The notes: generated by a model from the letters alone, not told the origin. Positions 1 through 64,000 are shown, counted from the stretch's first letter. The stretch: DNA of 64,000 nt from a virus (IMGVR_UViG_3300006139_000004:32001-96000); one strand, 5' to 3'. A program made the numbers and translations.

Positions 1-2
1 AA

Positions 3-653
3 CAGTGCATTGGGTTTCAACAGAATAATCCTCACCATAACAGAAATGTGTGGGATCATACCCTATTTGCTGTTTCTGTGGCTCCTAAAGACATTTATAC
101 TCGGCTGGCATTGTTGTATCATGACATTGGAAAACCCCTGTGTTATTCGGAAGATAGCGGCGTAGGACATTTTTATGGACACGCTGCCGTTAGTAGGGAT
201 ATAGCGGAAAAATCCTTACGCAATCTGCGGTTTGATAACCAAACTATCAAGTTGGTTACTCAGCTTGTCGAAGCCCACGATAGAACGATTGAACCACGAA
301 AGCCAGTAATTCGCCGTTGTCTGAATAAGATGGGGATGGATCAGTTTCTTCGGTTACTGGACGTTAAAGAAGCTGATTATGCGGCACAAGCGCAGATTTA
401 TGGAGATAGGTTGCACAAGGCAGAAATTCTTCAGATGACAGATGAGATTATTGCGGCGCAAATACAACAAAAGGATTGTTTTACTCTCAAAGATTTAGCT
501 GTTAATGGAAACGATCTGATTCAGCTTGGATATAAGCCCGGGAAAAAGATAGGAATGATACTTAACCAGTTGCTTGAAATGGTGATTGATGGCATAATGG
601 AAAATGATAAAGCAAAATTAATTGATTGGGTAAAGAATCAGAAAGGTGTATAA
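3..653 (+). CDS. CCA-adding enzyme / tRNA nucleotidyltransferase, HD-domain-containing C-terminal part (5' truncated by window)
   Basis: Frame open from position 3 (QQNNPHH..VWDHT), LLYHDIGKP, HFYGHA and C-terminal LAVNGNDLIQLGYKPGKKIG typical of HD-containing CCA/poly(A) polymerase family. Confidence 0.8.
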   Translation, partial: QCIGFQQNNPHHNRNVWDHTLFAVSVAPKDIYTRLALLYHDIGKPLCYSEDSGVGHFYGHAAVSRDIAEKSLRNLRFDNQTIKLVTQLVEAHDRTIEPRKPVIRRCLNKMGMDQFLRLLDVKEADYAAQAQIYGDRLHKAEILQMTDEIIAAQIQQKDCFTLKDLAVNGNDLIQLGYKPGKKIGMILNQLLEMVIDGIMENDKAKLIDWVKNQKGV

Positions 654-844
654 TGGGATGACAAATTTAGAAAAGATTCAAAGTATGTCAAGTGATGAAA
701 TGGCAGACTTTTTACGAAATCACGGGAAATGTCCTTGTGAATGGTGTCCCGGAGAAGATAATCATTTCGTTAATTGTATTGAATGTTGGAAAAATTGGCT
801 GAATGAAGGAGTAAAGTAAAACAGTTCTTTATGGAGGTATAATT

Positions 845-1192
845 ATGGTTAAATGGCGATATAAATTAGAGTTTCAAGGTAAGACTTTGCGTGAGACTAT
901 TAATAATGGTGGTGAAGATTTAGAATCATGTAAGGCTACACTTCAGGCTTTGAAAAACTGTTACGATCAAATTAAGAGACTGGTTAAGGACGATTGGTGG
1001 AACTTTGAAAGCGACTATGAAAGTCTGGAGTATTACATTGAAGTGTTGGACAATCCAGATGAAAGTAAACGAGAAGATGCTTTGTTAGATGGTGGTTATA
1101 ATGGGGATAATCCAGCACTTGAATGTGTAAATGATAACCTACGAGCATTTTATGACCTTTGTGATTATTATAGAATTTGGGTAGGTATATAA
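845..1192 (+). CDS. hypothetical phage protein
   Basis: ORF with GGAGG RBS, same strand as neighbours. Confidence 0.6.
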   Translation: MVKWRYKLEFQGKTLRETINNGGEDLESCKATLQALKNCYDQIKRLVKDDWWNFESDYESLEYYIEVLDNPDESKREDALLDGGYNGDNPALECVNDNLRAFYDLCDYYRIWVGI

Positions 1193-2337
1193 GGAGTATA
1201 TATGAGTCAAATTGGTAATAGCACACTTCCTGAAAAACAAATTCAAAGTTGTACGGAAGAAGAAATAAAAAAATGGGATCAGTATGCACGATGGCTTGCG
1301 GATAAAATTGCATATGATGAGTTTCGTGGTATTCCACATTTCTTTATCTGGAGAGATTCTTCTACTTGTAGAAAAGGTGATTATTAATGACTAATCAAGA
1401 AAAATTTATTCTTTTGCGAAAAGGAATTGAAATAGCGAAAGAACTACAGGATAAAGCAACCGAAGCAGAGGATTTAATTTTCAAGGCATTGGATGATCTT
1501 GGTATTGATCCTGCAAAGTATAATACAGCAGCAGAAAATGCCAGCAACTTAGCAGAGGCGATTTCTTGTTACATAAGTTATGGTGAATACTCTGTTGATG
1601 GGTTAATGAAAGAAATTCGGAAGGCATATGAAGGAGTATAGCTATGGAATTATACTGTAAAAATTGTGATCATCATACAAATCATAATTTTGTAGGAAAC
1701 TTTAAAGACGGAAATCGACTGCTTGGTAGATACATTTGTAAAGAATGTGGAACTGAACAGGAAGATGAACCGATAGAAGGAGAACAAATCATGAAAAATA
1801 TTCCATAACTTAATACATGGCTTGGTCAGCGTATGCAAAATATGGGAGAAGCTGAACTTGCTGGATTATTTAAAGAAATTGCCGATTTTCGTAGGACTGG
1901 TATTCTAAAAGGTGAAGCATTAAGGAATTTGGCAAGAGAATTTTCAGATAATGTATCACATACAGACTATGGACAAAATATGAGATTAGTAGAGGATGAA
2001 GTTCTTTTTGAAATGAGTCGAAGATATTACAATTCTTTGATTTTTTGAGGTGATAAAGTGAGACAATTTGATGCTCATACAACATGGGAAGATGTTCAAA
2101 ATATGACAGTCGAAGAGGCTATTGCTGTACTTTCGCATGATGCTGATTCAGATGGAAAAGAGTGGTCTGCCAGACCACATAAAGCAAAGGCTGCTCAAAT
2201 GGCTATTGAAGCGTTAAAAAGAATTGATAATGCAAACTCATGTATTGGTTGCGTTAATTCAAAAGATAGGATGCCATGCAGATTAGATTGTCATGATTGT
2301 TCCAGATGCTATGACGATTTGTATAAGGAGGAAGAAA

Positions 2338-2859
2338 ATGAGGTTTAGAGATATTCCGCAATTTATTAGTGATGGATCATATCAAGTCAATGTGTCGTGG
2401 GAGTATATGATGGACTGGCTTGATAGATTGATCAAAGAAGAAGGGTTACAACTAAATCCAGATTTTCAACGAGGTCATGTGTGGACAGAGGAACAGCAAA
2501 TTAAGTTTTTGGAGTTTATTCTTCAAGGCGGTAAGACTGGTCGCATAATTTATTTCAATGATCCCTATTGGCACAGTTGCCGTCCTAAGACTGGATACAG
2601 TGATTTTGTATGTGTTGATGGCCTCCAGCGGATTACTGCCATTCAGCGTTTTATGAATAATGAAATCCCTGTTTTTGGTATGTACCATAGAGATTTTGAG
2701 GGAGATACGGATTTAATTCGTCATAGTATGGTGTTCAATGTAAACGATCTTAAAACGAAGAAAGAAGTTTTGCAATGGTATATTCAAATGAACGCTGGTG
2801 GTACGCCACATTCTGCTGAAGAAATCGAACGAGTAAAAAAATTGATGGAGGACTATTAA
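2338..2859 (+). CDS. DUF262 / ParB-like domain protein
   Basis: LNPDFQRGHVW and VDGLQR motifs; start reassigned to ATG 2338 after AGGAGG. Confidence 0.75.
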   Translation: MRFRDIPQFISDGSYQVNVSWEYMMDWLDRLIKEEGLQLNPDFQRGHVWTEEQQIKFLEFILQGGKTGRIIYFNDPYWHSCRPKTGYSDFVCVDGLQRITAIQRFMNNEIPVFGMYHRDFEGDTDLIRHSMVFNVNDLKTKKEVLQWYIQMNAGGTPHSAEEIERVKKLMEDY

Positions 2860-2879
2860 GATGACAGATAGGCGATATT

Positions 2880-3677
2880 ATGATAAGAATTAGTGAAAAC
2901 GAATTGAATCTTAGAACGATTATGGATAGTGGTCAGTGCTTTCGTATCTTTATTGTTGAAGAAAGTTACTTTGTCACTGTTTATGATGTTGTTACTATGA
3001 ACAAGTATGTACGTGTTTATCATGTTAAGTCTGAAGGCGCATATTTCTTTAATTGTAGTAAGGATGAATGGGATTTTTGGAATACATATTTTGATTTGGA
3101 TACTGACTATGAAAAATTTTATGCCGCAATTATGAAATCTGATGATGACTTTTTGAAGTCAGCAGCAGAATACGGGAATGGTATGAGAATATTGCGACAA
3201 TCATTTTGGGAGGCTTTGATTTCATTTGTTATTTCTCAAAATAACAATATTCCAAGAATCAAAAAGTCTATTGAATTGCTTTGTGAAAAATTCGGTAAGC
3301 CTATTGAGAAATATGGAATGGTTCGGTATTCATTTCCTACTGCAAAAGATTTAGATAACATTACTTTGGATGATTTGTCTGATTTAGGCTTGGGGTATCG
3401 TGCATCGTACATTTATGGAATATGTAAACGCAATCCAGCTTTGATTATGCCTAACTATGATATGTTGTTGGCTATTCCGGGGATTGGTAAGAAGGTGGCC
3501 TCTTGCATTATGTTATTTGGGGCATATGATTTGACTCAGTTTCCGATTGATACTTGGATGAAAAAGTTGCTGAATGAAGTTTATAGTGGCACTTTTGATA
3601 CTACGCCATATAAAGGCTTTGAAGGATTTGTACAACAACTTCAATTCTATTATTATCGTCATTTGAAAGGAAAATAA
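2880..3677 (+). CDS. 8-oxoguanine DNA glycosylase (OGG1/HhH-GPD family)
   Basis: SGQCFR, GMRILRQ, SQNNNIPRI, LGLGYRA, HhH PGIGKKVA, FPIDTW. Confidence 0.9.
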   Translation: MIRISENELNLRTIMDSGQCFRIFIVEESYFVTVYDVVTMNKYVRVYHVKSEGAYFFNCSKDEWDFWNTYFDLDTDYEKFYAAIMKSDDDFLKSAAEYGNGMRILRQSFWEALISFVISQNNNIPRIKKSIELLCEKFGKPIEKYGMVRYSFPTAKDLDNITLDDLSDLGLGYRASYIYGICKRNPALIMPNYDMLLAIPGIGKKVASCIMLFGAYDLTQFPIDTWMKKLLNEVYSGTFDTTPYKGFEGFVQQLQFYYYRHLKGK

Positions 3678-4074
3678 ATATGTGTGATTTTTGTAGAAAT
3701 TTCGATTTTGGTTCAGCTTCATTTGAATCAGATAAATATGGATCACGAATATTGTTAGCTGGTGGTAGCTATCGTTTTCCCGAACACCAGATGTTTAATT
3801 ATTGCCCTGTATGTGGGAAATTTCGCACTGAAGTAATTCTTGAGCGAGAAAGGATAAAAAACAATGGCAATCAGTGAAGATAAGACTATATGGATAGATG
3901 GAGTTCCATATATTCAAGATTATTCTGTAATGCCTCCACGGATTATGCTCCATCCTGACTATCATCCAACGATTTGGTTTCGTATTAAGCATCTGTATTG
4001 GGGATTGTTGTGTAAAATTGATGATTTAAAAATTCGGCTACATAACAAGATATACAACTGTTGGAGGTTTATAT

Positions 4075-4497
4075 ATGAGAAAGCCACAGGTCGATAATAA
4101 ATATAATCTTACAATGGCAAAAATTCGCCGTTTGAAGATTGCAGATAGGAGTAAGGTATGTGAACCTTTATTCTGGAGAAATGATGTGATTGAAGCATGG
4201 TGTATCTGTGGAAGCAGCGGGAATGATATGGACAGAAGGTTTGCCACTAACAATGAATTTTGGATTGGCATTTATGATCTGAACGCAAAAGCGTATGCTG
4301 GTAAATTTCGTGTTAGTCTAAGTTCATATGGTGGTATGTGTGGATATGAGTTTAATAAATTTTTTGATGTAAAGGATATTGATAACGAGCAAGATTTAGA
4401 GATACAAGAAAAGTTTTTGGCGAAGATAAATGAACTGATTGACTGTGGAGTTTTAGTGTTTAATACTGAGGCCGCAGAAATTGGGGGGGCAAATTAA
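4075..4497 (+). CDS. hypothetical protein with G7 tract at its 3' end
   Basis: ORF; GGGGGGG at 4483-4489 a few codons before the stop. Confidence 0.6.
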   Translation: MRKPQVDNKYNLTMAKIRRLKIADRSKVCEPLFWRNDVIEAWCICGSSGNDMDRRFATNNEFWIGIYDLNAKAYAGKFRVSLSSYGGMCGYEFNKFFDVKDIDNEQDLEIQEKFLAKINELIDCGVLVFNTEAAEIGGAN

Positions 4498-4555
4498 TTG
4501 ACTTTGTGCAGATTCAAAATAAAGTAATAGAGTTGGCAGCATAAAGCAAAACTAT

Positions 4556-4813
4556 TTGGAGGTAAAGAGAATGTCTAAATCTGTTGAATTGAAAAATTGT
4601 CCATTTTGCGGAGGTAAGGCTTCCCTCACAGAATTTGGTGCTGGTCATGAGGGAGATGGAGTATTTGTAACATCGTATAAGTGTGGTTGTCCTGAATGTG
4701 GAATTTTCTTTAATCGTAAATCAAGGTTCTGTATGGAAGGAACAGAAGTGAAGTTTTTAGAAAATGGGTTTGAGTATGTAACTCAGCATTGGAATAATCG
4801 TATGGGAGAATGA
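4556..4813 (+). CDS. Lar-family restriction alleviation protein (Zn ribbon)
   Basis: LKNCPFCGG ... CPECG ... HWNNR pattern. Confidence 0.65.
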   Translation: MEVKRMSKSVELKNCPFCGGKASLTEFGAGHEGDGVFVTSYKCGCPECGIFFNRKSRFCMEGTEVKFLENGFEYVTQHWNNRMGE

Positions 4814-4985
4814 TTTATGTATTGTAGTGGTGATTGTAAACATTTAAACAGTAAGAATCATATTTGCAAACTTACTGGAGAAAGGCTCTCTCATATGAGG
4901 TATGGTAGTAGAGGGTTTAGATACCATGTACATGAGCATGATGGAATTTGTCAACATGATAAAGAAGAAATGGAGGAAATTAAAA

Positions 4986-5852
4986 ATGGGAAGCAAGCGT
5001 GATAGTCTTGGGGATCGGATGAAAGGCTATGAGAATGTGACACGAACGAAGTTGGTGCGCCGTATGCCTGTCATTATTCGTATTGATGGAAAAGCGTTCC
5101 ACACATTTACAAAGGGGTTTGATAAGCCTTTTGATAGCCTTCTGATGGACGCAATGAATAGGACAATGAAATATCTTTGTGAAAACATTCAAGGCTGTGT
5201 ACTTGGTTACACACAGTCTGATGAGATTTCGTTGCTACTGGTAGACTATCAGACTCTCACTACAGATTCTTGGTTCGATGATACTGTGCAGAAGATGTGT
5301 AGCATTTCTGCAAGTATGGCTACATTGGCTTTTAACAAGGCATGGAAAGAGGTCGTGGATGAGTGGGGCGAAAAGACTTTTGGTAGTTCATGGTTTGAGG
5401 GCGGTACAAATGAGCCTATTGATGAATTGCTGAAGAAAAAGGCAGATACATATTGTTCTAAATATGATCGTGCGTTGTTTGATAGTCGTGTGTTTAATGT
5501 TCCTAAAGAGGATGTTACCAATTATTTTGTCTGGCGGCAGCAGGACGCTACACGCAACAGTATCCAGTCGGCAGGACAGGCGTGTTTTTCACACAGAGAA
5601 CTTATGAATAAGACGTGCAATATGATTCAGGATATGCTTTTCACCGAGAAAGGCATTAATTGGAATGACTATTCTACGTCCTGTAAGCGTGGTACGTGCT
5701 GTGTTAAGCGAATGGTTGACGTTCCTACAGGTAATGTATGCGGTGCTATCCAAGAGGTTGTACGCCGCCAGAAATGGCAACTTGACACAGGTATTCCTAT
5801 TTTTACTCAAGAGCCTAATTACGTTAATAGTCTGGCATTTGTTGGTGACTGA
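4986..5852 (+). CDS. tRNA(His) guanylyltransferase Thg1-like protein (3'-5' polymerase)
   Basis: RMKGYE, IIRIDGKAFHTFT, YTQSDEIS, FDSR, YFVWRQQDATRNS motifs. Confidence 0.92.
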   Translation: MGSKRDSLGDRMKGYENVTRTKLVRRMPVIIRIDGKAFHTFTKGFDKPFDSLLMDAMNRTMKYLCENIQGCVLGYTQSDEISLLLVDYQTLTTDSWFDDTVQKMCSISASMATLAFNKAWKEVVDEWGEKTFGSSWFEGGTNEPIDELLKKKADTYCSKYDRALFDSRVFNVPKEDVTNYFVWRQQDATRNSIQSAGQACFSHRELMNKTCNMIQDMLFTEKGINWNDYSTSCKRGTCCVKRMVDVPTGNVCGAIQEVVRRQKWQLDTGIPIFTQEPNYVNSLAFVGD

Positions 5853-5854
5853 AC

Positions 5855-6565
5855 ATGATTTACTGTACTGGTGATATTCATGGTGATGTGAGAACATTAT
5901 TAAACTGGCTTGACAAATGCCGTATTCCTCATCAAAAGGATCAGATAGTTATTTTGCTTGGAGATGTAGGAGTAAATTATTTCGGTGATTTTCGTGATCA
6001 AGAAGCAAAGGTTATTTTGCAAGATAGCAACCGAACATATTTCTGTATTCATGGCAATCATGAGCGTAGGCCAGAAAGCCTTGCTACATATCATTCTGAT
6101 GTTTGGCATGGTGGAGCGGTTTATATTGAGGACGAATACTCTAATCTTATCTTTGCACAAGATGGAGAGGTGTTTGATCTTGAGGGATTACAGACGCTTG
6201 TGCTTGGTGGTGCATATAGTGTAGATAAGTGGTATCGTCTGCAAAGTAGATACCATTGGTTTGAGGATGAGCAGATACCAGAACAACGGCGAAAGAGTAT
6301 TCTGAAAAATGTAAAGCAACTTGGCAAAGTTGATCTGGTTCTGTCTCATACTTGCCCGTATCAGTGGCAACCTTTTGATTTGTTTTTGTCTGGCATAGAC
6401 CAGAACAGTGTTGATAATTCTACAGAACATTGGCTTGCGGAAGTTGAAAGGAATTTGGATTATCGTTATTGGTTATTTGGACATTTTCATGATGACCGTT
6501 TAATCAACGATAAATCACAGATGCTTTTCAAAAATGTGATTGACTTAGAATTTTTGAAGGAGTGA
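5855..6565 (+). CDS. calcineurin-like metallophosphoesterase
   Basis: GDIHG, LGD, GNHE, SHTCP, GHFH. Confidence 0.9.
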   Translation: MIYCTGDIHGDVRTLLNWLDKCRIPHQKDQIVILLGDVGVNYFGDFRDQEAKVILQDSNRTYFCIHGNHERRPESLATYHSDVWHGGAVYIEDEYSNLIFAQDGEVFDLEGLQTLVLGGAYSVDKWYRLQSRYHWFEDEQIPEQRRKSILKNVKQLGKVDLVLSHTCPYQWQPFDLFLSGIDQNSVDNSTEHWLAEVERNLDYRYWLFGHFHDDRLINDKSQMLFKNVIDLEFLKE

Positions 6566-7906
6566 TTTAATGAATAACGTCTTTATCAAGGGGCAAATTC
6601 CTGACCTGAATTTAGATCGCAAGTTGAACTTGCACAATGGATCGCTGATTATTGTCAAACAAAGAGATACTATAACTGGCATTTATATGGTTGTATCATT
6701 CCGTGATAATAAAAACAAATACAATGGTAGTAATACCACATCGTATTGTTCGCTTGTAAATTTGGATAATGGTTCTCTTGCTTTTGAAGAGCGTTGCAGC
6801 CGTAGCACTACTGTACGTAGAGTTCTTAATCATGTTCTGCGTCTTGGGTTTTCAATGCCTTATAATCCAAACTCTAAAGAAAATGATAATCAAATGAAGG
6901 ATTATGATATTGATTATTATGGAAACGGTGCATATAAACTTGAAGTTGATTTGAGGTGATAATAATGAAATTCGTTTTGGGATTTTTTGTTCTGGCGTAT
7001 ATCATTGTTTTCTTTAATCCGAAGTTGGTGATTTCATATAATGGTGTTCCTACTAATAACTTTTTTGCGAGAGTTTTAGGCGCACTTATAATTAGTCTTA
7101 TATTGACGCTTTTTATTGGTCTGCCGATTATAGGTGTTATCTCATTGTTTATATAGGAGGACTTATGGCGTTTGTACTTGATGAAGAAGGTAATATTATT
7201 GCTTTTAATGATCCAGAAAAAAATATACAGCAAAGTTTGAATTCAATCAAACAAGCGGTTAATTATCTTGTACGGGATAACAAGGCTCTACGTGCTACAT
7301 TAAATCGTTATGACAAAGAGGCTGGTATTAAGGCCAAAGAAGATGAAATTCGATCTATCCAGCAGCGGGCTATTACTGTTCTTTCTCCAAAAGAATATGA
7401 GCGAGACAAGGCTTTTCGAGATCGTCATTATCAACTTTGTAAAAATGGAAGTCGCTTTATTTATGATCTTCAAGGAACAGGCATTGGCACAGTTGTAAAG
7501 ATAAAGTGTCCAATTTGCGGTGCTGAAGAAGATATAACAGATATTGAATCTTGGTAAAGGAGAATTATATGCAATATGTTTTATTTTGCATAGTAGTATT
7601 TCTCATTGGTTATGTAATATATGCTTTAACACATAATGATGGGAGTGTGTTTTGCGATCCAACTGAGTGTGCTACTTGTCCGTTTCCTCATAATGGTTGC
7701 AAACATAGAAAAGAACTGTTCTATTATGATTTGATACGAATGGACGGTCAATATATCTATGTTGAAATTGATCAGAAACTTATTCCAGTTCGAGTACGGT
7801 ATGAGAACAAACTATTGTGGTTTGTAAGTTCAATGGGATCAGTAACCTCGTATGACGATATTGAAAAGGCTGGAGGAAAGTTTTTTAAAAAATTTTCAAA
7901 AACCTC

Positions 7907-7935
7907 TTGACAATAACCAGAAATACAACTATAAT
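7907..7935 (+). promoter_or_regulatory. sigma-A promoter whose 17-bp spacer is the repeated motif
   Basis: TTGACA-ATAACCAGAAATACAAC-TATAAT. Confidence 0.85.
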
Positions 7936-8015
7936 AGGTAGTGTAAGGAGCCAGCGAAAAGCTGGCAATGAATAAGTGGAAATAACCACAAATACAATAA
8001 TAAAGGAGCAAGGTT

Positions 8016-8708
8016 ATGTACATCGAAACGAGCAAAGAAATTGGCAGTAAGGTTTATTTTCTGAAACCGATCCGCAAGGTTAAGTGTAGCCTGTGCAACG
8101 GCACTGGTCACATCTCTCTTGGTAAGCCCCTGAATGTGGAGGATGGTTACGAAAGCCCCAGCGAGTTTGTTCAGTCCCTTGTTCATCAATTTGCAGAGAA
8201 TTATCGGGATGCAGTTATCGGAAACATTAAGCAGTATAAGTGTCCTGAATGTGGTGGCAAGGGTATGGTGAAGGCCATGTCCCCGAAATATGAAGTCGGA
8301 GAAGGAACAGTTGTTGCAATCAATATGATTGCGAATACCAATGGGGCAAATATGATGTTCGCTGTTAGTGAAGAAGGCAATGGTTCTACTCCCCGTAAAC
8401 TGACCGATGATGAGATTTGGTTGGATCGTGATAAGGCTCAGAGGAAATGCGACTTCATGAATCTTGAACGGCGGCTGGTTCCTATTGAGTGTATCCAGAT
8501 TCCACAATCTTTCGCAAAGACCATTCCTTGTAACGAAAAGTTGATGCGGCGGCTGGATGAGTGGCGTAAGGCTCATAAGTTTGAGACTGAGATTTTTGTT
8601 GATGAGAAGCTGAACCTGTTTGATGGGTATACGTCTTTCTTGATGTATCGGATGCTTGGTAAGAATGATGTTCCTGTCGTGATCTGGCCTGACGAAAAGA
8701 GGCCGTGA
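8016..8708 (+). CDS. hypothetical protein with DnaJ-type Zn-finger repeats
   Basis: CSLCNGTG and CPECGGKG motifs. Confidence 0.55.
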   Translation: MYIETSKEIGSKVYFLKPIRKVKCSLCNGTGHISLGKPLNVEDGYESPSEFVQSLVHQFAENYRDAVIGNIKQYKCPECGGKGMVKAMSPKYEVGEGTVVAINMIANTNGANMMFAVSEEGNGSTPRKLTDDEIWLDRDKAQRKCDFMNLERRLVPIECIQIPQSFAKTIPCNEKLMRRLDEWRKAHKFETEIFVDEKLNLFDGYTSFLMYRMLGKNDVPVVIWPDEKRP

Positions 8709-8891
8709 TGGATTTGGCAATCGGCAGCACATATCAAAACAAAAATGGCGATAAAATCAGGGTTTTAGATATATGCGATAGCCTTGATAATAAGCCAAAA
8801 GTGGTGCTGTATAAGAAAAACAAAGGTAAAAAAGTTCTTCAGTCGTTTCAAGAAGTGCTGTTGGAAACATTAAAAGGAAGGAATTGATAAA

Positions 8892-9215
8892 ATGAAAACT
8901 GTCAAAAACGTTCTGCTTGCTTTGCTGGTTGTGGTAATTGTTGTCGGTGGCACATATACCGCCATCAAGTGGGATATGATTGTTGACAAGTGGCAGACAG
9001 AAGCAGATCGAGAAGTATTTAAGCAGACTACGACATACTCTGAGGCCGCTGCATCATTCTTGGCAGATAGTTATAAACAGTATAATGATGCTGAAACAGA
9101 TGCAGATAGGAACACAATCATGGAGTATGTTGTGATGAGGTATCCCAATTTGGATACTGATTCTATTGATAATAGCAAGTTGCGCCAGTTTTATAATCAG
9201 TGTCTCAATCATTAA
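8892..9215 (+). CDS. membrane-anchored protein
   Basis: N-terminal hydrophobic helix. Confidence 0.6.
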   Translation: MKTVKNVLLALLVVVIVVGGTYTAIKWDMIVDKWQTEADREVFKQTTTYSEAAASFLADSYKQYNDAETDADRNTIMEYVVMRYPNLDTDSIDNSKLRQFYNQCLNH

Positions 9216-9233
9216 AAATAAGGAGAATTAAAA

Positions 9234-9770
9234 ATGAAAAAGTTTAAGATTGTAGCTATTGTTCTTTGTGCAGTTCTTATGACTGGTATTTTGGCTGGTT
9301 GTATGTATGAAAGCGAAGAAACACAGTACACAGATCAGTTGAAAGATCAGATTAGTGATATGTATGGTTATCCAAATATATCCAACTTCTTTGAGTATTC
9401 TCAACTTAAAGAGATTTATGAAATGCGTGATAATCCTAATTTGGTTTGTTACTGGTATACTAAAAATGACATGAGCGGTAAATGGATTTATCAAGGAACT
9501 TGTGTTGGTTATGGTATTCCTTATAGTACATCTATTACTGCTCCAGAATCTGTTCAGAAATATAGTAAGCATTATGATTGGCAGATTTTACCCCTTGCAG
9601 AGCCAAATGGCCTTTATACCGATGGTCTGTCTACCTCTGCTACATGGATTTTAACAACTGATGCTAATGGTAATATTTCTCCGACATATGTTGAAAGCGA
9701 GATTACAATTAGCCAAGTAAAGATGGATGCTCGTCTTTGCGAGGACTGGTCTATTCCTAACAACTATTAA
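9234..9770 (+). CDS. lipoprotein
   Basis: signal peptide with lipobox LAGC. Confidence 0.7.
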   Translation: MKKFKIVAIVLCAVLMTGILAGCMYESEETQYTDQLKDQISDMYGYPNISNFFEYSQLKEIYEMRDNPNLVCYWYTKNDMSGKWIYQGTCVGYGIPYSTSITAPESVQKYSKHYDWQILPLAEPNGLYTDGLSTSATWILTTDANGNISPTYVESEITISQVKMDARLCEDWSIPNNY

Positions 9771-9971
9771 GGAGTAATTACAATGGATGATTTTCTGCAT
9801 GAGATTCTTGAAAACACAAAGAAAATGTTTCCGGGCGCAACCAGCGTAAGGATCATGGTCACGAACGAAGATGTAAAAGTTACTGCATCTTATAATGGCG
9901 AACTGTCCGATTATTCAATGAGAAAGATTGATGGATCGTGGTGCAGTAAACGTAAGTAATTCATTCAATAG

Positions 9972-10253
9972 GTGATACATATGGATTTAATCGAAAAATA
10001 TCTGCGTGAACATTCTATTGGCAAAGATTATCCAATTTGTAGCAGCGAATTGGCAGAGGCATTTGGCGTTCCAAGAACTATGATCCGGCATATGATTAAT
10101 GCTGCTCGAAGTAATGGAAGCCCGATATGTTCTGGTCAAAAGGGTTATTATGTAGCAACTGATAAAGAGGAAATCAAAGGCACTATTGACTCATTACGTG
10201 GGCGCATTACAAAAATGGAAAAGGCTATTGCTGGCCTTGAAGCGTGTTTATAA
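9972..10253 (+). CDS. winged helix-turn-helix protein
   Basis: SSELAEAFGVPRTMIRHMI..PICS..KGYY. Confidence 0.65.
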   Translation: MIHMDLIEKYLREHSIGKDYPICSSELAEAFGVPRTMIRHMINAARSNGSPICSGQKGYYVATDKEEIKGTIDSLRGRITKMEKAIAGLEACL

Positions 10254-10294
10254 AACAAATCTCCCTCACTACGTTTGTGGTGAGGGATGGATGT

Positions 10295-10385
10295 GGCAGC
10301 GTGTCGGAGCGGCTTAACGAGGCGGTCTTGAAAACCGTTGGCGACTAATAATCGTCCGTGGGTTCAAATCCCACCGCTGCCGCCA
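10295..10385 (+). tRNA. tRNA-Ser(UGA)
   Basis: Acceptor GGCAGCG/CGCTGCC, anticodon loop CT-TGA-AA, long variable arm, TTCAAAT T-loop, G73, encoded CCA. Confidence 0.92.
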
Positions 10386-10388
10386 TAT

Positions 10389-10481
10389 TGGAGAATGGTG
10401 GAATTGGTAGACACACCGTACTATGGAGCGGCGAAGGTAGCGCAGCCTTCTTTGTAGGTTCGAGTCCTACTTCTCCAGCCA
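10389..10481 (+). tRNA. atypical class II tRNA, anticodon arm one nucleotide short (identity unclear)
   Basis: Acceptor TGGAGAA/TTCTCCA, D-loop GGAATTGGTAGA, long variable arm GAAGGT/GCCTTC, GGTTCGAGTCC, G73-CCA; anticodon arm CCGT-ACTATGGA-GCGG. Confidence 0.75.
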
Positions 10482-10484
10482 AAA

Positions 10485-11108
10485 TTATTTTAGTTCTAAA
10501 CGTTGATTAACTAATCTTTTCATATCGTTTTCCCAAGCGGTCTTTCTATGATTGAGTTTCCATTTGATGTATTCATTCCAGCGAACATTAGAAGCCTCCC
10601 ATGACAGGCCAAAGATATGTTGAATATCCTGTGCCGATTCCACGTTTAGCATTTCATACAAAGGCATAGGGCATAACAAGAGCGCAGCAAAATGATCAGC
10701 TTCGGCCTCAAGTTCTGGATTGGACAGATTGTTGAAATTATTTTCTGCAATATGAGGTTCAGCGATATACGGAAGGTGGTTGAGTGTAACATGACCAAGT
10801 TCATGAGCCAGTGTCCAGCGAATACGTCCTAAAACATTATGATTTTCTCTGGATGAATTGAATAAAACAAGATACCGATTTTTCCCTACGTCATAGTGTG
10901 TGCAACCGCTTTTACTTTCGCATAGAGCAAAGACCTCTTGTAAAGGGCATTGATTAAGTTCTGCAAATTTATTGTATGTCATTGTTTTACAGTTATCCAT
11001 CTGTTCAAAAAACAGTCGTGGATCGAGAGGAAATTTGATACTTGGCAGCTTCTTATAAAGTTGCAAAACTTGATTGCAAATATAAGCGTATCTAATCAAA
11101 GCCATCAC
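10485..11108 (-). CDS. ImmA/IrrE-family metallopeptidase (anti-repressor)
   Basis: RWTLAHELGH and EAEADHFAALLL. Confidence 0.9.
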   Translation of the reverse strand: MMALIRYAYICNQVLQLYKKLPSIKFPLDPRLFFEQMDNCKTMTYNKFAELNQCPLQEVFALCESKSGCTHYDVGKNRYLVLFNSSRENHNVLGRIRWTLAHELGHVTLNHLPYIAEPHIAENNFNNLSNPELEAEADHFAALLLCPMPLYEMLNVESAQDIQHIFGLSWEASNVRWNEYIKWKLNHRKTAWENDMKRLVNQRLELK

Positions 11109-11150
11109 CTCACTTGGATTATATCATAAGTAGTGTCCCATAAAACGGAC

Positions 11151-18443: not shown

Positions 18444-18950
18444 ATGGACAGAGTTTTATTAAGCACTGGTAATAATAGCTGGGGAACTCCGCAGAAGTTC
18501 TTTGACCGCTTGAATCAAGTATTCCGTTTCACTCTTGATCCGTGTGCAGACGAAAACAATCATAAGTGCGATAAATTCTACACTGTGCAGGATGATGGCC
18601 TCTCGCAAAATTGGGGGGGGCAAGTAGTTTTCTGTAATCCACCGTACAGTCGTAGGACGAAGGATAATCCCGGACAAGAGGATTGGATTGAGAAATGTTG
18701 TTCAGAGAGTGAAAACAACAAGATCACAGCGGTCATGCTTATACCAGCAAGAACAGATACAAGGCCACAACACGAATATGTGTTTGCTCATGCAAAGTAT
18801 ATCTGCTTTGTTAGAGGGCGGTTAAAGTTCAACGATGGTGCTGATCCAGCACCGTTCCCAAGTGAAGTTGTTGTTTTCACTCAAGACAACTTTGACAAAG
18901 AAATCAAAGGTCTTTCAGACCTTGGGTTTTGGATTAAATTAAGGGAGTGA
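18444..18950 (+). CDS. phage N6-adenine DNA methyltransferase; G8 tract in frame
   Basis: WGTPQ, FTLDPCA, FCNPPY, LIPARTDT; G8 at 18613-18620. Confidence 0.9.
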   Translation: MDRVLLSTGNNSWGTPQKFFDRLNQVFRFTLDPCADENNHKCDKFYTVQDDGLSQNWGGQVVFCNPPYSRRTKDNPGQEDWIEKCCSESENNKITAVMLIPARTDTRPQHEYVFAHAKYICFVRGRLKFNDGADPAPFPSEVVVFTQDNFDKEIKGLSDLGFWIKLRE

Positions 18951-18956
18951 TGTGAA

Positions 18957-19686
18957 ATTAAATATGTTGGCAGCAAGTCTCGGATCGCCAAGCATATTGT
19001 TCCTATTATTCAGTCATACATCGACAAAACGGACGCAAACTTTTACTTAGAGCCTTTCATCGGGGGGGGCAAATGTAATTGATAAAATTTCTTGCAAGAG
19101 AAAGATTGGTTACGACATTAATCATTACTTGATTGAGTTATTCAAACATTTGGATATGATAGATGGATTGCCAGATGACATTTCAAAGCAAGAGTATAGT
19201 GATGTAAGGAAGTCGTGGCAAAATCAAGACGGTAAATATCCAGATTGGTATATCGGTGTAGTTGGCTTTCTTGCATCATATAACGGAAAGTTTTTCGGTG
19301 GTCGGGCTGGTACAGTAAGAACAAAGATTGGTACAATCAGAAACTACTATGACGAAGCAAAGCGAAACCTGATGACACAAATCCCAAATTTGTCAGGGAT
19401 TGAATTTGGAGAGTTTGATTACCAGCAACTTGATATGTCTAAGTTCAAAGGCGGCGTAATCTACTGCGATATTCCATATAAGAACACAACAGGCTATCAG
19501 CAGACATTTAATCATGATGAGTTTTGGGCGTGGGCTGAACGATGTTCAAGAGACAATATCGTTTTGGTGTCAGAACAGGTATCCCCGGATGGATGGAAGT
19601 CAATCTGGTCGAAGCCAGTTAAACGAACACTGGATAATGCGTCACGGATTGACATTACGGAACAACTATATATTTTTGACAAATAA
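18957..19686 (+). pseudogene. DNA adenine methylase (Dam/D12 class), frameshifted at a G8 tract
   Basis: KYVGSKSRIAK...EPFIGG then +1 shift at 19062-19069; G7 restores GGANVIDKI continuing to YCDIPY; probable ATT start. Confidence 0.85.
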
Positions 19687-19858
19687 CAAGAAATACAAAT
19701 ATTGGAGATGATAATAGCATGACACGTATGGAACGAAAAAGAGTACATAAAATTCGACTTTTAAGCATTGCTGTGATGGTTGTTGCTTTGGCCTGTATCC
19801 TTGCTTGTTGTACTGCTCCCATGCACCCTGTTCCCGCATTTGGTTGAGGGGGTACAGA

Positions 19859-20610
19859 ATGGTAACAGTAGCTAAAACTTGGGGGGGGGGCAAGCACTAC
19901 CACTTGATAAAGGTTCTTTACGAACAAACGTAATATTCAATGATGATTGTATCAAAGGAATGTCATTGATGCCTGATGAATCGGTTGACTTGATTCTGAC
20001 TGATCCTCCATACAATATAAGCGTTAAAAATAATTTCCATACTTTAAAAGGTAGACATGGGATTGATTTTGGAGAATGGGATAAAGGATTTGATTTAACT
20101 GGTTGGATACCTAATGCGATTCGTATTTTAAAAAGTGGTGGAAACATTATTATTTTTAATGCTTGGAGAAATATGGGACAAATTGCAGATATGCTCGAAC
20201 AAAATGGGTGTTTAATAAAAGAAATGATTCAATGGCAAAAGACAAATCCAATGCCACGGAATAGAGATAGACTTTATGTAACTACTTGTGAATTTGCAAT
20301 TTGGGCTACAAAAGGAAAGGGTTGGACTTTTAATAGGCAAAGAGAAACATATGAAAATACAATTTTTGTTTATCCAATCGTTTCTGCAAAGCAAAGATTT
20401 CATCCTACGCAAAAACCGACAGCCCTAATTGAAGATTTGATAAAAATACATAGCAATGAAAAAGACATAATTTGTGATCCTTTTATGGGAAGTGGTTCAA
20501 CAGCATTGGCAGCATTACATACAGGACGCAAGTTTATTGGATATGAACTTGATGAAAAGTATTATGAAGTTGCTTGTCAACGAGTAGATCAAGAAATGAA
20601 AGGGTGTTGA
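19859..20610 (+). pseudogene. N4/N6 site-specific DNA methyltransferase (beta class), out of frame from its ATG at a G10 tract
   Basis: LILTDPPY, HPTQKP, DPFMGSGST; ATG 19859 after RBS joins the MTase frame only with G8 or G11 at 19881-19890. Confidence 0.8.
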
Positions 20611-20611
20611 A

Positions 20612-21900
20612 ATGCAGCCTATTTTCCCGGAATATATACAATTTTTGAAAAGCCATAATTGTGATGTAGATTGGTTCCATGAAAACACTTTTTGGCTTGA
20701 TAACAACATTGTAAAAGCCTTCAGACGGGGGGGCAAGTAGTTTTATTATACCGTGTATCGGTTGATGATAATTTACATCTGACTTTAACTAAGCATAAGC
20801 AGAATAAAAACTTTGATGACTTTGAAACGTGGCAAGAAGCAATTCAGAGAAATCGAAATAGGCTTTACCAGATAGAACAAGAAAGTATAAATTTGTTGCA
20901 ACAATATGGTTTACATACAGATCGAAGAATTATCAATACAAATTCTACTGGTAAAGATAGTATGGTGGTAACTCATCTTGCTAAAAAAGCTGAATTGAAT
21001 TTTGAAACATTCTTTAATGTCACAACACTTGATGTAGCAGAAAGTAATCAAATGGCAAAGCGCAATGGGTATCAGCACATCTTTCCTGATCCTCAATACG
21101 GTGGATTTTATCAATATGTTCATAATAGCAGAATGATACCAAATAGATTTACAAGATTTTGTTGTCAATATTTCAAGGAAAGGCCAACAATAGATTATTT
21201 CAACGCAGATGACAAACTTTTGTTTATGTTTGGTATTCGTAACGGAGAAAGTAATCAGCGATCAAACTATGAGGATATTATAAAGAATCCATTATGGGGT
21301 AATCGTGATTGGATAGGGGTTTTACCTATTCGCAAGTGGTCAGAATTAGATATTTGGCTTTATATTCTTGCAGAAGATATTGAAGTAAATCCTAAATACA
21401 AATATGGATATACAAGAGTTGGATGTGGAATTGCTTGTCCGTATTATACAAAATACACATGGGTTCTTGATAAGTTCTGGTATCCATATCTTTATAATCG
21501 TTGGAGAGATATTCTTCGTAATGATTTTGTCAGTAACAATAAATGGCTGATTATGAATTGCACAATTAAAGAATATGTTACAAAAGCATGGACAGGTGGT
21601 GTCTTTCGTACAGAGCCAACAGATGAGGTCATTCAGGAATATGCAGAACATTCCGGGTTAGATATAGAAGTTGCGAAAAAGTATTTCAACCGATATTGTT
21701 CAAATGGCTGTATTAGCAAGCGAAGTCAGCCATTAAAAATAAAAGATAAAAACACTTTAGCAATGAACATGAAGATGTTTGGTCGTGATATTGAGAAATT
21801 CAAATGCAAGAAGTGTTTAATGAAAGAGTTTGGATGGACTCAAGAACAATGGAATAAACAAGTTAATGAATTCAAAAATCAAGGATGCAGACTATTTTGA
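20612..21900 (+). pseudogene. PAPS-reductase-family protein, frameshifted at a G7 tract
   Basis: NSTGKDS, RFCC..FKE, GIR..ES..R, PIRKWSELDIW, RVGC; ATG 20612 frame hits TAG just after 20727-20733; G8 fuses it to ORF 20893-21900. Confidence 0.85.
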
Positions 21901-21912
21901 TTATAAGGAGAG

Positions 21913-22317
21913 ATGCTAATGAAAATTTACTATGCTCATCATGTTTGGAAGTACGATACGCCTATAGAAAATTTTGAAATCAAGTGTATTGAACGGCAAT
22001 TTAAAGATGCAGTTATTGTAAATCCTCGCACAACCATCCCGCAAGATCAACCAGAAAGCGTCATTCTTGATTACGCATATAAAGCACTCGATGACTGTGA
22101 GGCTATTGTGTTCTCTACATTTTCAGGAATGATCGGACATGGAGTATTTAATGAAATCATCTATGCTTTTAATGCTGGAAAGAAAGTATATCAGCTTGAC
22201 GGAACTGAATGTATTGAAATTAGAAGTTACACAGATTTTATTGAGCATGGAATTCGTGATTTTATTTTCCGTGGTGATAACAGAATGTACGCCGTTGTAA
22301 ATTCTCCATGTTGGTGA
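21913..22317 (+). CDS. nucleoside 2-deoxyribosyltransferase-like protein
   Basis: KIYYAH...VNP...CEAIVF...GVFNEIIYAFNAGKKV pattern. Confidence 0.55.
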   Translation: MLMKIYYAHHVWKYDTPIENFEIKCIERQFKDAVIVNPRTTIPQDQPESVILDYAYKALDDCEAIVFSTFSGMIGHGVFNEIIYAFNAGKKVYQLDGTECIEIRSYTDFIEHGIRDFIFRGDNRMYAVVNSPCW

Positions 22318-22318
22318 T

Positions 22319-23194
22319 GTGATGGGATTAAGAGTTTTATCAATTTGTGGTGGTCTTGAAACTGGATTGCTGGCTTTAAAAGAATTAGGAATACCAGTTG
22401 ATGAATACCATACTTATGAAATTTTTGAACCAGCTATCGAACTTAGTAAAAGGCATTTTCCTGAAATTATTCATCATGGAGATGTTATTGGAGCAGATTT
22501 TTCACAGTTTAAAGGTTTTGATCTGGTGATGGCTGGTACGTGCTGCCAGAGTTTATCGGTAGTCCGGCAAGAAAACAATCAAGTATGTTCAGGACTGAAG
22601 GGCAAATCTGGCATTTTCTTTGAGTATGCAAGAGCCGTCAAAGAAATTCAGCCAAAATGGTTCCTGTTGGAGAATGTAGTTCCAAAAAGCAAGACTGATC
22701 AGAATATTATTACCGATAACTTGGGGGGGCAAATTCCTCAGTTGATAAATTCAAATCTCTTTTCTGCACAAGACAGGGAGAGATTGTATTGGACGAATAT
22801 TCATATTGGTTCGCTGCCTAAATTAAACACAACCGTCCTGAAAGATATAATGGTATCAGATGCGCCAGAGAAAGATTATTATGATAAACCATATATCTTT
22901 CATGGTGAAGATAAAAAAGTAATCGCTACATTACAAGTTAATACACATGATATGTTGAAACGAGTTTACAATCCTCAATTTAAATGTGCAACTTTGACTT
23001 GTGTGAATGGTGGTTATCAAGAAAAGAAAGTTTGGGATAATGGACGTATTCGCAAACTGACACCTGTTGAGTATGAGAGGTTACAAACATTGCCAGATAA
23101 TTTTACAGAAGGATATAGTGACAATGTTCGGCGTTCACTCTGCGGCAATGGGTGGACAAAAGAGGTTATAAAGCATATTTTCAAGGGCTTATAA
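22319..23194 (+). CDS. C5 cytosine DNA methyltransferase; G7 tract in frame
   Basis: LSICGG, GTCCQ (PCQ variant), FLLENV, QDRERLY, ERLQTLP, GNGW; G7 at 22723-22729. Confidence 0.9.
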   Translation: MMGLRVLSICGGLETGLLALKELGIPVDEYHTYEIFEPAIELSKRHFPEIIHHGDVIGADFSQFKGFDLVMAGTCCQSLSVVRQENNQVCSGLKGKSGIFFEYARAVKEIQPKWFLLENVVPKSKTDQNIITDNLGGQIPQLINSNLFSAQDRERLYWTNIHIGSLPKLNTTVLKDIMVSDAPEKDYYDKPYIFHGEDKKVIATLQVNTHDMLKRVYNPQFKCATLTCVNGGYQEKKVWDNGRIRKLTPVEYERLQTLPDNFTEGYSDNVRRSLCGNGWTKEVIKHIFKGL

Positions 23195-23824
23195 CAATAA
23201 ATACAACAAGAAAGAAGGTATAAGATGGCAAAGATTGTAGAGTTAGAAAGTGGCACTAATCCTGTTGAGGAAGTTACTGATCCAAAGCAGAAGGCAAAGA
23301 ACGAGACAGAGGAAATGATTCAGCGTTTGATGAAAAAGGCATATGTGCTTGGATTGTCTGCTGGTATGAAAACCATGTGTGGTTCTATTCTTGAGAAGAT
23401 GAATCAGAATAAGAATCTTAATCCTCAGAAGCAGTTGATGCTTTTACGTCAGTGGTGTAATCACAATTTGGCAATTAACAACAAACAGGACGAGAACAAC
23501 GATACAGAAAGCAAGTCAGAGGAAACTACAAATAATACAGATAAAAAGGAGAATGAAAATGATGCGTAAGTCACAGAGCAATTCCACTATTTTGACCGAA
23601 AAGGCGGCGCAGTTAGACAGTCTGATGAAGGATTCTGAGAACGCAGTATCCGTGATTACCACAACGATTGATAGGCTGGCAAATGTAAATGCCCGTATCA
23701 ATTCTACTCGTCAGGAGATTGAGTCCTATAAGGCCGAACTTGAGCGTTTGGATGGTTCTATGGAGCAGCAGTTCTCTCACAACGCTAAGATCATCGAGAA
23801 GTTTAAGAACTTTCTGGAGGACTA

Positions 23825-24385
23825 ATGAATAGGGATACGTTTGAAAAAGAAATTGGCTGGATTCATTCAGAGAAAATTGCAAAGTTTGCTACATATTGTG
23901 TAAACAATCTTCCTGACTATTTCTTTACGGTTCCTGCATCGTCAAGTGGCAAGTATCATCCTTCTTATGCTCTTGGAGATGGTGGCCTTGTCCGGCATAC
24001 CAAAGCTGCTGTATCCATTGCTCATGAACTGTTTAATCTTGAAATGTTCCCATTTACTAATGACGAGCAAGACTTGATTATTGTAAGCCTTATTCTTCAT
24101 GATGGCTTGAAACAGGGTGATGGCAATGGAAAGAGGACAGTATTTGACCATCCTATTTTTGCAGCGAATTTTGTAAAGAGGTGCAATATTGAAAGTCAGT
24201 TGTTGACTGATGAACAGGAAGCCTTTGTAGTAAACGCCATTGAATCTCATATGGGGCAATGGAATACATCAAAGTATTCTAAAGTTGAGTTGCCAAAGCC
24301 TAAGAATAAGTTTCAGAAATATGTTCATCTGTGTGACTATCTGGCCTCACGAAAGTATTTGGAATTTAATTTTGAAGCTATTTAA
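23825..24385 (+). CDS. HD-domain hydrolase
   Basis: SSSGKYHP, GGLVRHT, LHDGLK, SHMG, HLCDYLASR. Confidence 0.85.
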   Translation: MNRDTFEKEIGWIHSEKIAKFATYCVNNLPDYFFTVPASSSGKYHPSYALGDGGLVRHTKAAVSIAHELFNLEMFPFTNDEQDLIIVSLILHDGLKQGDGNGKRTVFDHPIFAANFVKRCNIESQLLTDEQEAFVVNAIESHMGQWNTSKYSKVELPKPKNKFQKYVHLCDYLASRKYLEFNFEAI

Positions 24386-24408
24386 AAACAGTAAAGGAGA
24401 AAAAGTAA

Positions 24409-25611
24409 ATGAGTTATCAAGCACGATTCAGTTTTGTTGGTACTCCCGTCATTCCCAAGCAGAAGTCAGATACCAAGCGTCCTTTCTGCAAGGAGGGTGA
24501 GTATGTTGATAAGCAGACTAAAAAGAAGCGCAAGACACTTTCTATGACGTTTGGTGTTAAGGAAACGGACTCAAATATGGCATTTGTTGAGGCTTTTGAT
24601 AGTGTTCAGTCCACAATTAAGACAATGGATGCCGACAATGAGAAGATGGATGTTGATTGGGATGACCGTTTCGATGAGGAAATTGTTGATAAGGTTGCCA
24701 GTTATCGTAAGTACATTGTTGATCTTGGTGAGGAATGTGGTGGTCGGCAGGAGTTCATCACCGTCTATGACATGATTCAGCACTTGCAGGAGTATCTTCC
24801 TCAGTACGATGGGCGTGTGGTGGTTACAGGCCAGTTCACTCGTGATTGGTACGCCAAGAAGAAGATGTATTTTAGCAAGTTCCGTATCCAGAATGTTTTT
24901 GCCGCCCCCGAAGAGCGCAAGAGTCGTTTGCTGATTACTGCTGATTTGTTCTATAACAAGTCCAGTCTGGATGATTCTGATTATGCAGAGAATAAGAAGA
25001 TGACTCTGGATTGCTACATTGAGCAGTATATTAACAAGGATGAGGGTAGGAAGTTTGTTCCCATTCAGTGTGTGTTCTCTGGCGCAAAGTATGATCCTGA
25101 GAATGAGAAGCACAAGAAGCTGCTGGCTAACAAGATGAGTTATCTTAATGTTGCCAAGATGAAGGTTCAGAACGATCAGGATGAGATTGTTACTGTAAAG
25201 GGTGATGAGTACGTCCATATCCCTTGGGAGATTGTTCTTCTGCGTGGTGCTGAAGAAGTTGACTTTGACGAGTCTATGTTGACTGAGCGGCAGCGTGAAC
25301 AAGTTGAACTTGGTATTCGCACTGTTGATGATTTCCGTCCGAAGGGAAATGTCTTTGGTGATCGGGTTGATGAATTCAGACTGAAGGATGTTATCATTTC
25401 GTCTGACGATTTCAAAGATGGATATTGTCGGCTTGCTGATGACAAGGGAGATGAGTTCGAGGAAAAGATTTATCAGCCTCCGCAGGATGAAACTATGGAA
25501 GAGGCTAAAAAGAACTCTAAGAAAGCCAAGAACACCGAGTCTAATGACGATGATCCTCCGTTTGACGAGGACAAGAAGAATGATGGTGTTGATGAAGATG
25601 ACCTGTTTTAA
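24409..25611 (+). CDS. putative ssDNA-binding/recombination protein with acidic tail
   Basis: acidic C-terminus (DDDPPF..DEDDLF), position before the ATPase in the replication module. Confidence 0.5.
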   Translation: MSYQARFSFVGTPVIPKQKSDTKRPFCKEGEYVDKQTKKKRKTLSMTFGVKETDSNMAFVEAFDSVQSTIKTMDADNEKMDVDWDDRFDEEIVDKVASYRKYIVDLGEECGGRQEFITVYDMIQHLQEYLPQYDGRVVVTGQFTRDWYAKKKMYFSKFRIQNVFAAPEERKSRLLITADLFYNKSSLDDSDYAENKKMTLDCYIEQYINKDEGRKFVPIQCVFSGAKYDPENEKHKKLLANKMSYLNVAKMKVQNDQDEIVTVKGDEYVHIPWEIVLLRGAEEVDFDESMLTERQREQVELGIRTVDDFRPKGNVFGDRVDEFRLKDVIISSDDFKDGYCRLADDKGDEFEEKIYQPPQDETMEEAKKNSKKAKNTESNDDDPPFDEDKKNDGVDEDDLF

Positions 25612-25628
25612 GGGGGAGGTAGATAAAT

Positions 25629-26768
25629 ATGGCAAGGAAATTTGGACAGAAGCGTGAGATTTGCATTGACCCTTTGGCTTATAACATTGGTCTGATCGGT
25701 GAGAGTGGTATTGGTAAGTCCACTGTTATCAAGGAGGTCTGTGAGAAGTTGGCTGGTGATGAGGGCTATATTGCCCTCGACATTGGTAAGGAAGATGGAC
25801 ACGATGCTATTAATGGGATTGTATCTGAAAAGATTCCTGATTGGGCTAAATTCAAGGAGTTCTGTGATGACGTGATTGAAAATAAGTTGACTGATTACAA
25901 GGATTTGCGTGTTGTTGTTCTTGATACATTTGATCAGTTGCTTGAGATTGCGGAGCCTGAAGTTATCCGTATGCACAATAGGGCTAATCCTGATAAGCCA
26001 AAGATTACTTCTATTAAGGCAGCGTTCGGCGGCTTTATGGCTGGCGAGGATAAGGCAATTCAGATTGTACTTGATAAGTTGTGGGAACTGAAGGGCGTTG
26101 GTGTTTCATTTATTGCGATTGGACATACCAAGAAAAAGGATGTTGATGATCCGATTACTGGTGAGTCTTATTCTATCTTGACAACCAATATGAGCCAGCG
26201 TTATTTCAATGCCCTCAAGACCAAGTTGCATTTTCTTGGTGTCGCCTACATTGACCGTGAGATTGTCAAGCAGAAAACGGGCAAGAAGAATGTTGTTACC
26301 AAGCAGGAAGAAGTCAAGGGTAAGGTTATGAGTGAGAGCCGCCGCATTTCTTTCCGTGATGATAACTACAGTGTCGATTCTAAGTCTCGCTTTGCTGATA
26401 TTGTTGATGAAATTCCTCTGGATTCTGACGCTTTTATCAAGGCAATCACTGATGCAATTATGGCTGAACACAGTAAGGGCGACAAGACTGTGGAACAGTC
26501 TAAGAAAGATTTAGAGAAGGCACGTAAGCAGAAGGAGGCCGAGGTTGCTGAGAAGCTGGAACATGATGCAGCAAACAAGGTTGACGAGGAAAAGAACGCC
26601 GAGTTGGTTAGCACCATTCAGAATAAGTTCTCTGATGTAAGTGCCGCAACTAAGAAAAAGGTAAAGGCTTTTATGGCAGAGCATGATATTCCGAATTTCA
26701 AGAACGCAGATGAAATTCCTACTGCGAACCTTGAGGCCATTGTCGCTATGCTGAATGAGGATGAATGA
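25629..26768 (+). CDS. AAA-family ATPase (Sak4-like recombinase candidate)
   Basis: GESGIGKST, VVLDT, IGH. Confidence 0.75.
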   Translation: MARKFGQKREICIDPLAYNIGLIGESGIGKSTVIKEVCEKLAGDEGYIALDIGKEDGHDAINGIVSEKIPDWAKFKEFCDDVIENKLTDYKDLRVVVLDTFDQLLEIAEPEVIRMHNRANPDKPKITSIKAAFGGFMAGEDKAIQIVLDKLWELKGVGVSFIAIGHTKKKDVDDPITGESYSILTTNMSQRYFNALKTKLHFLGVAYIDREIVKQKTGKKNVVTKQEEVKGKVMSESRRISFRDDNYSVDSKSRFADIVDEIPLDSDAFIKAITDAIMAEHSKGDKTVEQSKKDLEKARKQKEAEVAEKLEHDAANKVDEEKNAELVSTIQNKFSDVSAATKKKVKAFMAEHDIPNFKNADEIPTANLEAIVAMLNEDE

Positions 26769-27057
26769 TATGAATAGATACAGTAGTGGTAGTATTATTG
26801 GTTGGATCATCGGTATTATTCTGTTTTGTATCTTTGAGCCTGTCATTTATTTTGGCCTTGCCTATTTTGGTGGCTGGATTATGCAGATGTGTATTGGCAC
26901 TACAATTACAAACGGATTAAACTTGATGTTTGACACGACACGATTCACACCAGATATTATTCCTCTGGCTTGTGGTACACTCGCAACAATCGGCAGCTTC
27001 TTTAAGACACGTGTAAGCAGTAATAGTAGCAAGTGATTCAAAGGAGGATAATCAGTT

Positions 27058-27564
27058 ATGGCAAGGTCATGTAAATGCCATATCACGGGTGAAACCGGGA
27101 CAACTGATACCTTTGTAAAGATTGGGAAGTATTACTATAAAAATCAAGAGATATATGATGCAGAGCAAAAGCAAAAGGAAACTTATAAATCTCTGATTGA
27201 TTATATCTGCTATGAGTTTTTGGGATATGGGGATGGTCAGCCCTTCCCCACATCCCTTCCCAAAAAAATTAAGGAACTTTCATTCTACGATTATGAAACC
27301 ATTCTGGAAACTTTTCAGAAATGTCACGATGATATTTGTTACTGGATGGAACATAAACAATTTGAAACAGAGTATGGAAAGTTATCTTACATCTTTGCAA
27401 TGGTAAAAGACAAACTCTCTGATGTACGTTCTGATCGTATTCGTAGAGAAAAGCAAAGTGAGAATACAAAGAAAACCGAAATCGAATGTGGTGATTTGTC
27501 CAGCATTGGCACAAAACGCAGAGGGAAGGATATAAGCAGCTTTCTTAATGATGACGAATTATAA
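27058..27564 (+). CDS. hypothetical replication-module protein
   Basis: ORF with GGAGG RBS. Confidence 0.55.
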   Translation: MARSCKCHITGETGTTDTFVKIGKYYYKNQEIYDAEQKQKETYKSLIDYICYEFLGYGDGQPFPTSLPKKIKELSFYDYETILETFQKCHDDICYWMEHKQFETEYGKLSYIFAMVKDKLSDVRSDRIRREKQSENTKKTEIECGDLSSIGTKRRGKDISSFLNDDEL

Positions 27565-27918
27565 GGAGGAACTGGCAATGACTGAACGTGAATATTTCGA
27601 TGCGGTAGAAAAGATTATTAACAAGGCACTCGCCGCTGGCATGACATTAGATGAAATCTGTGAGAAGTTAGGAATTACTACTGATGGCTGATTATCATGT
27701 TGGTGCGGGCTGTTTTGGCATATATGCAGGAACATTAAACAAGAAGGGCAATTTGTGGCAAAACAAAACTGAATGTACAGATGAAGCCATAAATGCTGTC
27801 CGTGATTACATGGTGCAAGAGTTGCTTGGTGGTCTTGATTGTACTAAAACATCGTCCAATGGCTATCAATGGACATTAAAAGATGGTCGAATTGTAGAAC
27901 TCCGAGTGACAATTAAGG

Positions 27919-29397
27919 ATGGTGATACAAATAAGTCTTAAAAATTATCCGCAGGAATTAATTAAAGGTCGAGAGAGCGCAGAGGCTACGTTTGTATTTT
28001 GCCTATGGAAGCAGCCAGATTTATTTGACGATTTTCAGAGAATTAATGTCAATGATGATCGGACGCTAAAAACTGAAGATGGTACATTTTATTTCTCGCT
28101 TGGGCGACAAATGTATAATCAAGGGTTTAGATCATTTGACAATGTTACAATTTACACATTTCTTGAAAATAAGCCTACTGTTAAAAAGCACTTTGATGAA
28201 CTTGGAGGTTATGCGACAGTTAGTGAACTTTGCTCATTAGTCAATCCTGAAAACGTTGATGCTTACTATGACAAGATTGCAAAAATGAATACCTTAATGA
28301 CATTACATGATAAGGGGTTCAATGTGATCGACAACATAGAAAAGTTTGCAAAGATGACTAATCAAGAAGTGTATGATTATTATGATTACATTTTGAACAG
28401 TGTAAGCATTAAGAATACACATGATATTGATGTTGAAACGTTAGAGATTGATGACAAGTTTCTAAAGGAATGTGATGAAGGGTCTGCACAGGGAATTAGC
28501 TATGGGGCGCATTGTCCGATCCTGAACTATTTGACTCTTGGTACACCTCTTGGTGATATGTATATGTTTGCTGGACATAGTGGTGTCGGCAAAACTTCTT
28601 TTGTCTTTGAGAATATGATTTTGCCAATGACAGAAGATGGTGTGAAGTGTGCGGTAATCAGCAATGAGCAGCGGTCAAAAGATTTCAAGCAGTTGTTGCT
28701 TGTTCATATTATGACAACTGAACTTGATTATTGGGGATTAACCAGAAAGAAGTTAAAAATTGGCAACTTCACAGATGAACAGTGGGAATATTTGCGTAAG
28801 GCCAAGAAAATATCTCAAGAGAAGTATGGAAACATTCAGTTTGTAAAGTTGTTCGACAATGATATGAACAAGGTCAAAAGGATCATTAAGAAACTTGCCA
28901 AGTTGGGGTATCAGGCAATAATGTTTGACACGATGAAATCTGAGGATGAGATTGATGAGGCTATGTGGCAACAACTTCTTATCCATAGTCGAAAACTGTT
29001 TCAGATTACAAGTCGGGAAAATATTTCTCTGATCTGTACTTATCAACTTGCCTTACATACTTTGAACAAGCGGTATTTGGATGCCAGTTGTCTTTCTAAT
29101 GCCAAGCAAATCAAGGAAGTCTTTTCTGAGATGGTATATGCAAGGCCGCTTTGGGATGATGAATACCCCGGAGAAAAGTTTGATGTAAAAGCATACCAAC
29201 TGGAGAAAGATAGTAGCGGTAAGTATACAAATGTACGAAAAACAATTCCATTGGATCGAGATAAGAAATATATTGTTGCATTTCTTGATAAAACAAGAAA
29301 CGATGATGACAAAATTCAAGTCCTTTATCAATTCAATGGCAGATTCAATCGTTGGAAAGAGATTGGATATTGTTCTGTATTTAATGAACACAAGTAA
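27919..29397 (+). CDS. DnaB-like replicative helicase
   Basis: GHSGVGKT, SNEQ, FDTMK, YQL, DKTR. Confidence 0.85.
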   Translation: MVIQISLKNYPQELIKGRESAEATFVFCLWKQPDLFDDFQRINVNDDRTLKTEDGTFYFSLGRQMYNQGFRSFDNVTIYTFLENKPTVKKHFDELGGYATVSELCSLVNPENVDAYYDKIAKMNTLMTLHDKGFNVIDNIEKFAKMTNQEVYDYYDYILNSVSIKNTHDIDVETLEIDDKFLKECDEGSAQGISYGAHCPILNYLTLGTPLGDMYMFAGHSGVGKTSFVFENMILPMTEDGVKCAVISNEQRSKDFKQLLLVHIMTTELDYWGLTRKKLKIGNFTDEQWEYLRKAKKISQEKYGNIQFVKLFDNDMNKVKRIIKKLAKLGYQAIMFDTMKSEDEIDEAMWQQLLIHSRKLFQITSRENISLICTYQLALHTLNKRYLDASCLSNAKQIKEVFSEMVYARPLWDDEYPGEKFDVKAYQLEKDSSGKYTNVRKTIPLDRDKKYIVAFLDKTRNDDDKIQVLYQFNGRFNRWKEIGYCSVFNEHK

Positions 29398-29416
29398 ATT
29401 ATAAGGAGTAAAAGCA

Positions 29417-29953
29417 ATGGAACACCTGACAAGTACACAACAAAAAATGGTAGAAGATAATCACAAACTCATTTATGGTGCTGCTCACAAATACAAAATC
29501 AATCTTGAAGAATACTATGATGTTTTGGCGATTGGATTGTGTAAAGCAGCTATGGCTTTTGATGAAACGAAAGGTCAGTTCTCAACTTTTGCATATATCA
29601 CTATGCTTAATGAGTACAATGGTGTATTGAGACACAATAAGACGAGTAGTGTTATTCCTGCTCAAAATATTGTATCAATGAATATTCGTATGAGTTCAGA
29701 TGATGGTGATTGTGTTGTAGAGTTTGGTGATATGTTTCCTGATAACGTGGACATTGAAAAAGATACCGCAGAAACAGATTACATACGTTTTCTATGTAAG
29801 AAAATCTGCCATCCACAAGAGCAAGAAGTTATCCAGTTGTTGGCTGATGGGTTTACACAATCTGAAATTGCAGAGAGAATTGGTGTCAGCCGTCAGCGCA
29901 TTGGTCAGTTGATGAATAAAATTCGAGCGAAATTGGGGAAATATGTGGCATGA
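29417..29953 (+). CDS. sigma-70 family RNA polymerase sigma factor
   Basis: IGLCKAA..FD..KGQFSTFAY (region 2); TQSEIAERIGVSRQRI (region 4). Confidence 0.85.
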   Translation: MEHLTSTQQKMVEDNHKLIYGAAHKYKINLEEYYDVLAIGLCKAAMAFDETKGQFSTFAYITMLNEYNGVLRHNKTSSVIPAQNIVSMNIRMSSDDGDCVVEFGDMFPDNVDIEKDTAETDYIRFLCKKICHPQEQEVIQLLADGFTQSEIAERIGVSRQRIGQLMNKIRAKLGKYVA

Positions 29954-30179
29954 GTGTAGGTTGTTTATGTTCTCATTGTGATGCTGCTGATTGTAATAGA
30001 CGCAAGGATGATAAAATTCGGTGTACTAAATACAGTCAGTGGGTAAATCCGAATGATATAGGCTGTGATGCTTATGTAGGTGCAATGTCATTTGCTGATA
30101 TGTTGCCTGAAAAAATGAAAGAAATTGCAGAACTATATCATGATTTAATTATGTCAAATAACAAGTAATACAACAAGGA

Positions 30180-30734
30180 GTGTGTAAAATGAAGAATTGG
30201 AAGTTGCCTTTGATTGTTGCAGCGGTTGTAATCGCTGTTGTGATGTTGTGTGTCTTTTCATTCCAAGGGGTTCAGAACAAGGCTATTTCGTTGGAGGAAC
30301 AGATTAACACAGCACAGTCAGAAATTAAGGTTCAAGAAAAGCGTAGAGCAGACCTGATTCCCAATTTGGTTGACTGTGTTCAGGCTTATGACGAACATGA
30401 ATACCAGACCTTGATGGATGTTGTTAATGCACGTGGTAGTTCCTCTGATGAAAGTGTTCAGGAGATTCAGACTATGATTCAGGCCGTTGCAGAGGCTTAT
30501 CCAGAACTCAAGAGCAATGAAAACTATCGTGAGTTGATGAATGAGTTGGCGACTACTGAGAATCTGATTGCGAACTATCGTAGTAACTTTAACAAATGGG
30601 TTAAGAGTTATAATCAATACGTAAGGAAGTTCCCGAATCGACAGGTTCTTGGGATGCTTGGATATGAAATTATTGGGTACGAATACCTTGATTATAATGT
30701 TTCTTCGGATGCTCCAACAAATCTGTTTGAGTAA
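30180..30734 (+). CDS. lemA: LemA family protein
   Basis: KRRADLIPNLV, EAYPELKSNENY, TENLIA..R..N. Confidence 0.9.
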   Translation: MCKMKNWKLPLIVAAVVIAVVMLCVFSFQGVQNKAISLEEQINTAQSEIKVQEKRRADLIPNLVDCVQAYDEHEYQTLMDVVNARGSSSDESVQEIQTMIQAVAEAYPELKSNENYRELMNELATTENLIANYRSNFNKWVKSYNQYVRKFPNRQVLGMLGYEIIGYEYLDYNVSSDAPTNLFE

Positions 30735-30745
30735 AGGACATTTGC

Positions 30746-31474
30746 ATGAAAGTTACTAAGCGAGAAATTATCTTTAGTGTTGCTATTGTAGCAGTAATGT
30801 TGATTTTTGGTATTGTATTATCAGACAAAATCAATGATAGCCTGATGAATTCATATCAAGAGTACAATACAGCATTGCAGATCAATGATGATCCTGAACT
30901 GTTCAGATATGGAATGAGAACAAATGTTGGTAATGCGTTCGTTCATGGTAATTTGGCAGCGGTTGGTTCTGTATCATATCCTGAAGTTGAAGGCCAGTAT
31001 GCCACAATGACAAAAGTGACTGAGCGATATACGATGCACACCAGAACAGTAACCAGAACACGCACTGTCAATGGTAAAACACAAACTTATACCACAACTG
31101 AGAATTATTGGACATGGGATAGCATTGATAGAGATTATCTTCATGTTGATAATATTTCGTTTCTTGGTGTAGAGTTTCCATATGGAACAATAGATTATTT
31201 CCCGGAACATAGTATTACAACCATTTATCAAACATCACATTTGCGGGATGTATATTATGGTTCTGATTTGGAGTATGAAGGAACTATTTACACAGTATTG
31301 TCAGACAACACAATTTCAAATACTACTTTTTACTGCAATAGTTCTATAGAAGAAACGATTAATTTCTTAGAAGTTAAATGGCAGTTGGTTGTATTTTGGA
31401 TTGTTTGGGTTCTACTAATTGGTGGCCTTGTGTATGGTTTCTATTACATTGACAATAGGTGGCTTGAGGGATAA
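30746..31474 (+). CDS. membrane protein (LemA neighbour)
   Basis: N- and C-terminal TM helices. Confidence 0.6.
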   Translation: MKVTKREIIFSVAIVAVMLIFGIVLSDKINDSLMNSYQEYNTALQINDDPELFRYGMRTNVGNAFVHGNLAAVGSVSYPEVEGQYATMTKVTERYTMHTRTVTRTRTVNGKTQTYTTTENYWTWDSIDRDYLHVDNISFLGVEFPYGTIDYFPEHSITTIYQTSHLRDVYYGSDLEYEGTIYTVLSDNTISNTTFYCNSSIEETINFLEVKWQLVVFWIVWVLLIGGLVYGFYYIDNRWLEG

Positions 31475-31517
31475 GTAAAGTTCGATAAGAAGGGAGGGTG
31501 ATATTATCGTCAATGCC

Positions 31518-32531
31518 TTGTCATTATCGAATTACTTAACAAACAATGTAGATGCGTGTATTACCCTTCTTGAGTGTATGGGTTTTACACAGATTACATA
31601 TAGGCAGCATAAAAATGAAATCAGGTTCAGCCGTGATGAAGGTCACAATCCCACAGCCATGCGGCTCAAACTTGACACATTAAAGTTTGATGGATTTTCA
31701 ATCAATGCACATGGTAATTTGTATTCTCTTGTGATGAAATATGAGAGTATGACATTTCCTGAAGCATTAAACTTTATTGCGGATGAACTTGGATTGCAAA
31801 AGAGCCAATTTAGTAGAAAGGTTAAATATCCATTTGGCGGGTTCTACAAAGGCTTAATGAAAGAAATTCAAGAGCCGGAGTATTCGATGCAAACATATGA
31901 TACTTCTATTCTTGATGAGTATGCAGGAAAGTATAATCTCATGTTCTTTCGAGATGGTATTAGCTTTCAAACACAGGAATATTTTAATGTAGGTTTTGAT
32001 ATAGAAACTTTGCGGATCACTGTTCCAGAATATACACTGGACGGTAAATTGTGCGGGATCATGGGGAGGTTGAACGATAGCAAATGCTCAAAAGATGAAC
32101 GCTGGTTGCCGATCATTCCATGCTCCCGCAGCCTTACCCTTTATGGATACCATCACAATTATGAAACAATCCAGCAAAAGAACATAGTTGTAATTGGTGA
32201 GTCTGAAAAGTTTGTCCAGCAGCTTCATTCAATGGGGAGTGGTATTGGCTTGGCAACGTGTGGCTGTGATGTAAGTGATATTCAGGCCAAGCATATTAAA
32301 TCTCTCATGACAAATAAGATTATTTTGGCTTACGATGAAGGGTTGGAGGAAGATCAGATACGCTTACAAGCTGAGAAATTGATTCTTAACAATGCTGTGT
32401 TTAAGAATAAAGTAGGATATGTGTTTGATAAGGACAATGAGATTTTACCAAAAGGAAGTAAAGCAAGCCCATCTGATATGGGTAAAGAGGCGTTCACTGA
32501 ATTAATACAAAGGCACGTTATTTGGTTATAG
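31518..32531 (+). CDS. DNA primase (TOPRIM)
   Basis: RITVP..GIMGR, LYG, IGESEK, LAYDEG. Confidence 0.8.
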   Translation: MSLSNYLTNNVDACITLLECMGFTQITYRQHKNEIRFSRDEGHNPTAMRLKLDTLKFDGFSINAHGNLYSLVMKYESMTFPEALNFIADELGLQKSQFSRKVKYPFGGFYKGLMKEIQEPEYSMQTYDTSILDEYAGKYNLMFFRDGISFQTQEYFNVGFDIETLRITVPEYTLDGKLCGIMGRLNDSKCSKDERWLPIIPCSRSLTLYGYHHNYETIQQKNIVVIGESEKFVQQLHSMGSGIGLATCGCDVSDIQAKHIKSLMTNKIILAYDEGLEEDQIRLQAEKLILNNAVFKNKVGYVFDKDNEILPKGSKASPSDMGKEAFTELIQRHVIWL

Positions 32532-32582
32532 ATATGAGTTTGTTTTCAAATAACAACAAATACAATCGCAAGGAGAGATGTT

Positions 32583-33704
32583 ATGGCAAAGCGAGATAAA
32601 GACCCAAGACTTCAAGCCTTATTTGATGCTGGAAAGAATGTATATAGTATTTCAAAGTGTAATACCATTGAGGAATGTTTGTACGAAACCTTTAAATCAT
32701 ACATTGAGCATGATAAAGGAGTAAATGGTATTTATGGTGTTCTTGGAACGAAAATTCATGACAAGCTGGAGGAAATTATTAATGGGGAGGCTACAGTTGA
32801 TGAACTCCCTGATACTCTGAATCAAGAACTTTTAGATTTGGATATGCTTGGGATTGAGTTTCCAAAAGATTTCAAGGGTAATGACAGTATCCGCAACAAC
32901 TGGATTGCAGACATGAAACATTTCTGTAAGACATTCCAGCCGCCAAAGGGAAAGTTCCAGACTGAGCAACTGATTATCTATCCTTTGTCTGAGGACAGGT
33001 ATATTCAGGGTTACATTGATCTTATTCGTGAAAATGCAGATGGGACTATTTCAATTTACGATTGGAAAACATCTACAGATTTCAAAGCGGCTGATCTTCT
33101 GCATCATGGGCGGCAGCTTGTTCTTTATGCTCTGGCAAAAGAGGCAGAGGGGTATACGGTGCGTGATGTGTCATGGATTATGCTGAAATACTGCGAAGTC
33201 AAATTCATGGGTAAGAAACGTGCCAACTCCAAAACCAAGACTGAAATTGTCAAGGTTCTGAACCGTGGCAAGTTGGTAAGTGAGTTGCAGCATCATATCG
33301 AAAGTGATCTGACCGAACTTGGCTATGATGAGATTGACATTGAAATCATGCTCAAGAAAGCCTTGGATGAAAACTCTCTGGATTCTCTGCCGGAGGAAGT
33401 TAGGTCTAAGTATACTATTAAGCCGTATGTTCGCCAGTATGAGATTACTGATGAACTCAAGAAAGAGACTCTGGATTATGTAAACAAATCTGCCGATTTA
33501 TTTGAGTCTTTGGATAAGGATGATTCAAGTCAGTGGCCTCCAAGGTCGTTCACAAAACTCAGTAAGACAGGCAAAGAGACAGAGGATACTTTCTTCTGTA
33601 ATAACCTTTGTAATTTCCGAAATACTTGTGTTCATCTCAAGCGATTTAATGATCAATGGGAGTTACGTAAAAAGGATGCAGACGAGGATGCTGATTTGTT
33701 CTGA
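32583..33704 (+). CDS. PD-(D/E)XK exonuclease (Cas4/RecB-like)
   Basis: GTKIH, GYIDL, YDWKTS, QLVLY, C-terminal CxxLCxxRxxC. Confidence 0.85.
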   Translation: MAKRDKDPRLQALFDAGKNVYSISKCNTIEECLYETFKSYIEHDKGVNGIYGVLGTKIHDKLEEIINGEATVDELPDTLNQELLDLDMLGIEFPKDFKGNDSIRNNWIADMKHFCKTFQPPKGKFQTEQLIIYPLSEDRYIQGYIDLIRENADGTISIYDWKTSTDFKAADLLHHGRQLVLYALAKEAEGYTVRDVSWIMLKYCEVKFMGKKRANSKTKTEIVKVLNRGKLVSELQHHIESDLTELGYDEIDIEIMLKKALDENSLDSLPEEVRSKYTIKPYVRQYEITDELKKETLDYVNKSADLFESLDKDDSSQWPPRSFTKLSKTGKETEDTFFCNNLCNFRNTCVHLKRFNDQWELRKKDADEDADLF

Positions 33705-34063
33705 TGTTCAGAGTAATTATAGCTGGCGGTAGAGATTTTGAAGATTATGAATTTCTGAAGTTGACTATGGATCGCTTGCTTGCAGATATAACAAGTGAAA
33801 TATGTGTTGTTTGTGGCATGGCGAAAGGTGCTGATCTGCTGGGAGAGCGGTATGCTAATGAGAAAGGATATAAGGTATCTCGCTTTCCAGCAGATTGGAG
33901 CAGCTTCGGTAAGTTTGCGGGATTTGTTCGTAATGAGGAAATGGCGCAAAATGCAGATGCACTTGTAGCCTTTTGGGATGGTAAAAGTCGTGGAACACAA
34001 CACATGATTAAAACGGCTGAAAGATATAAGTTGAAAATTCGAGTGAAAAAATATAGTAAGTGA
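33704..34063 (+). CDS. SLOG/YspA-like (DUF2493) protein
   Basis: IIAGGRDF, GMAKGAD, RNEEMA, FWDGKSRGT. Confidence 0.85.
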   Translation: MFRVIIAGGRDFEDYEFLKLTMDRLLADITSEICVVCGMAKGADLLGERYANEKGYKVSRFPADWSSFGKFAGFVRNEEMAQNADALVAFWDGKSRGTQHMIKTAERYKLKIRVKKYSK

Positions 34064-34636
34064 AATAGACGAAAGGTAGCTTTTTATGAAAATTATTGAT
34101 TTTCTCGAAGCAGTAAAAAGAGTTCCCTCATGGGATAGAGAACCCGGCATTACCGATGAAAACTTAGAAGATTTGATTAATCAAGTTGATATGGATAAAA
34201 AAATTGGACGATATGACCCATATCCTATTCTTGGTAGTAGACCGCAGCAGTATATTCCCCGTGGATTGGTAATGATTCATGAAGAGCAAGTATGGAAAAA
34301 TCATGGTCAGTCTCTTAGTCAGTTAGCGCAAAGAGGTGGACTAAGCTGGGCTGAGGCTCTTGCAATTATAGAAGGTAAGTCTTGGAAAGATGCAGAACAT
34401 GATGAAAATACCGCCGAAGTTATTGTTAGGAAAATGGCTTCTGAGTTTATGAAAGGTTGATTATATGCAACATGATAAAATTAAGTTGACCTGTCATATT
34501 AATGGACAAAACGCATATGACAAATTCAAGAAAATTGCATCAGAATTTTATAAAGATTCTACCTATAAATTTGTAGGGCTTGAACTTGATAAAGAACCAA
34601 CTGCTGATAGTGTAGAATTTTCTGTAGAATTTTGGA

Positions 34637-34996
34637 GTGTTAATACTGAGAGGCGGTGAAATATTGAATAGACAACTTTTTGTTGATAAATTAAAAAATG
34701 CAGTTCCAATGGATGAAGAACATATTGAAAAAGTAATTGCAGATTCTATCAATTCTACTGGTAATGATGGTATCCACCTTATTATTGCTATGGAAGAATT
34801 GTCGGAGTTACAGAAAGAAATTTCTAAGGAATTGCGTGGTAAAGGCGATAAAATAAATGTTCTTGAAGAATTGGCTGATGTTCAAATTGTTATTTACTAT
34901 GTAAAAAAGATTTTAGGAATTTCTAATGAGGATATTAAAAAAGCTATTTCAGTAAAAATTGATCGTTTGTCCTCTATTGTATATAAGGAGAAATAA
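34637..34996 (+). CDS. MazG-like NTP pyrophosphohydrolase
   Basis: MEELSEL...EELADV. Confidence 0.8.
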   Translation: MLILRGGEILNRQLFVDKLKNAVPMDEEHIEKVIADSINSTGNDGIHLIIAMEELSELQKEISKELRGKGDKINVLEELADVQIVIYYVKKILGISNEDIKKAISVKIDRLSSIVYKEK

Positions 34997-35141
34997 TATG
35001 CCCGGAGATTTTATGTTAGATTTAGACTGGCCTATGTGTGGGATTGACAATCAAAAATGTCCAAGTTATTTATCAAGATGTGATTTGTGCGAAAAGAAAG
35101 AAAAAGAAAAATTAAACAAAGATGAAGATAGGGGTGAGTAA

Positions 35142-38100
35142 ATGCAAAATTATCACCGTCATACATCATATAGCAATATTTGGGGATTTAAGGACTCGGC
35201 TGCTGTAAATGAAGATTACGCAAAACGTGCCGTTGAACTGGGTCACAAAGTAATCTCCAGTGTGGAACACGGTTTTCAGGGATACTACTTTGAAACATAT
35301 GAACTTTCCAAGAAATATGATCTGAAATTTATTTTTGGTTGTGAAGCATATTGGGTCAAAGATAGGCACGAAAAGGATCGTACAAACTCTCATATTGTTT
35401 TACTTGCCAAAAACGAAAATGGGCGTAGAGCAATTAATTCTGTTTTGTCTACAGCAAGTGAAGATGGATATTATTTTCGTCCTCGTCTTGATACTGAATT
35501 GTTGTTGAGCCTTCCGGCAAATGATGTTTTTGTCACCACGGCTTGTATAGCTTTCTGGCATTACGATGACATTGAAGATATTGTTGTCAAACTTCATGAA
35601 CATTTCAAAGACAACTTTATGCTTGAAATTCAGTATCATAAGACAGAAGCACAAATTCATCTTAATGAGCGTATTTTGGCACTGTCTGAGAAGTATGGTA
35701 TTGAAATGATTGTTGGTATGGACAGTCATTTTATTTATCCAGAACAAGAAGCAGAGCGTAATTATATGCTTGCGACAAATCCAACCAGATACGAAGATGA
35801 AGATGGTTGGTATATGGACTATCCTGATGATGATACTACTATGAATCGCTTTTTGGAGCAGAATGTACTTACCAAAAAGCAAATTCAAAGAGCAATGGAT
35901 AATACTGACCTCCTACTGAAATTTGACGATTATGACATTTTGCCAGATGGATCGCCAAACCCGATTTTCTCCAAAGATATTAAGCTACCTACTTTGTATG
36001 ATGGAGAACACGTCATTGATGGTGTGTTACTTCCTAAATTAACGCAGGAGGAACGTAATAAAGAATATAGTAAACTGATCACACGGCTATTTAAGGAATA
36101 TGTCAATGATGTTCCTCCAGAACAGTATGATGAGTATTTTGAGGGAGTGAAAACAGAAGTTCAAGTAATCAAAGACACTAATATGTCGGATTACTTTCTG
36201 ATCGACTATTACATGGTAAAACGTGCCATTGAAAAAGGCGGCGTTCTGACAAATTCAGGCCGTGGTAGTTCAGTTGGCTATTTTACTAATACTCTCCTTG
36301 GATTCTCTAAGGTTGACCGTTTCCAAAGTCCTATCAAGTTGTACCCGGAACGATTTATCAGTAAAAGCCGTATTCTTGAAACAAAATCGCTGCCTGATAT
36401 TGATTTGAATTGGGGTACACCAGAAATTGCAGCAGAGGCACAGGAAGAAATCTTGGGTAAGGATCATGCTTATCCTATGATTGCTTTTGGAACGTGTAAG
36501 AAAAAGAGTGCTTTTAAATTGTATGCACGTTCTCAGAACATGGATTTTGAACTTGCGAATACTATTTCTACACAGATAGAGAAGTATGATGAAGCCATGA
36601 AATATGCTGACGATGATGAAAAGGACGATATTAGCATTTACGATTACGTTGATGAAGAATACCATTCTTACATTGATGCAAGCAAAAAATATCAAGGTAT
36701 TATTACCGATAAGAAAAAGGCTCCATGCGCTTATTTGCTGTATGCTGGGAGTATTCGTGATGAAATTGGTCTGATTAAGTGTAAGAGCGACACCACAAAG
36801 AAAGAGTATATGACCGCCGTAATTGATGGTGCGATTGCAGAGAATTATAAATTTCTCAAAAATGATATTCTCAAGGTTGATGTAGTGCTGCTAATTGATA
36901 TGATTTATAAGCGTATTGGTATTAAGCCACATACAGTCAATAGGCTTATGGAATTAGTCAAGAATGATCAGGCCGTGTGGGATATTTACGCAAATGGATA
37001 TACGATGGGTGTAAATCAGGTTGAAAAAGCATCTACCACCAGAAAGTCTATGAAGTATCAACCCAAGAACGTTTCTGAGTTGTCGGCATTTATTGCAGCC
37101 ATTCGCCCAGCTTTTAAGTCTATGTATTCTAAGTTAGAGAATCGTGAGGACTTTTCCTACGATATTCCTGCTTTTGACAAAATTCTTCAGACTGAAGAAT
37201 TGCCACAGAGTTTCATTCTATATCAAGAGCAGACCATGAATACATTAAACTATGCCGGATTTCCTATTGATGAGTGCTATGGCATTATTAAAGCTATTGC
37301 AAAAAAGCATCCTGAGAAAGTGCGTCCTTTAAAAGAAAGGTTCATTAATGGTTTCCGGGATAAGATTATACAGGATGAGGGAGTATCAGCAGAAAAGGCA
37401 GAAGAAGATAGTGCAAGGGTATGGCAGATTATTTCTGACTCCTGCGGATACGGATTCAATTCAGCCCATGCTTATTGTATGGCACTGGATAGTCTTTATA
37501 ATGCTTACCTCAAAGCCCACTATCCATATGAGTTCTACGAAGTGTTACTTCAAACATATTCAGACAAGGGGAAGAAAGATAAGGTCGCAGAACTCAAACA
37601 AGAAATGAGCAAGGCATTTGGTATTCGTGAGGGTGATTATCGGTTTGGCCTTGATAACAGAAAGTTCGTTGCTGATCCAGATAATCACACAATCTATCCT
37701 TCGCTGTTGTCTATTAAGGGCTTGAGCCAAGGGTGTGCCAATGATCTGTATTCACTTGGCAAAAAGAAGTTTAAGAATTTCTATGAACTCTGGAAGGAAC
37801 TCAAAAAGAAAAAGAGCCTGAATAGTGCAAAGATTAATACTCTTATCGAGATTGGCTATTTTGATGAGTTTGGTTCGATTGGTAAAATCAAAAGATTTGT
37901 CGAAATCCTTGATAAGCTATATGAACGTTCACAATTTAGTAAGTCTGATCCTCCGAAGGAATTTATCTCTTATATCATGAAATATTCTGAGGCCACAGAC
38001 AAACAGTATCGAAAATTCGATTATGATGCAGCACTCAATGAAATTTGGAATGACTTAGATGATACTGAGATTTCATTTAATGAACGTTTGAAGTATGAAC

Positions 38101-38435
38101 TCAACAACATTGGCTATGTCAAAACCATAATGCCTGATATGTTACCTGATTACGCCTTTGTGCAGGAGTATGAATGTAAATATAAGAATCCTAAACTGAC
38201 GCTATATCGACTTTGTGATGGTTCTACAGAGGTTGTTAAGGTGCGCCGAAAAAAGTATGATGAAGCACCAATCAATGTTGGGGACATTATCAAAACGCTG
38301 GAATGTTCAGATGAAGGCCGTTGGTCTAAGGACGAAAATGGTGACTGGCAGCAGAGCCAGACAGATCATGAATGTATCTTGAAGAAATGGTCTTTCGTTA
38401 GGGATAATACTATTGAGGGAGGGGAACCAGCATGA
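35142..38435 (+). CDS. dnaE: DNA polymerase III alpha subunit (family C, PHP domain)
   Basis: YHRHTSYS, GRGSS, PDID, KNDIL, YQEQ, YGFNSAHA. Confidence 0.95.
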   Translation: MQNYHRHTSYSNIWGFKDSAAVNEDYAKRAVELGHKVISSVEHGFQGYYFETYELSKKYDLKFIFGCEAYWVKDRHEKDRTNSHIVLLAKNENGRRAINSVLSTASEDGYYFRPRLDTELLLSLPANDVFVTTACIAFWHYDDIEDIVVKLHEHFKDNFMLEIQYHKTEAQIHLNERILALSEKYGIEMIVGMDSHFIYPEQEAERNYMLATNPTRYEDEDGWYMDYPDDDTTMNRFLEQNVLTKKQIQRAMDNTDLLLKFDDYDILPDGSPNPIFSKDIKLPTLYDGEHVIDGVLLPKLTQEERNKEYSKLITRLFKEYVNDVPPEQYDEYFEGVKTEVQVIKDTNMSDYFLIDYYMVKRAIEKGGVLTNSGRGSSVGYFTNTLLGFSKVDRFQSPIKLYPERFISKSRILETKSLPDIDLNWGTPEIAAEAQEEILGKDHAYPMIAFGTCKKKSAFKLYARSQNMDFELANTISTQIEKYDEAMKYADDDEKDDISIYDYVDEEYHSYIDASKKYQGIITDKKKAPCAYLLYAGSIRDEIGLIKCKSDTTKKEYMTAVIDGAIAENYKFLKNDILKVDVVLLIDMIYKRIGIKPHTVNRLMELVKNDQAVWDIYANGYTMGVNQVEKASTTRKSMKYQPKNVSELSAFIAAIRPAFKSMYSKLENREDFSYDIPAFDKILQTEELPQSFILYQEQTMNTLNYAGFPIDECYGIIKAIAKKHPEKVRPLKERFINGFRDKIIQDEGVSAEKAEEDSARVWQIISDSCGYGFNSAHAYCMALDSLYNAYLKAHYPYEFYEVLLQTYSDKGKKDKVAELKQEMSKAFGIREGDYRFGLDNRKFVADPDNHTIYPSLLSIKGLSQGCANDLYSLGKKKFKNFYELWKELKKKKSLNSAKINTLIEIGYFDEFGSIGKIKRFVEILDKLYERSQFSKSDPPKEFISYIMKYSEATDKQYRKFDYDAALNEIWNDLDDTEISFNERLKYELNNIGYVKTIMPDMLPDYAFVQEYECKYKNPKLTLYRLCDGSTEVVKVRRKKYDEAPINVGDIIKTLECSDEGRWSKDENGDWQQSQTDHECILKKWSFVRDNTIEGGEPA

Positions 38436-39206
38436 AATGTCCTTACGGAAACGAACGTTGTCTGTGCGCTGATTGCACAGACAACGCAAAGTACGATGGT
38501 TGTGAGAAGGAATATTGTATTCATTGCTATGAGTGCGAAGATGCTCAAAAAGCTATTCATGACGTATACTTTTGTACTGGACATAGGAGGATAGAAAGTG
38601 AGAACTAAAGACGAACTGTTCATGCTTGGGGAAGTTTCCACTTTACTTCAATATCTTTTTATGAGCGAAAAGCATACTATAATATTTAATAATGGGCTTA
38701 CTGATTTACAAATCAGAATGGATGAAAATTTCAATATTTGGTGTAGGAATTTGCAATTTCCTGATATTCCTGAATCTGATTTTTCTAAGCAGATGACAAC
38801 ATTATATATGCTTGGTGTCATTCAAATTCTTCAAAATACACCTCCAGTTGAATTTAAAAATGCGTTTGCAAATCGTTGGGAGAAAATCAAACAAATCACC
38901 TTGGCTAATCTTGCTTTAAATAGAAAGTAGGTTAAAATGCAATGGTGAGATTTAAAACGAAAGAGATTGATAGTTATTATGCTGCCAATTCAATTTTGAA
39001 TTTCATTGATTATGCCGAATCTAATTTGCATAACATTGGCAGATATAATGGCTCATTATCATTATACCGCAAATGTTTGTATATTAGACGGGAAGATTCA
39101 CTGTTTTATAAGTATGGAGAAGATAATACTGGCGATATTCAAAAATTAAAACAATTCATGCGTAGATGTTACCGTGAAATTAATCTGTGGAAGAAGGTAT
39201 TTTGAA

Positions 39207-39569
39207 ATGATTTATACCACATATTTTGCAAAACTGAAATCGTTACCTAAAGATATTGTGCCAATTAGCATTTGTGGCAAGGCTCCGAATAACTACAATG
39301 GCCTCCAGTATAAAAAACTTGCACCAAAATATGATTTCTTTATGAAATGGAAAGAGAATCATGATAACGACTATTATATCTGTTGTTTTGATAATCAAGT
39401 TCTTTCTGTGCTTAATCCTACACAGGTAGTTGCTGATTTAACTGCAATGGCAGCAGGACGTGATGTTGCTTTAGTATGCTATGAAAGGCCCAGAGATTTT
39501 TGCCATAGACATTTGGTAGCAGAATGGTTGCAAAAGAATGGCTATAATGTCCAAGAATGGAGTGCCTAA
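39207..39569 (+). CDS. DUF488-like protein
   Basis: IYTTYF, LAPK, LVCYE..FCHRHLVA. Confidence 0.75.
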   Translation: MIYTTYFAKLKSLPKDIVPISICGKAPNNYNGLQYKKLAPKYDFFMKWKENHDNDYYICCFDNQVLSVLNPTQVVADLTAMAAGRDVALVCYERPRDFCHRHLVAEWLQKNGYNVQEWSA

Positions 39570-39877
39570 ATGGGAGAAAATAAAAGTAGTGTTTTATACT
39601 ATAATGGTAGGCCACTTAATATAAGTGAAATGCCTCCCATAACGTTTGATTCATGTGTAGATGGTGGTGATATAATCGGCACTTTTCCACAAAATAGAAA
39701 TTGTTCATTTACAGCAACATTCAAACATTTAAAAATGAGCCGCAAGAAATTTGTTCATAATCTAATAAAACAAGGTTATTCTAAAAAAGTGGCTAAACAG
39801 TTGGCGTGGTATTGTAATGGAAAAGGGATTCCTTATGGTGCTGCTAACAATTTAATAGCTTTGGGTTTATCTGTGAG

Positions 39878-40417
39878 GTGATTGGAATTTTAGAACTATA
39901 CAAATATACTGATAAAGAAATTGACCAGCTTGTTAGGTCTATTGTAATTCTTACTGATACCAGAGAACAGAAGAACCAACATATTCTTGATTGGTTTGAT
40001 AAAAAGAAAATTCCCCATAAGACAAAAGCATTGTCAAATGGAGATTATAGTTTTTATGTTCCTGCTAATCCTGATCTGAATATTGATAGAGATTTGTTCT
40101 TTGATAAAGAAATTATGGTAGAACGTAAAGGATCACTGGAGGAACTAAGCGGCAATCTTTCACAGCAGCGGGCAAGGTTTGAGGAAGAGATGGCTACATA
40201 TCCGGGCAAGAAGTATTTGTTAGTTGAGAACGCAAATTATCAAGATATTATCACGGGGAACTATGATACAAAGTTTTCAGCAAAAGCATATCTTGCAAGC
40301 CTTCATACATTTAACCATCGTTATGATCTTCAGATGATGTTCATGCCTGATCCACAGTATTCAGGATACTTTCTGTACGGAGTGTTCACATATTTTCTCA
40401 GAAAAATTTTGCGGTAA
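39878..40417 (+). CDS. ERCC4-domain nuclease (resolvase candidate)
   Basis: DTREQ, GDYS, VERKGSLEEL. Confidence 0.85.
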   Translation: MIGILELYKYTDKEIDQLVRSIVILTDTREQKNQHILDWFDKKKIPHKTKALSNGDYSFYVPANPDLNIDRDLFFDKEIMVERKGSLEELSGNLSQQRARFEEEMATYPGKKYLLVENANYQDIITGNYDTKFSAKAYLASLHTFNHRYDLQMMFMPDPQYSGYFLYGVFTYFLRKILR

Positions 40418-42514
<2,097 letters not shown>

Positions 42515-42722
42515 AAATTTTACATCGGCTCTTAGGATATTGCCCTATATGTGGACGTTGGTTTCAATTCAGCACCAAGCAGCGTACCCCAAACACTGTT
42601 AAAGACGAATATATTGTATGCTGCAAGTCTTGCTATGAAAAAATCGAAGCATATAGAGATGAATTACTTAGGGATTTACATAAAGATCAGAGGATTAAAT
42701 CAAGAATGATGAAATAAAAGGC

Positions 42723-42750
42723 GAGGACGTGCGCTAAAACACACGTCCTC
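42723..42750. terminator. hairpin between convergent genes
   Basis: GAGGACGTG...CACGTCCTC. Confidence 0.6.
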
Positions 42751-42760
42751 ATCAAGTAAA

Positions 42761-43054
42761 TTATTTCTTTTTCTCCGTATCAGCAACGGGTGTTGATTCA
42801 GGCTCGTCAAGGGAAATCCCTAATTTCTGAGCAATTTCCTCATTGCTCATTCCAGCCTCTTTTGCTTTTGAAATAAGGGCTTTCAGGCCAGCAGCTTTTG
42901 ATGCACGTGGCTTTGGATTGAGAATGGTATTTTTCTTTGCCTCTAATTTTTGAATAGCGTCCTTATGTCCAGCAATCTTTTTGTCAATCTCGGCAATACG
43001 TTCTTCTGCTGGGCGGCGAACTAACTTGCGCTGTTTGTTTTCGGCTTCTGCCAT
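42761..43054 (-). CDS. small basic coiled-coil/HTH protein on the opposite strand with its own promoter
   Basis: AAGGAGTGA RBS; minus-strand TTTACA (43114-43119)-17 bp-TATAAT (43091-43096). Confidence 0.75.
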   Translation of the reverse strand: MAEAENKQRKLVRRPAEERIAEIDKKIAGHKDAIQKLEAKKNTILNPKPRASKAAGLKALISKAKEAGMSNEEIAQKLGISLDEPESTPVADTEKKK

Positions 43055-43139
43055 TATAGATCACTCCTTATCTCAAAATATGGCATTTGAATTATAACAC
43101 ACTTCTTTTAATTTGTAAATATGAAAGGTGAAAAATTTA

Positions 43140-44257
43140 ATGGGAGAATACACTTATACCAATGAGGACTTGATTAAAATGCAATCACGTCCTTTTAATA
43201 CAAAGCTGCAAGTAACAACTGCAAAGTTCCTTGAGTTTTGTCAAAAGACTGAATATAATGTTTCCCTCTCATTTTCGGGGGGGCAGATAGTTCAGTTTTG
43301 TTAGATATGTTTGCAAAGTTTTGGTCATTGCATCGTGAACAGCATGGTAATAAACCCTTGCTTGTTATTTATGCAAATACAAGCAACGAATTTGCGTCTA
43401 TGCCAAAACACGTTAAATTCTTTTGCGAATATATTGAAAACAAATATGATATAAAAATTGATTTGCACATTGTACGAAGCAAGATTACTTTCTTTGATGT
43501 TGTAAAAACTGAAGGGTATCCAGTGGCAAGCAAGAAAGTTGCTCGAATGATCCGTGACGTAAAGGAATTTCTTGATGAAAGAGGTTTGAAATATGAGGAC
43601 GATATTGAACCGTATCTTGATCAGGGAATTGAAACAGCAAACTATTTGCGCTCTATTAACTGTCCTGCGACTATCGTATTAAGACTTTCTGGATACACCA
43701 GAGATAACAACATCTCAAAAACATGGTCAATTCCAAAGAAATGGAGATTTTTAATCAATGCGCCATTTCCAATTAGTGAACATTGTTGTGATATTCTTAA
43801 AAAGCAGCCGATTAAACTTGTTCAAAAGGAAGTAAAAGCTAATCCTATTTATGGGACTTTAGCCGAAGATAGTCAAATGCGGCGAAATGCTTACTTAAAA
43901 ACAGGCTGCAATGCTTTTAAAGATGGTCATGGTAAGTCAACTCCTATGGGATTTTGGACTCGACAGGATATATTAAGATACCTACATGATTTTAATATTC
44001 CCATTGCACCTCCATATGGCGAGATAGTTCAACTTGAAAATGGTAAATTTGAGTTTACCAAAGAACATAATACAGGATGTAAATTATGCTTGTTTGGTTG
44101 TCATTTAGAGAAAGAGCCAAATCGTATTCAGCGTTTAGCTGATATTGAGCCAAACACTTATAAGTTCGTGATGAAAAGTCGTGAGGAAGGTGGTCTTGGT
44201 TATCGTGAAGTAATGGATTATTTAGGAATACCTTATGAAAACAAAGGAGATACATGA
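43140..44257 (+). pseudogene. second PAPS-reductase-family protein, frameshifted at a G7 tract
   Basis: SFSGG then shift at 43277-43283; G8 gives SFSGGADSSVLL continuing to CCDILKK, PMGFW, TGCKLC. Confidence 0.85.
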
Positions 44258-44816
44258 AAAGAGTTTTAACAGTTACAATCGCTTTTTAGCTTTAATATTT
44301 GGCATTGTGGTGGGTCTGATAACGACTCAAGAAAACAAGGTCGAAGAAGTGCAACCGATTCAATCAAGTGAGAAATGTCAATTAGTTCATATTGATTCAA
44401 CTATTCCTGTAATAGAACCTTTCTATACCACAATAGCAAATCATATTACAGAGAACGAACGTGAAACGCTTGCACGACTTGTATATCTGGAGGCCAGAGG
44501 ACAATCTTATCTTGGTCAAAAGGCGGTTGTAGAAGTTGTATTGAATAGAGTATTGAGTGATGAATTCCCTAACACGATTGACGATGTAATATATCAAAAG
44601 AATCAGTTTTCTCCTGCAAAATACATTGAAACAACTACTCCAACTCAAATTCAATATGACGTAGTTGATGAAGTTTTATCTGAGATTTATCCAGTTTTGA
44701 ATACAAATGTGCTGTTCTTTTCAACGAAACAATATAATGATTTGCTCTATAAAAAGATTGGTGATCATTATTTTTGTTATTCTACAAAATCTTATGAAAA
44801 ACAGAAAGGAAACTAA
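44254..44816 (+). CDS. SleB/Hydrolase_2 cell wall hydrolase; probable 1-nt frameshift in the N-terminal T tract
   Basis: LARLVYLEARGQ, VVLNRV, FPNTI..VIYQ.NQFS, IGDHYF; ATG 44254 after AAGGAG needs T6 instead of T5 at ~44283. Confidence 0.8.
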
Positions 44817-45044
44817 CAACAATGAAGCGCAATAATTATCCCAAGCGTAAAAACTCCGAGCAGATGGATGAGCCAAAGAAAGTCGTTAAGATCAGTTGCA
44901 TGGAGTGCGGGAGTTCTCATGGAACTATGCGAAAGATTAACGATCATGGCAAGAGAGGGTATCTTTGTGAGTATTGTTTTGCCGACTATCAGGCTGACAA
45001 TGAATCCTAATAACAATAAATACAACAATATAGGAGGCTGATTT

Positions 45045-45731
45045 ATGAAAGTTGTTTCCCCGGCATTTGATATTCTTACACCTATTGATGGTATTGAAAT
45101 TTTGAAAACCATTGAGACAGTAGGCCGCACTTGCTATAAGAGTGAAGATAAAATCACTGATGATTCTTGTGTTAATTTTGTACAGGGCATTATCAATCGT
45201 GGACATGAGGCTGTAATTGAACACTACAACATTACTGTTCGGCTGACAAATGATCGAGGCGTTTCCCATGAGGAAGTACGTCACCGTATTGCCAGTTATG
45301 CTCAAGAGTCTACACGGTATTGTAATTATGCCAAGGATAAATTCGGTAATGAGATTACATATATCGACATTCGGGGCGGCATGGAACTCGATCCAAAGGT
45401 TAGCAAGTTGGATGTTGTCATTCAGTCTCAAATCTATGATGAGTGGGTAGAGGCTTGTTTAGATGCAGAGAAGCATTACAACAAAATGATTTCGCTTGGT
45501 GCTACACCTCAGATTGCTCGAAGCGTTCTCAACAACTCTACCAAGACCGAAATTTGCATCACTATGAATATCAGGGAGTGGAGGCATTTCTTTGACTTAC
45601 GTTGTTCTCCCGCAGCACATCCGCAGATGAGAGAGATTGCCATTATGCTCCTGAAGGCGTTTAAGACGATGATTCCTGTTGTCTTTGATGATCTGTACAA
45701 AAAGTATGTGACAGATGCCAAGACGGAGTAA
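45045..45731 (+). CDS. thyX: FAD-dependent thymidylate synthase
   Basis: GHEAVIEH, RHRIASYAQESTRY, ARSVL, HPQMR. Confidence 0.95.
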   Translation: MKVVSPAFDILTPIDGIEILKTIETVGRTCYKSEDKITDDSCVNFVQGIINRGHEAVIEHYNITVRLTNDRGVSHEEVRHRIASYAQESTRYCNYAKDKFGNEITYIDIRGGMELDPKVSKLDVVIQSQIYDEWVEACLDAEKHYNKMISLGATPQIARSVLNNSTKTEICITMNIREWRHFFDLRCSPAAHPQMREIAIMLLKAFKTMIPVVFDDLYKKYVTDAKTE

Positions 45732-46236
45732 CAGATATATTGAGTGTGGGGATTACTACAAAATTGAATTGTATTATCCCCGCACCAATAGGGTATGTGA
45801 TTACGCTCTTATTTCCAAAAGTGATAAAGAGATAGCAGAAAAAATTTTTTGGAGAAAGACAGAATATGGCTATGCCAGAGGCAAAAATCCATCAACAGGC
45901 AAAGATGTTTTATTACATAAACACATTACTCAAACAACAAAAGAAACAGTAATTGATCACATCAATAGAAACAAACTTGATTGTCGCCGTTCAAACATGA
46001 GGATTGCTGATAGTCAAATCAATTCTTTGAACAGAAATCCTCCAAGAAACTCTTTGACTGGATATAAAGGTGTTTCGTTTGATGTGAGAAGTGGTAAATA
46101 CAAGGCGTACATTAAAATTGATAGAAAGCAATTTAATCTTGGACTATTTGACACTCCAGAAAGAGCATATCAAGAACGAATGGATTTTGAAAGCAAATTA
46201 ATGTATTGCCTAAGTAAAAATTGTAAGGGGGCATGA
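45715..46236 (+). CDS. HNH homing endonuclease with AP2 domain
   Basis: DHINRNKLDCRRSN, GYKGV, LGLFDTPE.A. Confidence 0.88.
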   Translation: MPRRSNRYIECGDYYKIELYYPRTNRVCDYALISKSDKEIAEKIFWRKTEYGYARGKNPSTGKDVLLHKHITQTTKETVIDHINRNKLDCRRSNMRIADSQINSLNRNPPRNSLTGYKGVSFDVRSGKYKAYIKIDRKQFNLGLFDTPERAYQERMDFESKLMYCLSKNCKGA

Positions 46237-46237
46237 A

Positions 46238-46777
46238 ATGAAAGTAATTTTGATTTCCGGGAAGGCTCGACATGGCAAGGATACTCTTGCAGGAATGTTT
46301 AAAGATTATCTTGAAGATGAGGGTTATCGTGTGCTGATTGCACATTATGGCGATTTGGTTAAGTACGTCTGTGAGAAATTCTTTGATTGGGATGGCAATA
46401 AAGACGAGGCTGGCAGAACTCTTTTACAGTATGTAGGTACAGATATTGTTCGTAAACAGAATGAAGATTTTTGGGCGAACTTTATCAAAGACATTCTGAC
46501 GATGTTTAGCCATGAATGGGACTATGTTCTTATTCCTGATACAAGGTTTGTTAATGAGGTAGAGTGTTTCAATGGGGACTTTGATTCAAGTCTTGTACGT
46601 ATCTACCGTCCAAACTACGACTCTGGCCTGACACCGCAGCAGTTATCACATCCTTCCGAAACTGCTCTTGATGATTATAAGTATGATTGTTACGTAGTTA
46701 ATGATGGCGGTCTGCAAGACCTAAGAAATAAAGTCCCGGAAATTTTAAAGACTATCGGAGGTCTAAATGCGGGATAA
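46238..46777 (+). CDS. deoxynucleoside monophosphate kinase
   Basis: SGKARHGKDT, RTLLQYVGT, DTRF.NE, HPSETALD. Confidence 0.85.
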   Translation: MKVILISGKARHGKDTLAGMFKDYLEDEGYRVLIAHYGDLVKYVCEKFFDWDGNKDEAGRTLLQYVGTDIVRKQNEDFWANFIKDILTMFSHEWDYVLIPDTRFVNEVECFNGDFDSSLVRIYRPNYDSGLTPQQLSHPSETALDDYKYDCYVVNDGGLQDLRNKVPEILKTIGGLNAG

Positions 46778-47306
46778 GAGAATCATTCTGTGTGATGCAG
46801 ATGATACTATTGAGAATCTGTGTCAGATATGGGTAACATATCTCAATAGAATGTATGGAACGACTGTACATAGTAGTGAGATTGTTGATTGGAATGTAAG
46901 TCTATTTTTTCCATCACTGACAAAAGAACAGGTTTATGATCCGATTTTCAATAAGAATTTTTGGAAAGAAATCAATCCTATTGATGGCTGTTATAAGGTT
47001 CTTGAAGAAATTAACAAGCGAGATGAATTGTATATCATCACAGCAACCAACTATCAAACTTGTGATACAAAGATTGAAAGAATACTTGAAATGTATCCGT
47101 TTCTCAAATGGTCGCAATTCATTATTACAGAAAGAAAGCAATTAGTGTATGGTGACTGGTTGATTGATGATGGGGTACACAACTTTGATGGCGGTGTTTA
47201 TAAAGGAATTTTAATGAGTCAACCTCATAACAAAAACTTTAATGCTGAAGAAAATGGTCTTATTCGAGTTCATGGATGGGATGAAATCAGCAAAATTCTA
47301 CTTTAA
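46767..47306 (+). CDS. 5'(3')-deoxyribonucleotidase (HAD, NT5C)
   Basis: DADDT, LIDD, PHN. Confidence 0.85.
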   Translation: MRDKRIILCDADDTIENLCQIWVTYLNRMYGTTVHSSEIVDWNVSLFFPSLTKEQVYDPIFNKNFWKEINPIDGCYKVLEEINKRDELYIITATNYQTCDTKIERILEMYPFLKWSQFIITERKQLVYGDWLIDDGVHNFDGGVYKGILMSQPHNKNFNAEENGLIRVHGWDEISKILL

Positions 47307-47324
47307 CAAATTGGGAGGAACATT

Positions 47325-47762
47325 ATGAATTATATGGAAATGACAGGAGATTTGTTTGCTGTCCCACAGGGTTATTACCTTGCTCATTGTATCTCTGGTG
47401 ACTTCTCTCTTGGTGCCGGAATTGCAAAACAGTTCGATGAAGTTTATAATATGCGCTTTAAGTTGTTTAGGGACTATCCTTTTGAAGCAAATGAAAAGTA
47501 TGGATATGTAGGCAAGGCTCTCTTAGTGGACAATGTATTTAATCTTGTTACTAAGCCAAGACATTATCATCGTCCTGATTATGATACATTGCTTGATACC
47601 ATCATTGATATGAGGGATCAATGTGAAAATCTAAATATTACTAAGTTGGCAATGCCTAAGATCGGTTCTGGCCTTGACAGGCTGGATTGGGAGAAAGTCA
47701 AAGAAATCATTCAGGATGTGTTTGATGACTCTGATATTGAAATCTTGATTTGTAGTCTGTAA
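47325..47762 (+). CDS. macrodomain ADP-ribosyl hydrolase (TARG1/DarG-like)
   Basis: GDLF, AHCIS.D..LGAGIA, NLVTK, MPKIGSGLDRLDW. Confidence 0.88.
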   Translation: MNYMEMTGDLFAVPQGYYLAHCISGDFSLGAGIAKQFDEVYNMRFKLFRDYPFEANEKYGYVGKALLVDNVFNLVTKPRHYHRPDYDTLLDTIIDMRDQCENLNITKLAMPKIGSGLDRLDWEKVKEIIQDVFDDSDIEILICSL

Positions 47763-47774
47763 AGAGGAATTGCC

Positions 47775-48992
47775 ATGACAGAGTATAAACCCCGATATTT
47801 AGTCATGGTTACTGCGTCTGCAAACAATAATAAGTATTATCGTCAAATTCCTAATGGTGATACATGGATTGCTGAATACGGTAGAGTAGGCAGCAATCCG
47901 CAGCGCAGAACTTATCCTATGAGTCAATGGGAGTCAAAGTACAAAGAGAAAATTAAAAAAGGATACGTTGATCAGACCGATTTAGCAGAAGATTTAATGC
48001 AAGTAGAAAAGTCAAAGCAAAATAACAAGTATAAGGAAATTGAGAATAGGTCTATTGCTGAGATTGTAGAACGTCTACAAAACATGGCACGAAAAGCCAT
48101 TAGTGATAACTATACTATCTCATCGAATAAAGTTACACAAGCAATGGTCGATGAAGCACAAAACATTCTAACAAGTTTGCTTGATGTGAAAGATGTTAGT
48201 AAGTTTAACGATATTCTATTAAAGTTGTTTACCACAATTCCACGTAAAATGAGTAATGTAAAATCGTTTCTCGCAATATCTGAAAATGATTTTGCAAGTA
48301 TCATTGATAAAGAACAGAACTTGCTTGATGTTATGAGTGGTCAGGTTGTTCAACATCAAGTTATTGATGAAACTCCTGAAGAAGTCAAAAAGCAAGATTG
48401 TACCATTCTTGAACAACTTGGTCTTGAATTTGATGAATGTGACAACAAGGATATTGCAATTATTAAAACTGCTTTAGGTTCTTGTTCTGATAAATTTTAT
48501 CGTGCATGGAAAGTCAAAAATCTTAGAACACAGAAACGATATGATCAGTTCATTAAAGACAACAATATCAAGAATACTAAATTACTCTTTCATGGGAGTC
48601 GCAATGAGAATTGGTGGTCAATTATTAATAGCGGCTTAGTCTTAAAACCTACCAATGCTGTTATTACTGGCAAGATGTTTGGCTATGGAATTTACTACGC
48701 TCCTAAAGCAAGAAAGTCTTTAGGTTATACGAGCCTTTCAGGTAGCTATTGGGCGAAAGGAAATTCCAATTCAGGCTTTATGGCTCTTATGGATGTAGCA
48801 TATGGCAAGCCTTATGATGTACATTCATTTGATAGTAAATATTATAATTTCAATTACGATGAACTGCAACGTGTTTGTAAAGGAGCAAATTGTTTACACG
48901 CACACGAAGGAAGTATGCTTCGTAACGATGAAATTATAGTATATAAAGAAGATCAGTGTACTATTCGGTATCTGATTGAACTGAAAAATTAG
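47775..48992 (+). CDS. poly(ADP-ribose) polymerase: WGR + regulatory + catalytic domain
   Basis: NNNKYY..YGRVG (WGR); FTTIP; LLFHGS, GKMFGYGIYYA, KSLGY, DEIIVY (H-Y-E triad). Confidence 0.88.
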   Translation: MTEYKPRYLVMVTASANNNKYYRQIPNGDTWIAEYGRVGSNPQRRTYPMSQWESKYKEKIKKGYVDQTDLAEDLMQVEKSKQNNKYKEIENRSIAEIVERLQNMARKAISDNYTISSNKVTQAMVDEAQNILTSLLDVKDVSKFNDILLKLFTTIPRKMSNVKSFLAISENDFASIIDKEQNLLDVMSGQVVQHQVIDETPEEVKKQDCTILEQLGLEFDECDNKDIAIIKTALGSCSDKFYRAWKVKNLRTQKRYDQFIKDNNIKNTKLLFHGSRNENWWSIINSGLVLKPTNAVITGKMFGYGIYYAPKARKSLGYTSLSGSYWAKGNSNSGFMALMDVAYGKPYDVHSFDSKYYNFNYDELQRVCKGANCLHAHEGSMLRNDEIIVYKEDQCTIRYLIELKN

Positions 48993-49009
48993 AATGAAGA
49001 GGTGGTTCA

Positions 49010-51274
49010 ATGACTGTAATAAAGCGTGATGGCAGAGAAGTTGAGTTTGACAAAACAAAAATTAGTGATGCAATTTGCAAAGCGATTGTAGAGGTTGATG
49101 GCTCTTTGGCAGATGATACAAAGCAACTTGCATATGATATTGCTGATCGTATTGAGTCAAAAAATAAAGGTATTAATTTGACAGTTGAGCAGATTCAAGA
49201 TATGGTTGAAATTCAACTTATGCTTAGTTATCGCAAAGACATTGCAAAGGCATATATCTTGTATCGAAATGAAAGAACTAAAATCCGTGATAGGAATAGC
49301 AATCTTGTCAAGAAAATCATGGTACGTGCTGATTCCAAAGTCAATTTTCACTCAAATGCGAATGTCGATGAATCCTCATTCTCTGGACGTGAAAAAGAGG
49401 CTTCAGCCGATATTGGCAAAATGATCGCACTGGACTTTGATGGCCTGTCTCAAGATGTTGCCAATGCTCATAAGGAGATGTTGGTATATCAGCACGATCT
49501 TGAAAAGGCAATCTATGGTATTCATAACTGTCTTAATCTGAACTTCCAAGAGATTTTTACCTATGGTTTTAGGACACGCAATGGCGATGTAAGACCGCCT
49601 TCCTCTTTTAGCACAGCTTGTCAGTTGTATGCTGTAGCGTTCCAGTGTCAAAGTCAAGTACAGTTTGGCGGTGTTGGTAGTATTCATACCGACCTTGATC
49701 TTGCACCATTCGTAAAACTTAGTTTTTATAAACATTTTGCAGATGGCATTGTGTACTTGGATCATTATAGTAGAGAAGATGCAGACTGGATTTTAGATCA
49801 GTGGAAGAACAGTAAGCGGTCTATTGATGATCCGTATTTTAAGAAGTCGTTTAATGAGACTGTTTATCAGTATGCTATAGATATGTTGGAGCGTGAGGGT
49901 AAACAGGCCGCACAGGGGCTTTACCACAATCTGAATACACTTGAATCCAGACAGGGTTCACAGGTTCCCTTTACAAGTATCAATCTTGGACGTGATACCA
50001 GTTTTGAGGGACGGTTGGTAACTAAGTGGATCATGGAGGCCAGCATTGACGGCATTGGACAGCATCACCTTACAAGTATCTTCCCCATTAGCATTTTCCA
50101 GTATAAGCAAGGCACTAATGCTAATGTTGGTGATCCAAACTATGATCTCAAGCAGCTTGCTCTTAAATCTATGAGTAAGCGTATTTATCCTAACTGGTGT
50201 AACTGCGACTGGTCACAGGCTCATGAGGATGAGAATAATCCTGATACATACTTTGCTACGATGGGTTGTCGCACATTGATTGGGTATGATCGGCATGGTC
50301 TTGGTTATATTCGTCAAGGACGTGGTAATAACGTTCCTAACACAATTATTCTTCCTAAGTTGGGTATTGAGTTTGGTATTTGTCTTGGCAAGCGTGATAA
50401 GCCTGATTTGGATGGGTTCTGGAAGGCTTTTGAGGAAACCTTAAAGCTGACAGAACGTGGGCTTTTGGAGCGTTTTGAAATCATGATACGGCAATCTCCT
50501 AAGTCTGCGCCATTTATGTATCAGAACAATACAATTCAGGATGCAAGGAATTGTGAAAAGGACGTGTTTAATGCGCTGAAACACAATACACTGGCGATTG
50601 GATATATTGGTATTGCTGAAATGTGTCAAGCACTTTTTGGTAAGAATCATGTTCATGATGCAGACGTTCATGCTTTTGCCCTGTCTGTTGTTAAGCGTAT
50701 TAATGAGTATGCTGCTGAAGCATCAGAGCGCAATAATCTAAACTTCTCTTGCTATGCTACTCCTGCCGAGGGTCTTTGCCGCACAGCATTGATGGGACTC
50801 CGTGATCAGTATGGCATTATTGAAAATGTCACATCACATGAATACCTGACAAATTCTCATCATGTTCCTGTTTGGGAAAAGGTGTCTATCCAGCAGAAGT
50901 TGGAGTGTGAGGCTCCGTTCTGTAAGTATCCTACTGGCGGCTGTATTACTTATGTTGAATTGGATAGTACATTTGTAAAGAATACAAAAGCTGTTGAGGA
51001 TATTATTGATTATGCGTTTAAGGTTCTTGATATTCCGTATCTGGCCTTTAACTTTCCTATTGATAGTTGTTTGAATTGTGGCTATCAGGGCGAGTTCAAT
51101 GATAGGTGTCCTCAGTGTGGCAGCGAAAACATTCAGCAGCTTCGCCGTGTGACAGGGTATCTTACGACAGACTATCGTAATTTCAATGATGGCAAACAAC
51201 GTGAAGTGCTTGAACGTGAGCAGCACAGCAAATATACTCCACAAATTAATCATGACGGATCAGATGAATCTTAA
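49010..51274 (+). CDS. nrdD: anaerobic ribonucleoside-triphosphate reductase with ATP cone
   Basis: VIKRDG, MGCRT, ATPAEG, YLTNS, CxxC..CxxC, RRVTGYL. Confidence 0.95.
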   Translation: MTVIKRDGREVEFDKTKISDAICKAIVEVDGSLADDTKQLAYDIADRIESKNKGINLTVEQIQDMVEIQLMLSYRKDIAKAYILYRNERTKIRDRNSNLVKKIMVRADSKVNFHSNANVDESSFSGREKEASADIGKMIALDFDGLSQDVANAHKEMLVYQHDLEKAIYGIHNCLNLNFQEIFTYGFRTRNGDVRPPSSFSTACQLYAVAFQCQSQVQFGGVGSIHTDLDLAPFVKLSFYKHFADGIVYLDHYSREDADWILDQWKNSKRSIDDPYFKKSFNETVYQYAIDMLEREGKQAAQGLYHNLNTLESRQGSQVPFTSINLGRDTSFEGRLVTKWIMEASIDGIGQHHLTSIFPISIFQYKQGTNANVGDPNYDLKQLALKSMSKRIYPNWCNCDWSQAHEDENNPDTYFATMGCRTLIGYDRHGLGYIRQGRGNNVPNTIILPKLGIEFGICLGKRDKPDLDGFWKAFEETLKLTERGLLERFEIMIRQSPKSAPFMYQNNTIQDARNCEKDVFNALKHNTLAIGYIGIAEMCQALFGKNHVHDADVHAFALSVVKRINEYAAEASERNNLNFSCYATPAEGLCRTALMGLRDQYGIIENVTSHEYLTNSHHVPVWEKVSIQQKLECEAPFCKYPTGGCITYVELDSTFVKNTKAVEDIIDYAFKVLDIPYLAFNFPIDSCLNCGYQGEFNDRCPQCGSENIQQLRRVTGYLTTDYRNFNDGKQREVLEREQHSKYTPQINHDGSDES

Positions 51275-51815
51275 TTTAAGATACGCTGGTATTGAATATG
51301 ACGATGTAGCAAATGGTATTGGCTTGGGGGCAGTATTTTTTACTCAAGGCTGTCCCCACCAATGTCCAGAGTGCCAAAATCCCCAAACGTGGAGTAAGGA
51401 TGGTGGCATGAAATTCACTGATTCAGTATTAGATCAACTAATTCAATACTACTATGATGTTCCATATGCCAGCAGATTAACACTTTCAGGTGGTGATCCA
51501 TTAGCAAATCCTGAATTAACTTTTAATGTAATTCTCAAATTCAAATCTGTTTTTCCATATAAAAAGATTTGGTTATATACGGGTTACAATTTTGAAGATT
51601 TTGCTTTTAATGTTCCTACAACGGACAACGAACGTTTAATTCAAAAAATTGTTCGGCTATGCAATGTAATTGTCGATGGCGAATTTAAAATTGACAAAAG
51701 AGATATTACATTGCAATTTATAGGTTCAAGCAATCAAAGAATTATTGATGTGCAAAAATCTTTAAAAGCCAATCAAACAGTTTTATGGAATGACATGAAT
51801 GGAGGCAATACTTGA
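51252..51815 (+). CDS. nrdG: anaerobic RNR activating radical SAM enzyme
   Basis: GCPHQCPECQN, SGGDP, GSSNQR. Confidence 0.92.
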   Translation: MTDQMNLNLRYAGIEYDDVANGIGLGAVFFTQGCPHQCPECQNPQTWSKDGGMKFTDSVLDQLIQYYYDVPYASRLTLSGGDPLANPELTFNVILKFKSVFPYKKIWLYTGYNFEDFAFNVPTTDNERLIQKIVRLCNVIVDGEFKIDKRDITLQFIGSSNQRIIDVQKSLKANQTVLWNDMNGGNT

Positions 51816-51963
51816 AATATATTCTTGAAGTCCAATTTGAAACAGATGACCTTGATCCAGAAGAAAGTGAACTGGTTGAGGATATTCGTCATGATGTAGA
51901 AGATGTAATTGCAAATTATTCTATAACAGACAATCCAAAAGTAAAAATTAGGGAGGGTAACTA

Positions 51964-52509
51964 ATGCTTGTTGTAAATCTTTTTGGTGCGCCCGGAGCAG
52001 GAAAGTCTACTGGTGCAGCGTATATCTTCTCGCAACTCAAGATGGCTGGTATTAATGCAGAACTGGTTACGGAATTTGCCAAGGATAAAGTTTGGGAAGA
52101 GAGCAAGGCCGTGTTCCAGAATCAAGCCTATATCTTTGGTAAACAGTATTTCCGTATCAGTCGCCTTCAGGATAAGGTTGATGTTGTAGTGACTGACTCC
52201 CCCATCATTCTGTCACCTTTCTATGCTAACGATCCTGTGCTTGGTGATGAGTTTGATACCCTTTGTACTAAGGTGTTTAACTCTTATGACTCAATGAATG
52301 TGTTTGTCAACCGTGTTAAACCTTACAATCCCGTTGGACGCTTCCAGACAGAAAGCGAGAGCGACCAGTTGGCGGCTGATCTGTTTGCGTTCCTGAATAA
52401 GCATGGTATCGTTTGCCGTCACTATGATGGTAGTCTTGATGGGTATAAAGTTCTCATTGCAGATATTATGGAGAGGCTTAAATGTCCCGGTAGAAGCTAT
52501 GGCATATAA
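51964..52509 (+). CDS. P-loop kinase (AAA_28/NadR-like)
   Basis: GAPGAGKST, EFAK, TDSP. Confidence 0.75.
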   Translation: MLVVNLFGAPGAGKSTGAAYIFSQLKMAGINAELVTEFAKDKVWEESKAVFQNQAYIFGKQYFRISRLQDKVDVVVTDSPIILSPFYANDPVLGDEFDTLCTKVFNSYDSMNVFVNRVKPYNPVGRFQTESESDQLAADLFAFLNKHGIVCRHYDGSLDGYKVLIADIMERLKCPGRSYGI

Positions 52510-52535
52510 CAATAAATACAACTGCGGAGGATTGA

Positions 52536-53254
52536 ATGGAGTATATTGATTGCAAGTCTATTGCTCAGAAATGGAAAGATGAAATTAAAGCACATGGTAT
52601 AAAAGCTAAATTTTATGTACTTCAAGTTGGTGATAATCCTGCATCAACCGCCTATATAAAAGGCAAGATTAAGGATGCTCAAGAGGTTGGGTTTGAATGT
52701 GTACATGTTCATATTCCAGCTACAACACGTGAACAGGTCTATCATGAAGTCAGTATGAAACTTGAAGAACTGAAATACAGCATGGAAGCAGACGGTGTTA
52801 TTCTCCAGTTGCCTTTACCCTTTAGCCTGACGATGGATGATTTTAAAGATCATATGAATCCTGATAAAGATGTAGACGGGTTCTTAACTGATTCTCCTTT
52901 CGCCCCTTGTACACCTGACGGTATCATGCAAATGCTACAGTATGTTTATGCCACTCCTTTACGGATCGCAAGCAACTTGAGGAACTTGCTAAGAAAGCAG
53001 ACATTTTTGTAAGCGCAGTTGGTAAACCAGATTTTATAAGCAGCAGTCTTTTCAAAGAAGGAGCAGTAGTTATTGATGTAGGCATTAACCGTACTGAAGA
53101 TAAATTGTGCGGAGATATATCTATTGACAAAACCAACACAAAAAATATCTTGATAACTCCTGTTCCGGGCGGTGTTGGCCTTTTAACAAGAGCAATGCTC
53201 ATGCAGCACATTCTTAGAGCATATGAAAAATATCACATTTGGAGGGCTATATGA
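52536..53254 (+). pseudogene. folD: FolD (methylene-THF dehydrogenase/cyclohydrolase) with internal deletion and frameshift
   Basis: VGDNPAS..Y, QLPLP, KDVDG, PCTP in one frame; NATV..CHS, AVGKP, DVGINR, TPVPGGVG in another; the NADP-binding segment is absent. Confidence 0.85.
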
Positions 53255-53757
53255 ATAAGTTTGAACGTGTATCTGAAACAGAATATAACAAGGTATTAAC
53301 AAGTGATTGTACTGCCAAAAACGGTGTAATTTGTGTTGCACCTTATGAGAATATTAAACTTCCACATAGAGCCACAGTGCGGAGTGCTGGGTATGATTTC
53401 TTTTCTCCTATCTCTTTTAAATTAAAGCCGGGACAGACTATTAAGGTTCCTACATTTGTCAAGGCTCAATTAAGCCACGGCAGAGTTCTCATGCTTTATC
53501 CCCGTAGCAGCTATGGGTTTAAATATCGGATGCAACTTGACAATACTGTTGGTGTCGTTGACGGTGACTATTATAACAATGAAAGTAATGAGGGGCATAT
53601 TTTCATTAAGATCACAAATGATAGCAAGACAGGCAAGACACTTGAGGTTAATGTTGGAGATGCTTTTGCACAAGGCATTATCATGGGATATGATGTTACA
53701 GACAACGATGACGCTACCGCTATCCGAACTGGTGGAATAGGTTCAACATCGGTATGA
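53251..53757 (+). CDS. dut: dUTPase
   Basis: SAGYDF, PRSS, GVVDGDY, FAQG, RTGGIGST. Confidence 0.92.
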   Translation: MNKFERVSETEYNKVLTSDCTAKNGVICVAPYENIKLPHRATVRSAGYDFFSPISFKLKPGQTIKVPTFVKAQLSHGRVLMLYPRSSYGFKYRMQLDNTVGVVDGDYYNNESNEGHIFIKITNDSKTGKTLEVNVGDAFAQGIIMGYDVTDNDDATAIRTGGIGSTSV

Positions 53758-54859
53758 ATAATTTTCAATACATAACAGAAACCTATAAATCAAACTGTTT
53801 CATTGAGGCCGCTAAAGCAAAACTCTTTGGCGGCTCCAATGTAAAAATATATTTCTGCAAGCCAAGATTTCATAATGGCAAATTTCAAATGTGTCATTTT
53901 ATGTGGACTGATGGAGTGCATGATTATGATTTTTCGGATCACGAAGAAGATGAATTGCCGTGGTATAGGTGTTTTCTATTCGATGGTCAGATTAGACAGT
54001 TTGAGAAAGGTTTTGCTGAACGATATACAAAATATAGGAACAGAAAGAAGGTAAGACATGACGCTTGAAGATGCAATCCAGCATTGCTATGAATCCATTG
54101 ATCGCATGAAAGGTGATGGAACTTGCTTAGAGTGTATTGCTGAACATGAACAACTTGTTAAATGGCTCGAAGAATTAAATGAGCATCATATGATTCAAGT
54201 TGGCAAAGAAATATGTTGTCTGAGAAAGACCAACGATAGCTTTGAATTAGTGACAGCAGCCATTACCTCTGTACGTATTGGAAAGAATGGTATAACGGCG
54301 ACTACAAATAAGTTTAAAGGTACACTGGACGTAAATGAAATTATTTCAAATACAAAAATCTTATATAAAACTCCACGTATGATCCTTGTTCAAGAATTTT
54401 TCTTTGATGCTTATGGTCTGAAGGAAAAAGCACAGAGATGGATTGAAAATCGTGGTTGGGAATATCAGGAGGCATAATGAAAACAAATCATAAATTTTGT
54501 ATATGGCTCATTAGTATTGTCGTTGCTATAAGCATTTGCTGGCAATTACTTGAAGTGTTAATTTATGGTGAAATTCAACCAAGAATTGTTGATGATATTA
54601 TTGGCTTACTTTGGATTGGTGCAATATGTTTTGCTTATAAATTCAAAGAAATTGAATTGAAACGAATGTGGAAGAAATGTAAAGAAGTCCATATAAATAA
54701 TCCTTGGTGGTTAAGAAAACCTGTTCCTCCTGAAACTTATACTGAAGGATATATAAGTGATCGTATTTGGTTGCAATCTGAACGTGAACTTGGGAATAAA
54801 GGTGGATTTACCAAAACGTGATTGATGATAGGAATAAATTGTAAAGAGGTGATTGATTT

Positions 54860-55078
54860 ATAGATGAAGCAGTAGCATTATCACGTCAAATCCCATTTTG
54901 GGAGAAATACACTTTGTCGATTGATGAAGCAGCAGCTTATTTCAGAATTGGCAGAGACAAATTATACAAAATCGTTTCTGAAAATAAAGACGCAGATTTC
55001 ATTTTGTGGAATGGAACGAGAGCGCAAATTAAACGTAAGAAATTTGAAAACTACATTGATAAGTTAAATATCTTGTAA
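54860..55078 (+). CDS. xis: Tn916-type excisionase (probable ATA start; missed by the ORF track)
   Basis: IPFWEKYTLSIDEAAAYFRIGRDKL...IKRKKFENYID; GAGGTG RBS upstream. Confidence 0.85.
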   Translation: MDEAVALSRQIPFWEKYTLSIDEAAAYFRIGRDKLYKIVSENKDADFILWNGTRAQIKRKKFENYIDKLNIL

Positions 55079-55161
55079 TTTGCCTTGAATCAAGACTCTC
55101 GATGTGGTATAATTGAAGTAACCACATCAGGGTCTTTTTTCGGATAAGAAAGGAGTGTACA

Positions 55162-56448
55162 ATGTCCGAAAAAAGAACTGAAACAAAACGGCGTGATTCA
55201 AAAGGCAGAGTTTTAAGGAACGGTGAAACTCAACGATCTGATGGAATGTATATGTATCGCTTTAACGATGCAGGAGGTGTTAGACGTACAATTTATAGTT
55301 GGCGGCTTGTAGAAACTGATAAATTACCGCCACACAAACGGGCTTGTGAACCCTTGCGAGAGATTGAAAAACAACTTACACGTGATACGGATGATGGGAT
55401 TCAAAGTTTTGTAGCAAACAAGAAAACGCTTAATGACTTCTATGAAAAGTACATGAGCATGAAGAAAGAATTGAAACCCTCTACACGATTTACCTATGCA
55501 AACACTTATGACAACTGGATCAGAGATGAACTTGGTTTTCGTCCAATCGGTTCAATCAAGTACAGTGATATTAAGCAATTCTATCTTTCTTTGTATTTTG
55601 ATAAGGAAATGAAACCTAACACGATCCATGCTGTCAATACCATTTTACACCCTATTTTTACTCTGGCAGTACGTGATGGGTATATCAGGTCTAATCCAGC
55701 TTATCAAGTTTATGCGGAACTCAAAAAGCAGAATGGATGGGGACAGGATAAACGCCACGCATTGACAGAACAGCAGCAAGAAGTATTTGTCGATTTCCTT
55801 CGTAATTCATCCGTGTATCACAAATGGCTTGGGCTGATCACATTTTTACTTGGAACTGGTTGTCGTATAGGTGAGGCTATTGGCTTACGGTGGGAGGACT
55901 GTGACTTTCAAGAGAACATCATTTCTATTAATCACAGTGTTTCTTATACTGAAGTCGAAAAAGGTAAAGGACGCAGGTTCTATATATCTACTCCAAAAAC
56001 CGATGCTGGCACAAGAGACATTCCTATGTTCAAGGAAGTGAAACGTGCCTTGCTGAATGAACGTCTTAGACAAATGCAGACAGGATTCAGTCAGCAGGAA
56101 ATTGACGGTTACTCTGGCTTTGTTTTTGTCGGCAACAGGGGAACTATCCATCATCCTACCAGTATCAATCAAACTCTCAAGCGGATTATCAATGCCTATA
56201 ACACTATGGAAGTTGACCGGGCGAAAAAAGAAAGGCGAGAGCCTATTTTGCTCCCGCACTTTTCAGTCCACAATTTACGTCATACATTCTGCACACGCAT
56301 TTGCGAAAACGAAACTAACCTGAAGATCATTCAAGAAATCATGGGTCATGCCAATATTTCTACTACGATGGATGTATACAACGAAGCCACTATGGAGCAG
56401 AAGAAAAAGTGTTTTGCCAACCTTGAAGGCAAGATTAAGATTGGTTGA
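55162..56448 (+). CDS. int: tyrosine integrase, Tn916-like
   Basis: RRDSKGRVL arm-binding domain, TGCRIGE, KT, HNLRHT, MGH, Y. Confidence 0.95.
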   Translation: MSEKRTETKRRDSKGRVLRNGETQRSDGMYMYRFNDAGGVRRTIYSWRLVETDKLPPHKRACEPLREIEKQLTRDTDDGIQSFVANKKTLNDFYEKYMSMKKELKPSTRFTYANTYDNWIRDELGFRPIGSIKYSDIKQFYLSLYFDKEMKPNTIHAVNTILHPIFTLAVRDGYIRSNPAYQVYAELKKQNGWGQDKRHALTEQQQEVFVDFLRNSSVYHKWLGLITFLLGTGCRIGEAIGLRWEDCDFQENIISINHSVSYTEVEKGKGRRFYISTPKTDAGTRDIPMFKEVKRALLNERLRQMQTGFSQQEIDGYSGFVFVGNRGTIHHPTSINQTLKRIINAYNTMEVDRAKKERREPILLPHFSVHNLRHTFCTRICENETNLKIIQEIMGHANISTTMDVYNEATMEQKKKCFANLEGKIKIG

Positions 56449-56760
56449 ATTTACACCAAAACCTACACCATTTCAACCTAATTTCTCAGGACGATGTAGG
56501 ACATGGTAGGAGAATAAAATGTTTCTTCAACCAAAATCACAAAAATGCCTACAAAATAGGGCTGTTTAGAAACTTATCGGCAGTTATAGAACGGCAAAGA
56601 ATATCTTCTTAAATCTGGAAGATATGCAAACGATTTTCCAAAACGGGCTTGAAGTATTACAATAATCGTAGAAAACAGCACAAAACAAGGCAATTTAGGA
56701 CAATGACAGTTCAAATGCCAGATATGACATTTTGAATCTTACACCAGTTTTACACCAAAT
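56449..56760. other. attP region candidate
   Basis: Paired TACACCA direct repeats at ~56452/56464 and ~56740/56751 flank a non-coding core right after int. Confidence 0.65.
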
Positions 56761-56809
56761 GAAAAAAGACTCGATGTGGTTTTCAAATTTCTTACTATCC
56801 GTAAAAAAA

Positions 56810-56840
56810 TAGGGGTACAGGCTATAAACCTGTACCCCTA
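56810..56840. terminator. bidirectional intrinsic terminator
   Basis: TAGGGGTACAGG-CTATAAA-CCTGTACCCCTA with A/T tails. Confidence 0.85.
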
Positions 56841-56847
56841 AATTTAT

Positions 56848-57327
56848 TTAAATCAAGAAATCTTCGTCTTTTTCATGTTGCTCATAAACACGCTTAATAT
56901 TTGCGATTGCCATTACTGCCCGGTTATTTTTATAACCCGGATGACTTTCACAAAAATCTTCATATTCATCAATATCATGTAACACATCTACAAAATATTC
57001 ATGTGTATAACAATCGTCACCTTTCATAAGATCAGCATTAAAACGCAAAATACGCTGCCTATGTAAATTTGCATCACGCTCATCGTCTACACGGATATGC
57101 TCATCCAACCGTTTACGTGTCTCATGTTGCCCTTTTTCTAAAGTATCCAACTTCTTTAAAACATCCCCATTAAAGATACGTCCGATCCAACGACCAAAAG
57201 CAGACCACGGATTTACCTTAATTGGTGTTACCTCAATCAACGTCATAGCAATAGCCACAATAGCAAGAAGTGTGCCAGTATTTTCAGACAACAACTCCTT
57301 GATTTCCATAAGGCTCATTCTACACAC
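56848..57327 (-). CDS. membrane-anchored lysis-module protein
   Basis: N-terminal TM, PIKVNPW motif. Confidence 0.55.
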   Translation of the reverse strand: MCRMSLMEIKELLSENTGTLLAIVAIAMTLIEVTPIKVNPWSAFGRWIGRIFNGDVLKKLDTLEKGQHETRKRLDEHIRVDDERDANLHRQRILRFNADLMKGDDCYTHEYFVDVLHDIDEYEDFCESHPGYKNNRAVMAIANIKRVYEQHEKDEDFLI

Positions 57328-57354
57328 CTCCTGTCATTATGTTTGTATCCATTG

Positions 57355-57687
57355 TTATTTCACTTTAGTTTCAGAAACTTTTGGAGTATTAATTACCTTG
57401 CTCATATCGCAAAGACTATCAATCAAGGCTCCAACTTCATCCATGTTTACATCATAATTGATTGTATCAGCAGAAGATTTGACCATTGCCAAAACCCATT
57501 CCTTTTTGTCTGCACCTTTTTCAAGTTTGGATTCTGCCGTCTGCATCAAGTCAATTACCATAGCCACTAACTTATTCCAATTCTTTTCCTTTGTGGCCTT
57601 TTGAACATATTCAATCAACTTAATAACCAGAGGAATGACCGCTGCAAGACCAGCCAAAATCGAAACAATGTATTGCATATATTCCAT
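57355..57687 (-). CDS. putative holin
   Basis: single N-terminal TM, AE...GADKKEWV pattern, next to lysins. Confidence 0.65.
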   Translation of the reverse strand: MEYMQYIVSILAGLAAVIPLVIKLIEYVQKATKEKNWNKLVAMVIDLMQTAESKLEKGADKKEWVLAMVKSSADTINYDVNMDEVGALIDSLCDMSKVINTPKVSETKVK

Positions 57688-57698
57688 ACGTTACCTCC

Positions 57699-58043
57699 TT
57701 AAATTCCCGGACTATCATCCGATCCAGTTTGAATAAATCCATTCGCTTTTGCTGCGGCATATTTAATTCCTTCACCATCTGCGCTTGAATTTTCAATCGT
57801 ACTTTTCCGTACAATTTGACTCAATACAATACTGGCGGCTGTGCCAATAGGAGTAAATACAATAGTCCAACAAGCCAGTGCGCCAGCATAATTATATTGA
57901 ATACTTTTTAAAGCAAGATAAAAGCCGCCAGCCAAGCCAGCAGCAAGAAAAATCATAATGTAAAGAGCAAGACGATTAGTAAACCCAAGATGTATGAGAT
58001 GGTAAAAAAGACCTTTTCGCCTTTTCAAATGCTTTCCACCCAT
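57699..58043 (-). CDS. two-TM membrane protein (holin-like)
   Basis: two hydrophobic segments. Confidence 0.55.
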   Translation of the reverse strand: MGGKHLKRRKGLFYHLIHLGFTNRLALYIMIFLAAGLAGGFYLALKSIQYNYAGALACWTIVFTPIGTAASIVLSQIVRKSTIENSSADGEGIKYAAAKANGFIQTGSDDSPGI

Positions 58044-58058
58044 ACAATCACCTCATTT

Positions 58059-59132
58059 TTATGCCTTACCCATCATCTGAGCAAACCGATAAAGAACAGT
58101 AACAAACTGTTCACGTGTCAAAATATCAGCCCACATATAATTAGGTTCACCATTAATCTGTGTACCATTACCAGCAATCAAGCCAGTGCTTGTCGCCCAT
58201 TCACGTGCAGCTTTGCTATATGCGCTACTGTCATTATCCTGAAGTTCTTTTCGCATCTGATTCCAAAACTCTTTAAACTTTGCCAAATCCATATCATCAT
58301 CCTCCTGCATAATATTATCAGAAATTTTTTCTACCCATTGAAGCGAAACCCAGCCAGCACCAGTAAAACCCCAACCATTCTTTTCTTGAGTAATAGTCAA
58401 AATTGCTCCATTGGGATATGCCATCAAAATTGTTCCATTAGGTTCATCACGGCAATTTAGTCCATCATCTGCAATCACTTTAGATTGATAATTAACCGTT
58501 TTACCCTGATCTAAAATTGCACTACCACCACCATTAAGAATTGTTTGAACTTCTTTACGTAAAGCGTCCATACTCTTTCCATGTTTAGGCCACCATTGAC
58601 CAACATCACTATGGTTAGAGCCATATCCGGCTTTATAAGACTCGGCATGGTCGCTAATACCAGAAACAGGATAGCCAAATTTCTTTACCATATAAACATT
58701 CCAAGCAACAACCATTTTCCACATACGATCAAAAAACTGCTGGTTTTTTGCAACATCATAACCAATCATCGTACCACCAGCATATGTATGACCCGCTGGT
58801 TCACAAATTTCCCATTGGACTTTTGAATTATTCCAAGAACCTTTACTTCCAGCACCACAGCCCCAAGGACGGCTATTATATTTTAGGGTCAAAAGAATTC
58901 GTCCCTCTCCTTTATGAAAATCTCCTAAAATAGCATTTACACCCCAACCACAAGATTCTTTATTCATTAACTTATAGAACACATCTACATTTGGTTGAGC
59001 GCAACCAACAGAATGATTAACAGAACCCTTTGGGTTAATTGTACGACCACAAGTATAAGCACCATTTTCTGTTGCATATCGTACTTCTAAGTGACTTTCT
59101 ACATAATTAATACATTCTTGTACTGTCATCAT
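58059..59132 (-). CDS. N-acetylmuramoyl-L-alanine amidase endolysin with SH3b and SLH-like C-terminus
   Basis: HSVGCAQP, WEICEP, DHAE, SNHSDV; GLNCR..P...GWVSL; TREQFVTVLYR. Confidence 0.85.
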   Translation of the reverse strand: MMTVQECINYVESHLEVRYATENGAYTCGRTINPKGSVNHSVGCAQPNVDVFYKLMNKESCGWGVNAILGDFHKGEGRILLTLKYNSRPWGCGAGSKGSWNNSKVQWEICEPAGHTYAGGTMIGYDVAKNQQFFDRMWKMVVAWNVYMVKKFGYPVSGISDHAESYKAGYGSNHSDVGQWWPKHGKSMDALRKEVQTILNGGGSAILDQGKTVNYQSKVIADDGLNCRDEPNGTILMAYPNGAILTITQEKNGWGFTGAGWVSLQWVEKISDNIMQEDDDMDLAKFKEFWNQMRKELQDNDSSAYSKAAREWATSTGLIAGNGTQINGEPNYMWADILTREQFVTVLYRFAQMMGKA

Positions 59133-59134
59133 AA

Positions 59135-59416
59135 TTAGTTCACCTCAATATACTCTCTGCCCCAATAAGGCTCACCTTCATCCGGCGTTTTCAATACAGC
59201 ATACCAAGCCTTTCCACCGTCTTTACGAAAACGTGGATCAACAGTTTTTGCACAAAAACCAAACCCGCTTTCATCTTCTTGAGCATCTACACGGCACAAT
59301 GCTTTATTGCACTCATAATTTTTCGCAGGATCACATTCATAGAATACAACCTTCTCACCAGTCGCACTATCAACAAGATAATTTCCATTTGACACAATAT
59401 TGTTTAAATTAATCAT
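59135..59416 (-). CDS. hypothetical protein
   Basis: ORF with RBS between the lysins. Confidence 0.55.
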   Translation of the reverse strand: MINLNNIVSNGNYLVDSATGEKVVFYECDPAKNYECNKALCRVDAQEDESGFGFCAKTVDPRFRKDGGKAWYAVLKTPDEGEPYWGREYIEVN

Positions 59417-59428
59417 AATTTCACTCCT

Positions 59429-60187
59429 TTAAAGCATCTGTGCAAAACGATACATTACAGTGACAAACTGTTCTCTTGTAAGAATATCGCCCCACATATA
59501 GTTAGGTTCACCATTAACAATGGTTCCATTACCAGCAATAAGACCTTTCTCAACGGCCCATTTTCTTGCTTCTAAACTATAATCATTACTATCATTATCT
59601 TGAAGTTCTTTTCGCATCTCATAAAAAAGAGCAGTAAAATCAGCTAATGTAAATTCTTCTTTTTCTTTTTGAGATTTTGCAAATTTGTCATAATAACCCT
59701 GTCCGTAATTGGCACGTTTATTCTGAGTTGCTTTTTCATTCATGCTTGCTGGTTTTTCAAATTGCAACAAGATTAAATTACTTGCTTCAACTACAGATTC
59801 ACAATTTTTCAAAATATTTAATAAGCCATATTGTTTTAATTCGATCATCAAATATTCAAGTTGAGTTTCCAGATCACCAATAGACTTATGCTTAGATTTT
59901 GTATACTTTAAAAAGCCCTCCTTACGTGACCAATAAGTAAGTTGCCATAAGCCATATCCAGCCGAATCATGAACAAAATTTGTATAAGAACCATTGTCAA
60001 CAGCAGCCGTATATTCTAAATCCGTCATATGCAATGTTTTTTCATAAGAGTTTTGTAAATTTGTAGGAATTAACCCACTCTCTGCATATAAATTACCCAT
60101 CAGACCAGCAGCACCAGCATCGGTAAATCCCGCAGCTTTCAAGAAGTTATAAATTTTTTCCTCTACCGTTTTACCAACTAACGCCAT
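59429..60187 (-). CDS. phage-tail-lysozyme-family muramidase with SLH-like C-terminus
   Basis: AGLMGNLYAESGL, GYGLWQLT..SRK, QLEYL, FEKPA. Confidence 0.85.
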   Translation of the reverse strand: MALVGKTVEEKIYNFLKAAGFTDAGAAGLMGNLYAESGLIPTNLQNSYEKTLHMTDLEYTAAVDNGSYTNFVHDSAGYGLWQLTYWSRKEGFLKYTKSKHKSIGDLETQLEYLMIELKQYGLLNILKNCESVVEASNLILLQFEKPASMNEKATQNKRANYGQGYYDKFAKSQKEKEEFTLADFTALFYEMRKELQDNDSNDYSLEARKWAVEKGLIAGNGTIVNGEPNYMWGDILTREQFVTVMYRFAQML

Positions 60188-60198
60188 AGTCCACCTCC

Positions 60199-61221
60199 TT
60201 ACAGATCAGACAAACTACTTTGTTTCTGTCCAATAACCTCACCATCTTTAAAATACTTTCCAAATTCCTCATCTGCATCAATATCTTTATAAACATTGAC
60301 CATATCCGCAGAATCCCAACCAATAAGAGATTGAATAACAGAATCAGGAATATTGGCTCTTGCTAATTCTGAAGTCATAAAATGCCGTAGAGAATGAAGA
60401 TACACGTCTGTACCCATAATCTTGGAATAAGTTCTGGCGAAACTATTCATGCGAGAAATAGTAATCGGCTGTGTCCTATCATGAACATCAGTAAAAAGCC
60501 ATTCGCTTTCAATCCCACGTTTTTGACGATCAGCAAGCCAGAGATCAAGATATGGCTTAAATGGTTTATACAACACGTAGCAAATCAACTGTTTGCCATT
60601 TCGCCCACGCCCTTTTGTCTTAATCTTCTCTGGAGTTTTGTATAAAGAGCCATAGATAATATTCTCGTCATCAAAGTAAAACACTTTAAAACGTGCAAGT
60701 TCAGCCTTACGCCGACCAGAATATGCCGCCAACGCAAGAAAACAAGCCTGTTCATATTTCTTGTGTTCAACAAGATAATCAAGGCATGATTGCACTTGCT
60801 CTTTTGTTAGAATAGTCTTTTCCCGAACAGGTTCATTAACTGGATTTTCAATTTTACGAACAACAGAACGGAAATTCGGATATTCGTCATCCAGAATATT
60901 TTCGATAAAATTAGAAATTGAAGATAATGCAGCTTTCAAATGTCGTACTCTGCTTGCCGAACATCCTTGCTGTAAGGCATAATTTTGAAACATCATAATG
61001 TCTCTCTTATTAACCTCAGTAAAAAATTTATTCTTTGCATTATCAACAACCCAACAGAAGAAGATGAGCAAATCATTCTCATATACATTAATTGTTAATT
61101 CTGACCTATCTACTGAACGAAGATATGTCATAAAATCATTTAACAACTGAATGTTTTCAGGGTTAATCTGCTCAATCTTTTCAGGTGTTGTTTCAAGACA
61201 TTGATTAGTTTTCCTCCCCAT
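60199..61221 (-). CDS. second tyrosine recombinase (XerC/D-like)
   Basis: SGRRKAEL, KTKG, HSLRH, IGW, Y. Confidence 0.88.
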   Translation of the reverse strand: MGRKTNQCLETTPEKIEQINPENIQLLNDFMTYLRSVDRSELTINVYENDLLIFFCWVVDNAKNKFFTEVNKRDIMMFQNYALQQGCSASRVRHLKAALSSISNFIENILDDEYPNFRSVVRKIENPVNEPVREKTILTKEQVQSCLDYLVEHKKYEQACFLALAAYSGRRKAELARFKVFYFDDENIIYGSLYKTPEKIKTKGRGRNGKQLICYVLYKPFKPYLDLWLADRQKRGIESEWLFTDVHDRTQPITISRMNSFARTYSKIMGTDVYLHSLRHFMTSELARANIPDSVIQSLIGWDSADMVNVYKDIDADEEFGKYFKDGEVIGQKQSSLSDL

Positions 61222-61280
61222 TGAAATGTCTCCCTTCTGTTCTTATAAGCAAAGGGCTGTGCCAATTCAGCACAACCCTT

Positions 61281-61703
61281 TCAAATCAACTGGTAATGAG
61301 GTTTCTCTTCATTAAATAACCAATAGCGCAAGTAATCATCAATTACAATAGCTATTACAGATAACGCCACCCATGCAAAAAAGAATGGAAGGCATATTTG
61401 TCCCCATAAATTAAGCGGCATATTTGAATAATCCCAAATGCCAAGTTTAAGCCAGACATTCAAAATCAGGCCAGCAATCAGTTCAACACACGTAACAATG
61501 CTTGCTCCAGTAAACGCCTGTTGAACCATACCAAGTTCCCACGGTAAGTATTCATTGATTGCGCCAATTAAAACAAAGCAAATACCTCCTACAAGAGCCA
61601 TCGTCCAATGACTATGACCACGCCATAGCATCTCAATACCAAAATAGGTAGTGCCACCAATTAACAGTAACACTACCATTTTAATAACATTTTTGATTTT
61701 CAT
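61281..61703 (-). CDS. membrane protein (putative ABC-transporter-permease-like family common in phages)
   Basis: WRGHSHWTM..GG, WDYS..P.N..GQIC. Confidence 0.7.
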   Translation of the reverse strand: MKIKNVIKMVVLLLIGGTTYFGIEMLWRGHSHWTMALVGGICFVLIGAINEYLPWELGMVQQAFTGASIVTCVELIAGLILNVWLKLGIWDYSNMPLNLWGQICLPFFFAWVALSVIAIVIDDYLRYWLFNEEKPHYQLI

Positions 61704-62110
61704 TTCACACCAACCAGCTTTGCAATATACTGGAGATCGAGTAAAGGCGCATTATAAAAATCGTAATTCCAAAGCCAATGATCTGCAAAATCAGGACGCT
61801 TATATTTTTGGCACACAGGATCGTTCCAAACTTTATCCCATCTATCTTGATATGTAGGATCATATTCTTTTCGATCCAAACGCTTTATAATAGCTTGTGT
61901 CAAACGACCTCTTTCAAGACCATTACCATCATCGTTTTGCGAAAAATAATCAAAAGCATCTTGGCTTGTAACATAGCAAATAGTTCCCTTATCACAAGTA
62001 ATGTGTCTATCTACAACTGAACATTCAGTTCCATAAGGAAGATTCACATTACCACATTGAGCCAATTTCTTATATCGCATTGTTACAACGTATTTGTTAT
62101 AAATCTGCAT
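61700..62110 (-). CDS. hypothetical protein
   Basis: ORF in late operon. Confidence 0.6.
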   Translation of the reverse strand: MQIYNKYVVTMRYKKLAQCGNVNLPYGTECSVVDRHITCDKGTICYVTSQDAFDYFSQNDDGNGLERGRLTQAIIKRLDRKEYDPTYQDRWDKVWNDPVCQKYKRPDFADHWLWNYDFYNAPLLDLQYIAKLVGVK

Positions 62111-62132
62111 TTAAACAATCTCCTTTTTATTT

Positions 62133-62756
62133 TTAATCAAGCACTTCTACGGAACCGCCAGAAAGAGTAGTAAGAATCTTTTGAATCTGTGCTTGTGCAG
62201 CAGCAATATTGCTTTGCATCAAAGCATTCAAATCTTCAGGCAATTCCATACCATAAACAATACCAGCCAAATCATTAATATCGGTTGTCCGATTTACCAA
62301 AACACGAAGCATATTGTTATATGTAGTGTGATAGGTAATCATAGACTGAGCAGCAACATAAATTGCCACAATATCAGACTTGCTATATGTGGTACATTCT
62401 TTGCCATCGGCATGATACGGATATTCCTCCACACCAGCCATCACAGAATAAAACATATTGGTAATGTTATTCTGATCGTAGCTATCCAAAGAGAAATGTT
62501 CGGTAGTATTGCCGCTGTTAGATGTGGTTACATCAACGCCAGCTTCGATTGCGCCATTGCAATAATTACGCATTTCATTCAACTTAGCTGTCCGCAGCAA
62601 ATTCATCATCTCATCTGTTGCAGGATTATTTTCGTCAACAGGAAAGACGGTCAGATAATCAGCAACAGTAATCTTGCAATTTGTCAGTAATTCATCCACT
62701 TGTTCTTTGCACCACAAAGCAGGATAGTATTTCTGAACCATTTCTAAAGCTGTCAT
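62133..62756 (-). CDS. tail-fibre-associated protein (XkdX-like N-terminus, DUF4376-like domain)
   Basis: KYYPALW..V..L....KIT..DY; HFSL..DQ.N; YHADG..C. Confidence 0.55.
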   Translation of the reverse strand: MTALEMVQKYYPALWCKEQVDELLTNCKITVADYLTVFPVDENNPATDEMMNLLRTAKLNEMRNYCNGAIEAGVDVTTSNSGNTTEHFSLDSYDQNNITNMFYSVMAGVEEYPYHADGKECTTYSKSDIVAIYVAAQSMITYHTTYNNMLRVLVNRTTDINDLAGIVYGMELPEDLNALMQSNIAAAQAQIQKILTTLSGGSVEVLD

Positions 62757-62768
62757 ATTCCATCCTCC

Positions 62769-63029
62769 TTAAACCAAATTTGCCATAACTCTCATATAGT
62801 CAAGTTCAGCAGTACGCTCTACTTCACTATCTAATTCAAAAACGGCGACTTGCTCACAATCTGCATAAGCCTCCGAATTAGAAATAGAATAAACAACGCC
62901 ACCAGCTACAATGGCCTCTGCCTCGCTTTTGGGGCATTCAATATTGGTATTAGTTTCTGTCACTTTGCGTACAAAAACTACTTTCTGGAATACACCAATT
63001 AATTTATCGCCAGACATTAACTTATACAT
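62769..63029 (-). CDS. hypothetical protein
   Basis: ORF overlapping the RT stop. Confidence 0.55.
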   Translation of the reverse strand: MYKLMSGDKLIGVFQKVVFVRKVTETNTNIECPKSEAEAIVAGGVVYSISNSEAYADCEQVAVFELDSEVERTAELDYMRVMANLV

Positions 63030-64000
63030 TCGTCACCCTCCTTATCATAAAAATTTTCACGAATTTCTCTTAACAAAGAAAATGTTTCGGAATTTTTACT
63101 TCTATTTTTCATACGATAGTCCCAACGGTTAATTAACGGTACAAAACCATCCATATACCGTTGATAACGTGTACGATCCAGTTCATCCATTTTAGCTTCC
63201 CATTCTTTTGGAGAAGTATAATAGAACCATCCAATCTCATAATTCCATCTTGCTTCTAATGTGCATTTGAACTTTTTATCCCATTCAGCAAGTTCTTTTT
63301 CAAATAGGCCAACAAAATGTATGTCCATTGCATGAACAGTCTTAAAACTATCGCATCTGGCAGCGTGTGATCTCCACGATTGATATGAAATAAACACATC
63401 CTCTGGATTCATTTTACCTATATCAACCCATTCACGAAAGATTTTAAGTTTGCGCCGAATCGCCTTAATACTATTGCGGCTTAATTTCATAACCACTTTT
63501 CCAGTTGGTTCAAGGCGAACACGCATTTTCAAGAACTTAAAACTATGATTTTTGAATGGAGTAATAACGCATTTCTTTTCATTCATCTCAATTCCCAATT
63601 CTTCTGACAATTCAAATAAAGAATCACGTAATTCAGTTAAGAACTCAAGAGAATTACTTATTACATATCCATCATCCATGTATCTTGCATATCCACGAAC
63701 ACCAAGTTTGTCTTTCACATAATGATCAATCGGACTTGCAAAATCTAAAGCGATATTTTGAGATACTTGGCTTCCTAAACCTAATCCACGTGGATCGTCT
63801 GGATTATGTTCAACTCCGCCCATAGTTAAGAAATCGTCTATAAGCTGACAACCGATTTCCTGCAACTTTGGATCATGAATATGTTTTCGCAAACGCTCTT
63901 TGGCTTTGTCATGAGGAATAGAAGCAAAATAACCATGAAAATCAAATTGAAATATACCACCTTCCAAACCATATTTACGATAATGTTCCCGCAAGAATTG
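63017..64000 (-). CDS. reverse transcriptase of DGR type (5' part beyond window)
   Basis: DFHGYFASIPH, GLGLGSQVSQ (SQ signature of DGR RTs), YARYMDD, FKFLK. Confidence 0.9.
   Translation of the reverse strand, partial: QFLREHYRKYGLEGGIFQFDFHGYFASIPHDKAKERLRKHIHDPKLQEIGCQLIDDFLTMGGVEHNPDDPRGLGLGSQVSQNIALDFASPIDHYVKDKLGVRGYARYMDDGYVISNSLEFLTELRDSLFELSEELGIEMNEKKCVITPFKNHSFKFLKMRVRLEPTGKVVMKLSRNSIKAIRRKLKIFREWVDIGKMNPEDVFISYQSWRSHAARCDSFKTVHAMDIHFVGLFEKELAEWDKKFKCTLEARWNYEIGWFYYTSPKEWEAKMDELDRTRYQRYMDGFVPLINRWDYRMKNRSKNSETFSLLREIRENFYDKEGDECIS

Follow-up and report, generated by a model that had tools for sequence, protein, structure and literature searches.

Genomic context and the modification cassette

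The DNA analysed is a stretch of 64,000 nucleotides (the window) from a temperate, 133-kb phage of mouse-gut Clostridia (Oscillospiraceae). The genome is 133,491 bp, a metagenome-type circular contig with overlapping ends; it encodes a tyrosine integrase and diversifies an adhesin by a DGR. Gene identities were assigned from Pfam, and profile searches were also made with PHROG, NCBIfam and PADLOC. Genes g1 to g6 form a DNA-modification cassette, and further G tracts lie in or next to four other genes of the window (Table 1).

Table 1. Genes of the cassette and other tract-bearing features of the window, with G tract and frame state
Feature	Position	Strand	Matches and motifs	G tract and state in the window
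140-aa ORF	4075..4497	+	no family match (Pfam, PHROG, PADLOC)	G7, 4483-4489, two codons ahead of stop
Pnkp-phosphatase-RNA ligase fusion (tRNA-repair type)	16224..18416	+	Pfam AAA_33, Metallophos, RNA_lig_T4_1	G6, 17019-17024; in frame
g1, phage N6-adenine methyltransferase	18444..18950	+	PF05869 (93 bits, cut-off 28.1), TIGR01712; NPPY	G8, 18613-18620; in frame, ON
g2, D12-class Dam-like N6-adenine methyltransferase	~18957..19686	+	PF02086 (22.8 bits, cut-off 22); DIPY	G8, 19062-19069; OFF (ON at G7)
g3, N4/N6 methyltransferase	19859..20610	+	PF01555 (150 bits, cut-off 26.7); DPPY	G10, 19881-19890; OFF from ATG 19859 (ON at G8 or G11)
g4, PAPS-reductase-family PP-loop protein (BrxP-like)	20612..21900	+	PF01507 (80 bits, cut-off 22.5), phrog_424, PADLOC BrxP (1e-27)	G7, 20727-20733; OFF (ON at G8)
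g5, conserved 134-aa protein (45-96% identity in relatives)	21913..22317	+	no family match (Pfam, PHROG, NCBIfam, PADLOC)	no tract
g6, C5-cytosine methyltransferase	22319..23194	+	PF00145 (90 bits, cut-off 22); TCCQ + ENV	G7, 22723-22729; in frame, ON
5' leader of NAD-dependent DNA ligase gene (intergenic)	40461..40467	+	upstream of ATG 40533	G7
Second PAPS-reductase-family gene	43140..44257	+	PF01507 (26 bits, cut-off 22.5), phrog_424	G7, 43277-43283; OFF (ON at G8)

The four methyltransferases (g1, g2, g3 and g6) all score above the curated gathering thresholds and have their catalytic motifs, and the intact ortholog of g2 in relative L032 reaches 50 bits with PF02086. Gene g2 starts at a conserved non-canonical ATT/ATA/ATC codon behind the SD sequence GAGGTGAT. 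No cognate nuclease was seen for these clustered orphan Type II-like methyltransferases. The two PAPS-reductase-family proteins have the PP-loops STGKDS (g4) and SGGADS; they are members of the family and not BrxP proper, the PADLOC match spanning only profile positions 74-359 of 779 with no BREX context around, and they presumably act on DNA.

Poly-G tracts and their effect on reading frame

The whole genome has eight G runs of at least 7 nt (five G7, two G8 and one G10), every one of them on the + strand and within the window, where no C run of at least 6 nt was found. Shorter G/C runs number 78/93 at length 4, 7/10 at length 5 and 2/3 at length 6 in the whole genome. The eight runs compare with a mean of 0.58 expected from second-order Markov simulation (maximum 3 in 200), and GGG-GGG codon pairs number 8 against 2.0 expected, GGG being the rarest Gly codon (11%). 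Seven of the eight lie inside ORFs, so that the repeat is, as at contingency loci, both placed in coding sequence and over-represented relative to composition. Six fall within about 4% of the genome, in the four DNA methyltransferase and two PAPS-reductase (BrxP-like) genes, which bears out the concentration in modification genes claimed by the original prediction; none is in a structural gene. The positions and lengths that it gave for the eight runs proved exact, as did those of the G6 at 17019 added here. A strong 3' CA[AG] context is shared by seven of the eight tracts.

The run at 40461 was correctly placed and sized but is intergenic. A TTGACA/TATACT promoter precedes it and the real start of the ligase follows, the domains of this protein beginning 85 aa into the TTG ORF of the ORF finder. 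The run was thus ruled out as a frameshift switch; the F. muris prophage described below has no tract at the matching position. In the 140-aa ORF a change of tract length merely swaps the C-terminal tail (2 to 18 aa).

In four of the six tract-bearing modification genes the frame is off by a single base. The tract encodes W-G-G immediately ahead of NPPY in g1, forms part of the EPF-x-GGG SAM motif in g2, follows the motif ENV in g6, and lies within the PP-loop motif SGGxDS of the second PAPS-reductase gene, in which G8 restores SGGADS. The frame states predicted for these four genes and for g4 were confirmed from the sequence. For g3, in which the tract begins eight codons past the ATG (RBS GAGGGGG), the predicted off state holds relative to that ATG but not for a TTG at 19879, whose last base is the first G of the tract and which is still in frame at G10. 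Because the commonest g3 phase (G7/G10) is in frame with this TTG, its OFF may instead be a state of low expression.

Length variation between copies of the same phage

The same phage was compared in Logan consensus contigs of four independent mouse-gut runs (X4, X15, X20 and X24), with 19 kb covered at a consensus depth of 10-450x. Five of seven G runs varied in length. The tract at 4483 changed from G7 to G8 (X24), that at 19062 from G8 to G7 (ON, X20) or G6 (X24), and that at 19881 from G10 to G11 (ON, X15) or G7 (X24 and X20), while those at 20727 and 22723 changed from G7 to G8, turning g4 ON in X20 and g6 off in X24. Each broken gene had been predicted to be reparable by a 1-nt change, which is correct, and three of the four repairs (g2 at G7, g4 at G8 and g3 at G11) thus exist in nature. 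In X20, the region 16138-23400 (~7 kb) has 3 tract changes and 0 substitutions. In X4 the contigs are interrupted at the G10 tract and a minor contig has G7, a hint of switching within a population; what differs between samples might in principle be fixed in the respective strains.

Three near-identical pairs of relatives, L020/L021 (20 SNPs, 2 indels), L014/L022 (17 SNPs, 5 indels) and L008/L014 (89 SNPs, 4 indels), gave the same picture, with 11/11 indels falling in G/C tracts. Together with the constancy of A/T runs in the four-run contigs (0/18 of at least 6 nt vary, against 5/7 G runs), this means that genomes which are otherwise identical differ in tract length, and do so far more often than by other mutations, as at contingency loci.

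Homopolymers classically give rise to indel errors, and the material consists of a metagenome-type contig and consensus contigs, so the true lengths might be invariant and in frame and the frameshifts mere miscalls. This explanation is largely refuted and in our view barely credible. Besides changes of +/-1 there are differences of -2, -3 and +4, the A/T runs do not vary in the same data, and the remaining long genes are all intact; moreover, consensus lengths disagree between studies at the depths given above. An Illumina-type isolate assembly at 165x coverage (Flintibacter muris DSM 110149) has the same tracts in mixed states. Among relatives, a lineage-specific 1-nt change beside the tract moves the ON length of g4 and g6, and the g6 tract of L011 is interrupted (GGGGGAG) and locked ON. 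A single invariant in-frame length at every tract, with no variation among relatives, is clearly not what was found, lengths differing between assemblies, within near-identical pairs and across some 20 relatives.

Conservation of the tracts and selection on their genes

Frame states were computed in silico for the window and 30 relatives, and in these the tract length toggles between a full-length and a truncated product, as at contingency loci. In about 20 relatives (63-90% amino-acid identity) the tracts are at the same codons with lengths of G5 to G11, and g1, g2, g3, g4 and g6 were each found both ON and OFF. Gene g1 is ON at G8 and off at G7 or G9, and g2 is ON at G7 and off at G6 or G8; g4 has G6 to G11, with a second tract ~410 nt downstream in some relatives. 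Leader, tract and the initial 40 aa are common to g3 and its counterpart in L002, while the bodies are only 45% identical. The tract of the Pnkp/RNA-ligase gene is G7 and frameshifted in L002, with flanks 99.5-100% identical in amino acids, and likewise in L006, which extends the switch set to this gene. In AT-rich relatives (27-31% GC) the tracts are absent and the genes intact.

The isolate F. muris DSM 110149 has a collinear integrated prophage with the same tracts, some ON and some OFF, adjoining host DNA of 57% GC; the tract orthologous to that of the second PAPS-reductase gene is G9. The 122-kb prophage has 7 tracts of at least 8 nt, against ~29 in the remaining 4.4 Mb. Between the window and this prophage, the tract-bearing genes have a pS of 0.67-0.79, which is saturated, and a pN of 0.09-0.25, the polymerase being comparable at 0.078. 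Saturated pS with low pN indicates that the tract-bearing genes are maintained and not decaying, and the tracts outlast synonymous saturation.

These data bear on whether the tracts are neutral hot spots in dispensable genes, that is, accidents of Gly-Gly codons in which OFF is the first step of decay and switching is not selected. Such an origin could account for several genes, g4 above all, being OFF in the majority of genomes and for accessory methyltransferases that come and go (a 535-bp methyltransferase gene of L032 is missing from L003). It is nevertheless highly improbable: the tracts stay at the same codons despite a pS of ~0.7-0.8 and the rarity of GGG, and the low pN means that the proteins are maintained. 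Furthermore, ON alleles stay open throughout the gene and OFF alleles are interrupted at the tract alone, with no secondary stops or indels, and tracts also occur in D12 and C5 methyltransferases and a PAPS-reductase of an unrelated element of high GC content found in the same host and of a second cassette type.

Long homopolymers can give transcriptional slippage, and in many genomes purifying selection preserves these genes although their frame is off by one base, as would be the case if RNA polymerase or ribosome slipped on the G run and OFF alleles were still expressed, whatever the frame in the DNA. Recoding of this kind, which is compatible with the switches as a "leaky OFF", appears unlikely, since there is no fixed frame (OFF occurs in both +1 and -1 phase, and ON is common too), a conserved downstream stimulatory element was not seen, and variation at the DNA level is sufficient for the pattern. 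Gene g4 is OFF in most genomes, and none of the 13 two-tract relatives has both tracts ON; there may therefore seldom be a use for its ON state, or translation from an internal start may circumvent the switch.

Proposed function of the switches

Homopolymer slippage is a driver of phase variation in bacterial methyltransferases. The present data support the phase-variable reading of the original prediction, and we consider it probable (about 0.8) that the G runs are heritable simple-sequence contingency switches on modification genes, most likely serving bet-hedging. By slipped-strand mispairing in DNA replication a run would gain or lose a G, which puts the remainder of the gene in frame or throws it out. 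Each methyltransferase or PAPS-reductase gene would in this way toggle ON and OFF independently and reversibly, the enzyme presumably being lost when OFF. A phage population or lysogen lineage would then be a mixture of phasotypes with different active DNA-modification enzymes and probably distinct methylation patterns; the figure of 64 modification states proposed earlier is arithmetic only. Selection would maintain long runs at constant codons, as a rule Gly-Gly in conserved motifs, and the likeliest benefit would be hedging between two kinds of host, those in which the marks block the restriction enzymes and those in which modification-dependent nucleases attack the marks. A precedent for such a benefit is agt of phage T2, in which an A run switches glucosylation between TgvAB and McrBC hosts (bioRxiv 10.1101/2025.10.21.683753).

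As the phage is temperate, switching could also act on the lysogen, and the selective arena is not necessarily virion DNA. The switches might even act mainly there, as a prophage-borne phasevarion that methylates the host chromosome and does not serve virion protection, with effects on host gene expression, on compatibility with own or incoming restriction systems, or on superinfection immunity. The integrase, the collinear prophage integrated in F. muris, the G10/G11 tracts that this host has in its own polysaccharide-synthesis loci and the known role of bacterial phase-variable methyltransferases as regulators (PMC5909438) are in its favour. We regard both this site of action and these effects as unlikely, though somewhat less so than recoding, because the cassette has neighbours of early/replication type (RNA ligase, helicase, polymerase) and follows repeated promoter motifs that resemble operators, a setting that suggests lytic expression, and because the co-switched tRNA-repair ligase and BrxP-like proteins resemble counter-defence functions.

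Under the bet-hedging interpretation a wider proposal, for and against which we would give even odds, is that a conserved multi-switch "phasome" controls an entire counter-defence cassette (4-5 orphan methyltransferases, two BrxP-like PP-loop enzymes and a tRNA-repair ligase). The phages concerned would be a widespread family, temperate, of ~130 kb and living in gut Oscillospiraceae, and unrelated elements of the same hosts would have converged on this device, down to the FxGGG motif of D12 methylases.

Phages are usually viewed as carrying a fixed set of protective DNA marks. Judging from the sequences, one phage genotype could here yield progeny that differ in which of up to six or seven functions of modification and repair they combine, by a device shared within a family of abundant gut phages. 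Such variation would account for the ability of a phage to cope with hosts holding both classical restriction enzymes and modification-dependent nucleases, and would destabilize methylation-based host assignment and phage "strain" typing. In annotation, a gene switched in this way should be neither "corrected" nor labelled a pseudogene. The lysogen F. muris DSM 110149 is held in a public culture collection, and the system is therefore directly testable.

Comparison with known systems

Poly-G slippage switching is a known trick, here used on a whole anti-restriction gene set; its closest precedents are the poly-G tracts of Campylobacter phages and the contingency locus in agt of T2, both treated below. 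The likeness of the "Quimbyviridae" (Benler et al. 2021, PMC8008677) to the present phage is one of gene neighbourhood, as compared by the text of that paper alone, which does not mention homopolymers or methyltransferase phase variation (0 matches for "homopolymer"); they are described as Bacteroides-type phages of ~75 kb, whereas the present host belongs to the Oscillospiraceae. Bordetella phage BPP-1 (AY029185) is likewise temperate and DGR-carrying, and its sole G/C run of at least 7 nt (8 nt) lies inside the adenine methyltransferase gene bpm, as a single tract annotated in frame.

Bacterial phasevarions (Type III mod, Type I hsd, and the poly-G of the C. jejuni Type IIG gene cj0031; PMC5909438, PMC4889913) show stochastic ON/OFF methylation from a repeat in a methyltransferase ORF, as proposed here. 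They are chromosomal parts of restriction-modification systems, usually with one to few switches per genome, and act as global regulators, in contrast to the orphan Type II-like methyltransferases clustered here on a phage.

In T2 (Gomez, Barrick and Waters, bioRxiv 10.1101/2025.10.21.683753) a homopolymer likewise lies in a phage DNA-modification gene, that of the alpha-glucosyltransferase Agt. Reversible frameshifts occur at ~1000-fold the reversion rate of point mutations, and the phage alternates between hosts with opposing modification-dependent restriction systems, the same logic as originally predicted for the present phage. In T2 this concerns one gene with A runs of ~9 nt, as composition predicts in an AT-rich genome, and was shown experimentally; here it concerns six to seven genes with G runs strongly unexpected by composition and conserved across a phage family, and the data are comparative.

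In Campylobacter phages, according to the citation of Sorensen et al. (2021, Cell Rep 35:109214) in PMC12823448, poly-G length in phage genes also switches the frame and gives mixed progeny, and the host too uses poly-G phase variation. In that account the genes with tracts are those for receptor binding and the tail, and the phages are virulent, T4-like and infect a Gram-negative host. The present phage is temperate and infects Clostridia (Oscillospiraceae); its tracts affect DNA modification and counter-defence, and its adhesin is diversified by a DGR. If the wider proposal above holds, hedging the epigenome through combinations of poly-G switches would be a strategy that is selected and general among gut phages, parallel to DGR diversification of adhesins, and not a curiosity of Campylobacter or T-even phages.

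Distribution of G runs in the phage genome

The virus record is 133,491 bp in length with a G + C content of 38%, and its ends overlap, so the assembly is circular. The window covers bases 32001-96000 of this record. The number of G/C runs across the whole genome falls steeply with length (78/93 of length 4, 7/10 of length 5 and 2/3 of length 6). Eight runs of at least seven nucleotides were found (five G7, two G8 and one G10), all of G on the + strand and all within the window; a second-order Markov model gave a mean of 0.58 and a maximum of 3 in 200 simulations. A/T runs reach a length of 7 at most. Of the glycine codons GGG is used least (11%), yet GGG-GGG pairs occur at four times the expected number. 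Six of the eight runs fall in genes covering about 4% of the genome, which bears out the original observation that the tracts are concentrated in DNA-modification genes, and inspection of the sequence found all of its coordinates correct.

CA[AG] directly follows seven of the eight tracts, AAnTT precedes four, and g1 and g4 have 18 identical bases in common across the tract; every tract has its G on the sense strand. A role for CA[AG] as a recognition site or mechanistic requirement is unsupported, since relatives of the L008 type carry T or C at this position.

Gene content and frame states of the modification cassette

Gene identities were assigned with Pfam, NCBIfam, PHROGs and PADLOC. The cassette, g1 to g6, adjoins the 3′ side of a gene for a Pnkp-phosphatase-RNA-ligase fusion (16224-18416), and a second PAPS-reductase gene is located separately. 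ON and OFF denote a tract length in or out of frame; the states originally proposed were reproduced gene by gene from the in-silico frames.

Genes of the modification cassette and the second PAPS-reductase gene, with tract and frame state in the window
Gene	Position	Family	Tract	State
g1	18444-18950	phage N6A methyltransferase, PF05869	G8 at 18613	ON
g2	18957-19686	D12 Dam-like, PF02086	G8 at 19062	OFF; ON at G7
g3	19859-20610	N4/N6 methyltransferase, PF01555	G10 at 19881	OFF from ATG 19859; ON at G8/G11
g4	20612-21900	PAPS-reductase family, PF01507	G7 at 20727	OFF; ON at G8
g5	21913-22317	none matched	none	
g6	22319-23194	C5 methyltransferase, PF00145	G7 at 22723	ON
second PAPS-reductase	43140-44257	PF01507	G7 at 43277	OFF; ON at G8

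None of the catalytic motifs is disrupted (NPPY, DIPY, DPPY, TCCQ/ENV, PP-loops). The tracts code for Gly-Gly, and several of them form part of a conserved motif: g1 has W-G-G ahead of NPPY, g2 has EPF-x-GGG and the second PAPS-reductase has SGGADS. The PADLOC match of g4 to BrxP (1e-27) covers the catalytic part only.

No ATG, GTG or TTG start was found for g2 (18941-18959), where an ATT codon lies 5 nt 3′ of an extended Shine-Dalgarno sequence, GAGGTGAT. The missing start was considered as a second lesion and rejected, because all relatives have ATT, ATA or ATC at a constant distance from the conserved GAGGTGAT; g2 thus seems to start at a non-canonical codon that is conserved and presumably weak. 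At G10, g3 is in frame with a TTG whose G is the first base of the tract. The window (19859-20020) and the relative contig L002 (3560-3760) are nearly identical over the leader of g3, its tract and the first 40 or so codons, as far as DPPY, whereas the remainder of the methyltransferase shows only 45% identity. Behind a conserved switch, the body of the enzyme seems to have been exchanged, and probably its specificity with it.

A repeated ATAACAAGAAATACAA-like motif was observed at 18408-18425, 19681-19698 and 40427-40444, just 5′ of g1, of g3 and of the promoter region of the ligase; phage-wide operator control probably extends to the cassette. Among GenBank phages, megablast found a single match to the cassette, of 279 bp with 73% identity, and the phage is therefore without a cultured close relative.

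Tract length variation within the same phage

Nearly identical copies of the phage occur in mouse-gut metagenomes of at least 14 studies. Logan contigs of four independent mouse-gut sequencing runs (X24, X20, X15 and X4) were aligned to window 4400-23400. Runs labelled 'organism A' are, at 0.6-2.6 million contigs, of metagenome size and so uninformative on the host.

Tract lengths in the window and in four sequencing runs
Source	4483	g1	g2	g3	g4	g6
Window	G7	G8	G8	G10	G7	G7
X24	G8	no change listed	G6	G7	G7	G8
X20	G7	G8	G7	G7	G8	G7
X15	G7	G8	G8	G11	G7	G7
X4	G7	G8	G8	G10 major, G7 minor	G7	G7

Over these 19 kb and four runs, five of seven G runs were variable, and none of 18 A/T runs of at least six nucleotides. 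Run X20 has no substitution and three tract changes in 16138-23400, and in X4 the contig breaks exactly at the G10 tract of g3, with a minor G7 contig present. The proposal that a 1-nt change repairs each broken gene was seen in nature for three of the four (g2 and g4 ON in X20, g3 ON in X15).

Two other features of these alignments lie outside the tracts. At 16010-16085, in an ORF on the - strand (15305-16282), dozens of substitutions separate all four runs while the flanks are identical, a pattern that marks a putative variable region of an active DGR, located in a non-structural protein adjoining the cassette. At 14802-14835 the contigs of all four runs continue into 23S-rRNA-like sequence and depth spikes, indicating that part of the phage sequence is identical to bacterial 23S rRNA.

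Tract variation and selection among relatives

A protein search with g4 returned 27 viral contigs (55-81% identity) and five genome contigs. About 20 relatives carry tracts of G5 to G11 at orthologous codons of g1, g2, g3, g4 and g6; both ON and OFF states were found for each of these genes, and in OFF alleles the tract is the sole lesion. Some lineages have more: a second g4 tract, an additional methyltransferase gene containing a C8 run, or ten tracts in a 13-kb stretch. An interrupted tract, GGGGGAG, locks g6 ON in one relative, and AT-rich relatives (27-31% GC) have the genes intact and the tracts absent.

Three near-identical pairs of relative contigs provide decisive evidence of tract variation: L020/L021 (20 SNPs, 2 indels), L014/L022 (17 SNPs, 5 indels) and L008/L014 (89 SNPs, 4 indels). 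All 11 indels fall in G/C tracts, some as two-base length changes. The frameshifts could in principle be sequencing errors, with one invariant in-frame length at every tract and no variation among relatives; the lengths differ among the four runs, among the relatives and within the pairs, and this explanation is excluded for practical purposes.

The frameshifts might also reflect genes in neutral decay, which the comparison of pS and pN between the window and the Flintibacter prophage contradicts. Synonymous sites are saturated (pS 0.67-0.79), yet pN is 0.09-0.16 in the tract-bearing genes (0.25 in g5 and 0.078 in the DNA polymerase) and the tracts are retained. By this measure the tract-bearing genes are maintained rather than decaying. 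Since runs of the rarest glycine codon stayed in place while synonymous sites became saturated, the comparison argues that the tracts themselves are under selection.

Tracts outside the modification genes

At 4483, two codons ahead of the stop of an ORF without assigned function, a change in the length of the G7 alters the C-terminal tail only; a two-ORF fusion switch was rejected because every length terminates within 18 codons. The G7 at 40461 is part of the ligase 5′ leader. It was rejected as an ATG-start switch, because the true start codon is ATG 40533, which has a separate RBS, and because no tract is present at this position in the F. muris prophage. In the RNA-ligase gene, the G6 at 17019-17024 is a frameshifted G7 in relatives L002 and L006; the flanks in L002 have 99.5-100% amino-acid identity. 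The run is apparently a seventh switch, weaker than the others, by which the switch set would extend to a tRNA-repair gene.

Host, lifestyle and similar elements

The phage encodes a tyrosine integrase, a DnaE-type polymerase, a DnaB-like helicase and an anaerobic ribonucleotide reductase. A collinear relative with 70-82% nucleotide identity occupies contig 4 of Flintibacter muris DSM 110149 from position 1 to about 122,000, at 37% GC; it ends at the integrase, beyond which lie 73 kb of chromosome at 57% GC, and is thus an integrated prophage. In it g1 and g2 are ON, and g4, g6 and the second PAPS-reductase OFF. A 535-bp insertion with a small extra methyltransferase gene and a C8 run was observed in this prophage (L032:6181-6708) and is missing in metagenomic contigs (L003) more than 99% identical to the prophage in g4.

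The 4.5-Mb F. muris genome has about 36 G/C tracts of at least eight nucleotides, seven of them in the prophage. Other long tracts lie in polysaccharide-synthesis loci and some in an unrelated 59%-GC element. In the chromosome (L049/L050), a host G11 was observed in a hexapeptide-transferase gene, and a G10 in a 39%-GC island, where it is flanked by a Polysacc_synt_2 and a radical-SAM/SPASM gene; F. muris probably phase-varies its surface polysaccharide. The 59%-GC element (L055, contig C71, 1875-4078) encodes a family A DNA polymerase; its D12 methyltransferase has G11 at the same FxGGG site and its C5 methyltransferase two G8, which looks like convergent use of the poly-G device. A second isolate genome (L056, G002 contig C368, 2398-8134) has eight G/C runs of 8-10 nt within 6 kb, spanning C5 methyltransferase pieces, a PAPS-reductase and small neighbouring ORFs, with an AAA_33 kinase gene adjoining; it represents the cassette in a second, denser form. 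The poly-G device is thus recurrent in mobile elements of these Clostridia.

Proposed mechanism and comparison with known systems

The best reading of these data is slipped-strand contingency switching of a putative counter-defence cassette. Slipped-strand changes in the G tracts would turn genes ON or OFF and so generate combinatorial phasotypes. The sequences support the switching at the DNA level; its functional side, comprising altered methylation patterns, a DNA-directed activity of the PAPS-reductase proteins and a fitness benefit to the phage, is inferred. As the phage is temperate, the switches could instead serve as a phasevarion in the lysogen. Leaky expression of OFF alleles, via slippage or the g3 TTG start, is possible. 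The tract system is multi-locus, conserved and under selection, and it is testable in an available lysogen.

No prior description was found in the literature on poly-G phase variation of phage-encoded methyltransferases, Quimbyviridae and Flintibacter prophages, nor was multi-gene poly-G switching of phage methyltransferases found described in the literature searched. Phase-variable methyltransferases are well known in bacteria (PMC5909438), and poly-G contingency tracts are attributed to the receptor-binding proteins of Campylobacter phages (Sorensen 2021, as cited in PMC12823448). In Bordetella phage BPP-1 the sole G/C run of at least seven falls in the bpm methylase, a G/C run inside a phage methylase as in the window genes. 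In phage T2, an A run in the DNA-modification gene agt is a contingency locus, T2 alternating between TgvAB and McrBC hosts (bioRxiv 10.1101/2025.10.21.683753, 2025 preprint); the logic is the same as that proposed for the phage of the window.
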